Of a DNA stretch of 64,000 bases, positions 1-64,000 are shown piece by piece; position 1 is the first letter of the stretch; the number at the start of each line of letters is the position of its first letter. A program made the position numbers and the translations under genes. The stretch is from contig OX597817.1 of the NCBI GenBank assembly GCA_951406725.2, positions 73,036,001 to 73,100,000 of the forward strand. Reading direction: 5' to 3'. The notes beneath the pieces are model-generated. The model was given only the letters and a program-made list of their open reading frames with translations. It made no database searches and was not told the DNA's origin. The DNA is from Octopus vulgaris (taxonomy: Eukaryota).

Positions 1-2685
1 TTCTCCTTGCTTTGTGTTATCTCTTCTATGTCAAGGCCATGTGAATGTTTACATTGCACCACCCTGTTCTTGTACTGTATATATAAACATAACCTTCTGA
101 GGGAACTAACTATAAATTTGCATAGCTGTGTATGAAGATAGCGCGTGCACACACACACACAGTCTTGTAGATGTCTATCCAGAAAGTGGTTTTTCTATTT
201 TCATTTATTTATACTGAGGAGAGCATTAACTTTCAGGCATTCCTGGTCTTGCTAGGTTAGAATATGAAAAAGGGGTATGGTGTTGAGTAGGTTACTGATT
301 AGTTTTGAACTATTTGTTGTGTTTGCTGAAAAAGATAATTTTGTGATGGGAATATAAAACTGGCTAGGGAAGGATTTCCATATGGGTTGGTTGTTGTTTA
401 GCCATAGGTCAACCCTGATTAAGCATTTGTTTGAAGTTATTTCAGCAGTGACCATTTTGTCATGTGTGTGTGATGTATACATGTGTATGAGTGTGTAATG
501 CTGGCATGGCTTGACAGGATCTGACAAGTCACAAAACTACATAAAGCTTCAATGTCAGCTTTGACATGACAGGATGCCCTTCCTTACACCAACCACTTTA
601 CAGTGTGTACTGGGTGATTAAAAAAATCTTTTTTTAAATTTTTTATTTGTGACACCAGCACTAACGAAGTTACCAAGTAATGTACAAGAGATTTAAAGAA
701 AAAACCTCACCGAGTGGGGGTGTATTTGAAAGTAGGAGCAATATCTTTATGCCAGGTTTTGAGAGGTTAAAAACATGATAAAGGGACAAGCACAGACATC
801 TTGCTATTGAGATGATACCTATAAAGGTGGGTGAAAGTACTTGGGAAGAAGAAAACATTGGTGGGGGACAAGGCACCAGAGTGAAGTCCTCAAGGTCCAA
901 GAAGGTGAGTGAGTGTGAGAGAGAATACAGACAGTGGATGAGGGGTGTGGGGAGGAGAGGGTGACTTCATAAGAATGTGAGAAGAGTTTAAGAGATGGTA
1001 TGGGAGATGATGAACAAGAGTGGAAGTGTGGTTGATGGTAAATATTAGTATGAAGGCAAGGAGGCAAGAAAGGTGGAGGTGACAAGCAGCAGTAGCATAG
1101 AAAAGGAATATATATATCTATATAAACAGTAGGATGATTTGGCAGAATGTTTAGAGTGTTGGACAAAATGTGTTGCAATATTTGTTCCAGTTTATGTTCA
1201 AGTGTCACTGATGTAAACTTCACCTTTTTATTCTTATGGGATCAACAGAATAAAATACCAATGTAGGGCACTGGATAATTTGAGTGGTTACAACGTTTCA
1301 CAAATGGTTTGCCGAATCTGTTCCTTGTTCCTGCTCTTTACATTTTAAGTGCCCAAGAAGTGTGATACTCTCTGCACCTAGCTGATAAGATGATTTCAAA
1401 AACACTTGAATGAAAGCAATAGAGAGTACCCATTGAATTCTCCCTTAAAAATTCTATGACAAGCGTATTTGTTAAGGAAGTCTTTAGAGATCATTCATCA
1501 ATATGATGGCACATAAAGGAAGGTTACAGTTGGAAGAAGATTTAGCTGCCATTTTTAGCATGTTGGTGGAGTATATAGTAGCTCCTTTGTTGGCTTGTTA
1601 AGGTTCATTTTAAACAATTTGTGGTGTATATGATCTGTTAAAGATAATTTGGTGATGCAAGTTTTAAACTGGTGTGCAAAGATTTCTGGAGGATTCAGTC
1701 TTTATAGTGTATTAGATACACTGTATGGTAAGGCATTATCATAAGCTGCTAGAGGGTCACTCTGACTTAGTAGTCTACGAAGATGTCACTTCACATATAT
1801 TGATCAAGTACTGTAGGAAAAGCAGAGAATTGACCTAAATAAATTGTAATATTGAGTTATATTACACTGTCTTCAGTCGTCATTATTTTAACTTCTACTT
1901 TTCCATACTTGCATGGGTTTGATGGAATTCATTGAGGCTTATTTTCTACAGCTAGATGCCCTTCCTGGTCCCACCTGTTTAAGCAAGGTAATAGTTCTCC
2001 TTGGCCAGTCATGCTTTCATGAAAGATCGGCACAGCTTATGTGACAGTGCCACTCATTTACTTTTTGTGTGATGTCAAGACGAGGACAGATGGACAGACA
2101 GACACGCACACCTACGCATACATATATGACCAGCTATTTTTCAATTTGCATGTAAATCCATTCACAAAGCTTTAGTTGCCTGGAGCTATAATGGAAGACA
2201 TTTGTCCAAGGTACCATATAGTGGGACTGAACCTGAAATCATGTGGTTGGGAAGCAAAACTTCTTAATTACACAGCCATTCACAAATTCCACTGGAGCCA
2301 AGTTTGCCTTTCATTGATTTAGTATCTATAAAATAATTAGCACTTCTGTATTGAGGATTGATTCTGTTTGTTGTATACTCTTCTCCTTCAAATATATGGT
2401 CTATTACCAATATGAGAGATCATATGGTTCAACCTGTTGGATACATTCATTGTCTTGAACACATAAGTTAGCATACTCATTCTCTCTGAAGTAGACTCTA
2501 AATTGTTGTTCTACCTCCCAGAAATAGTAGCCAATTCTCCTTTAAATTACACCCTACTAAAAAATAAAAATGCATTAGACTATGTCATCTTACAAATATT
2601 CAATCTGAAAGAAAAATAGATGAGAGCTAGTACACCTTTTTATCAGAGGTTTGCAACAGATGTCAGTCATGTAACCAAACATCAG

Positions 2686-2779
2686 AAAACGGTTTGCCAA
2701 TCTGGTGCACTGAACTGGAAGTGCTCTTGAGCATTTATTTAACTTCACTACAGTAACTCTGTTCAAACAAATAACTTTG
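2686..2779 (+). pseudogene. Candidate pseudo-exon (5' boundary uncertain)
   Basis: Strong donor G|GTCAGT at 2780 (phase 1), followed by an 86-bp intron to the next acceptor. Frame reads KTVCQSGALNWKCS*AFI*LHYSNSVQTNNF. The upstream edge abuts a repeat. Confidence 0.35.
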
Positions 2780-2865
2780 GTCAGTCAATAACAAGTCGGC
2801 TATACTGCTTTTATAGTTATTCATTTTTTTTTACATCACCTTTTGTGCTAACAATTTTCCAACAG

Positions 2866-2974
2866 GACAATCACTGGTTCATTTCATTTATAATGGCAAT
2901 GGTAACAAGGAAAAGTATCTGTGAAACATGGTTGAAATAACAGTTACAGAGTGTTTTCAGTTTTGGAAGCAATG
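2866..2974 (+). pseudogene. Pseudo-exon, phase 1 to 2
   Basis: Branch site GCTAAC plus TTTTCCAACAG acceptor (AG 2864-65). TGA at 2922. The donor TG|GTTTAT is weak but matches the phase of the next exon. Confidence 0.55.
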
Positions 2975-3768
2975 GTTTATCAGTTTTCTCACTGACATGT
3001 CTGCCTGTTAATAGATAAAATATTCACTCACACATGCACATACACACATATTTCAGTCTGCCAAATTCCATTTATAGGGCATTGGTTAATCAAGATCTAT
3101 TATAGAAACATTTGACTCCAGGTCCTTCTGCCTGCAGTTGTTAAAAGTATTTTTATCCTATTTATAATTTTTTTTTTAACATACACAGGCATACATACAC
3201 CTTGGTTTTAAATTTAGAGAAGTTGTCTTATGTATAACTCCTATCCTTCCCCCTTCTCATTGCTGGCATATATTATAGTTTTCACTATTGTGTGTGAATT
3301 GTCAAAATATTTTACAGCTGTAATTGGCCACTCTTGCATGAAGTAGTAGTGATACTCATAATCTTTTTCACTGAGTGAAGCTAAGAGTAAATGCATGTTG
3401 TTTAAGAACACAACATAGTAATTGCATTACTTAGGTTACCAAATCAAAGTAAATATATCTGTAGCAGGAAAAGAAGTGGAGTATAATCCCCACTAAAAAA
3501 AAAAAAATTGCTGACATATCAAGCGCTATCCAGTTTCCTGACGTACTAGAAATAGCAGCTATTTTTCTTTTAAATTACACTTTACTGTCTTCACAGAAGA
3601 GTGGCACATAAGATAAAGTAGTCTTTGTTGTAGTGTACCTGAAAAAATATGACCACAGCTTAAATGTCTTTAATCAAAGGTTTGTTCAGTCAGGGCTGAC
3701 TTAGGACTAAACAAAATCATGATTGTGCTTGTTAAATTTTTTAAACAAAGCAGTTGTGTTTTTGATAG

Positions 3769-3968
3769 CTCTGAGGGTAACTTGAAAAGAATGAGTAAAA
3801 AGTTATTTTTCAAATTGTTTATTGACTTGTTGTCAACGTGTCAATCTGCCAAAGACTATTTTAATAATCTATCATCAATCTACCCTTCTGAAGGAAGTCT
3901 ACCATTATAAATATTTTGAATTAAAATTCCTGAAATCTCATTACATGAATTACCTAAGATTTTGCAAG
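3769..3968 (+). pseudogene. Pseudo-exon, phase 2 to 1
   Basis: Acceptor TTTTGATAG and strong donor AAG|GTAAGC. One frame with stops TAA 3908 and TGA 3917. Confidence 0.7.
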
Positions 3969-4772
3969 GTAAGCTTTCCATCTTTTTTTTTTTTTTTTTT
4001 TGGTAGGGTATGCTTTTTGTTTACACTCTGGATTATTAATGTTTTAAGAACTATATCAATATTTTGGCCTTGTATTATGTTAATTGTATTTTACTGAGAT
4101 TGTAAATTGGTTGAAATCCTGATGCATAATTAGTTTCCTATTTGGGCTGAGTTCATATCCTGCTGATATTGATGTTGCCCTGTCTTGTCATGTCTATAAA
4201 ATTACTCCCTAATACACTAGAATTCTACTACAATAAAATATTGTTAGCTTCTTGTATAAGAACTTTCCATTCCAGATAAAATTTGACATTTTTATAATTC
4301 TCCCCATGTTAATAATGTTTAATTTTCCATGCAGAAGATTGGGAAGAAAATGTCACTGCTTATATCATGGTGAAATTTGTTCGCATCTAGGGTGATATCA
4401 AGACAAGGAAATACATATACATATATATCTATGTGTGTTACAAGATTCTTTTTAGTTTCTGGCTACCATATTTTTTCACAAGGTTTTGGTTGGTAAGGAA
4501 CTAATAGTAGAAACACTTGCCAAAGGTACTACGCTGTTGGACACAACTGATAAGTTGCAAAGCGAACTTCTTAACCTCATGATCATGTCTTTACCTTGAA
4601 AGAATGTAATTTCTATAGTGAAAAGCAAGCTTTTAAAGGATTATCTGTGAAGTATGCATCACACTGGTGTCCTGTTCTCTATCAATAGATCTTTATTAAT
4701 ATAATGTGATATTGCACTTTGATATTAATCAGAATAATCCTGTCTTAAAGTGATCATATCTACTAAATGAAA

Positions 4773-4903
4773 CCCTTCCATCGTGATTTTAGGCATATAA
4801 AATTTTGTATCAGACACCAGCTTAATAATGAAAAAAATCATTTTGATAGTATCTAAACATTATTTGAAATGTCAATATCATTAGAAATAGGATAATGAAA
4901 GGG
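4773..4903 (+). mobile_element. Old TTAA-type (piggyBac-like) MITE, family B
   Basis: Ends in GAAAGGG-TTAA. Internal AAAATTTT..CAGCTTAATAATGA motif is shared with 7692-7852. Confidence 0.5.
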
Positions 4904-6820
4904 TTAAATGAGGGGTCAGCCTTAGTTGCCAACATTGCTAGCCCATTCTGGGTAAAAAAAATCCCTGGAAGACATTTATGTCACAATCTTAGCATGCTGT
5001 TTAGTTTCTATGTAAAAAAAAAAAAAAGAAACTTTTGTTGCTTCTCTCCAACATAACCTAGGCCCCTGTCGTCTTGGCCACATTACAGATATGTTGCCTT
5101 AAGTATGCATTACAATACTGAGCATGCCACCCCACAATCACTCAGTCATACCACTGTCACTCAAGCTTCTCACTCTGTAAAGAGGCTGGTAGGTGAGCAG
5201 AGATGTGAGGTTGTGATATCTCTAATATTGAGGGCATAACTAACTCTAGCTATAGTCACACACACACACAAAAAAAGATTGTTAGGAGAGCATCCAGCTA
5301 TAAAAATCAAGCCAAAAATGAAATGCGAATTATTTGTGTGTTGGGGGGGGGGGGGGGGGCAAATTGGTAGTGTTTTTGGTGCTCTGAGTTCAGATTTCAT
5401 CTCATTCAACTTCACTGGTCGTCCTTTTTCAAGATCATTATTTATAGTAAACTACCAGTTCATATTTCCCTCTCCAGAGAGAAATCAATGTTGGTAGGCC
5501 TGGAAAGGAATGGGGTCTGCCAGAATTCGATATTCAAGACCTGCATGCTGCATGTCACAACCAGTACTATCATTAGGTAGGTGTTGCATCACACTCATAA
5601 CACCATCATTATGATAAGACTGGTTGTACATTAAGATAATAATATATCAGTAGAAATGGTGGAGGGGTTGGCACTTCTTTAGTACAGCACCAGTACTTGG
5701 AAACATGTATATAGTTATTAATACAAAAGTAAAAAGTAATCTGTATTTTGTTTCCAATTATTTAATTCATCCAGAAAGCAAAGAGTAGTGTATTTCTGTA
5801 TTATTATATCTCTTTTATAACCAGTTTTGACTCTGAATATCTTTCATTTACCTTTTGTTTTGTTTTTTTTATTTTGGTGTATAAGAAACACTTTTTTACT
5901 CTAAAATTTGATGGTAAAATCTGCCTGCATCCTATACATTGAAGATATGAACAGTATATATATATATATGGTATACACAAGTTGTGTTTAAATCTAAATA
6001 AGCATGTTTAAGTATAATGATAGCTGTATTTTCATTATAAAAACATAACTCTTTATAATGGTCCCCACCAAAAAATAAAAAATATTAATTATAGTAATGG
6101 ATGAGAGTAAAAGAGCTTGTAAATATACAACTGCTGTTTAATGTGGAGTAGAATAAGGCTATTTTTGTTAATGAAAAATTTTAAGCCTTATTTTTGAATG
6201 CTTACCTTGAATACCAAAAGTGCAATGTAGTTGACCAAAGTGGTTATTGCAATTAGCATTGGCAATTGCATAATCAGTTTTTCAATTTTAATTGACTACA
6301 TAGAAGTCTGGTGTGTGCTTAACATCAAGTTGGATGTGTAACTTAAAACTGAAATACTGTGTCTTAGACATAGGAAGGAAAATAGCTTGTTTCTTAATTA
6401 TGCATTCTCTTTCTTGCGTCCCTCTTGAATGTCTGAAGAAAGGAGACTGTCATACATAGCAAAATTCAAATTCTGATTAAATATTCACAGAATAAAAACA
6501 TGGAGATAAAGCTGCCATATGACATTTTGATCCTCCATCAACAAAAAAAATATGATTTGTTGTTGGCTCAATCAAAAAGAAAAACTGAAAATGATTAAGT
6601 GATAAATTCAGTTTCCGGGGGATAAAGAAAGGCAAAATTCAAGATCTTGAATATAAATGGGACTGTTTCTACAAATATAATTTTTGAAGCAAAGAATATT
6701 GCATGTGATAATAGATTAAAAGATTTAACTGGCAAAATGCATCATAGTATTATCAGTTTATAAAACACAAAGACCTAGTTATGAGAACCAAAATGAAATT
6801 GTTCAAAGGCATACATAAAT

Positions 6821-7152
6821 GCAGGTATGGCTGTGTGGTAAGAAGCTTGCTTCCTAACCACATGGTTCCAGGTTCAGTCCCACTGTGTGGTACCGTGAGC
6901 AAGCGTCTTCTATAGCCTCAGGCCGACCAAAGCCTTGTGAGTGTTGTGTGTATGTGTATGTATATATATATATATAGTATGTGTGTTTGTCCCCTCACCA
7001 TTGCTTGACAACCAGTTTGGCAAGAGACCAATAGAATAAGTACTAGGTTTACAAAGAATAAGTCCTGGGGTTGATTTCTTCAACTAAAAAGCCCTTTAAG
7101 GTGATGCTCCAGCATGGCTGCAGTCAAATGACTGAAACAAGTAAAAGAATAA
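6821..7152 (+). mobile_element. tRNA-derived CORE-like SINE (family 1) inserted in the pogo transposase
   Basis: Head GTATGGCTGTGTGGTAAGAAGCTTGCT..GGTTCAGTCCC (A/B boxes), central (TG)n, 3' GACTGAAACAAGTAAAAGA. Many copies occur in the window. Confidence 0.85.
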
Positions 7153-7691
7153 TACCCAATAAGTTTGAGAGGACAATTTGTGTTTATGATACAGTTAAGG
7201 AAAGAAGAAGGTTCATTTTAATTCTCTCAAATAGCAAACATGGAGGGAACTGTTAACATTTGCTGTTTTGAACAATAGAACAATTGATATAAAAGGTACC
7301 AAAATTTCCACTGTGAAGACTTCTGGACACAAAACATTCAAATTATCCAGTGGTGATGGAACAAAATTAACCACCAATGTTAATTCTAAAAACGATAACA
7401 ATGTCTAAAAAAAATTTACCCAGCGATGTCTACATTCACACATGGAAAAGGGTGGTTGTATGAGGGCAGAATACCACTTTAGTTTGAGAAAAATCTGATC
7501 AAAATGTCCAAGGGATTTATTAAAATTGGCGTCTCTCCTCATCTGAGATATTTTCATCATCATGAGTACATAAAACAAAAAAAAAAAGAAAAGAAAAAGC
7601 TAATGAGTTAAAAATACAAATGGTTATTATAACCAGTAGTTTAACAAGTCAATTGCAACCTTTTGATGTTTCTATCAACCAAACCTTTTAA

Positions 7692-7852
7692 CCCTTTCCA
7701 TACCAACCTGCCTAAAACCACCCCAAGTTCTGACATCAAAATTTTATGTAGAGCTCAGCTTAATAATGAGAAGGTTATTAAATTCTTCATTACTAGAAAA
7801 ATTAATTGAAACAAAGGCAGCATATGTTAACAGAAATATGGTAACAAGAGGG
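7692..7852 (+). mobile_element. piggyBac-like MITE (family B) nested in the pogo transposase
   Basis: TTAA 7688-91, then CCCTTT...AGAGGG, then TTTA. Removing it restores the KPFKTLMRKEW frame. Confidence 0.8.
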
Positions 7853-8704
7853 TTTAGACTTTAATGAGAAAGGAATGGAACAACTGGATGCCACAAAAGG
7901 ATTTTGTTACAACTCCTACTGGATGAAGAAAAAGATTGATACTTGCTCAGATGTGCATATGAAGGTGAAGAATTTGAGTAAAAGTACTTGATATAGTGAT
8001 TAATTCATCTAAGAAATGTGAAATCAGAATGCAATGAATGGGACCAGAGATGATATTCTCTTTGATCATAGTATTGGATCCAATGATGAAATGTCTGATT
8101 TCATTTTAAGTGAAAATAGAAGCAATGGGGATCTTGTAGGTTTTGAACCAGACTGAGTAACAGTAATGCATTTTTTTTTATAGTATTTTCTTATTTTGAT
8201 ACTTTGAGTTCATTTTTTAACAATATATCAAATATAAAGTATCAGTTTGAAGTTTTAAGAAAAATCTTTCAAATACAATTGTAGCTTTTGTCTCTTGAAA
8301 CTTTGCTTTCAAAATAAGGGTGCATTTTATATTGTTTCTCCCCTTTTCTATGTTTTTGGCCGGTTTTAAACACATAATTTTGTAATACAGAAAACGAATA
8401 ATTCTTTGCTGATAGCATGTTGGGAATTTTGTAACTCTAAAGATATATTTCTTCAGGAAGGTTTGATTTCCTAACTGACAAGCAATATACAAAAGAGGAA
8501 GGAACATTTCTCATTCTCTGGCACTTATTCTATCTTTCATGATTCGTTCAATCCAAAACAGTTTTTTTGGTTTTATGTAATTTTTAGCTTTCTTTTTTGT
8601 TATTTTGCTCTTCTTATTTATTACAGCAGTATTTTCAAGGCTGTTAAGTGTAATTTATCTATAAGAATTCTGTATGTGTGTGTATGCAATTATGTTTGTA
8701 TATA

Positions 8705-9075
8705 TTGGCATAGCTTTGAAGTTATGAAGTTTGCTTTGCAACCACATGGTTTCTAGTTCAGTACCATTATACAAAACTTTGAGCCTTCTGAAGCTCTGTG
8801 GATGGATTTGTTTGATGGTAATTGAAAGAAGCTCATGATGTTTGTGTAAATGTGTGTATATCTGTGTGTTTGCTTATATTTGCACTTTTCTGAAAATGAC
8901 TAAGCTGCAAGTGGTAACAACATGTTACCTACCATCAAACGACCCACTGGCTTTCCATCTTCTAATACATATGGAATACGAGATCCCTAACTTGAAAAAC
9001 GGGTAAAGGTTAGTGACAGGAAAGACATCAAGTTGTCTAACTCATGCTGACATGAAGAAAATAGGCATAAGACTA
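8705..9075 (+). mobile_element. Old SINE with family-1 head and RTE-like 3' tail
   Basis: Degenerate tRNA/CORE-like head. 3' part GGTTAGTGACAGGAAAGACATC..CTCATGCTGACATG resembles the RTE 3' end seen at 47630-47770. Confidence 0.5.
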
Positions 9076-9977
9076 AACAAATACACATGCATGTAAATCA
9101 TATGCATTCTTCTTTTTCTGGCTTCTTTCATTGGACTCCAGTCATCTTAAGGGCAAAGCATTCAATGGTTGTGAGTATATTCATCCCAGTATTTTATCTG
9201 GTACTTATTTCATCGACCTAGTATGTGCAGAAAGAGAATTGATCTAGTAATAAACAGAAGTAAACAAGAATTAAGCAAACACATTCTGCCATTCCATGTT
9301 GAGATATCTAAAAATAATTGTGTGTTGGTAAACCAAAGTATTTCCTCATTCTTCATTGGTTTTGTGTGGTTAACATGTGTCAAGTGTACTCATCACAGTT
9401 TGAAATAATCCCTATGGCTAATATTCATCTATTTTTCAGAAAGAGTTTTCATTGTGCTTGATTTTGACGTCTTTGATTTGTTGATTAGAAAATGTCACTG
9501 TCTGTACCTCTGTAATTTTGTTTTGTTGAAGTATAGAATATAAACACACACACACATGAGCTTTGTACAGTTTTCATTTAACAAATTCATTCACGAGTTT
9601 ATGTGTGTGTATATAGATATTCAAAGGCTCCACACAGTTTCCTTCAACCAAATTTAAGTTCCCTGCATTGGAATTGAGACCAGGACTAAAAGATCTGTAT
9701 TTTATTGCATGTGTGTTTTGAAAATTCTTCAATACCCTTCATTTAAAACAAATTTTTATTTTGTAAACTAAGTTATTTGCTTTTGCACAACCAGTAATGT
9801 CTGATCGTGTTAGACTGTAATTTCATATTGTCTCAATGACTAAGTTACCGTTAAGCAAATAAGCTAACTCACATACTTTCAATCATTCTTCCTATATCTT
9901 TTTTTATTTATGACTTTATCTTCATAAACATGGTTGCTATGAAGCCAATGAGGTAGCTTCTATATTTTCTAAGACAG

Positions 9978-10097
9978 GAAGCAACAAAAAGCACTTTTTT
10001 CCCAGTCTCTCTGAGATTGATGCAACTGATGCACTTGATGTTCAATTTGCTTGAATCTCTGTAAGAAAAATACAGACAAAGGAAGGAATTCCAGTAG
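9978..10097 (+). pseudogene. Pseudo-exon, phase 1 to 1 (120 bp)
   Basis: Acceptor TTTTCTAAGACAG and donor TAG|GTTAGA. TGA at 10052. In phase with both neighbouring exons. Confidence 0.65.
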
Positions 10098-11072
10098 GTT
10101 AGATTGAGGGGATAGAAGAATTGGGTGAAGACAATTTGTATGGAATCTGATAGGTGAGTGCGAAAGGTAGAAATGTGGGTGGAGAGGTATATAGTTGTTT
10201 AGGTCAGAAGAGCTTAAAAAGAGCAATGGTAACATATAACACATCTGAGTGAGGGGTTGAAGTGTGAGGTTTTTGTTTTAACCCAGAAATAGCATCCAAA
10301 TTTGGGACAAGAAAAGAAAATAATTATGTTGTTGTATATGAAGAAAAGAAAATAATAGTAAAGTGAACATTTGCTACTTAAATCATAATACATATCAAAG
10401 ATATTTATTCTGTAAGCAAAGCAACACAATTTTCTTGGTTGGCTGGATTTGGATACATTTCTTTTTGAAATGGCTATAATTATGATGGCATCATTATAAG
10501 CAAATTGAGTAACCTCTAATTCAGACATTCCCCAACAAAAATATAACCAAAAACAGCAAACAGTAAATGTAGTGTTTGCTGACATTTTGTTTCTGAAAGT
10601 GATAGTATGTCTTATATCCTGAAATTTTTCCTACAACACCAGCATATTGAATAGCTTCTACTGGTCATTTGACAATATGTATGTAATGTCTACTTATTTA
10701 GTTCAGGACCTTGTAAGAGGTTATGAAATTAATTTTCTCTTTGTTCCAGAAGGAAACCCATGAATAAATCAAATTGATGTCACATGATTTATTTTTGGTT
10801 TTTTTGCAAGTTGGATTAACTTTGGAACAACAAAACTATGCTGAATCAAATAACTGTTTTCCAGTCTCTTCTCTATTTATATTATTCTAAGCTGAAATCT
10901 TACCCTTTTTACCCTCTCTTTTATTCTTTTGAGATCAATAAAATAATTACCAACCATGTCTTGGAATTGATTCAATCAACTATATGCTTTCTTCCCTGAC
11001 AAATTGTCACCTTGTGCAAATGTAAGAAATCATAAATTGTTATTATTTCTAATGGAAAGCATTGTTCATTAG

Positions 11073-11318
11073 ATTATACTTGGAGTACTTGAGTTGAAAG
11101 GTTGAAGACTGAGACTGCTATATTTACTGTGGAAGTAGAAGGCTATGATGTTTGTCAATTCTAGAAATATATTAGGAATGTCCATCATATTGGTGTTCCC
11201 TATACAGAAATGCTTCATTTTTGCTAAGACAACAAAGATGGACTGAGATGCAACTGGCAATTTCAGAAGAGGTCAGCTCAAATTACTGTAGAGGAGTTCA
11301 TATTACATGACAATGCAG
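11073..11318 (+). pseudogene. Pseudo-exon, phase 1 to 1 (246 bp)
   Basis: Acceptor TTCATTAG and donor CAG|GTGATT. A single frame with TGA 11090, TAG 11162 and TAA 11225. Confidence 0.75.
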
Positions 11319-11469
11319 GTGATTATTTTTTTTCCCTAAATATTATCTAACTGGTCAAAGGAAGAATTATGCCATTTAGTTATGAACACAGCAATAATTA
11401 AATTAAGTGTATTTGTTCCCTTTATTGAAAGTCAAAAACTACTGAAAGCTGAGTGGATTTAATCACTAT

Positions 11470-11715
11470 CAGATGTGCACCATCTCCTTTGTCTATTGTA
11501 TCACTAGTATAATGACCTTTTGCTCCTCAGAGTTGGCTATTTTTGTACCTCTACTCAAACACACCTGAACCACTCATCTCTCCATGTTTTGCCACCCTTA
11601 TTCCCTACACTATTTTTCTCAGTCCTTCTTCTCTAGAACTTTGGCTTTCTGGAACCATCATCCTGCAGGTGTTGACCTCCAACAGTTTAAACTGAATGTT
11701 AATGGCATTAAGTTC
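11470..11715 (+). mobile_element. LINE 3' fragment (CR1/L2/Jockey-like post-RT domain)
   Basis: Degenerate SLCL.YH.YN..CSSELA followed by HPYS..FSQSFFSRTLAFWNHHP..DLQQFKLNVN. Confidence 0.65.
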
Positions 11716-12143
11716 ACTTCACTTAAAGGGGTCTACAAAAGTCATGGGTCCTGTCCTTTCTTAAAAAACATATACATCTCAGAATAGATAGCTAAGTCTA
11801 TTTATTGCAGTATTAGGTTACACCTCTTTACTCTTATGGCCAAGGTCAATTTTCCTTCCATCTTACTGAAATTGAGAAAGTAAATGCTAATGAAATACTG
11901 AGAGTTGATATTATAGGTTATGTCTCACCTCCAAATTTGAGATTGGTTTATATGTTAGTCAATATTTTGGAAAAGTAAAATATCCAGTTAACTAGATCTA
12001 GCTAGTTCTCTTTTATGTATTGAAAAAGATAATTTATTAGTTCTTTTGAGAAAATGTTGTCAGATAGTTAGATTCTCATCAGAGTGAATAACATAGTATA
12101 TAGAAATGGAAATTATTGATATCCACATATCTTATTGCTTTAA

Positions 12144-12360
12144 TCCTTTAGCATTTAAACCAGCCATATCTGGACCAAATATTCTCCCTGTTTTTCATTC
12201 AAACTAGCTAGATCCAGCCTCTTATATCTATCTTACAATGTCATTTCTAAAATTAAAATCACAATATTGAAATCTTGAAGCTTTGAGATAATGCATGGTT
12301 AATTCAAAACAATGTGAATAAATAAGCATTACATTGTGACTATAATTTGCATGCTTAGGG
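12144..12360 (+). mobile_element. piggyBac-like MITE, family A
   Basis: TTAA TSDs at 12140-43 and 12361-64. TIR (C/T)CCTTTAGCAT / ATGCTTAGGG. Homologous to 62006-62209 and 63361-63577. Confidence 0.85.
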
Positions 12361-13054
12361 TTAAGACATAGGGACAGAGGCAATGTCAAGACACCATTTT
12401 CTAAGCTATAGTCAATTATATCAATCACAGTACTTAGTTTATTGACCTTACAAGGATGAAAGATGAAGTGAACCTAAGTGGGGTTTCCATTTTAGCATAA
12501 TGAGATGTAACCAAATAAGAAAATGGATTTTTTTCAGATGCCCTAACAACTCTGTCAGCCTTATTGATACTCATTGCAAAACTGACTGTAGAATATTCAA
12601 ATTAGTAAAGCACCATACTAAATATCTTACTGAATATTGTCTCTCTACACTCAAAGTTCACATAATGCTTATATTTACTTTGCTTTTCATCCTACTTAAA
12701 ACTTCCTTCTAATACACTTTAATAGTATTCATACTTAAACTCAAGTCATCATCAAAATTCCGTAACCTGACCTGATTGAAGTTGGTCAGTACTAGCATTA
12801 CATAGTTACAGATATTTAAACCCTTTCAAAAACTTGTTTATATTGTAAATTAATTGTAATGTACATGAAGTCTATTTGTTTGCTGTAATAGTCATGAAAG
12901 AGTTAAGTTTGCTCTGGGATTAATAAACTGCTAAGCTCCTCATCTCTCTTGGCTTTCTTGCCAACATAAGAGTGAAAAATTTATCTCAAAAGTATATTTT
13001 TAGATTATGTTGATGATGATGTTTTAAGGTAACAAAGATTACCTTAAAATACTT

Positions 13055-13246
13055 GAACACTTTAGAAAACTAATTACTTGCAATGTGTATGTGATCAATT
13101 GTGCATATATCAATATATATATATATATACATTTGGTTTCTTGTGATAATGAACACTTTAGAAAACTAATTACTTGCAATGTGTATGTGATCAATTGTGC
13201 ATATATCAATATATATATATATATACATTTGGTTTCTTGTGATAAT
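13055..13246 (+). repeat. Near-perfect 96-bp tandem duplication
   Basis: GAACACTTTAGAAAAC...TTGTGATAAT at 13055-13150 and 13151-13246. Confidence 0.95.
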
Positions 13247-13259
13247 ACATTTCATTCAG

Positions 13260-13439
13260 TTCTTAGTTGGCAGGGACAAATATTTTGTATTGAAGATGAT
13301 AATTGTAATATATGTGTGGTTTGGTATTCGTTCTTTTTTTTCTTCTTTTTTTTTATTTGAGAAATTCAACTCTGTGAAGGAGAGGCATTCTCTTCTAAGT
13401 TAGTCAAATTTCCTGATATAGCTTTGGAAAAAGGGGTGG
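13260..13439 (+). pseudogene. Pseudo-exon, phase 1 (donor at 13440 or 13473)
   Basis: Acceptor TTTCATTCAG. Frame LSWQGQIFCIEDDNCNICVVWYS(F)7I*EIQLCEGEAFSSKLVKFPDIALEKGV. Two phase-1 donors are possible (G|GTAAAG, A|GTATGC). Confidence 0.5.
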
Positions 13440-14034
13440 GTAAAGCATACTGACTCTCAGCTTCAATTATAAGTATGCCAAAGAAAGAGGTTTTAAAAGG
13501 CATTTTCATCTTTACATAAATAATATTAGTTTTTTTTAATAAATTTTTTATTAAAACATATGCACTCAAAAAAAGGTGTATGTATTTGTAAATATATTTC
13601 TTTTACTAGTTTATTCCTTGGACTGTAGTCATGCTGGGATACTGGTTTCATACCCCCAATATATGACTGGTGCTTATTTCATCTGCTTAAAGATTGAAGT
13701 TAAAACTAGCCTGGGTGAAATTCAAATATCAGACGTTATTTAATTCTACAAGCTAATTTGCCCAATGTCTTTATGTTTCTGCTATCAGCTGCTAATGTTA
13801 TAACTCCATATATGTTCATGTGATAATGAAGTAGTTTTATGAAAAAATTTTCTTTTTTCCCCCCAACCCCATTAATAAAATCGCAAGTTTATTATCAAGG
13901 AAAATAACATTGGGTGATGTTCAAGCACTTCCTAGATGCATTAGCAGTTGCAATACAAGCATGCAAAAATTTATTTACCAGGAATTTTATTTTTTTCAAT
14001 ATTCAACTTGTTTGTAATAATTAACTATAATAAT

Positions 14035-14575
14035 ATTTTTCTAATTTTGGCACAAGGCCTGCAATTTTTAAGAGGAGGGTAAGTCAGTTACATCAATCCC
14101 AGTGTTCAAAACCCAATGCCTAAAAGGACTAAAGACAGAGTCCACTTGGGCTGCATTTTAGCTAAGAGCAGGGTAAGTCAATTACATCAATCCCAGTGCT
14201 CAAAACCCAATGCCTAAAAGGACTAAAGGCAAAGTCCACTTGGGCTGCATTTTAGCTTGGAATGCAAAATAGCTGGAAGAGAAGCTGCTAAGCATTATAC
14301 CCAACATGCTATCATTTCTGACAATTCACCATCATCTACTTCTAATAATGATAGTCCTTTTTACAATAGGCACAAGGCTTGAAATTTGGGGGCAGGGGTT
14401 AAGTCAATTACATCAACCCCAGTGCATAACTGGTACTTAATTTATCAACTCCCCCCCCTTCCCCAAGGACAAAAGGCAAAATTGACTTGACTGAGTCTTG
14501 AACTTATAATGTAATAGAGCTGGAAGAAACACTGCAAAGTATTTTTTATCCAACAGTAACAATTCTGCCAGTACA
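14035..14575 (-). mobile_element. Two old family-2 (Meta-domain-like) SINE copies, the first with a 94-bp internal tandem duplication (14069-14162 / 14163-14256)
   Basis: Reverse-complement match to the family seen at 42015 and 32673. The duplication is directly visible. Confidence 0.7.
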
Positions 14576-16564
14576 TAATAATAACCAATATTATTTTACT
14601 GTATTTGTTGAAAATAATCTGTAAAATATTGTTACAAATGCAAATATAGTATGGAGGAAAAGAGAACAAGGTAATGCTTAGCTTTAGCTAAATCTAATAT
14701 CTTATGTGAGGAGTGTGAAAAGACAATCTTTTTATTAACGAAACCAAAGCTACACCATTTCTATAGGGAGATGGGGGTGGAATTGCACACTACTTGAAAA
14801 CTGAGAAATCTTTTTGAAGTTATTTGGTCGATACTGCATTATGAGATTACAACTGAAGAACATATCTTTTGTGAGTGTGAATAAACCAATAATATTAGGA
14901 GAGATATTCATCTGTGAATAGATATACTAGTTTTATTTGTTTGCTTTACTTTATTTATTTTTCTGTTGTAATTTTTAAATCACACTACTAAATTGAAAGT
15001 GCTTATTCCTCCCCCTCTTAAGTAATGACAGACAGAAAGGAAGCTTTTTAAATAATGATTGGAGTGACTATTGTTAGAAATAAATAGAGACTATATAGAA
15101 TATAAGTAAAAGAATAGGTAAATAGCCTATGTAGTAAATGATAGATGATTTTTTTCAAAAGATCAGTTAAATGGTTCTAGTGCAAAAAAAAAGAGAGAGA
15201 GAGAAAAGAAAAATGGAATAGAATAATTACATAAAAAGTACATTTACATGTCTATAATTTCAAGATGAGTTTATTATTACAGAAGGAATATTCTTGGGGC
15301 ATCACCTTCAAGACTTTTTAGTTGTTCAATTGCTCCACCCCCACCCCGCCCACACATTTCGGTGTAGCACTTATTCTCATTTGTTCCTTCATTTTGCATT
15401 TGTTTTTCCATGTTAGCATGAGTTTCACAGTAAATCAGTTGATGCAGCATTTTACAGTTGCACACAACCCTGACATGTTTTTCAAGTGGGAGATTTTTTT
15501 TTGTCCCACAGGTTATTGGAAACAGAGCAACTGGTTATAATGTCAACAAGCAGTCTTCACATACATCATTCACAATTTTACTCAAATGGAGCTGTAGGAT
15601 GTCAACATTCTTGCACCAAACATACACAACAAGCTTCCTTTAGTGTTTGTCTATCATATTCACTCACAAGGCATTGGTTAGAATAAGGCTATAGTGGATG
15701 CTTGTCCAAAGTGCCACATTTTGAGAATGATCCTGAAACCATGTGATTGCAAACTTCTTAAATGACACAGCCATCTGAATTGAAAAACTAGCATTTGAAA
15801 TAAAAGGACGCAACTGAACACAGGATTTTCCACAGTTGCACACATACATGTATGCATACACATATCTTATTCATATAAATGGTGGAAGTTGATGTGTGAC
15901 CAAGTAAGACCATTTCTGAAACCCATTTCACTCTAAGAAACATATCAAGTTTGGTCTCCTCATTGATGATGTCCTGTCATATTGCTCCTAAGGCTTGCAA
16001 GAGACCTACAAGTCATTTCCCATCAACCATAAATCAGCCTTCCAGCAAACAGCCTGAACATCTGTATATTAGCACCTACAATACTGAGTGAGTCCATTGG
16101 CCAGTTCACTTACTGTTACCCATGGTGCAGGAAAGAACATGCTGGATGTCACATTAGTAGACATGGGTGCCTTTGTAACCATTCTTGTGGTTGAGTAGGC
16201 CTGCCTTTAGGAAGCAGATACAGCCACACTAGTCACATGAAAGAGACTCTTTCATGCCCTTCTCTGGGAGAAGGTTTCCCATCCTCAATTATATTTGTGA
16301 GCATGTTTCAACTTAGTGTATGCAACCTTGTTGTTGTTGAATTTTTTAACACCAGTAGTAATCAGGTCCCTCATACATACACGCAGGCTTCTATTTAGTT
16401 TTCATCTCCTGAATTCCATTCACAAAGCAACAATATGAGGCTATATGTGCAATTCCATGCATGAGCATATTCATATACTTGTGCTTGTTTCACCTCTTCT
16501 CACTAAGTATTTTATTTCACACACATAAATCCGTGACCAGGTTGCATTTGGACAAAAAAATGTT

Positions 16565-16956
16565 GGCAGGCATGGTTGTGTAGTAAGAAGCTTGCTTTCC
16601 AACCACATAGTTCAGGGTTCAGTCCCACTGCATGCCACTTTAGGCAAGTGTCTTCCACTATAGCCTCAGGCTGATCAAAGCCTTGTGAGTGGATTTGGTG
16701 GACAGAAACTGAAAGAAGCCCGTTGTTTGTTTGTGTATCTCTCTCTCTCTCTCTTTCTTCCCACCACTGCTTGACAACTGGTCTTGGTGTGTTTATGTCA
16801 CTGTAACTTAGCTGTTTAGCAATAGACACTGATAGAATAAGTACCAGGCTTTTAGAAAATAAGTACTGGAGTTGATACATTCAATTAAGAAGTCTTCAAG
16901 GCAGTGCCCCAGCATGGTTGCAGTCTAATGATTGAAACAAGTAAAAGATAAAAGAT
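16565..16956 (+). mobile_element. tRNA-derived CORE-like SINE (family 1)
   Basis: Full head, TTTAGGCAAGTGTCTT core and AAAGAT tail repeats. Confidence 0.85.
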
Positions 16957-17238
16957 AATTTCATGAAATAGATTGAAAATGAATTTTTAAAAATTTCTTA
17001 ACCTGGCTACAATTGCTTTTCTACATGTAATTGCCTTGGCCTTTGCACAAGGACTTGGATACAATGACTTACTCATGAAGTTCAACTCCAGGTGAAATGT
17101 ATGTGTGTGTGTGTGTACACACACACACCTATATTTTATATTATTTACACATATATTTCTACATGTAAATATGTGTGTATCTGCTTAGATACATGTATGT
17201 CTATATATGTATTATATATATATATATATATACATACA

Positions 17239-18487
17239 CAGACATGCAGGAAGTAAATAGACACCTTTAATTTTCAAAATTTCTGATCTAAGCGTCTTAA
17301 GCGGTGTAGAATTTATAATGTAATTATTCTTTTTCATTCCAGGTGCCATTATATTAAACATTTGCGAAGATTAACCATGCCACGCACAAAAAATTCAACA
17401 GAACTGCCAGATTTTCAAAGAGGTTGTATTGTTGAGCAATCTGAAGCTGGTCTTAGCCAGCGGAAAATTGCCGAAAATCTTCAAATTCCTCTTGCTACTG
17501 TTAATAGAATTATAGTGCAATTCAAAAGCCAAGGAAAAGAATCAGCAGATTCTCATCCCAGCCGACTTGGGCCTTCAGAAAGGAAGCTTCGCTGTTTGAA
17601 GAAAATTGTGGAAAACAAACCCCGTTCAAAGGCTTCTGACATTGCAAAACAGCTAGAAGTTAGTCCAAAAATGTGTGTTACATATCTGTATAAGCTTGGG
17701 TATTATGGACGAGCGGCTAGAAAACCTCTCCTTCAACCAATTAATATCATGAAAAGAAAGAAATGGACTAAGAAGATGTCAGAAAAATCCAGTTCATTTT
17801 GGGACAGTGATTTTCTCAGATGAATCCAGATTTGCATTATTTTTAGACAGTGGACATGTTTGGGTCTGGAGGCTTCCCAATCAAGAATTTGATTTGAAAT
17901 GACCCCAACCAACCGTGAAACATGGTATTTCTGTAATGCTATGGGAAGCTGTCACCAGCAATGGTCGTTCTGAGCTGATCGAATGTGTTGGAACCATAAA
18001 CTCTGAAAAATACATCGAAATACTTAAGCAAGGACTACTTCTAATGTATTCACACGATAACATAACGAAAAATGAGTTTATATCCATTGAAGATGGGGCT
18101 CCATGCCACACAGTGAAAAGGAATCAACAATGGCTGGCTGAAAATGGAATCAAAATGCTTCCTTGGTCGAGTAAATCTCCTGACATGAACCCACTTGAAA
18201 ATCTTTGGAGCATACTAGATAGAGTTATACGAAAAACTTGACAGAAACCTAAATTTAAAGATGAATTGTTTTGATTGTTGCGTGAAAAGTGGGCAGAAAT
18301 TCCACAAGAGACAATCACAAAGCTGACCAGTTCAATGCCAAAAAGAGTTTCTGAATTAAAAAAGGGAATGTCAACTAAATACCAAAGTATGTAGTCCTGC
18401 CTATTGATTACATTTCAGTCATTCACTTTGCATATTAAATAAAAGATTTCGAAAATTTAAGATGTCTATTTACTTCCTGCATGTCTG
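17239..18487 (+). mobile_element. Full-length Tc1-family (DD34E) DNA transposon, inactivated
   Basis: ~44-bp TIRs CAGACATGCAGGAAGTAAATAGACA.. / ..TGTCTATTTACTTCCTGCATGTCTG followed by TA. Transposase from ATG 17377 (ELPDFQRG, ARKPLL, VIFSDES after a frameshift, EDGAPCH, SPDMNPLENLW) with exactly 34 residues between the second D and E. Frameshift near 17810 and internal stops. Confidence 0.95.
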
Positions 18488-19015
18488 TATATTAAAATGA
18501 GGTAATTTTTGTGAAGTTTTGTGCGGTATAACTTTCAAGTATGTAGTTGTGTAAAAGCAGAACAATGCAAGAAGGTACAAAGTAAACTACAAAATGAAAA
18601 GAAAACAACAAAGTTGCCAAAACTGGTAGCTTGGCCAAGAGTTCAAATTGAAAATGCAAGTGGACAAAGTCCACTTTAGCTTTCATCCTTCCAAGGTTGG
18701 TAAAATAAGTGCTACTTTAGGAAATGAAGTTGACATAATTGGCTACACTATAGATGGTAGTGCTCCAGCATGACCTTAATCTAATGACCAACACCAATAA
18801 GACCCTATATATATATTACTTAAAACTCTCAGTAATCCGGTTCTTTACATTAGCAGCTTCATTTTAAATTTGCAGAAAATAGTTACCATCTGCAGTTGGT
18901 TTATATAAAATAATAACAAATGTCAATGGCAGGATGTCTAGGATGCTGTTTGCTTGAACTATAACTCTTCTTTTTCTTTTTCTATTTTTTTCTGTAAACA
19001 CTTGTAAATTATCAG

Positions 19016-19162
19016 CATTTTTGATTGAACCATTTGAAAGAATCATTTCACTTTCTGTTTGTATGAAGCTCGTGTCTGTGTTCATATGTGTTGACCCTAT
19101 TATATACACTTATTTCACCCCTTCTGTCATCTGCTCTGCTGAAGGAGAATTAATACATAAAG
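19016..19162 (+). pseudogene. Exon, phase 1 to 1 (147 bp, open), probably the same gene relic
   Basis: Long polypyrimidine tract plus ATCAG acceptor and donor AAG|GTAAAC. Reads FLIEPFERIISLSVCMKLVSVFICVDPIIYTYFTPSVICSAEGELIHK. Confidence 0.6.
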
Positions 19163-19545
19163 GTAAACTGCCTGATCAAAATTTTTTGGTTAGCAAACAA
19201 CTCTTTTGTTCTGACATGTATATATAGATAGGTAGATATGTAATATGAACATCAATTTTACATCCCTTTCCTAAAAGTACCAGGCTTAAAAGAAAGTAAG
19301 TCTTTAGGCCAATTTATTCAGCAAAACATTTCAAGCAGTGCTCCAGCTTGGCTGCAGTCCAATGACTGAAGCAGTTAAAAGATAAAAGGTATATATAAAC
19401 CGTGCAGTCTGATAGCACATAGCCTCTTGGTTAACTTGGTTGTAGGGTCAGTTCTTGGAATCACTCAGCATGTTGTTGCATCCCTGGACAAGGCACTTCA
19501 TTTCATATTGTTCAGCTGTAAAAAATAAACAGTTTAGTTCTGGTG

Positions 19546-19548
<3 letters not shown>

Positions 19549-19607
<59 letters not shown>
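19549..19607. repeat. (CT)n microsatellite
   Basis: Directly visible. Confidence 0.95.
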
Positions 19608-19611
<4 letters not shown>

Positions 19612-21611
19612 GCTGGGTCAAGAGTAAGATGGCTGTCTTCTTGCAACTTCATGAAACAATCAAAACATAGTACAAGCTTCCAGATCATATTCGCTTGCAT
19701 ATAACAGCTACTTATTTATTTATTTATACTCACACGTGCTCACCCTCTTACATGAATGGATTCATATAAAAGACCTCTGTGGCTGACACAGCATGTTACT
19801 GTTTTTTAGTTGGATTGGCAGAATCATTAGTGCATTGTAAAAAAAAATCTCTTTGTAGCATTTGTTCCAGCTCCATATTTTCAGAGTTCAAATCTCTGCA
19901 AAATTGAACTTTGCCAATTATCCTTTCAGGGTTGATATGGTAATGTACCAGTCAATTAATGGAGTCAATGGTCTCAACTAATCCTCTTTCCCCAAATTGC
20001 TGGCCTTGTGCCTAATTTTCAGACTCTTAAGTTTGTTAATATCATCTATTGTTGTTAACTTCCTTTCTTTACTTAATGTCAACCTTGTTGTTTTTTTAAT
20101 TTTGTCTTTGTATTGTCCCCAATGTGCTAAGTTCATGGCCAATAATAGAAAAGACTATTGCAATAAAGAATGAATTTCCTGTTTTATTAATTTTATTTTT
20201 TAAACATTTTTGTTATATAGTAAAATATTTTATATTCCCCTTTAAGGCAAAATATGCAATACATACAATAGTGTATATATTTATCAAAATTACTATTTCT
20301 ATGCGTATATAATATAATATATATATATATTTCACTCATCAGTTTATGAGTTGACAAGTACATTTCTACAGACATCTTCTAATATTATTTTTGTTGTTTT
20401 GTGAGTGGAGTGCAAAATGTATCTTGTAATAATAAAAAGTAATTTTATTTTATTTTGGTACTTATACTGGTATCAGTCATTGGACTGAGACAATGTTAGA
20501 ACATGGCTGCTCTTAAGGATATATGATATCGTACTACACAATAAACCTGTTGATATTGAAGTGGCAATAATTTAAGGATGTAGGTGATTATATTGGCCTT
20601 CAAAAATGTATTGCTACTTTGTTTCATCAATTGGAAGGATGCTTAGTGGCATTTCTTTTGGCTCTTTATGTTTTGAGACTAAATCCAACCATGCCATTCG
20701 TCCTCTCAGTGCCAATAAAATGAAGCACCAAGTACTGGAGCCAATATAACCAATTTGTTCCCTCCCCACAAAATTGCTGGTCTTATGCCAAAATTTGAAA
20801 CAAAAGTATTAGAAGGATGTATTTCAACTATGACAAGATTTGAACTAATTTTGTGAAGAGACATTACAGAATGCCACAAGATATCTTGGCCAACTCTCTA
20901 CCATTTCTCCCAAATTGTTTCCATGCATATTTATTTTACCTACTGTTATCTAGTCTAGAAATGAGTTCTTATATTTTAATATTCCTGTAGTTGAGGAATT
21001 TTATTATTTATGCTTTGGGGCAGTTAGAGAAATCACTATTCTCAAACTTTAGTCATTTTGTTTCTTCACTTTCATTTTCTATTTCTACCATTTATTTTTT
21101 TTGCTAAAGAAGTATTAAAAATGAATTATTATAGCAATATAACTGTGTATTTGAATATATTTGCATACATTTACATATCTTCACTTATCCAGGTAAATAT
21201 AGGTATTAAAATAAAATTTGGATTATTGGTAAAGGCATGGCTGTGTGGTTAAGAAGCTCACTTTGCAACAATATGGTTTTAAGTTGAGTCTCCCTACATG
21301 GCATCTTTTTGGAAATATCTTCTGTTATAGCCCTGGGCCACCGATTGAAACTTAGTAGAAGCCCACCATGTGTGTGAGTGTATATATGTATGTATGTATT
21401 TGTATGTGTGTGTATGTATATATATATACATATATATAAAATCAATGATTTAAATATTTATTCTTAATACATTCCAGCAAGAATTAAATGCAAGTATGAT
21501 GATAACTGTTGTGTACATCATATTTGTGTTCAAATCTGCATGAATGTATTGAGAATAATGCAAGTCATTACTTCAGATATTGCTGTTCATAGTACAAATA
21601 ACAATTTACTT

Positions 21612-21637
21612 TGTGTGTGTGTATGTATGTATGTATA

Positions 21638-21708
<71 letters not shown>

Positions 21709-21767
21709 ATGTATATATATGTATATATATATGTGTGTGTGTATGTATATATATGTGTGTGTGTATG

Positions 21768-21802
<35 letters not shown>

Positions 21803-21891
21803 ATGTATATATATGTATATATATATATGTGTGTGTGTATGTATATATATGTATATATATATGTGTGTGTGTGTGTATGTATATATATATG

Positions 21892-21928
<37 letters not shown>

Positions 21929-22019
21929 ATATATATGTATATATGTATATATATGTGTGTGTGTGTGTGTGTATATATATGTATATATATATGTGTGTGT
22001 GTGTGTATGTATATATATG

Positions 22020-22052
<33 letters not shown>

Positions 22053-22162
22053 ATGTATATATATGTATATATATATATATGTGTGTGTGTGTGTATGTAT
22101 ATATATATATATATGTGTGTGTGTGTATGTAGATATACATATATATATATATATATATATAT
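21612..22162. repeat. Compound (TA)n/(TG)n microsatellite
   Basis: Alternating TA and TG tracts. Source of the spurious YI/CV/HT ORFs. Confidence 0.95.
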
Positions 22163-22367
22163 CACTAAATCTACAAGTCTTTTACATTCTCTCTGTTTAT
22201 TTTCTCTTATTGCTTTCTGTTGAAGAGCATAGGCTCGAAAAAATAATTTTTCATTTTCTTGAGCGTCACACTAATACACTTGCTTGTAACTCTTACATTG
22301 TCTTCGTCTTTTGTTTTTCTATAAATTTCAACTATATATATATGTATATATATATATATATATATAT

Positions 22368-22477
22368 TGCCAGATAAGACTGGAGCCTGGTGCAGCCTTC
22401 TGGCTTCCCAGATCCCCGGTCGAACCGTCCAACCCATGCTAGCATGGAGAACGGACGTTAAACGATGATGATGATGA
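22368..22477 (+). mobile_element. RTE LINE 3' terminus with (GAT)n tail
   Basis: CTGGAGCCTGGTGCAGCC..CCAACCCATGCTAGCATGG..GGACGTTAAACGATGATGAT. Same end as 47485-47771 and 25763-26058. Confidence 0.8.
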
Positions 22478-22509
22478 CTCACATACATACATATATATGG
22501 CTTGTTGCG

Positions 22510-23060
22510 AACAAGGACAGGTGAAGTCCCTCCTGAACCTCATGAACACTTTGTACACAGAATGAATAGTATTCCAACCAACCAGTGCAGGTAATATACT
22601 GGATCTCTGCCTCACAGATAATGTGGGTCTCATCCATATTGTGAAACTGACACCGATGGTACTCTCGCTAAAATCGGAATACACTGGATCAGAAGGTAAT
22701 ACAATCCCAGAGTCAGTCGGTGCATGACCTAGGGGTTCACATGAGCAATAGTACAACATTCCAAGACGGCAACACTGTGCAGGTGAGTGGCTGGATGGAT
22801 TCTGAGGACTTTCAGAACTAGGAAAAGGGAGGCCCTGCTACTCCTATCGAAGACTTTCGTTCTCAGCTGCTTGGACTACTATGCTCCCTAGAGAGTGTGA
22901 AACAAACTGTGGAACTCAAAGCAATCTAGCAGCAATACACAAAGAAGATTGAATCAATGCTAAAGATGGCTACTGGGAGAGGCTAAAAGAGCTGAGTCTC
23001 TGCTCCCTGAAGAGAAGACGAGAGATATGCAATGATATATATTTGGAAGATGTTGAACCT
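22510..23060 (+). mobile_element. Internally deleted CR1/L2-like LINE relic
   Basis: Endonuclease C-end (QPTSAGNILDLCLTDN) is joined directly to post-RT motifs (HDLGVHMS, WILRTFRT, LDY, RLKELSLCSLKRRR, IYIWKML). Confidence 0.8.
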
Positions 23061-24048
23061 GAATCTTTGCTTATGTTAGAAATTAGACTGTCACTTGTGA
23101 GCAGGTTTCGTGGTAATTTAAAAGCAGAATGAGCTGTTTGTCCTGGGAGAATGGTGGTAGCAAAGCTAGATAATGGTACAGCAACTGCAGGTTTTTTTGT
23201 TTTTTTTTTTGTTGCCTAACTTTGGAAAGAAGAAATGTTACAAATGTTTTACCTGTGTCCAGGAACATCAAGAAAGAAAATTCCTCTGCTGTTTTCTGAC
23301 AATTGTGAAATGCCATATGCATGCATGCATACACACACACAGTATCAAACATCAGATGAAATTGGACGTGTGTGTGAAAGAGCGTGCTTTCATCTATACG
23401 TACAGACATAAATAAATAGGCTTACGTCTTTTTTGTATGTGTGTGTGTGTGAGAGAGAGAGAGAGCCACTTAGACATCACTCTCTCTCTCTCATACACAC
23501 ATAAAAAATAAGATGTATGCATATGTATTTATGCATGTTTGAATACGTGACAACACACACCATTCTTAAATGTATACAAAAACACGTGTGTGTATTTGAC
23601 TGACTACAAATACATAGAGCTGAACATGGCATGAAAAAGAAAAAGAAATAAAAAAATTGTATGTAAATTAATGAAATGTGTGAGTTCCAGCAAAATAATA
23701 CCCATATTTTCAGACTCTCCATGTTGAATTGCAAAGTTTTAGTGTGATATTTGTGTAATAAAGAAATCAAAATCTGGAGTGTGTGTGAGTGAGATACAGA
23801 GAGAACATTGCAAACAATGAATGAGATGGACATGGAATGATAAAATCGTATAAATAAAAGCACGTTGAAAACTATCTTGTACTGAATACTTAAATTTGTA
23901 AACTTAGTAAATATTTCTTTCTGTGATTTATTGTAGCTGTTTACAAATAACAAATTAAATCTGGAAATGAAAACATTAAAATTAGACCGGGACAGACTTC
24001 ACTGTTTTTGTGTCAATACCAGAAGTTGACATTGAGAAACCTTTTTAA

Positions 24049-25572
24049 CCCTTTAGTATTCAGATTCATTTGTCAAATGTAATGCTTATCTGTTCACATT
24101 AATTTTGATTTATTCAGGTTCAAGAGGGGTGTCCACAATATTTGCTTGTAACTTTGTTAATTTTCTACATGCCAATTTGAAATTTTGTAAATGGGTGCTT
24201 ATATGGCAGTGGTTTATAATTACGTAATTTTAGCTGATCTTTCTGATTAAATGGGCAGGTAAAGTTAATTAACAGGTGTAAAAACAATCACATTAAGAAT
24301 AAACACTAAAATTCATATTCTTAATACGTCTACCTGTTTGATTTGTTATCAAAATTATCCAAGATGTCAACTGCCAACAATTTTACATTTTTCAAGATAC
24401 CATTGGCTTTGTACTTTTATACATTTAATAAATTCATTTATGTAACATAATGCATCTAATAAAACAAACATCATTAACAGGTGAGACAAAGGTGAATACA
24501 GGTGTGTAACATACTGAAAATTAATATATTTCTCACTTTCACATATTACAATAAAATGAAAAGGAATATATGATAAAAAATATAGTTGCAAAATAATATA
24601 GTTATGACATTTTTGTCATGAAAGCACTCTTTACACAAGGGCACGTAAAAGGAACATATATATGAAGTCTCAATATGATACCCTTTAGCAGTTTTTTGTT
24701 TGTTTTTTTTTTTTTGCAGCGAACACAGTCTGCAAACTTTTTTTCTTCCATTTATCTTTCCGACTTTATGAAAGTCAATATTTTCTCTGTTGACATCCAC
24801 CTTAGTTAATTATGCTTTTCTCCCAGTTCTGTACTTTCTAGAAGAAAAGCCCTCACGTACCTGAGATGTGATGTCAACCCAAATTTCAAATTGTCATAGT
24901 CCTTTGGTGGCAGAGGTACTTTGTAACTTTTTACATATACAACATATGAATTTACTCTAGTTAAATAACTAGAAACCACAAAATGTACCTCCACCATTTC
25001 TTCCCATGTTCACCAACTGGGTAATATGCCCGATATTGGTCAGATTTATCTACCCCACCCATATATTTGTTATAATAAATATTCACTAGAGGTTTCCCCT
25101 CAGCACCAACACCAGGTTGTTTATTAAAAGACAAATAAAATCTGTCTTTTATCTTTGAAAGCAGTAGCTAATAAATTTTCTTTCTGCATTTGTAAAATGT
25201 CCCCTCTTTTTTAATTTTCTTTTCACTTCACAGGGTAAACCTTTACGGTTTCCCGTACAGTACTGCACGTGTAAGTACTTATATGGGCAAGATTTTCTGT
25301 CAAAACCATGGAAGAAAAAAAAAAAAAAGGTCAAAATAAAGGTGTCGGTGCTGATGGTGAAATGGTTCAGTAAGAGACCACACTTACATCATGTCTTAAT
25401 CCATATAGTCTCCATTATATTTTCTACCTGTGTAAGCATCGAAGTTTACACAATATCCAGTGTCTGATTCACAAACATCCCATACCTTGATTCCCCATTT
25501 AGTAGGTTTGGCAGGCATGTACTACCGTAAATGTACTCTGCCCTTATAGCCTATCATGGCTTCATCTACACT
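24049..25572 (-). mobile_element. 5'-truncated piggyBac (PGBD4-like) transposon relic
   Basis: Minus strand reads VDEAMIGYKGR..YMPAKPTKWGIKVW..YTG, HLYFD, NRKGLP, YNKYMGGVDKSDQ..KKWWRY, then a C-terminal Cys-rich domain (CRLC..TSYICSF..PLCKECF). A candidate terminus TTAA-CCCTTTAG lies at 24045-56. Confidence 0.9.
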
Positions 25573-25574
25573 GA

Positions 25575-25727
25575 GATGGATTCTGAGGACTTTCAGAACC
25601 AGGAAAAGGGAGGCCCTGCTACTCCTAATGAGGACTTTTGTTCTCAGCCGCTTGGACTATTACTATGGTCCTTAGAGAGTGTGAAACAAACTGTGGAACT
25701 CAAAGCAATCCAGCAGCAGTATACAAA
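25575..25727 (+). repeat. ~150-bp second copy of the LINE segment at 22794-22943
   Basis: GATGGATTCTGAGGACTTTCAGAAC...GGAACTCAAAGCAATC direct repeat. Confidence 0.9.
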
Positions 25728-25762
25728 CAATATTGTATGTATGTGTATGTATGCATATCTGT

Positions 25763-26593
25763 CTATCATCATCATCGTTTAATGTCTGCTTTCCATGCTA
25801 GCATGGGTTGGACGATTTGACTAAGGACTGGTGAACCAAATGGCTGCACCAGGCTCCAATCTGATCTGGCAGAGTTTCTACAGCTGGATGCCCTTCCTAA
25901 CGCCAATCACCCCGAGAGTGTAGTGGTTGCTTTTTACGTGTCACTGGCACAAGAGCCAGCCAGGCAGTACTGGCAAAGGTCACGGTCAAATGGTGTTTTT
26001 TATGTGTCACCTGCACAGGAACCAGTCGAGCGGTACTGGCAACGACCTCAGTCAAATGATGATGATGATATATATATACACACATATGTACGCTGGTATG
26101 GTATGAGAAAGGATGAGGATAGCTGTGTGAAAATGTGCCACACCATAGCAGCTGGGGGAACCTGTGGAAGAGGTAGACCCAGGAAGACCTGGCATGAGGT
26201 GGTGAAGCATGACCTTCGAACATTAGGCCTCACCATGGCAATGGCTAGTGACCTAGACTTTGGAAATATGCTGTGCTTAAGAGACCATAACCTCGTGACC
26301 TATGCCAGGGGTGCAACCAGCCCACTTATGTGTACCTTTCCTTCATTGGACACTAAATTCTGCTAGCGAAGACCTGTTGAGGCAAGTGAAATCGAAATCA
26401 AATTCGATGACCGTGCTAGTGGAGCGCTAAACGCACGATCCGAGCTTGATCGTTGCCAGAGCAGCTTACTGGCTTCCGTGCCGGCGGCACATAATAAGCA
26501 CCGTTCGAGCGTGATCGTTACCAGTGTCGCCTAACTGGCACTCGTACTGGTGGCACAAGAAAAAAAAACATTTGACTGAGGTCGTTGCCAGTA
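25763..26593 (-). mobile_element. RTE-clade LINE insertion with inverted 5' segment and 17-bp TSD
   Basis: (CAT)n tail and 3' UTR on the minus strand at 25763-26058. ORF end (RWYG..GRGRPRKTW.EVV.HDL..LGL) and 3' UTR repeats on the plus strand at 26090-26593. TATGTATGCATATCTGT flanks both sides (25746-62, 26594-610). Confidence 0.8.
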
Positions 26594-26602
26594 TATGTAT
26601 GC

Positions 26603-27034
26603 ATATCTGTTGATATCTATATATATGTATGTATGTATGCATGTATATATATATGTTGATATATGTATGTATGTATATATATCTGTTGATATATATATGT
26701 ATGTATGTATATATATATCTGTTGATATATATATGTATGTATGTATATATATATCTGTTGATATATGTATGTATATATATATCTGTTGATATATGTATGT
26801 ATATATATATCTGTTGATATATGTATGTATATATATATCTGTTGATATATGTATGTATATATATATCTGTTGATATATGTATGTATGTATATATCTGTTG
26901 ATATATGTATGTATGTATATATATATCTGTTGATATATGTATGTATATATATATATATCTGTTGATATATATATGTATATATGTATGTATATATATCTGT
27001 TGATATATATATATATGTATGTATATATATCTGT

Positions 27035-27076
<42 letters not shown>

Positions 27077-27410
27077 ATCTGTTGATATATATATATGTAT
27101 GTATATCTGTTGATATATATATATATGTATGTATATCTGTTGATATATATATATGTATGTATATCTGTTGATATATATATATGTATGTATATCTGTTGAT
27201 ATATATATATGTATGTATATCTGTTGATATATATATATATATATGTATGTATATCTGTTGATATATATATATGTATGTATATCTGTTGATATATATATAT
27301 GTATGTATATCTGTTGATATATATATATGTATGTATATCTGTTGATATATATATATATGTATGTATATCCGTTGATATATATATGTATGTATGCATATCC
27401 GTTGATATAT
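26603..27410. repeat. Minisatellite, ~26 units of ATATCTGTTGATAT separated by variable (TA)n/TATG
   Basis: Directly visible. Followed by a (TG/TA/GCAT) array to about 27700. Confidence 0.95.
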
Positions 27411-27523
27411 ATGTGTGTGTGTATGCATATATATATATGTGTGTATATGTATATATATGTGTGTTTGTATGCATATATATATGCATATATATGTATGTGT
27501 GTATATATATGTGTGTGTATGCA

Positions 27524-27558
<35 letters not shown>

Positions 27559-27884
27559 ATATATATGTGTGTGTATGCATATATATATATATATATGTAT
27601 GTGTGTGTATATATATGTGTGTGTATGCATATATATATATATGCATATATTATGTGTGTATATATATATGCATGTGTGTATATATATGCATTTGTATATA
27701 CCTTTGTCAGACAATTGTCATCACAGCTATCCAAGGAGCGGAAACTCTGAGTAACAGTTTTGTGATAATTCTGCTGCTCTAATAAAAATCCTATTATTCT
27801 ACCTTTGGTTTTCGACCACTTTTTTTTCCACCTTGTTCTCCATTAATGTGTTCCCCTGTGTGTGCATGCGTGCGTGCGTGTGTG

Positions 27885-27925
<41 letters not shown>

Positions 27926-28606
27926 TTAAATTATATCAAATTTTTCTTTTCATATTATTGTTAATCACTATTTTTTTTTTTTTTTTTGTGAATGTCATTT
28001 AGTGATTGGTGTCTTATTCTTTTCCCAATGTATACATTTGATCCTATCTGCAGTTCTGTTTTCTGCACTTTCACATTTCATATACTCTATTCTTTATTTA
28101 TTTATCCTCAATATGTATCTTGCACCATGCGTATTTTGGCTAGGGTCTGAAGGCAAAACCAGAAAAGTTCATTTTCCCATCTATTTTATCTATCTCATAA
28201 ACCCTTTAGAGAGTTGAGGATTTGAAATCTGAGAGTCCTATAGCATTTCATCTGAAAAATACATTTGCAATTTTGTTTGTTCGCATGTATGTTAGCTTGT
28301 TAATATTAAATAAATAGGCACACAGTGTTGTTGCAGCTTAGCACCAAATCAGGCCTCATCCATTAGTTGTATGAGCAAAAGCATTAATCAAGAAATTGCC
28401 CAATATGTCGTTATTTTATTTATTTTTTTTAATAATATGATAGTATAATTTGAAAGATCTGCTATTTCTAGGTCTGGCATGTAGAAGCTCTCTCTTATTA
28501 ATACAGAGTTAAATCTGATTTCTATGAGTGTGTGTGTATGTGTTTGTATGTATGTGTATATATATATATCTATCTACATCCATCTATCTATATATCTATC
28601 TATCTA

Positions 28607-28643
<37 letters not shown>

Positions 28644-29499
28644 CTTAGGCATAATAACCTGATGTGTGTGTGTCTGTATCAAAATCATTCTGAATTGAAT
28701 TTTCAGAAAACCATTGTTTCCATCTGTTTATCCCCAATTTTTTTTTAACTGTTTGTTTAGTCTAATTCATATGTTTTATAAATTTCAAAATTCATGCTTG
28801 TTTAATTTCAATAGCTAGCAGATATAACACACACACACACACACACAATGTACACATAAATGCCTGGTAGAAAATATTTTTAGAAATTCATTTACTGTTT
28901 TGAATATTGATATGTAATAATTTTGAACTGAAGTTTTAATACAACTATCCTTGTTTGGTGTACTGTCACATACTCATGCATATATACATGTACACATGTA
29001 TATATCTGTATATATATATATGTGTGCATATGAAATATATACACACCACTCACATACACACACAGTTGATTGGAATAATCAGTAGAGCAATAGGCAAAGT
29101 GTTTTGTGTTTTGTATTATTGAATCAAGATCCTACTGAAACAGACTTTACTGTTTTGTCTTCCGAAGTATACGCAATAACTAGTTAATGAACAAATAAAT
29201 ACTGGGCTTAATACAATCAACTCTTGAAGGTGGAACCCTATCCTGGCTACACTCCAAATTAACTTAAACTAATTGGATAACCGTTATGTTTACAAACTAC
29301 ACTGTGATGGATTGGAGTGGAGTACACACTACCTTAAATAGGGTGTATAATTGATCCATTGGAAACCCGAAACTCAATAATACCATACCAGTTTAGGCTT
29401 TTAATAATTTCGTTTTTTTTTTTCTTCTATTTTTATTTCTGCATGCATAATTTTCCTTTTTTTCTTTTTTTTTTCTGTTTCCCGAATTAATATTTTATC

Positions 29500-29820
29500 A
29501 CGGGCTTGGATGTGTGGTTAAGAAGCTTACTTCTCACCCATGTGGGTTTGACTTGTGAGTGGATTTGGTAGACACAAACCGAAAAAAGTCCATCATGTGT
29601 GTGTGTGTGCAGTGTGTTTTTGTGTTGTGTTTTTTGCCATCATTTGACAGCCATTGTTTGTTTATGTCCCTGTAACCCAGCAGTTCAGCAGAAGCGACTG
29701 ATAGAATAAGTACCAGGCTTTAAAAAATAAGTGTTGGGGGTCTATTTGTTTGACTGAACCCATCAAGGCAGTGCCCCGTTATGGCCACAGTTCTGTCACC
29801 GAAAACTAGTGAAGATAGAA
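29500..29820 (+). mobile_element. tRNA-derived CORE-like SINE (family 1), internally deleted
   Basis: Head TGTGTGGTTAAGAAGCTT and 3' GATAGAATAAGTACCAGGCTT. Confidence 0.75.
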
Positions 29821-30181
29821 GATCCCTGCTTCCACTTCCCAGTTTTTATTTTATACTGAAGCAGCAAAAAAGTGAAACGAAATGAAACAAAGGAAGAAAT
29901 CGTTATAATCTGTAAACATAGATTAGATTTGTTGATGTTTATTTACTTTTACTCTGTCTTCTGCCCTTTTTGTATTTTTGTATCATTTTAATATTTACCT
30001 ATCAGAAACTATTTAAAATAAGTGTCTTTGTTGGGGCTGGAAGGTAAGAAAGAGGCAAAATTATAAACTGAGTTACAGCTTGCTTTTAATTTTTTAATTT
30101 TTTTTACTTTGTTCATTATGTTTTGTTTGTTCAGTTATATATTTATTTATCTCTATGATTTCATCCTTGTTACAACATTAG

Positions 30182-30534
30182 TTGTGGTGGTGGTAGTAGT
30201 AGTAGTAGTAGCCTAGCTTGATGCATGCAGGTCACCCATGTAGCCATCCATCCTTTCAGTCTACCGGCTGCAGTAAGAGTTGCTGCTATATCGCAAGCAT
30301 TATCATCACACTTCTCTCGGTCCTTACGACCAAACAGCAGCACCACTGCTACTGCTACCATCACCCACTTCACTCCCCCTCCCGCCCTTCTTTTTTCACC
30401 CCCCAGGCTATTACCCCTCCTCCTCCTCACCCTTGTACAAGAGGAAGGAGGATTCTAATATTGAGTAAAGAATGTCTGCTTTGAATGAAAGTTTTGAATG
30501 TTGGTCTTCATACTGGGATGTAGGCTGAATACAG
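30182..30534 (+). other. Putative exon (UTR/non-coding or low-complexity)
   Basis: T-rich tract plus ATTAG acceptor, strong donor CAG|GTCAGT, and a GC-richer non-repeat interior with trinucleotide runs. No frame is open end to end. Confidence 0.35.
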
Positions 30535-32672
30535 GTCAGTAGGCCTCTTCTGGAGAGAAATAAGGGTTTGTCTATTACCAACACCACCCTTCATGTACAC
30601 ACACACACACACACGTTTGTGTGGGTGGGGAATGACAAATTTATCAAGGTCCTTTATATAAATATAAACCTATGAAGTGATGATAATATGATTTCCTTAT
30701 TAGGTGTGAAGCCTGAATATTACAGGAGATGAAGCTGGGGAATGGGAAGTTATGATTATGATTTTTTGCCTGGTTTAAAAAGTTTACTCACTCAGTCAGG
30801 ATTTGAAACCGAAACCCAAGTTTGACTAACAAACACATCTTTATTAAACAAGTTATAAGATATGATTTTTTTTTTTAAGAAAGGGAAGAAGTTATAATGT
30901 TTGACATTTCTTAAATAAAGGGTCCCGACTGGAACTAAGTTGCTCTACAAGAAATTTACCTTCTTTATTCTAATGCAACTCTTATAATAATAGCATTTCC
31001 TAACATGGGCATAAGACCACAGGGAGGGTATAATCAGTTCAATAAAACTTGACTGCTGCTTATTTTATCAACCCCATAAGGATGAAAAGTAATCCCTAAG
31101 GATTTAAATTCAAAACCCTAGAGCCATACCTAATTACCATAAGGCATTTTACAACAAGAATGATTTCTAATACAAGCATGAGTTTTCACAAATTTGGGAT
31201 GGGGTGTAGTTATTATATTAACCCTAGTACTTGACTGCTGTTTATTTTATCAAACTGCAGATGGATGAAAGGGAAAGTTGACTGCAGGAGGAATTAGTTT
31301 GCATGTGTAACAAATATAACAGATATGTTCAGTTTCAGCTGAGTGCTTGCTAACAGAGAATCTAACTCTCCATTGCTCCTTTATGACCATGTTTCACTTT
31401 GATTAGATCATAATTTCCCAGTCACTTTTGTTTTATTAATGGTGTTGTTATTTAGCTCCAGGTAAAAATCTTGATATAGCAGACATGTAATCAAAGGCTA
31501 TTCCAGCTACATCCATACACTCTTTTCTTTTGGACATATGTTTACCCTAACTAATGCTATTTTTAATATTTTGTAATCAATATATGAAAAAAATCTTGCA
31601 TTGTGAACTGAATGTCTAATAAGCATAATTATTAATTACTATACATTATTTGAGCAACTATTTGTGTCTGTACGAATGTACTTGATGTGCTTGTTACAAA
31701 ACATTTGTGCATGCACATGGCACACAAACCTTTAGGATGACGGTGAGCCAGACCATCTTTTTATAAGTCACTAAGATGAAGTTAGATTTGGCTCTGGATC
31801 CTACATTAAATAGGTAGTATTTTATAATAAATAATAATGATGATGGATTTCGGGGTATAGTTGATTTCAGTTCACCAAAATACTTGATTTTTTACTTATT
31901 TTTATCAGTCTCACAACTATGAAAGGCAATCAGCCTTGGAAAGAACAATACATGGTATTTTGTTCAACACTCTATAGATTCATCTATCTCCATCCATATT
32001 ATGTCTTTCCTTAGAGAATGGACTGTGGGCATGCCGGGGCACTGCTTTTAAAGGTTTTAATCGATTATAGTGAATGGATGTTACCTTTTTATGCATATGA
32101 ATGCTGTTTGACCAAACTATTTTTATCTCTGGTATACACATGCACATATATACACACACACTCTCACACCTGCACATGAGACGTTACTACACAACTTCTA
32201 TCTATCAAATTCCACTTAAAAATACAGCAGAAGGTACTTTTGCCAAAGGTGCCCCTCATTGATGTAGAACCTATTATCATGTAATTCCAACGTGAGTTTA
32301 ACTGTACAACTATCTACAGAAGAATATTTTAATCGATTGCAAAAAGTTAACAGCTGTATATTCATACATTTAGTATCACAAATAAGTAAAGTAAAAGGTG
32401 GCACATATGTGTGTGTATGTATTTCACTTTTTAACTCTGAAATCCTATATTCATATTTACTTATCTCGTTATTTGGGATGGGATTACAGTTGGAAAGACA
32501 AAATACATGACAGTATTCCACCAGTTCATATTTCATTCATTAGCCTTATTGTAAATAAAGGTTTAAATTAATATCTTCTACATTTCACTGCAACTTTTTC
32601 TTTTTCTAAAAACAAATACACGAGAAGTAACTAATTTAGAGTGAATGTCTAACAATATATTTCATGTAGATA

Positions 32673-32884
32673 AGGTGATGAGCTGGTAGAAATGTTAGCA
32701 TGCCTGGCAAAATGCTTAGCGGTATTTCATCTGTCTTCACATTCTGAGTTCAAATTCCGTTGAAATTAACTTTGCCTTTTATGATTTTGGGTCGATAAAT
32801 TAAGTGCCAGTAGCATACAGGGGTCGATCTAATTGACTGGCTCCCTCCCCCAAAATTTCGGGCCTTGTGCCTAGAGTAGAAAAG
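32673..32884 (+). mobile_element. Full-length family-2 tRNA SINE (Meta-domain-like) with 19-bp TSD
   Basis: Head GGTGATGAGCTGGTAGAA..GAGTTCAAATTCC and core TTTGCCTTT..GGGTCGATAAATTAAG. TSD AATATATTTCATGTAGATA at 32654-72 and 32885-903. Confidence 0.9.
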
Positions 32885-32950
32885 AATATATTTCATGTAG
32901 ATACATATCTTACACACGTACACAGTATATACTAAAAAAATATATATATA

Positions 32951-33112
32951 GACACGGGCGTGGCTGTGTGGTAAGAAGCTTGCTTCCCAGTCATATGGTT
33001 CCAGGTTCAGTCCCACTGCATAGCACCTTGGGCAAGTGTCTTCTATAGCCTCAGGCTGACCAAAGCCTTGTGAGTGGATTTGATAAACAGAAACTGAAAG
33101 AAGCCCGTCGTG
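32951..33112 (+). mobile_element. Family-1 SINE, 5' half
   Basis: GTGGCTGTGTGGTAAGAAGCTTGC..ACCTTGGGCAAGTGTCTT..GAAGCCCGTCG. Confidence 0.85.
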
Positions 33113-33231
33113 TATGTATATATATGTATAATATAATATATATGTATGTATGTATGTATGTAATAGCTTTGTGTGTGTATATATATATATATATGTAATA
33201 GCTTTGTGTGTGTGTATGTATGTAATAGCTT

Positions 33232-33275
<44 letters not shown>

Positions 33276-35029
33276 GCTTGTACATGTATCATTTTTTTTT
33301 ATTCCATTCATTTCTTTGTAAATTCCAAATTTCATTTAACTGAATTTAAAAGGAAATTTGCAACTTTATATAACAAAATATGTAACAAAAAAACAAAGAA
33401 AGATCTTTTAATTCTCACACATAAATATGAACGAAGGATGCCTGAAGTATGTATATAATATCTGTCATTACATATTCATATACATAGTAATATTCATATA
33501 TAAAGTGTTTGGAAATGTATTCAATATTTGTCATTTATTATTCATATGCACATTAACATATAATATAAATATAGTATGGATAACAATGTATACCTGCCTG
33601 TGCGCGTATGTTTCCTCTAATGTGACCAACTTGCAAATGTTCCAGGCATGTAAATATTTTTTCATGTAAATAGAATATTTAAAAAAAATTTTGCATTATA
33701 TTTAAAAGCAAAAAAAATAAATAAAGACTCTACGCATTTCAAGATATGTTGATATTATTTACAACTCTACAAAGAGCATGACTAAGATTTTATATATCTT
33801 TTAGTTTTTAGTTTAAAATTTTCATTGCTGTCATGTTAGGTTTACTTGTAATTTAGCCTGATAAAATTATTATTCATTTAATTTGTTTCCTTCACTGTAC
33901 TGCAGCTTTACTGGGATACTACTGTTAAGAGGTCGGTCAACATTGTTGACTCCAGTACTTATTCAACAAGTTACTTTGACTTCTAGTTGTCAGACCATAC
34001 ACATGGGTATCCATATGGTGTGTTTATGTATGTATATGTGTGTGTGTGAGAGTATCCAGTCATAGCAACCATGCCAAAGTAGACATCGGAGATTAACACA
34101 GTCCTCCAGCTCACTGGATCTTGTTGAACCATGCCACTGCCTGTGCCAGCATGGAAGATGACCATTAAATGATAGTGATGATGATATAAATAACTGCATA
34201 CATGTGCATATACATACACATGCATACAGTTTCTATTGACCAACTTTCTCATTATTGGTCACCCCAAGGGTGTAGCAGAATTCACCTATTTACCCCATCC
34301 CCACAAGTTGGTACATAGTGGGACCAGACTTGAAGTTATTAGTTGTAAAGCAAACTTCTCAACCGTCACTAATGTCAGTTTTAAAATAAAGTAGATCTGC
34401 AGAATCATCAAAGCAACAAAATTTAGTCACATTGCTTTACGTTCAGAGTTTGAACCTACCAGGATTGTTTTTGTTTTTCATCTTTACAGGGTTTATAAAT
34501 CAAGTATCAGATTGATTTAATAGATTTTAACCGGTCCTTAAACTTGTAGCATGGTAGAAATCATTAAGCCATTGTGATACCCTTTCCACTTTTAGAAAAA
34601 AAGCTATGTAGTTGAGATAATCTTTATTTCTTGTTTTCCTTTAAAAAGAGCTTTAAATTTTATCAATATTCTCTCATCGGTATTAAAAAAGAAAATCTAC
34701 TCAATACCTTATAAATGGTGCACTCCAGTGATTGTATTAGTACCTTAGCTTAAAACCATTTTATTCATTTATTACCTAGTTTTTACTGAGCCTTTAATTT
34801 TAAAAAAAAATGTGATTATTTTAATATTTTTAAATTATAATTTTGAAATATATTCCTATGAATTAATTTCTTTTTCAATATATTTCACACACACATGTAT
34901 GTCTGTGTATGTATCTTATATATTCATTGTGTACAACCTTTCGACTTTTGTGGTTTTTTCCTGTTAATGTTGAGTTGCTTAATGTAGTTGTTTATGAAGC
35001 AACTGTAAACTATATCTTTCTATACCTCT

Positions 35030-35265
35030 ATTCTGACCATGTTTTAATGAAATCCACTGCCTGTGTTTGAATTCATTTTGTATAAGAGCTTAAGGATTTT
35101 GTAAAATGATGTTTTCAATATTAATATGGTATGTGGATAATGACATAATGAAGCGGTTCTTTCTTAAACTCATGTTGAAAGTTATTAATTTAAACATGAA
35201 CACTTTAAAATTGGTTATATATAATGGAAATGCTCAATCTCGGGTGGTTTGGTATCATTAGGATA
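35030..35265 (-). mobile_element. Old family-B MITE copy
   Basis: Degenerate reverse-complement match to both ends of 7692-7852. Confidence 0.4.
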
Positions 35266-37017
35266 AAACCGGGGTTGTTTTTGTTGGTTGCAGTTAGTAA
35301 GCACTGAGGTAGTAGGAATTAACCTTGTATTGCATAAATCCATCAGTATGTGCTAGTTCGTTAAAAATTACAAAAACAAAAAAAACAAAACAAAGGGTGG
35401 TGGTGGTAATAATAGTAGTAGCATTAACTTTCTTGTAGCAGCTGACTTGCAATATCATTGCAACTGACTGTCATTTTAGGCCCCTAACCCTATAAGCTAA
35501 TACAATGGAAATTACAGTGTCAAGAAAAGGAGGGTAAAGCTACAGCTACAACCTCTTCCATGTCATTTACTTTATTTATTTGGCTTTATGTATTTTGTCC
35601 TTACTCCTGTTGAAATATTCTGGGTTTCATTTTGGTTTTGGGAAAAGAACTCGGAGTCATTTTTTAATATTTGTAATGGAAGTGTAGTTAATAAGTTATT
35701 CGTGATTAATGTGGTTTCTCTCTTGTTATTTCTGTCTCATTAGTTCATTTGTTTACATGCCCAGTACATCATAAAATGCATTGTGTATGTGTTGTGTGTT
35801 TAAAGTGTATGCACTCTTAGCTGGCTAAAGATTTCCTAGTCTGATAGAAAACCTCCATATAAAATATATACAAATGAATAAAATAAATAAGTTAATAAAT
35901 ATACATAATATCAACAGAAAATTCTCAAATAATTCATATGTTTCCATGAATAGAAATAAATGTTAACATTTCCTTTTATGTTAAATATTCTTAATTTAAG
36001 TTTTTACCATTTTATAGTTAAATTTATTTTAAAAAGCTACTTCCTAAATGGTAATTTAAAGGAACTGAGAAAATTTTCTTCTGATAGGAACATTTTTTTT
36101 TTTTCAACTAGTTAAGCTTTCTATATTTTCTATATTTCTTTTTTTTTCTTTATTGCAGCCAAATATTGCAAGGTTTATGATTTGTGTTTATAATCAATCT
36201 ATAAACAATTTTTTTTTTTTATATTAAAACATTTTTATAGATTATAAATGATTTTTTAATGTTTATTTTTATCTATATTCTTGTTCAATTTATTAATAAC
36301 CAAACATCAGAGAAAATTCAACAGTTTCTACTACTTAGGTTTATTTTCATATTTTTATCTCCTCTTTATATATTAGCTAAATGATAATGATAATAATAAA
36401 AGTTAATAATGATGATAATAAAAGATTGTAAAAATGCAATTAGTTTGAAGAGAAAATCAAATAAAATAGTGTTCATGTCAGCTTCCTGAGGAATAAAGAT
36501 TTTACTTGGAAGTTATGTGTTGTTAAAGGAAGCAAATTAGGTTTAAGGCTTAATTCTCCCTCCCAATTTTTATTTTAAACAAAAAAGCAAAAACTGAAAA
36601 ATATTACTTTTTGGATAAATTTAAATCACTAAATCTTTTGTGGATGCTATCTTAAATAGATATTTACGAGCATATTTTTTTTCATTTGTAAAGATCTATA
36701 TATTTTAAACATGTCATCAGTTTAAACTCCACCAAATTTGGTTTCGTTTATATTTACATATTGAATTTTATGTTTACATAATCTGAATATATTATACCAT
36801 TGTTTTTAAGCTGGAACTTTGTTTAAAGTAATCTAATTGGATCCATTATAAAATATGCTTTCAGCTTTATTATACTTTAAAAATTTGGTTTTAGTTTTTT
36901 GGCTCATTTATACATTTTATTTGCAAGCTAACTAAATCACTCTTGTCTTGCCAGTAGTTTAGTCGCAGTTTTTTGTTACGATTGTGCTATGGAGTGGTGG
37001 TGTGACACCTTGAATAC

Positions 37018-37214
37018 TTATTTCTTTATTACCCATAGGGGGCTAAACACAGAGGGAACAAACAAGGACAGATATAGGTATTAAGTCGATTACATCGACC
37101 CCAGTGCGTAACTGGTACTTAATTTATCGACCCCGAAAGGATGAAAGGCAAAGTCGACCTCGGCGGAATTTGAACTCACAACGTAACGCAGAGGAAATAC
37201 CGCTAAGCATTTCG
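37018..37214 (-). mobile_element. Young 5'-truncated family-2 SINE with 9-bp TSD
   Basis: CpG-intact copy. TSD CTTGAATAC at 37009-17 and 37215-23. Confidence 0.9.
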
Positions 37215-38977
37215 CTTGAATACCTGGCTTTATTTAGTTGTGTATCAGTGCTCTGATCAAAATTTTGTTGGTTATGAGTTTTATCCTTTCAAGGGCAATA
37301 AAATACATGCTAGTATAATAATGATTGATATAAGTGGATATCCATTATAACAGCCATGGGCAAGGCAGAGAGCTAGCACACCGGACAAAATTTTTTGTGG
37401 CATTTAGTCTGTCTTTACATTCTGAGTTCAGCTTTGCTTTTCATTCTTTCAGGGTTTATAAAATATGTACCAGTTGAGTACTGGGTTTGAGGAAATTGAC
37501 TAGTAGCTTTCTTCTCACCAAATTTCAGGCTTTGTGTCTATAGTAGAAAGGTTATTACAAAGGCTGTGGTTAGCTTCTTTTTTGTTTTTTTATTGCTTTT
37601 ATTTTTAAAAAATCATTTTATTATATAGAAGATGAGATATGTATAAAATTAAAATCTTGGAATATATACAAAGCAATATCATTTATAATAGTGCTTGATA
37701 TTTTATCACCAGAAGCCCGTCATATATATATGTGTGTCTGTTCCCCATCATTGCTTGACAACCGGTGCAGGTGTGTTTACATTCCCATACCTTAGCAGTT
37801 TGGCAAAAGAGACTAAAAGAATATTCAAAAAATAGGTGCTCGGGTCAATATATTCAACTAAAAATTAATCATGGTGGTGCTCCAATATGGTCACACTCTA
37901 ATGACTGAAACAAGTACAAAAGAAAGAAAAAAAAAGATAGGTAGTTGGTTTTATATAACTTGGATGCTTTTGGAAACATTTTCAGTGTGGATTCATTCAT
38001 TCATGTAGCAAGCATTCAGTATTTCGTGTGAGTGATAGTTTTGATCAAATGATCAAGAAGACTATACATTTCAAATAAGAACTAAATACATTTAAAATAT
38101 TTTGTAAAAATTTAATCTTGATCCAGACCTTATAGCTAACTGCCTGGGGGAAATAATTATCTAGCTGTGAGGCCTGAACCAATATTATATAAATATACAC
38201 AGATAGATATATTCTTATATACATTTCAGCCCTAAGGTTGTGGCCATGCTGGAGTACCAAGACAGATATATATATCTTTACACACAAATTTGTAAAGTAT
38301 ACATGTTGGCAACAAAGCCTAAATTCAATTTTTTTTTTTGTTATAGATTATTGTTATTTTCTTTTTGGTTGATTATTTAAAAGGAATTATTCCTAAATCA
38401 GTCCTTTTTTTTTTCTTATCTTTCTAATTTTGTAAAACATGAAAATAATTTTTGGTGTGTCTTTTTTTTTTTTTTTTTGTGGTTTCCTCTCATATTAACT
38501 AAGTTTTGAATAGAATATAAATGTTTCTCTAAAATAACTACTTTTATTTTTGCTCTCCACAAAATTTTCATTATGAGAAAAATTTATCAACCTAATTCTT
38601 TAAAAAACATTCTAGATATGATAAAATGGCACAACTGCTAATCTAATCTATGAATGTGTTTTTAGTTGTGCAGTATGTTAATAGTTGTTGTTCATTTCCA
38701 GGTCACTTCTTTATGAGCAGACTCTATAACTGCTTTAATCTTTGACTTGGCTATTCATCTCTCTTTGTTTTTTTTATATAATTAAAACATTTTTGTAATT
38801 AGAAGTTTTTGTTTTTACTCATGTCATATGGTAGAACATTATCAAATCCATCCTTCCTTTATTGAGACTGCATGTATGATTGACAGTGATTTAGCTGCTG
38901 TTTCTGACAAATTGAATAACTAGGTAGAGGCTCTGTATTGACTTGATATTAAGGGAGTGTGTGTGTGTGTGTATTTT

Positions 38978-39018
<41 letters not shown>

Positions 39019-39081
39019 GTGTGTGTGTATGATTATGGTGCCCCAGTATGGCCACAGCCATGTAAATAAATAAAAGAATAT

Positions 39082-39474
39082 GAGGAGTGGCTGTGTGGTA
39101 AGTAGCTTGCTTATCAACTACATGGTTCTGGGTTCATTCCCACTGCATGGCACCTTGGGCAAGTGTCTTCTACTATAGCCTCGGGTCGACCAAAGCCTTG
39201 TCAGTGGATTTGGTAGACGGAAACTGAAAGAAGCCCATCATATATATGTATACATATATGTGTGTGTATATGTTAGTGTGTCTGTGTTTGTCCTCCCAAC
39301 ATCGCTTGACAACTGATGGTGTGTGTTTAAGACCCGTCACTTAGCGGTTCGGCAAATGAGACCAATAGAATAAGTACTAGGCTTACAAAGAATAAGTCCT
39401 GGGGTCGATTTGCTCAACTAAAGGCAGTGCTCCAGCATAGCCACAGTCAATTGACTGAAGCAAGTAAAAGAGTA
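39082..39474 (+). mobile_element. Full-length family-1 CORE-like SINE
   Basis: Best-preserved family-1 copy: A/B box head, ACCTTGGGCAAGT core, central microsatellite and 3' tail. Confidence 0.9.
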
Positions 39475-41744
39475 TAAAATCTCTGATTTAAATTGTTTTT
39501 GTTTGTTGTTGTTTTTTTTTCTTTTTGCAAAGATTAATATTTGATTGGAAGAACTGTTAATGTTGAACAGAATGCCTTGTAGTGTTTGTTTTGGGTCTCT
39601 TCAGTCTAAGTTCTATTGCTTTTATCATCAACTTTGCAGCTTTTCTTCCTAACCTTGATAAAATAAAGTAGTTGTCAGCTATTTAATTAACTAACCACTC
39701 CAAATTTGTAATTTTTTGTTTATGCTTTTTTATATCCCCATTGCCTGTTAGTAGGGGTTTGAACAGTAGGGTAACTGATAATAAAATGCTCGATACCATA
39801 TTTTTTACAATTGATGGTTTCAGTTTTAAAAATAATAAAATTTAGTTGGATTTAGAACTCCCCTTCTACTAAGCTAGTATTTTTGAACATAACTTCACAA
39901 AATGGTATTTTATAAAATTACAATGGCTTTCATATTCATTTAGATAGGAACTTTTTATAACAATAGGATTTATATAATAGAACCAAGATATATCATACTG
40001 ATTAAGTACTTTATGGTATTTACTAATACATCTTTTAATTTCTGAGTTCAAATTCTGTTGAGATTGATGCAATTAATCACTAATCAAGTACTGGAATTGA
40101 TTAAATCTACCAAACCTTGTCCACCCTCAACCTTGTGCCTATGTTAAGAATATCATTATCTGAACTCTTTAAATTTGTTTATTTTTATGTTTAGTAATTT
40201 TTATTTTTTTTAACTTCTCTATGAATCCTATTTGTGATTTATGTGTTAAAATTCCCTGAACAGTTACTTTTCATAGATAATTTAGTTTTGTAATTTTCTT
40301 TTTAATTATATACGAAATTTCTAGAGATATTTTGTATTTATGTATAAAAACAATCATCTTTTTCTGGTTGGGGTGGGGTTGATTTACACACACACAGCTG
40401 GCATAGAAATATGAGTAAATACCTTGGTAATTCAGCAAAACATTATTTACTGAGTTGTTGATATAGACTCACTTAGTGCTTGCTTATTTTTATTTTTTAT
40501 TTTTGCTTTACTTCAATTATGCTGTTGTCAAGTAACAAATGTATTTGTTCATCATAATCGTTCTATGCTCATTAACTGCCTATATATGCACACACACACA
40601 CCACACGGTTTTATGTTTTATTTTATTGATTTCACTCAATGGACTATGCCCATGCTGGGGCACTGCATTCAAAGATATTAGTGCATTATGTTGACCTCCA
40701 GTATTTTTGCAATATGGTAGTTATTTTATTAATCTTTATTTTTTTTTTTAGAGTTAAGTTACATGAAACTAAACTTAGAATTAAGGTTGTTAAAAAGAAC
40801 TGGCTGTTTTATTAAATCTTTAATCATATATTCTACCCATTAGAGTAAGTGCAGAATTCCAAAACCAAAGTACAGGTAAATACTAAAAGTAGAGGTAGCT
40901 TGCATTGCAAAAGGTGTCTAGGACAGTTTAGTGACATAACTACAACTTATACAGAGGGAACAGCCATAGCATAGGTGGAAGAATTGTGGTACATTGATAA
41001 GATACAATGGAAAGTAACCAGCATCTATGTTCTACAAACATGATAGATCAGCGATCTGATTGATGTGCCAACAGGTCAGTGAATCAGTCCACATGTGGGG
41101 AGCCAGAAAGAATGAGATCAGGTAGCAGTGGCCCTTTTAAAAGACATAAATGGTAATAATGATATAACTATACTGCCACCTAAGAGATAATACAATAAAC
41201 TGAGAATTACTATATATGATATAACAGAAAATAATAAAATATAAATTTGCTGTGTGTGTGCTTGAATATATATGTGCATGAATATATATATATGAATATT
41301 TATGTGTATAAATACATGTGTATAAAAGTATGTGCACGTGTGTATGTTTATGAATAAATGGATAGTCTCTCTCTCTCTCTCTCCCCCTTTCTCTCCTCTC
41401 TCTCACACACACACATGCACACAAATGAATAAACTGATCATGGCAACCCTGAGTGAACTTGTATTTGCTATTTGCTCAGTTGGCAGAAAACAAATAGGAA
41501 CGACATGTAATGTGTGTATGTGTCAGAAAACAAAAATACATCAACACTCACTGTCACAGACACAACATCATTTCGGTTATAGACATACTATCCAAGAACA
41601 TCACAACAAACATGTACCTGCTGCACTGACCACCAACACCAAACACCCAGAAAGAACAGAACAATTATGGTGGACTGATTTAAAGGGCTAGAAAGTTGTC
41701 AAAACATTTTGACAGATCAATCAATTGATCAGTTAATAATAACG

Positions 41745-42360
41745 CTTTATAAATTTGGCATAAAGCCAGCAATTTCAAGAGAAAGTGCAAGTCAATTACA
41801 TCAACCCCAGTTCTCAACGGATACTTATTTTATCAACCCCAAAAGAATGAAAGGCAAAATTGACCTCAGCAAAATTTGAACTCAGAACACAAAGACGGAT
41901 GAAATGCTGTGAAGCATTTTGTCAGTCATGCTAACGGTTCTACCAGCTTTGCTACCTTAATTATAATAAAAATTAAAAGAATTTCAAAATTTGGCAAAAG
42001 GTCAGTAATTTTCAGTGGTGAGCTGGCAGAAACGTTAGCACGCCGGGCGAAATGCGTAGCCGTTTTTCGTCGGCCATTACGTTCTGAGTTCAAATTCCGC
42101 CGAGGTCGACTTTGCCTTTCATCCTTTCGAGGTCGTTTAAAGAAGCACCAGTTACGCACTGGGGTCAATATAAACGACTTAATCTGTCTGTCTGTCCTTG
42201 CTTGTCCTCTCTGTGTTTAGCCCCTTGTGGGTGGTAAAGAAATAGGTATGCATTTAATTGACCCCAGAAAGGAGGAAAGGCAAAGTCAACTTCAGAACAT
42301 AAAGATGGACGAAATACTGCTAAGCATTTTGCCCATCATGCCAGCTCACCACCTTAATAA
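41745..42360. mobile_element. Family-2 SINE cluster: minus copy 41745-41960 and a young plus copy 42015-42249 nested in a second minus copy
   Basis: GAGCTGGCAGAAACGTTAGCACGCCGGGCGAAATG..GCCGAGGTCGACTTTGCCTTTCATCC on plus, with reverse-complement pieces on both sides. Confidence 0.85.
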
Positions 42361-42545
42361 TAATAATAAAGTACACAGACTATATACAACTAGTGCATAC
42401 ATTTCTTTTTTTTTTTTTTTGGCATGATGGTAATGTGTACTGAGTGAAATTTGGCTACTATTTCTAACAGATGGAGTGACCATGTAGGGGCTATATTTTC
42501 AAGTACAACACTATATGCCATATTTTTACATAGTATACATGTGCA

Positions 42546-42607
<62 letters not shown>

Positions 42608-43390
42608 TACACACACATGCACAAATTAAGCTCAAATGCATATTGCATAATTTTATGTTGCTTAATTTCCAACAATAAATGAAAGAAGTTTATTCTATTC
42701 ATACCTCTCCCAACTCAAAAAAAATTTCTGCAGTCTTACTTTTGTACAGTTGTTAAGACTCAAGCCAGCCTTAACTGGGCAGACTTATAATCCATTGCTT
42801 TATTCTCAAGGCAGTAAGGTGTAGCGAGGGAGATTTGACTGCTTTTTCTTCTAGGATATCAAGCACCCACATACAGGCTATATATTTTCCTTCCACTCTA
42901 TTATGAACACTACACTGTGATTGACTCTCTTACCTTACACCATCTGTCAAATATTAAACAATTTCATCTGACATTAAATCTAAAATTAATCTGACCTGAA
43001 GGCATACATATCTTTGATTTTTATCTGTAAATGTAATAAAGTTAACTTGTTTTTGTTTGTATGTTGTCATTATTAACATCTGTTCTTTTCATTGGGGGTG
43101 TTATTCTGACTTCAGGTTTCATAACTTCCTGTTACTTATTAAACTAGAGTTTGTTTTCCATATCTCTAGGAATCATATTATTGCTCGGTATAGAAATTAC
43201 TTGAATAGTTATGATATATGACGATTTATTTCAAACTTTCAATATTGTGTTTTATGTTTTCAAAATTTCAAGTAGATTTTTTTGTGTCATGTAAATTTAC
43301 ATCCACATGTTAAATGCATAAGTTGATTTTGTGTCTGAATATGTGTGCATACATACATAGATACATTTTATGCATACATATCTGGAAATG

Positions 43391-43431
<41 letters not shown>

Positions 43432-43537
43432 TATATATTTATATATATGGACAATTAAGGTGGTTTTAGAGTCAGATTTTCAGCACGGTGGTATCTCGTA
43501 GATACCCTAATTTATGATATATATATATATATATATA

Positions 43538-43893
43538 TTCTTTTACTCTTTTCAGTCATTTGGCTGTGGCCATGCTGGAGCACTGCCTTTAGTCAAACAA
43601 ATTGACCCCAGGATTTATTCTTTGTAAGCGTAGTACTTATGGTATCAGTCTCTTTTGCCGAACCGCTAAGTTATGGGGACGTAAATACACTAACATTGGT
43701 TGTCAAGTGATGATGGGGGAAGAAACAGACACCCAAATACGTACATAAATTTATATATATATACACACACACATACACACGACGGGACTGAGGCTACAGT
43801 AGAAGACACTTGCCCAATGTGCCATGCAGTGCAACTGAACCTGGAACCATGTGGTTGAGAAGCAAGTTTCTTACTCACGACTACTCATGCACC
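43538..43893 (-). mobile_element. Family-1 SINE
   Basis: Reverse complement of 39082-39474. Confidence 0.85.
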
Positions 43894-43907
43894 TACCTAT
43901 CTATCTA

Positions 43908-43988
<81 letters not shown>

Positions 43989-46269
43989 CACACACAATAT
44001 GTATGTGTGTGTACATATGTGAGGTATTATGCATGTGTATGATGTAGTCTCTCAACGTCCACACTTATATGCAGATATTAAAACAGAATTATAATTTCTT
44101 TTTCTCTAGATATGTTTTGCCAATTTATTAGAGATAAAAACAAATAGAACATAATAATCGACTACTTAATGTGATACATAATAGTAACATAGTTGTGTTT
44201 TTTAAGTTGTATAAAATATTTTTGCAACAAATCTAACAATAGGTTGTTTATAGTTTCGTTGCAAACTAAATAATATAAGAAATAGTGTGATGTCGATAAT
44301 GAATTGGTTTATATTTAGCCATATCAGCAGTGGTGATTCGTTGAAGAGAAATGGGCATGTAAGATGTTTTACCTCGTGTCGAGATCGCATCCCTATTTCG
44401 ATTCTAGCTTGAGGCAAGTTTAATTCACACTGGTCCCCGGGAAGCGTACGTACGTGATAGTGTCCTATTTACGCATGCTCCTTCTCAAAATGTATAAGGC
44501 CTTTGTGTGAAATCAAGAATCCTTTATTTTGATTTTGATGACTATTAAAGAACAAATTCACTAATCCTCTTTTTTTTTTTAACTTAGAATAATTAGAAAT
44601 TATTTTTAATCATACGATAGAGTTCAGCTGTAATAATGTAGAGCAAGTTAAACGATATAATCCAAGGAAGCTGGTTATTATTTATTAAGTAAAGAATTTT
44701 GTGTCCCGTTATAGTGAAAGTTCTGCGAGGAACAATTCAGTTGTTTAGTCACAATTTAAAGTTGAAGTTAGGAAAGCTAAGCATATACTTATTTACCTTC
44801 TGATGTTCAATATTTATTTTATTCATTAACTATAATTGATAAAACAATTAACTCATAGGTGGAAACTTGTCAGCAGAGCAAATCTCTGCTTCGAAATTTG
44901 TTTATTGTTAGATTATACTTTTTTTTTTTAATTAAAACAAAAAACGAGCAACAGAATAGGTAGATCGTAAAATGAGAAGCTGCGTGGTGTTTAGTTAAAA
45001 CTACTTTAATTACTGGATTCAAATTCCGTCGAGGCTGACTTGATGTCTCATTCTTCAAGGGCCGTTAAAATATAGCACCCGTCTAATACCGGAAGTGGAC
45101 CAATATAATCGATTATTCCCTGCCCACAGGAAAATGTAGTCTTATTTGATTAATATTGATTTCTAACGGTGACTTAAGTTATATTGGTGATGACTTTTAT
45201 CTCAAGTTGTCCTCTCTGAAACTTTTCCTGTTGCAGTTCAGGTTATTCCTGATCGAGCTGGCTTCTCAAAAGGCTTTCTAGCTAAGATCTTTCCATCTTT
45301 TATTCTAGATATAATAGTGTATCACCCTTCCTTCGAAATAGGGGACATACTCCACTGTCTACACCATTTTTTTTCCTCTAAAGATAGTCGGGTGGTTTTT
45401 GTGAGAGATTTGGCTGCTCTTTCTAGCCGGATGAACGATCATGTACAAGAAACTCTTTCATTGTTTTGAGTCAATACAACAAATATAATGAAGTTACGAG
45501 ACCAGTTTTAAATTGGTCCTTTTGAAAACGGAAGGGTAAAAAGAATCTGCAATGATGTTCTTGTATGTGTGAGAGTTATATTCCTTTTTCCATAATAAAT
45601 CTTCCTAAAATGGTGCAGGGCGTAGGGGATCATCGCATACCAATACGATCCATCTACAATGAGTGTGTGTGTGTGTAACCCTTTTTTTGTAGCAGCTGGC
45701 CTTGAGATATTTTGCTCATCTTAAATAGTGACTGAGCACAAAAAGAATATTTATTTACCACAGTATGTAGTACATAGCACAGTTACACTATTAGTATCTA
45801 CCCAGAACATAAACTAGATATTGTTACTAAATTTTAAAAAGTTCTTACAAATGTGACTATGCGTACCAACGAGATAAAGAGCCGCAGGGTTACTCATGCC
45901 GCATACATACACTCACACATATATACATAATTAGTAAATTTGTTTCAGATCAGCTTCAGTTTGATTTTTTTTTCTTAATAAATGTATAAAAATGTAAGAC
46001 TGTTATATTTCAGCCATAATAATTATAAGAAACATGTAGATAGCATACTAAGGTAGAATTGGACTCTTGTACATCGCATACCAAGCTAGCACCATATATA
46101 TGTGTGTGTGTGTGTATATATATATATATGTGTGTGTGTGTGTATATATATGTGTGTGTGTGTGTATAATCACATATAATAGCATATATACACACACACA
46201 TCATGGATGTGTGTGCGTATATATGCTATTATATGTGATTATGAGTGTGTGTGTGTGTAAATATATATG

Positions 46270-46305
<36 letters not shown>

Positions 46306-46307
<2 letters not shown>

Positions 46308-46685
46308 CGCAGGAGTGGCTGTGTGGTTAGTGTGCTTACAAGCCACATGGTTCTGGGTTCAGACCCACTGCGTGGCACCTTGGGAGTGGTTCTTCTACTC
46401 TATTGGGTCAACCAAACCCTTGTAATTGGATTTGGTAGACAGAAACTGAAAGAAACCCATCGTGTGTATATATATATATATATATAATGTGTGTGTGTGT
46501 GTGTATGTTTGTCACCCCAACTTCGCTTGACAACCAATGCTGGTGTGTTTAAGTCCTGATAACTTTTCGGCAAAAGAGAAATGATAGAATACGTGCTAAG
46601 CTTACAAAGAATAAGTCCTGGGGTCGATTTACTTGACTAAAGTCAGTGCTCCAGCATGGCCACTGTCAAATGACTGAAACAATAG
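46306..46685 (+). mobile_element. Family-1 SINE
   Basis: GGCGCAGGAGTGGCTGTGTGG head and standard 3' half. Confidence 0.85.
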
Positions 46686-47360
46686 AGCATATATGTACTT
46701 GTATATGTATATATATATATGTGCTTGCTTGTGTATATATGTGTGTGTGCTTGTATAATGTGTATATATGTATGTATATGTATATATGTGTGTATATATA
46801 TATATATGTATATATGTGTGTATGTATATATATATTTGTGTGTGTGTGTATATATATATGTATATTTGTACATATATTTTTATGTATATATATACATATA
46901 TATATGTAACATCTCATAATTATAAACAGGGCAAATTTTAGCCATATCTCTGGGCGCAACCTTAGTCAATTTTCAGACCTATTAGCTCATCAGAGGCGTC
47001 TACATCATTCTGACAGTCTCTATAGAAAGAAGCAGCAAAACTTTATATACTGAACAAATGCAGCAGTTACTGTATGAAGGAGTCCCTAATTTGCTTACCA
47101 AAAGTGTTTAACACTATAAATACCAGCAGCCTGTCAACAGGGATCATAGTCCACACAGTATGCGTATCTATATGTATGTGTATGTATATATGTGTATGTG
47201 TATATATGTGTATGTATATGTGTGAATGTATATGTATGTATGTATGTATGAGTGTGTATGTATGTGTGAATGTATATGTATGTATGAGTGTGTATGTATG
47301 TATATATATGTATGTATGTATATGTATGTATGTATATATATGTATGTATGTATGTATATG

Positions 47361-47410
<50 letters not shown>

Positions 47411-47416
47411 CATACA

Positions 47417-48577
47417 CTAGCTGAAGGTGACCTGCTCTACGCGCGGGTAAGAGTGTGGATGTTACTTTCTGTTGCTTCCTTTCAGCACATAAAAAGCACC
47501 ATCCGAACGTGGCCGATTGCAGCGCCGCCTTGACTAGCTTCTGTGCTGGTGGCACGTAAAAAGCACCAACCGATCGTGGCTGCTGCCAGCCCTCCTGGCA
47601 CGAAAAAAGCACCCACTACGCTCACAGAGTGGTTGGCGTTAGGAAGGGCATCCACCTGTAGAAACACTGCCAGATCAGACTGGAGCCTGGTGCAGCCTCC
47701 TGGCTTCCCAGACCCCAGTCAAACTGTCCAACCCGTGCTAGCACGGAAAACGGACGTTAAACGATGATGATTCTCCCTCTTTGTTTCTCTCTCCTTTTTC
47801 TCTCACTTTCCCCACTCTCTTACTCTTCCTTTCTCTCGGACTCTCCCTCGCTTTCTCTTACTCTCTACCTTTATCTATCTCCCCATTTATAAACAACAAA
47901 AGATCTTGAGTAAGTTGAGAAATAAAATATTTAGAAAGATCAATCATAAATATCAGGCAGTAACAATGGAAAGGTCTGCTTCAAGGCAGATAGCAAAACA
48001 TTAACATTTAAAAGGGACAGACGAACTTGCGAGCTGAATAAAAATAATAAAATATTGGAAACCAAAGTTTGAAGGGATAGAATCTGAGGATAGTAGAGTC
48101 ACCATGGCTGACATTTCTTAACGACGGACAGCAACGTTTTCACAGTTTAACGGCTGGCGTAAAATTTTGAACTTGATGTAAAAGAAAATCCCTAAACACC
48201 AAGTTTTGAAGTGATTCTTTCTCATGACAGTAGACTCACCATGGCAAGCATTCAAAACTTCTTCATCATGGACGGCAACACATTGACGATTAAAAGGCTG
48301 GCGCAAATTTTTTAGCTTCATGTAACAGAGAATTCCTAAACACCCACTCCTTGAAATTTTAATCCGCTTCCAGCCCCATTTAGACCCCTTTTCACATTTT
48401 GGTTAATATAACCTGATTTCATTCGGGTCTACTGGGGCCACATTTTATAAGATGAGGAATTTTGTCCTAGAGGTCACGCCTTTCATTTGAGGAAAAAAAA
48501 TAGTTGTCATGCAAACTTGCCAGCACTTTTAACATAGGTCTGCATATTTTCAGCTCAATCAACCACATAATGCACAC

Positions 48578-48612
<35 letters not shown>

Positions 48613-49381
48613 GTGTGTGTGTGTGTGTGTGTTGGAGTCTCTCTCATATGTGAGCGTTGACACTGAATTCGACTGGTAAACAGGTAACCTTGTTTTTGTT
48701 GAAATAGTTGTGAGCTGCTGGAGTTATTTCTCTAACGGGTAGTAGGAATTTCCATATCCTCCGAGGAAAGGAACTGTTGACCCAGACAATTAGAATTAAT
48801 TTTAATAAAAGCATCAATTTAAGGAAAAATAATAAAGTAGTAAAAAATGAAAATTTAGCACAAAAAATTTGCAGGGTTCTAAATAAATGTTAAAATGTAA
48901 TAGATACAAAGAACCTACGTTATCACCAGAGCACGAACGCATGTTGGTGTGTTCTGTTTGTATTTGCTCCATCGGCGCGTTGACAGGCAGACAATAGAAT
49001 GCGATGGCGAGATTCATAATATTTGTTGTCATGATTGTGTGGTGTTGATGGTGACGATGATAATTCTCTTTATGAATGCAGACAGATACATAAAAGAACG
49101 CCATTTGACGAAGTGAAAGTGATGGGAAGGTAGGAAATAGAGTGAGTGAAAAAGTGCTGGGAGCGTGAGTGAGTGAGTAAGACAGATACATTAAAGAATG
49201 GGAGTGGACTTGTCAAAGTGGGTTTTTGGCCCTAGCAATGACACCTTTTAAGATAGGGATTTCTAACATAGCCCACGGGCATCGTCACCTCATTTTACAT
49301 GTCCCTATAAATTTTGGAGTTAATCCGACGGGATGTAGTGGCCTTAAAAGCGATCCAAGCGGTCCAAACGCATTTCAGTTT

Positions 49382-49391
<10 letters not shown>
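47417..49391 (-). mobile_element. Non-autonomous Helitron (~2 kb)
   Basis: On the minus strand: 5' T(C>T)TATATATAAAACTGAAATG, and at the 3' end a GC-rich hairpin (47430-48) 9 nt before the terminal CTAG, followed by T. No TSD, A|T target. Internal ~137-bp tandem repeat at 48055-48357. Confidence 0.7.
47485..47771 (+). mobile_element. RTE LINE 3' UTR fragment nested in the Helitron
   Basis: GGCAC..AAAAAGCACC repeats, GGCGTTAGGAAGGGCATCC and a GGACGTTAAACGATGATGAT end. Confidence 0.8.
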
Positions 49392-49419
<28 letters not shown>

Positions 49420-49460
49420 TAAGTAAAAAGGAAGAGTAAGTATGGTTAGGCAACTTTTTA

Positions 49461-49582
49461 ATCGCTACAAATGTTTCGATACATACAGATCCTTGTATAT
49501 ACAGGATTTAAAGTTAAGTTTAAATTAAATTAGGTAACGATTTACCTGTATAAGAAGAACTATATGTATCTCCTCGGGCGAT
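49461..49582 (-). ncRNA. Type I hammerhead ribozyme motif (U4>C variant)
   Basis: Minus strand reads: stem I ATCGC, core CCGAGGA, long stem II GATACATA..TATGTATC, GAAAC-ATTT-GUA, stem I' GCGAT. Confidence 0.65.
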
Positions 49583-49683
49583 ACTCAGTTGCTGTCTCCG
49601 TAAGTGAATCTAGATTTCCATGCTACAACATCCATGGATGTTTTAGCATGGAAATCTAGATTTACTTATGGAGACAACTGAGT

Positions 49684-49797
49684 ATCTCCTGCGGAGATAC
49701 ATATAGATCTTACACAGGTAAATCATTACTTAATTTCATTTAGACTTTAAATCTTGTATATTCAAGGATCTGTATGTATCGAAACATTTGCAGTGAT
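49684..49797 (+). ncRNA. Degenerate type I hammerhead ribozyme motif
   Basis: ATCTC-CTGCGGA-GATACATATAGATCTT..AGGATCTGTATGTATC-GAAAC-ATTT-GCA-GTGAT. Core A6 and the cleavage-site U are mutated. Confidence 0.5.
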
Positions 49798-49994
49798 TAA
49801 AAAGCTGCCTAACTGTACTTATTCTTCCTTTTGACTCTTTTACTTTTTACTTTCTATTTTACACGCGAGGAATACCTAAGACTACAATTGGTAGCATACT
49901 GTTAGAATAAGACCGGCTGTTTGGGAATTCTAAGGGTGAATGAGCTCTAACTGTACTCTAATACATTCTTAACAGAACACACCTCAACAGACTA

Positions 49995-50693
<699 letters not shown>

Positions 50694-50694
50694 A

Positions 50695-50964
50695 ATATAT
50701 GTGTATGTATATGTGTATGTGTAATATATGTGTGTATTTATGCATACCTATATATGTGTATATATATATATGTTGGTATATATATATATATATATCATAT
50801 TTGTATTCACATATGTACATACATATGTGTGTGTATAATCATATGTATATATATATACATATGTGTATTTATATATCTATATATATACATGTGTATATAT
50901 ATGTATGTATATACATATGTATATATGTGTGTGTGTGTATATATATGTGTGTGTGTACATATGA

Positions 50965-51000
<36 letters not shown>

Positions 51001-51997
51001 AACTTATAAACTTTGATAACCTTTAAGGTATTTTTTAATATGCTGGCCATTTTATCCTATATTAGATATATACGAGTTTATATGTATATACATATGTATA
51101 TATGTATGTGTATACATATGTATGTGTATATATATGTATTTGTATATGTTTTTGTGTTTGCATATATGTGTGTGTGTGTATACATATATATATATATTGT
51201 ATAAAACTTTAGATTCATATGAATATCATACAATTAGTATGGTATTATCCATACATTTTCAAAATTAGGTATATATATATATATTTGTGTGCGTTTATGT
51301 ATGTATATGTATATATATATATTTGTATAAATGTATGTATGTATATATATATGTATGTAATATAATGTATGTATGTATATATATATGTATGTAATATAAT
51401 GTATGTATGTATATATATATGTATGTAATATAATGTATGTATGTATGTAATATAATGTATGTGTATGTATATATGTATGTGCATGTATATATGTATGTGC
51501 ATGTATATATATGTGTTTGTATGTATGTATATATGTATGTGTATATATGTGTGTGTCTGTATATATGTATGTGTATGTATATATATATGTGTGTAATATA
51601 ATGTATGTATGTATATATATATGTATGTAATATAATGTATGTATGTATATATATATGTATGTAATATAATGTATGTGTATGTATATATGTATGTGCATGT
51701 ATATATGTATGTGCATGTATATATATGTGTTTGTATGTATGTATATATGTATGTGTATATATGTGTGTGTCTGTATATATGTATGTGTATGTATATATAT
51801 ATGTGTGTGTCTATATGTATGTATGTGTATGTATATATATTTGTGTGTGTGTCTATATGTATGTATGTGTATGTATATATATTTGTGTGTATGTATATAT
51901 ATATATATATATGTGTATGGATATATATATGCATATGTATGGATATATATATGCATATGTATGGATATATATATATATGTATTATAAGAAAGGTATA

Positions 51998-52032
<35 letters not shown>

Positions 52033-52036
52033 TATA

Positions 52037-52088
<52 letters not shown>

Positions 52089-52092
52089 TATA

Positions 52093-52124
<32 letters not shown>

Positions 52125-52134
52125 GTATTATAAG

Positions 52135-52171
<37 letters not shown>

Positions 52172-52176
52172 TATAA

Positions 52177-52226
<50 letters not shown>

Positions 52227-52270
52227 TATAAGAAAGGTATATATTATATATTTATATATATATATTTGTA
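50695..52270. repeat. Long microsatellite/minisatellite field (GTAATATAAT- and GTATTATAAGAAAG-anchored units)
   Basis: Directly visible. Source of many spurious ORFs. Confidence 0.9.
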
Positions 52271-53359
52271 TATTTCTAAAAATAAGAAAGTAGAAAACTA
52301 AAATTATGTTGCAACACCAAACGGTGGATCCCCATAATACACACATACATACACACATGTATGTAAATGTGTGTGTATGTATGTGGTGCTTTGTTGATTG
52401 AATCCTTTCGTCTACGCGAATTAAAGCTCACTTATGTGTTTGGTTGTTCGTGGGTTCGTGCGTAACTAATCGCTGGGCAAGAAATATCGGGGCTGTCCAA
52501 ATTGGAAAAAATAGTCAACGTCCTGAAGATTATTGGTCACTGTATTTTATTTCATATTTATTTATTTTTCTACCTGTTTGTGTGTGCATATATGTGTGTA
52601 GATATATCTGTATGTATGTGTATGCTTATTTATACTGACAATCATAATTCTAATTATCTCCGTGTTTTTAAATACCTATTGGTTCAAAAACTATGGAAGA
52701 AATGAGGTAATGGTAAACATGCAAACTGTTGGTGTGCATGTAATTTTTTTCTTTTTGTTTGTTTAGATGATCTGTGTATCGGTGTGTACATAAATATATG
52801 TGGTTCATTGTCTTTAATGCTGTCTGTTTTCTAATCCTGTGGCTCAACAAATACGAGTTGAGAAAATTAGTGACAGATTGAAATATGTGTTGGGGGCGAT
52901 ATGGTTGACTTAAACCTTTGTAAGTTGTGCCCTAACGCGGTCACAGTATAATAATGATAATGACGTTGATTTTATATATATAGTGCATTTATATTTATGC
53001 CCATGTATAATTGTTATATAATAATGGGATTATGTAAATATACGGTGAATTATGCATGTGTAAACGATGCATGTAAAAAAAACCGGGTCTAGAATTTAAT
53101 GTGTTATATGAGGTAATTGTCTAAGGGGGAAAATCCTTCACCAAAGCACATTGGTATCGTATGTGTCCAAAATATAAGTATAATCACATACACACGGTGA
53201 ATATGTGTTTTGTAGGCATGCATTATTATATCGCACCGGCATCGAAAATACAAGGATCATATATATATATATACACACACACACAAAAGCTAGTTTATTT
53301 GACATTCATTCTAGTTGCAAAATTAGAGCTCTCCAATGAAAGAAAAGCATGAAAGAGAA

Positions 53360-54335
53360 TACACGGAATCGAGGGAGGGAGCGAGCGACTGAGACGAGAA
53401 AAGAGAGAGGGGACATTACCCCTTCTGAGCCCCTTAGTGTTTATAATAGAGTAATGACTTGCTGTGTAAGGAACTCTCCTGGCTCCTTGAGTGATGTCTG
53501 TTCCTGTTTGGTGAGCAGGCTAGTCGTAACACTTTTTTTTTTTTTAATTTGTCTTGTTCACTTCTACCACCCCTAAGGAAGGAGTCACCGTTGTCATCAT
53601 CATCATCATCACCGCCACTATCTATTTAGTCGTGATGCCGCTCCTGCTGCTGCTGCTACTTCTACTTCTAGCTGTGTACTCTTTACATTTGAGTATCGTT
53701 TCTTCTTGTGGGCATTGTTGTTCCTGCCCCTACCGTCTCCTCAAAAAGGGGGAGAAGAAACAGGCAGGTCCAGGCCACAGCAGTCTTCCACATCAGACCA
53801 GACCAGACCATACCACCTATTTATTATTTGTTCTTGCTCCTGTTGGACAGTGTCTTTTTCCACTGCCTACATACATACAATAGATCTTGTCAATCTCTCT
53901 GTCCCCTTGTGTGTATGTCTTTCTCTCTCTCCCTTAGCTCCAGATAATGTTGGATTTACGATCTCAAAGCTACGAAGGATGTGATCACAAACGGCCAGTA
54001 TTTTTCAAAATACATTTGTTAAAATAAGTTTCATTATAAATTGTTAATTCTTTAGTAGTTTTGGTGGCCATGGGTGAAGGAAGAAAATAGAGAACACAAC
54101 ATACATATGGTCGACGTTTCTATAATAATTTTCCAAATTTTCCTTTCATTAGCTTTTATTTTCTATTTTATTTTTAATTCTTTTATCTTTTTTCCAATTA
54201 AGCTGGAGATATATAAGAGTGGATGTATACTCTCGTTCTTTGATTGCAAACAAACGACGATGATGAAAATATCTCGGTGATCAATTGTCAAAAAAGAAGG
54301 AAAAAAAATCTAATTTCGTTTATCCTGAATAAGCT

Positions 54336-54393
<58 letters not shown>

Positions 54394-54626
54394 CTATTGT
54401 TTTTCCTTCCTGAATCGCTCCGACCAAAAAAAAAAAAAAATGTAGAAAAATCAGGTGTAAAATTTTTTTTTAAATTAACAAGGAGCAAAATATATATATA
54501 TATACATATATATACATACATACATACATACACACACACACATACAGATAAGAATTTGATAGTCGGCAGAGAAAAATCTAACACTTTCTCACAAGTCTTC
54601 TAGCATGATACGGATAACAATGAAAG
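53360..54626 (+). promoter_or_regulatory. Probable promoter and long 5' UTR of the downstream gene
   Basis: CpG-containing, TE-free sequence with a GA-rich tract and (CAT)n/(CTG)n runs directly upstream of an ATG-initiated exon with a consensus donor. The TSS is not determinable. Confidence 0.4.
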
Positions 54627-54754
54627 ATGTTTGACGGTTGTAAGATAAGTTCACTGCTGCCACTGGCCAGCCCAGCTGAGCAAAAGCAGCTCCTTCTATC
54701 CAGTTCTTCCTCTTCGCTGACTCCTATTTCTAATAGGGATTCAACACTTACTGG
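54627..54754 (+). CDS. Probable first coding exon of an unidentified gene (MFDGCKISSLLPLASPAEQKQLLLSSSSSLTPISNRDSTLTG..)
   Basis: AAGATG start (A at -3), 42 open codons, and a perfect donor GG|GTAAGT at 54755 (phase 2). No downstream exon was recognised in the window. Confidence 0.55.
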
Positions 54755-55915
54755 GTAAGTATAAGTATAAAAAAAAAAAAAACTATAAAGCTTACTACTA
54801 CTATTGCTATTACTACTACTACTGTCAAGCATGGGGCGAGGGGGGCTGCTTAAGAGAAAGAGAGCAAGAAAGACTTCAACCGCTTGTCTTCTCCTTTCAT
54901 TTTAATTTTTCACAGCCGTCATATATATATAAACATTAGAAATTGTAATTATATGTAACAAAATGCACATAAACTAAACAAAAATAATATACATTCATAC
55001 AAGCAAGATATATATTTTATATATTCATATAAATAAAATGTAACATGTAACAATTTGTGTGCGCGCGCGCTTATATATATGTGTGTGTGTGAATGTGAAA
55101 CACTCTCTCTCTCTCTCTGTATGTATGTATATATATATATATATATATAGTCAATAAAACATGTATCAGAAAAGAAGCACACTCTAAAGAATAGAGCAGT
55201 AATTATTACAACAAAAATGTAATTTGATATATAACTGTGTATAAAGCGAAACATGAAAAAGTACCTATATGTAACGTTTAATATGTAAAATATTTTATTC
55301 TTGTATACACATGCTTTTTTAGACACAAATATGCACAAAATCTGATATCTACACAATTCATATGTATATGAAATTTTGAGTGTGTGTATATATAGATATA
55401 TATATATATATGAAAACGTGTGCGCGCGCAAAAGCGTTTGCTTTGCGCTGGTTAAAATGAATTAAAGAACTATAAATGTGAATTTGTGTAATATGCATGT
55501 ATCTTTCCACATTTGTAAACAATTTGTGAATACTATATTTGATCTTGTTTATATTAGATTCTTAGTATTTTCGTTTGTGTGTGGTGTGTATAGAGTAAGA
55601 AAGGGGTGGCAGAGTGTGTGTGTGTGTGTCTCGCTCTAATAATCCAAATAAGCATGCGTGTCTAATTTTTTCTTACGTAATTATTTGAGCATGAACGTCG
55701 CAAAATCTTGTTTCCTCCTCATGTGAATCTGAAAAATTGAGGTTCCTTCTATAAAGCGTTATTATTATTTCAATCTGACAGTGAAAAGCGAAAGGAAATA
55801 AATTTGCATATAACTTGTCAATTTCTACACTTCGTTGACATGGTTGTGTATGGTATGTGTATATGTTCGTATGCATGTGTACATATGTGTGTATGCATGT
55901 ATATGTGTGTGTGTG

Positions 55916-55947
<32 letters not shown>

Positions 55948-56328
55948 TACACACAAACATTTATGTATGAATATGTGTATATAGTTACAAAACTTCACAT
56001 AACTTCTTTTTTTTTGTGTTGACCTCATCTCACCCGACAGGTCAGACTACAACACGTGTATACTCGTCTGCACTTAGATCCTCTGGTTTTTCAACCTCCC
56101 GAGATCTTACTTTACTACACACACGCGCGCGCATTCCGATTTTCATTACTTAACGTTTTTTAGTTTGTCTTTGTAAACTATATCACAAAAATAACTAAAC
56201 ATCTTAACTTATTTCTTTTGCTGAACAAATTTCTGTCACATTGTTTCCTACTTTCATTTTTAAACTACTGCCTTGTTCTCTATTAAATGTATCTCCTCCT
56301 ACTTTCACCAGTACCTCTCTCTCCCTCC

Positions 56329-56373
<45 letters not shown>

Positions 56374-56598
56374 TGTGTGTACATGTATGTTTGTATTATA
56401 CTGTGGCTGGATGCCTTTCCTAAGGTAGCCACTTCTATATGTAAATTCGGTGCTTTCTCTTTCTATCTTTCGTGGGGTCAGCAGTAGTGGGATTGCCATG
56501 CAGCAAACCCCCAAAAGAAGCTTTATTCTAGGAGATGGGAGTTTAAAGTATGAGAAAAGGGACCAAAGTAGAACAAGTTTCTTGCTAAAGGGTATCTA

Positions 56599-57861
56599 TG
56601 AGGTCATCCCATAAATAATATGGCTTTTTCAATTGCATGAACTAAAAATCAGAGGGGGACACCTGTATCAACTTACTATAAAAGCAGGTGGTAATTTTAC
56701 CTTGTCCTTATTCTTAGTGCAAGTTTAAGAATGCAGTTCAATTTTAAGTTTTTTTTTTCAAAGCTATAATGGAAGTGACAAAGAAGCATATTTGACATAT
56801 TTGGTTTTATGAGTTCAATAAAGGCAACAACTCAATGGAAAATGCAAGGAATATTAATGCAGTATATGGGGATCAGACAATAAGCATAAGCCAGTGTCAG
56901 CAGTGGTTCCAGAAATTCCGAGCTGGAAACTTCAGCCTAGAAGACGTGCCTCATCCTGGAAGGTCTGTAGAGCTCAACGACGATGTCCTGCAAACCCTGG
57001 TGGAACAGAATTTCATCGTAACTGTTAAAGAACTAGCAGAGAAGTTTGGATTTGGTCAATCAACCATTCATCAACACCTGCATGCCATTGGAAAAGTTAG
57101 TAAATTGGGTCACTGAGTTCCTCACAAGCTTTCTGAGTCTAATTGTGCGAAGTGAGTGAATATGTGCTCTTCTTTGCTGTTGTGTCTCACAAATGAACCT
57201 TGTTTAGACCGAATGGTGACTGGTGACGAGAAATGGGTTCTCTATAAAAATGTCAAGCACCAAAGACAGTGGGTAGGGAAAGGAGAAACACTGGCACCCC
57301 AGGCTAAAGAAGGTCTTTACCCACATAAGGTGTTGTTATCTGTTTGAGATATGAAAGTCTTAGTTGACTTTGAATTTTTAAGTCCAAATCAAATGATAAC
57401 AAAGATCTGCTGTGAGCAGCTTGAACGGCTTAAGTCAGCGATAGAAGAAAAACGACCTTCTTTGGTTTTAAGACGAAAAGTGTTCTTCCATCAGGATAAT
57501 ACTCGGCCGAATGCAGCAAGGATGACATTTCATAACTGGAGCAGTTTGAATGGGAAATGATGTGCCACCCACCATATTCACCAGACATTGCCACATCTGA
57601 TTATAATTTATTCTGCAGTCTTCAAAATCATTTGGACGGAAAAAATATGAATTCTGTAGATGAGGTCAGAACAGTACTGGAGAAGTATTTTTCATCACGG
57701 ACCAGGGAATTTTGGAAGAGGGCCTTGCAAGTCTACTAGACAGAGGAAAGAGCATTGTAGAAAATGAAGGAGAGTATATTTTAGATTTTTAAAAAAACTA
57801 TCTTAATTTTTAAAAATAAAAGTAGTATAAAAAAAGATGTATTATTTATGGGATGACACAA
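56599..57861 (+). mobile_element. Full-length mariner (DD34D) transposon, inactivated
   Basis: TA-flanked TIRs ..GTCATCCCATAAATAAT / ATTATTTATGGGATGAC. Transposase from ATG 56769 with *VPHKL, VTGDEKW, HQDN and HPPYSPDIATSDYNLF, broken by stops and frameshifts. Confidence 0.95.
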
Positions 57862-58033
57862 TATATATGCATATATACATATTATGTATTATATATGATA
57901 TATATTTATGTATTTAGAGAGGTTTACACAAATGAAGATATATAGAGGTGCATGCAGATATGTATATGTAAAAACAAAACAGGATACATGTTCACAAGGA
58001 TAATCATTGCAGTAATATTTTATATATATTTTC

Positions 58034-58078
<45 letters not shown>

Positions 58079-59394
58079 TCACACACACACACACATATAT
58101 ATATAAAGTGTGTGTGTGTATTTTTTAAAACTAATTTTGTGAATAGTGTTGAGTGGGTAGAGGTTCTGACATTTTGTATCCAACACACCCTGTCTTTGTT
58201 TTGATGTTGCCAAATGTGCTTGTCTTCGAGGAAAACGCACTGTTACGGACTCTGTATATCCACCTCATTTAAAAGTGTGAAGGAGTTGTGCCTGGACATT
58301 GTCACAATGGCCAGATAATAGTTAGGGAGATGATTGTTGTGTAGCAACCACTTTAAGGTCAATTGCCCAGTGAACCAAGTCAGCAATAGAGATCTCAGTT
58401 GGTGCCAAGGATAGGTAATTGTATATACATCATGGAAAATTATGAACATCTAATCCAAACGAAGAATGTCTGTCAACATCCATCACCAGTGGGTGGTAGT
58501 ACTAGTGGTGTTGTGGATATATATGGTGGAGAGCTTGCCTGCCTTGGGTTTTGCTGGTGTTGTTTAGCCCTTGGTCAGTCCTGACTATGATATAGATCTA
58601 TGATATGCAATATTCTACAAACCTGATGTCCAAGTGAAAGAGGGAATGGTAGAAGTAGGGAGCAGAACATTATCCAAAATGATAGGATATCATTAATAGT
58701 AGAACACGAGATCTTGTACTGGATTCTATGTTATTCAATTTGATACTTGCTTAACCTGAGTTCAAATCCAGTGAGGAATAACAGATTTTTACCTCTTTTT
58801 AATCTATCACAATTTTTTCTCTACTGTGAGTGATATAAAATATGAATATAATAAATTTATTTAGTCACTGGAAGATACACACACACATAATTAAATAAAT
58901 TGCTTCAGGAGAGATCCTTATCAACATGTATCTATTTTGTTTAGACATATATGCATGGTCGTGTGTATATGTATATATTTCTAATATTGGCAAAAGGTCA
59001 GCAATTTCGGTGGATGGGGTTTAAGTCAATTAAATATTTTTGTACTTGACAGATACCATATTTTATCAACCCAGGAAGGATCAAAGGCAAAGTTGACCCC
59101 AGTGAGTTTTGAACCAGAAATACAAAAATCTAGAAAAAATACCGTTCTATCACACACACACACACCTCTTCCTGTGTTGATTCTAAAGCAGTGAAGCTTG
59201 TCTATGTATTGTGTGAAGTTTTAGCCACGTATTATATATAGTCCAACTTCTATTAGACGGTTTTTTTTTCTTTTTTCATGTGATTTATCAGCTCCTTCAG
59301 CAAGAATATTCTATTTGACTGGTGAAACAGACAATAGTATTTCCGTGAAGTTTTTTGTAATTCTTTATAAGCATGCTTTCGTGTCCAATAAGGA

Positions 59395-59600
59395 AGTCTC
59401 GACCTGCCAGAAATAACAGCCAGATTTCCCTCATCTAATTCAGCTGGCTTAAAAATTAAGGACACTGGATAATAGTAGCAGTCTGAGATACACTGCCTGA
59501 TGAAAAACAAAAAAAAAAACACAGAAGGCTGTTGATGGTCAAAACTCCTTTGATCATAGATCTACTTAAAGCAAGGCTGGATTGAGTGGTGGGGGTTAAG
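59395..59600 (+). mobile_element. Representative of an abundant old interspersed repeat (family D; other copies near 2505-2680, 3540-3715, 38680-38945, 45220-45470, 60630-61110, 63860-64000)
   Basis: Recurring CGACCTGCTAGAAATAGCAGCCAAAT..CTTTGATCATAG..GGGCTAAACAA motifs on both strands. Class is uncertain (SINE-like). Confidence 0.6.
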
Positions 59601-61634
59601 AACTGTCTTATCTTGTTTTGTTTTGTCTCAAACACCCCTAAACCTTAGGATTGCACGCACCCTTCCTTGTTTCCATATCCACCTATTATCGTCTTCCACC
59701 ACTGTTCGTGACCTTTACTCAACTTTCTTCGGTCACACAGCAAGGAAAACACTTCATATTATATCCGTTTCTCGTTTTACATGCCTCTGTCTCCCAACAC
59801 AAGCAGAAAGTCACCACCACCACTATCACTTATTCCATCTCCTCCTCCTTTTCCTCGTCCCTATAACAGAAGCTGTTTTAGTCTTTCTCACGTTGTAATC
59901 ATTGGAACTGCTCTCTGGCCTTTGTTTTGATTTTTTTTCTTCTTATTTCGTATTCTCTTTCTCTGTCTCTCTCCTCCCCTCTCTTTTCTCTCTTTCAATT
60001 CCTTCTCGTTCTTGACAACTTCCCAAACCCCTTAAGTCTACACTAACACTTGTTTCTCTAACTTTCTTATTTAAATCATTCGCTTTTGTCTTTTTGACTT
60101 TACAACCATCCAACTCTCCACATCCGGCCCTTAACAGCGAACGTGAGCGCCACAACGTGGTCGAGCGACCTGCTAGAAATAGGAGCAAAGACCCTCCTTC
60201 AAACCGCTATATACTTTATGAAAGAGCATTTTAAAGGCGAAATTACATTATACAATAATTTATTACTATTAGAACTACTCATCCTACCTTTTTTTCTTTC
60301 TTGTTTATTTCCTTTGTTTTTTATTATCTTTTTCTTTCGTTCTCTTGTAATATAAGTCCAAAATAAAGTGTCTCCAAAAGGTATTCTAGATTAGCAGAAC
60401 TGAGGGAAGAACCAACTAAATCTAGTTGTGATAAAAAAACTGAATGAAACCAACCCAGACGTTGACTAGGAGCGGAGTGGTGGTGATGGGGTGTATTTAT
60501 ATTTATTTAATGAACAGAACTTAAGTCATTATTGCAGTTATTAGCTGTTACCTTGTGCACAAGCTGTTATCTTAGCTTCTCTTTATCTTATCATATTTAT
60601 CAAAACTGACTGCAAGTTGGTCAACTCGTTGTTTAGCCCCTGGTTAGTCCTGATCAAGCAGCACGCCTATGATCAAGCACTATAATGATTCAATCTATTC
60701 TTTATTTGAAACTGTATGTAGCGTGTAAATTAAAGGAGATTTGATTACTATTTTTAGCAAGTCAAATGGCCGCATAGCGGCTTACTGGCTTATAAACGAC
60801 ACGTAGTTAGTTGCTGTAAATTGGTGTTGGGGCTGCAGAGATAAACGCGAGTGGCTGTTTACCCTAATCACTTTGCCGGACAGCAGAATAAATCAACAAG
60901 AAAGGCTCAATGTAGTTTTTATTAACCTGCTAGAAATACCAACCAAATCTTAGAAAAACAAACAACAAAGCAAAAAACATTCCTGTAAAAATATAAAGAC
61001 TGATTGGATAATATAGCCGTAGATATTGTCTGGAAAAAGGTTACAGGGGGCATCTTTTATCATTATAGTTTTACTGGATTGGAACAGATTTTGGGGGCTA
61101 ACATAATTGCCACTATTACACTCTTAGATTTATTAATGCTACCTGAGTTATAGTACCCTATAAGGTGGTGATGATTTTTTTTAAGAAATAAAATATTAAA
61201 ACTATGATGATGTATAATATGTTTTAAACACATTTTCAAAAATGTAAAAAAAAGAAAAAGGAAATCATTGTCAAGATTAGAATATAAGAACGTTTTGTGT
61301 TATCAGTGAGCAGAAACGTGGCTTCTGTGCCAAGGTCATTATATATGTCTTCACCTTTAGAAATTTCCATAGCAAAATAACAGTGTGTACTAGTCTATGA
61401 AACTATCTAAAAGGAGGCACAAGAAAGAACAATGGGATAATAAACCATTGCATAAAAAGAGTAATTTCTGTTTAATTAAGGTAGTCATATAATCTGCTTT
61501 TTTTTTTTTTTTTGAATTGCAAAAAAGCATGAAGTGGGAAAATATGTAAAATGCCATTTTGTGAAAGGGACTCAGTATCTGTTGAGAACCAGTGGCATGT
61601 GAACCAATATAGATGTATTAATGGAATCACTTAA

Positions 61635-61752
61635 CCCATTTAGAAATGTGAGTGACATTGTAAGGTAGGTGTGAAAAGTCAGATCTAGCTAGTTTGGATG
61701 TAAAACAGGTATAATATTTGAGCTGGATATTACTGGTTTAAATGCTAAAGAG
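61635..61752 (-). mobile_element. Internally deleted family-A MITE
   Basis: TTAA-CCC start, and reverse complement of the first half of 12144-12360. Confidence 0.65.
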
Positions 61753-62005
61753 TCATCACCAAATGCTTGACTGTCACTCAAATCACACTATCTTAATCCA
61801 GGACGATACATTGAATATGTTGTCTTTCATACATAGTGTCTGAAAAAAGACACTATGTATGTGATCCTCACAGCTGACATAGAGATTGATCTCCTAATAG
61901 AAAACTAGAAGTAGAAAACATCTGATGGTGGTCTTCTTACTAGAATGAGTATAACTGATATGTTCCAACTCAGTTATCCTCAGGCACTTGGTGGTGACTC
62001 TTTAA

Positions 62006-62209
62006 CCCTTTAGCATTTAAACCAGTGATATCCAGCCCAAATATTCTACCTGGCTAGATCTGACTACTCATGCCTACCTTACAATGTCATTTGAAAAATA
62101 TACAATCCCATCAATGAAATCTTGAAATTACGAGATGATGCAGTGACTAGTTTGAAATAATGTGAGTAAAGAATTATTACATTTGACAGTAATCTAAATG
62201 CTAAAAGGG
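62006..62209 (+). mobile_element. piggyBac-like MITE, family A
   Basis: TTAA-CCCTTTAGCATTTA..TAAATGCTAAAAGGG-TTAA. Confidence 0.9.
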
Positions 62210-62214
62210 TTAAG

Positions 62215-62530
62215 CAAGGTATGCATTGTCTCAGGTAAAATAGATGCTACTCATCAGGGTGCATACCTCATAGATCAAAGAGTCTCTCTGGATCAAGCTG
62301 TTACTTCTCCATATTGAGAATTCACAGCTCCAGTGTTGTGGACATGTAATTAGACATGTAATCACATGACATATTCTTCAAGCCAAGCCAACTGGTAGGA
62401 GACTTAGTGGTAAACTAAGAACAAGATGGTTGGATAATATCCGTAGACTTGGTTGGTTACGCTTGGGAATTCAACCAGAAAGTATAATGATGTTGTTTTG
62501 GAGAGGAGGTGCCTGGGGATTCCCAGGAAT
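62215..62530 (+). mobile_element. RTE (Rex3/Expander-like) LINE C-terminal fragment
   Basis: IKESL..LLLHIENSQLQCCGHVIR..QAKPTGRR..RTRWLDNI..LGW.RLGI. Confidence 0.75.
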
Positions 62531-62959
62531 AGTGAATGTAGAAGGTGGATGGATTGTATGAATAATGGGTGAAAATATATTTTTGATATTTAGGGAAATT
62601 TTTTTGTTTAAATTCATTATTTCAAAATATTTTGATCTTTACAACTGAATGTTCTTCCTGTCATTAGACACTTCAGTCATGAAATAGGGGGTGGATTTTT
62701 TTTTAATCAGTTAAATGAGCTTGACTCAGGTGCACAACTCAGTGAATGTAACTTAACTTTTATGATCATATGGCCAGTAGTCTAGCACCCCTTTAAAGCC
62801 TCACAGCCATTGAAAAATAAGTCAAATATCTGTTATTTCACTAGAAACAAACAGATATTTGACTGCACAATGAAATTTCTTACCATTCATTATTGATGTT
62901 GCAAACTTCTGTATGCTGATTTAGTTCTCATAACCATCTCAGATTCAAGAAGTTTAAAA

Positions 62960-63790
62960 GTAAATTTCACAAAGACTAATGTTAACAGGAAAGGAGATAA
63001 GTCTACTACCATCGGAGAGGTGACCTTGCTTGATATGTAGAAAAGGTGCTGGTATGAATTCTTTGCTGTATGTCTGATGTAAACTGTAGATACACTAGCA
63101 GTGGGAGTGAAATTTCACTTAGGCTGACAGAAAAAGGACTTCTTATATAATAGATGCACAGGGGTAGTTAGTAGTGAAAGCACCCATAAAATGAGTTTCT
63201 TCAAATGGTCAGAAGTCTCTCTGTATGTTGTTTGTTGCCTCTGTTACCTAAGTAACCTAATGAGTTATGGAGGTGTTGTTTGAAAAACCTAGTGGTGCAA
63301 ATAAACATTCAATGGCAAAAGTTCAGAGAACTTCTGGCAGTAAAGAAACTTTCTCTTTAACCCTTCAGCATTCAGATTACTCTTTCAAATATATTGCTTA
63401 TTTATTCACATTATTTTAAATTAGTCATGCATTCTTTCATAATTTTGAGAGTGTGACAGTATGACTGTTTATTTTTAGAATGACATTGTTGAGTTGGTGT
63501 GAGAGGCCAGATCTGGATGGTTTGTACATAAAACTAGAGTAATTTGGCTGGATATGGCTGGTTTCAATGTTAAATGGTTAAGTGATGGGCAGATTGTATG
63601 TTACTGCAGACCAAGTATAATATTGCATAATGGCCAAACATGAGCACTAATGTGAAAAATATGCAAAATCTAGAACGAAATGAAGTTTGCATGCTTCACT
63701 TTGTATATAATGCATGGATGACATAACAAATGAGCTGAGTGAAAAACTGAGTATTAGATAAATCAGTTGTATACAAAAGGGAAAACTGAG
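62960..63790 (+). mobile_element. Old RTE LINE fragment interrupted by a MITE
   Basis: Degenerate Cys-rich insert (PC..CRKG.G.NS), CYL, WQKFRELL, then after the MITE GRLY..LERNEV.ML..LSEKL. Confidence 0.7.
63361..63577 (-). mobile_element. piggyBac-like MITE, family A
   Basis: TTAA TSDs at 63357-60 and 63578-81. TIR CCCTTCAGCATT / AATGTTAAATGG. Confidence 0.85.
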
Positions 63791-64000
63791 CTGGCACAAA
63801 TATATGCATATTCCAATATGAAAGATAATTTTTATTCTAAAGCAGCAATATTTTGTTTTTAATGTTTGTTTCCCCCCCCCACTCGCATCCAGTCAGCTCT
63901 GAACCAATCTGTTATCAAAGATCCAGAATTTAGTTGTGACTATCCTACCCTTTTGTATGTGAAGATTTCTGTCTAATGCAGCAGTCCTTATTTTTAGGAT

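Follow-up and report, generated by a model that had tools for sequence, protein, structure and literature searches.

At 49422-49836 of the window (the whole 64,000-nt stretch of Octopus vulgaris DNA analyzed here) lies a palindrome with a hammerhead ribozyme-like motif in each arm. A first, sequence-only reading took it for the unit of a ribozyme-bearing retroelement family and for a locus at which self-cleavage competes with hairpin formation. The questions are what kind of insertion this palindrome is, whether its hammerheads are intact at this locus or in related copies, and which of its features is new.

Geometry of the fold-back insertion

The arms (left, 49422-49634; right, 49635-49836) meet at 49634/49635 with zero spacer, in agreement with the ~210-bp arms described by the sequence-only reading. 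Arm against arm, 180/201 aligned columns are identical, and the right arm has three gaps (3, 3, and 5 nt); a 12-bp perfect palindrome holds the center of the fold-back. The whole insert (49422-49988) measures 567 bp and is flanked by (TA)n tracts on both sides, also as described. Unique sequence had been thought to run to about 49995, whereas the ends of other copies place the family end at 49988. The features of the insert are as follows, with the evidence for each in parentheses.

49382-49421, no strand: (TA)n tract, left boundary and insertion target (TRF, period 2, 20 copies; sequence)
49422-49634, minus strand: left arm, an inverted copy of the end module without the tail (arm alignment; family letters)
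49629-49640, no strand: fold-back center, 12-bp perfect palindrome (arm alignment; joints of other copies)
49635-49857, plus strand: right arm, the end module extending to the first of the two family 3' ends (arm alignment; contig loose ends)
49858-49988, plus strand: one-sided tail of 131 nt, running to the second family 3' end (contig loose ends; frame analysis)
49989-50035, no strand: (TA)n/(TG)n tract, right boundary (sequence; TRF)

A fold-back of this kind could have been made during assembly, and no sequencing run contains at least half of the stretch's words (best share, 0.24). However, 21 sites and three gaps distinguish the arms, CpG decay at 49814/49815 has affected opposite strands, and an independent contig carries the right arm's private lesions and crosses the center by at least 10 nt (below the 31-nt bridging bar). 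The probability of an assembly artifact, which had already been called unlikely given the arm divergence, is thus negligible. Substitutions in the two arms number about 14 versus about 7, an asymmetry that is not significant (p = 0.19); the left arm is nearer to the family majority letters than the right arm. No additional copy of a palindrome arm was found in the 64-kb window by blastn.

The window itself is AT-rich, with many microsatellites and decayed Tc1/mariner remnants. Among the latter are a decayed Tc1-type transposase (17287-18238, plus strand; HTH and DDE_3 Pfam matches) and a decayed mariner transposase (56796-57344, plus strand; HTH_48 and Transposase_1); a DDE_Tnp_1_7 fragment (piggyBac/IS4-like transposase) lies at 24964-25167 on the minus strand. 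A stop-riddled minus-strand frame at 45050-45600 is presumably a decayed LTR-retrotransposon integrase. The plus-strand frame at 45194-45466, which has no homologue, is probably its antisense shadow; as a host exon giving the direction of transcription, this frame was dropped, having no homologue and an integrase-like minus strand. Tandem duplications occur at 13054-13246 (96 bp, 100% identical) and 14069-14257 (94 bp, 94%); the 96-bp duplication may be of very recent date or reflect an assembly slip.

Hammerhead motifs in the arms and in the dispersed family

Each arm carries one motif, and the two have different lesions.

49461-49582, minus strand: type I hammerhead motif, left copy, with the U4C lesion (motif mapping, folding, descriptor scans)
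49684-49797, plus strand: type I hammerhead motif, right copy, with the A6C and U16.1C lesions (motif mapping, family letters, folding)

Read on the minus strand, the left motif has a stem I with 5/5 pairs (49582-49578 with 49465-49461), the core CCGAGGA (49577-49571), a stem II spanning 49570 to 49478, and GAAAC-ATTT-GTA (49477-49466). Within the latter, GAAA occupies 49477-49474 and the quasi-palindromic stem III 49474-49467; the predicted cut, 49466|49465, is the position proposed by the sequence-only reading. The right motif, on the plus strand, has 4/5 pairs in stem I (49684-49688 with 49793-49797), the core CTGCGGA (49689-49695), and GCA in place of GUA at 49790-49792, with the cut-equivalent at 49792|49793. 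Three small deletions lie within or near it. The core therefore bears one lesion in the left copy (U4C) and two in the right (A6C and U16.1C).

The hammerhead layout is beyond chance expectation. A relaxed descriptor matched the window at the two arm motifs only, and in 1,346 block-shuffled windows it gave 126 matches with at most one lesion and 323 with at most two. A strict descriptor, fitted to the left arm after the fact, gave 3 matches in 3,860 shuffled windows, which, together with the mapped motif pieces, bears out the claim that each arm has a type I layout. Folding was stronger than in shuffled sequence for the left motif (z = -4.42; 0/200 shuffles as good) and for the right (z = -2.75; 3/200). 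The left arm alone forms stem II with a probability of 0.999, and its hammerhead-compatible fold lies 2.6 kcal/mol above the minimum.

The covariance-model search that had been proposed as a check returned no hammerhead family among 105 Rfam matches at E <= 10, nor at the gathering score; Rfam matched the window only with sub-threshold miRNA hairpins, on microsatellites and on the palindrome center. This result is expected if the long stem II arm exceeds the hammerhead models. The exact motif also had no match in the viral contigs, prokaryote genomes, or metagenomes scanned. Three metagenome loci matching a gapped core pattern were rejected as chance matches, lacking stems I and II by eye.

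Related copies are abundant in public sequencing runs. Of 24 rows listed in a run search, 20 cover the stretch in part (best share, 0.24; 11 studies), and none of the runs listed is on record as RNA. Four runs with four organism labels were aligned to the right arm plus tail (49625-49990). In the DNA-type runs X1, X3, and X7, 368, 407, and 380 contigs aligned, of which 275, 339, and 296, respectively, have <95% identity. The ratio of peak summed depth to median single-contig depth (median over seven listed low-depth contigs per run) is ~440, 350, and 500; because contig depth is no copy number, we keep the estimate at some hundreds. The stretch thus belongs to a dispersed family of some hundreds of copies, the number being rough.

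The family majority letters form an intact type I hammerhead core (CUGAGGA, GAAA, and GUA). Position 49692 is A in 691.6/691.6, 1221.6/1239.2, and 1390.1/1419.8 of depth (X1, X3, and X7), which gives the core CUGAGGA, and 49791 is T in 2061/2125, 3495/3814, and 8356/8495 (97%, 92%, and 98%), which gives GUA. Accordingly, C3-U4-G5-A6-N7-G8-A9, G12-A13-A14, A15.1-U16.1, and H17 are all present in the family majority, and among the best 40 of 57 variant rows, the sole minor core variant falls on the free position N7 (49693; 2%, 6%, and 19%). The sequence-only reading had held that the consensus of the two arms is a canonical ribozyme; at the level of core letters this is exact, with cleavage predicted.

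Among the same best 40 of 57 rows, the variable sites of stem I are the pairing partners 49687 (A in 4%, 21%, and 33% in X1, X3, and X7) and 49794 (C in 54%, 54%, and 53%, otherwise T). All variants at the two sites fit G-C, G-U, or A-U pairs, but they are unphased and lie on CpG sites; the majority G at 49687 is taken from the loose-end consensus (14 contigs in X1 and 10 in X3) and the left arm. No stem II covariation was found among these rows. Lesioned cores are not confined to the 49422-49988 locus, since contig loose ends with CUGGGGA (X3) and CCGAGGA (X7, 4 contigs) occur in other copies, with thin support. The contigs, which cannot show RNA ends, have no depth step or cluster of ends at the cut site.

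A sister family was also seen: ten contigs each in X1 and X3 match the last 77 nt of the tail (49912-49988), and their loose ends upstream of 49912 are diverged but clearly related, with a 3-nt gap. As a source of covariation, it would be the most promising.

Family ends and the origin of the insertion

Other copies enter (TA)n at two fixed points. Among the best 20 of 248 loose ends, they do so directly behind 49857 in at least 8 contigs of X3 and at least 16 of X7, and directly behind 49988 in at least 15 contigs of X3 and at least 12 of X7. The left arm stops near the first of these family 3' ends, while the right arm extends 131 nt further to the second.

Strand switches account for 11 of the best 15 of 31 joints in other copies, at varied positions; inversions are therefore common in the family yet mostly asymmetric, and the palindrome at 49422-49836 is the only symmetric copy known. 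On the other side of the module, 49632-49634 is a recurring 5' boundary, forming one side in 4 of the best 15 of 31 joints (partners 49747, 49876, 49915, and 49928). One contig of X14, a run whose RNA status is a guess, reads on upstream of 49632 with 15 other letters, which are all the family sequence recovered upstream of the module. There are no head-to-tail joints among the best 15 of 31 and no tandem copy of the module in the window.

One plus-strand frame of the tail carries two stops in the window copy but is free of them in the family majority; stops persist in the other five frames. A stop-free frame is expected by chance at about 0.065 per frame. The stop-free majority frame fits the start of a coding region, so that the family may not be noncoding, as the sequence-only reading had it. 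There is no sign of selection in the window copy of this frame, as it has 2 synonymous and 7 nonsynonymous substitutions. The tail peptide, read through with X, has no word-sharing homologue candidate, and two phmmer matches to it were repeat proteins, rejected as spurious.

With its fixed ends on (TA)n and the inverted joints in other copies, the insert at 49422-49988 most likely derives from a Penelope-like element (PLE) family that targets (TA)n: it would be a dead insertion of that family's terminal (pLTR) module, truncated and joined to a fold-back copy of itself. We consider this reading probable. The earlier idea of a microsatellite-associated ribozyme retroelement family survives in that the family is multicopy, tied to (TA)n, canonical in its core, and provided with Penelope-type end marks. 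Its palindromic unit does not survive, given that the inverted joints of other copies fall at many different places. Linkage to a Penelope RT or GIY-YIG domain, also proposed as a check, was not seen in 150/156 non-repetitive window ORFs of >=62 aa. This absence is expected for a truncated copy; because no such gene is linked, we infer PLE membership from anatomy.

Marks described for PLEs are an adjacent inverted 5'-truncated copy, a one-sided tail, and a (TA)n bias in Neptune, Hydra, and Naiad (PMC8557442). The present insert resembles insertions of EN+ PLEs (PMC8557442, PMC11167929) in several respects: a second copy lies inverted and head to head, the tail is one-sided, the 3' end falls at either of two fixed points, TA tracts are targeted with no TSD to be seen, the end module holds a hammerhead, and the template was apparently copied through an intact cut site. 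It differs in the length of the tail (131 nt versus a published 30 to 40 bp [Craig et al. 2021, PMC8557442; Frangieh et al. 2024, PMC11167929]), in that both arms begin at the same base, and in that the module is known without a linked RT/GIY-YIG frame. In Anolis Poseidon, the tail is the stretch between two internal RT start sites, at the beginning of the ORF; the main template there is uncleaved RNA, and the hammerhead cuts only with protein (PMC11167929). Opposite-strand hammerhead pairs 100 to 700 bp apart were noted earlier (Cervera and De la Pena 2014, PMC4209133). By analogy, the palindrome would be an already described by-product, ordinary for PLEs. Published octopus Naiad 3' ends (PMC8557442 supplement, in part) appear unrelated to the module by eye, and short family motifs and peptides have no match in the Craig et al. 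supplement, in which line breaks can hide DNA matches.

An origin from a smaller element is rather unlikely but deserves the most weight among the alternatives. The family would then be a ~365-nt non-autonomous element with fixed ends at 49632-49988, retrozyme-like and using a PLE protein in trans, and the palindrome a one-off fold-back. It amounts to the family proposed by the sequence-only reading, minus its palindromic unit. The recurrence of 49632-49634 in 4 of the best 15 of 31 joints speaks for it, and depth over the 5' part (49638-49663) is about a quarter to half of the peak. Animal retrozymes, moreover, are pLTR derivatives and are found as monomers (bioRxiv 10.64898/2026.07.22.740005), and the animal non-LTR retrozymes (PMC7229834; bioRxiv 10.64898/2026.07.22.740005) likewise combine a type I hammerhead with a low-GC noncoding unit of 300 to 400 nt that is probably pLTR derived. 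These retrozymes, however, are defined by head-to-tail tandems and circular RNAs, whereas head-to-tail joints number 0 among the best 15 of 31 here. One contig extends upstream of the boundary with other sequence, and the majority stop-free tail frame and the diverged, tail-sharing sister family fit a larger coding parent. A MITE or DNA foldback element with long terminal inverted repeats, on which the hammerhead words arose by chance, is far less probable still: the long inverted repeat, the TA context, and the lack of an Rfam match agree with it, but the strict descriptor is as rare in shuffles as reported above, the family majority core is exact, the unit is asymmetric with its one-sided tail, and inversion points vary in other copies. 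The family contigs largely refute it.

A functional locus, at which the sense ribozyme and the antisense arm compete or the dsRNA has been exapted as an ADAR or Dicer substrate, is very improbable, if slightly less so than a MITE. For the full palindrome the folding energy is about -266 kcal/mol, and the inter-arm duplex in a read-through transcript of either strand is predicted at -267 or -252 kcal/mol, so that, by folding, such a transcript would indeed be the 200-bp dsRNA hairpin foreseen in the sequence-only reading. The competition foreseen with it does not hold up. Both ribozymes are lesioned in the core and the inter-arm duplex excludes stem II (probability in the palindrome, <1e-40); there is thus no cleavage-versus-hairpin switch. 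The 10% arm divergence with three gaps is, furthermore, as under neutral decay. In favor of function, one contig of X14 (RNA status a guess) fits 49625-49766 apart from two A-to-G differences. At one of these sites, 49725, the letter is that of the left arm and is common among family copies in DNA, so that the difference can be allelic; since one difference is a family allele and the RNA status is a guess, the two were not counted as editing. The same contig weakly supports the palindrome junction as real.

For the PLE terminal module with its fold-back copy, which we prefer, the following course of events is proposed. The element's GIY-YIG endonuclease would nick a TA tract, reverse transcription would begin at the outer end (49988), internal to the RNA, and an uncleaved template would be copied through the ribozyme to 49632-49634. 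The self-complementary cDNA end might then prime back on itself or on a second cDNA. Copying that reaches the inner end (~49857 equivalent) would yield a palindrome that lacks any spacer and is tailed on one side, both arms of which would decay neutrally. Given its recurrence as a joint, 49632-49634 may mark the RNA 5' end rather than a random truncation; short cDNAs would then stem from a 5' copy of the initiation site.

The long stem II arm and a candidate intron

The sequence-only reading called stem II unusually long, and it is: the core boxes are separated by 93 nt in the left copy and 85 nt in the right, and the outer stem II, with family letters, has 17/17 uninterrupted pairs. Two of these are G-U pairs, which would be mismatches on the opposite strand. 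Inside the outer stem lie a further 8-bp helix and then ~35 AT-rich nt; the ~50-nt AT-rich insert described earlier is thus AT-rich as stated but partly paired. The helices of the family motif are a 5-bp stem I, a 17-bp stem II, and a 2- to 3-bp stem III, with stem I open. By comparison, helix II of PLE hammerheads has 4 bp in the canonical form and 6 to 8 bp in the minimal form, usually with a bulged base after A9 (PMC4209133). The octopus motif is like the metazoan PLE hammerheads of that source in its type I order, its 5-bp stem I, G10.1-C11.1, its very short quasi-palindromic stem III suiting dimers, and the presence of opposite-strand pairs nearby. Unlike them, it has 17 bp plus 8 bp plus ~35 nt in this arm and no bulged base after A9.

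Judged by sequence, what is new is the 93-nt arm that separates the core boxes of an otherwise standard predicted hammerhead and that Rfam misses. No such long-arm motif was found in the excerpts of the literature searched (including PMC7229834, PMC3088659, PMC13282606, PMC6962438, and PMC10085705), the scope of which did not extend to Lunse et al. 2017, Repbase, and Dfam. Surveys can undercount PLE hammerheads because short stem II spacers were used; the search of Craig et al. used a 7- to 17-nt spacer and described 35- to 50-nt "half cores" in eight Naiads (PMC8557442).

We note that, by eye, every piece of a hammerhead is present in the 3' "half core" ends of Naiad_Obim and Naiad_Ovul (PMC8557442 supplement), in an order that is not circular. 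GUA is followed by a hexamer complementary to the hexamer before CUGAUGA, with GAAA and the stem III partner in between. Their stem II appears weak, and they could be non-circularly permuted hammerheads.

In the parent element, the motif would most likely be a weak self-cleaver, assisted by dimerization or protein as in other PLE hammerheads. The long stem II may lock the fold and probably replaces the usual contact between loops I and II. The stem III octamer could pair with a second copy through 6 pairs around two U-U mismatches, and a dimer-type stem III is known in PLE hammerheads (PMC4209133; PMC6765202).

Two further sequence features raise the possibility that a spliceosomal intron straddles the hammerhead.

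49715-49723, plus strand: splice-donor-like 9-mer in the stem II extension, candidate (sequence)
49816-49869, plus strand: pyrimidine-rich, AG-free tract, candidate acceptor with weak GAG context (sequence)

The donor would be at 49717|49718 and the acceptor at 49869 or, within stem II, at 49766, so that splicing would take out the cut site or shorten stem II, and the balance of splicing and cleavage would set the fate of the RNA. Donor-like 9-mers occur 34 times in 128,000 window positions, that is, once per 3.8 kb by chance. The tract at 49816-49860 is 84% C/T, and a 64-nt AG-free stretch precedes the AG at 49868-49869. There is precedent, in that PLE pLTRs contain 5'-UTR introns and, in D. 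virilis, the intron end alters the hammerhead (PMC4209133; PMC8557442). Against an intron, both candidate acceptors are GAG or AAG rather than YAG, both contigs of the possibly RNA run X14 are unspliced across the donor, and no matching skip occurs among the best 15 of 31 joints. Given the non-YAG acceptors and the unspliced X14 contigs, we regard the intron as doubtful, although it is compatible with the PLE pLTR module explanation. It is similarly a long shot that the family's hammerhead is active and belongs to a hidden long-arm class, overlooked by Rfam and by descriptors in print, whose ~90-nt stem II extension contains a splice donor; splicing would then remove or reshape the ribozyme, and unspliced RNA would be cleaved or serve as template. 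If this were true and common, hammerheads may be present even in PLE clades from which they are said to be missing (the half-core Naiads), and the retention of PLE introns would be tied to ribozyme function in a way testable in one 370-nt RNA.

The long arm itself bears on what PLE hammerheads do and on whether some clades truly lack one, a matter of modest importance. The arm is, in addition, a natural test case for the replacement of the loop-loop contact by a long, stable stem II.
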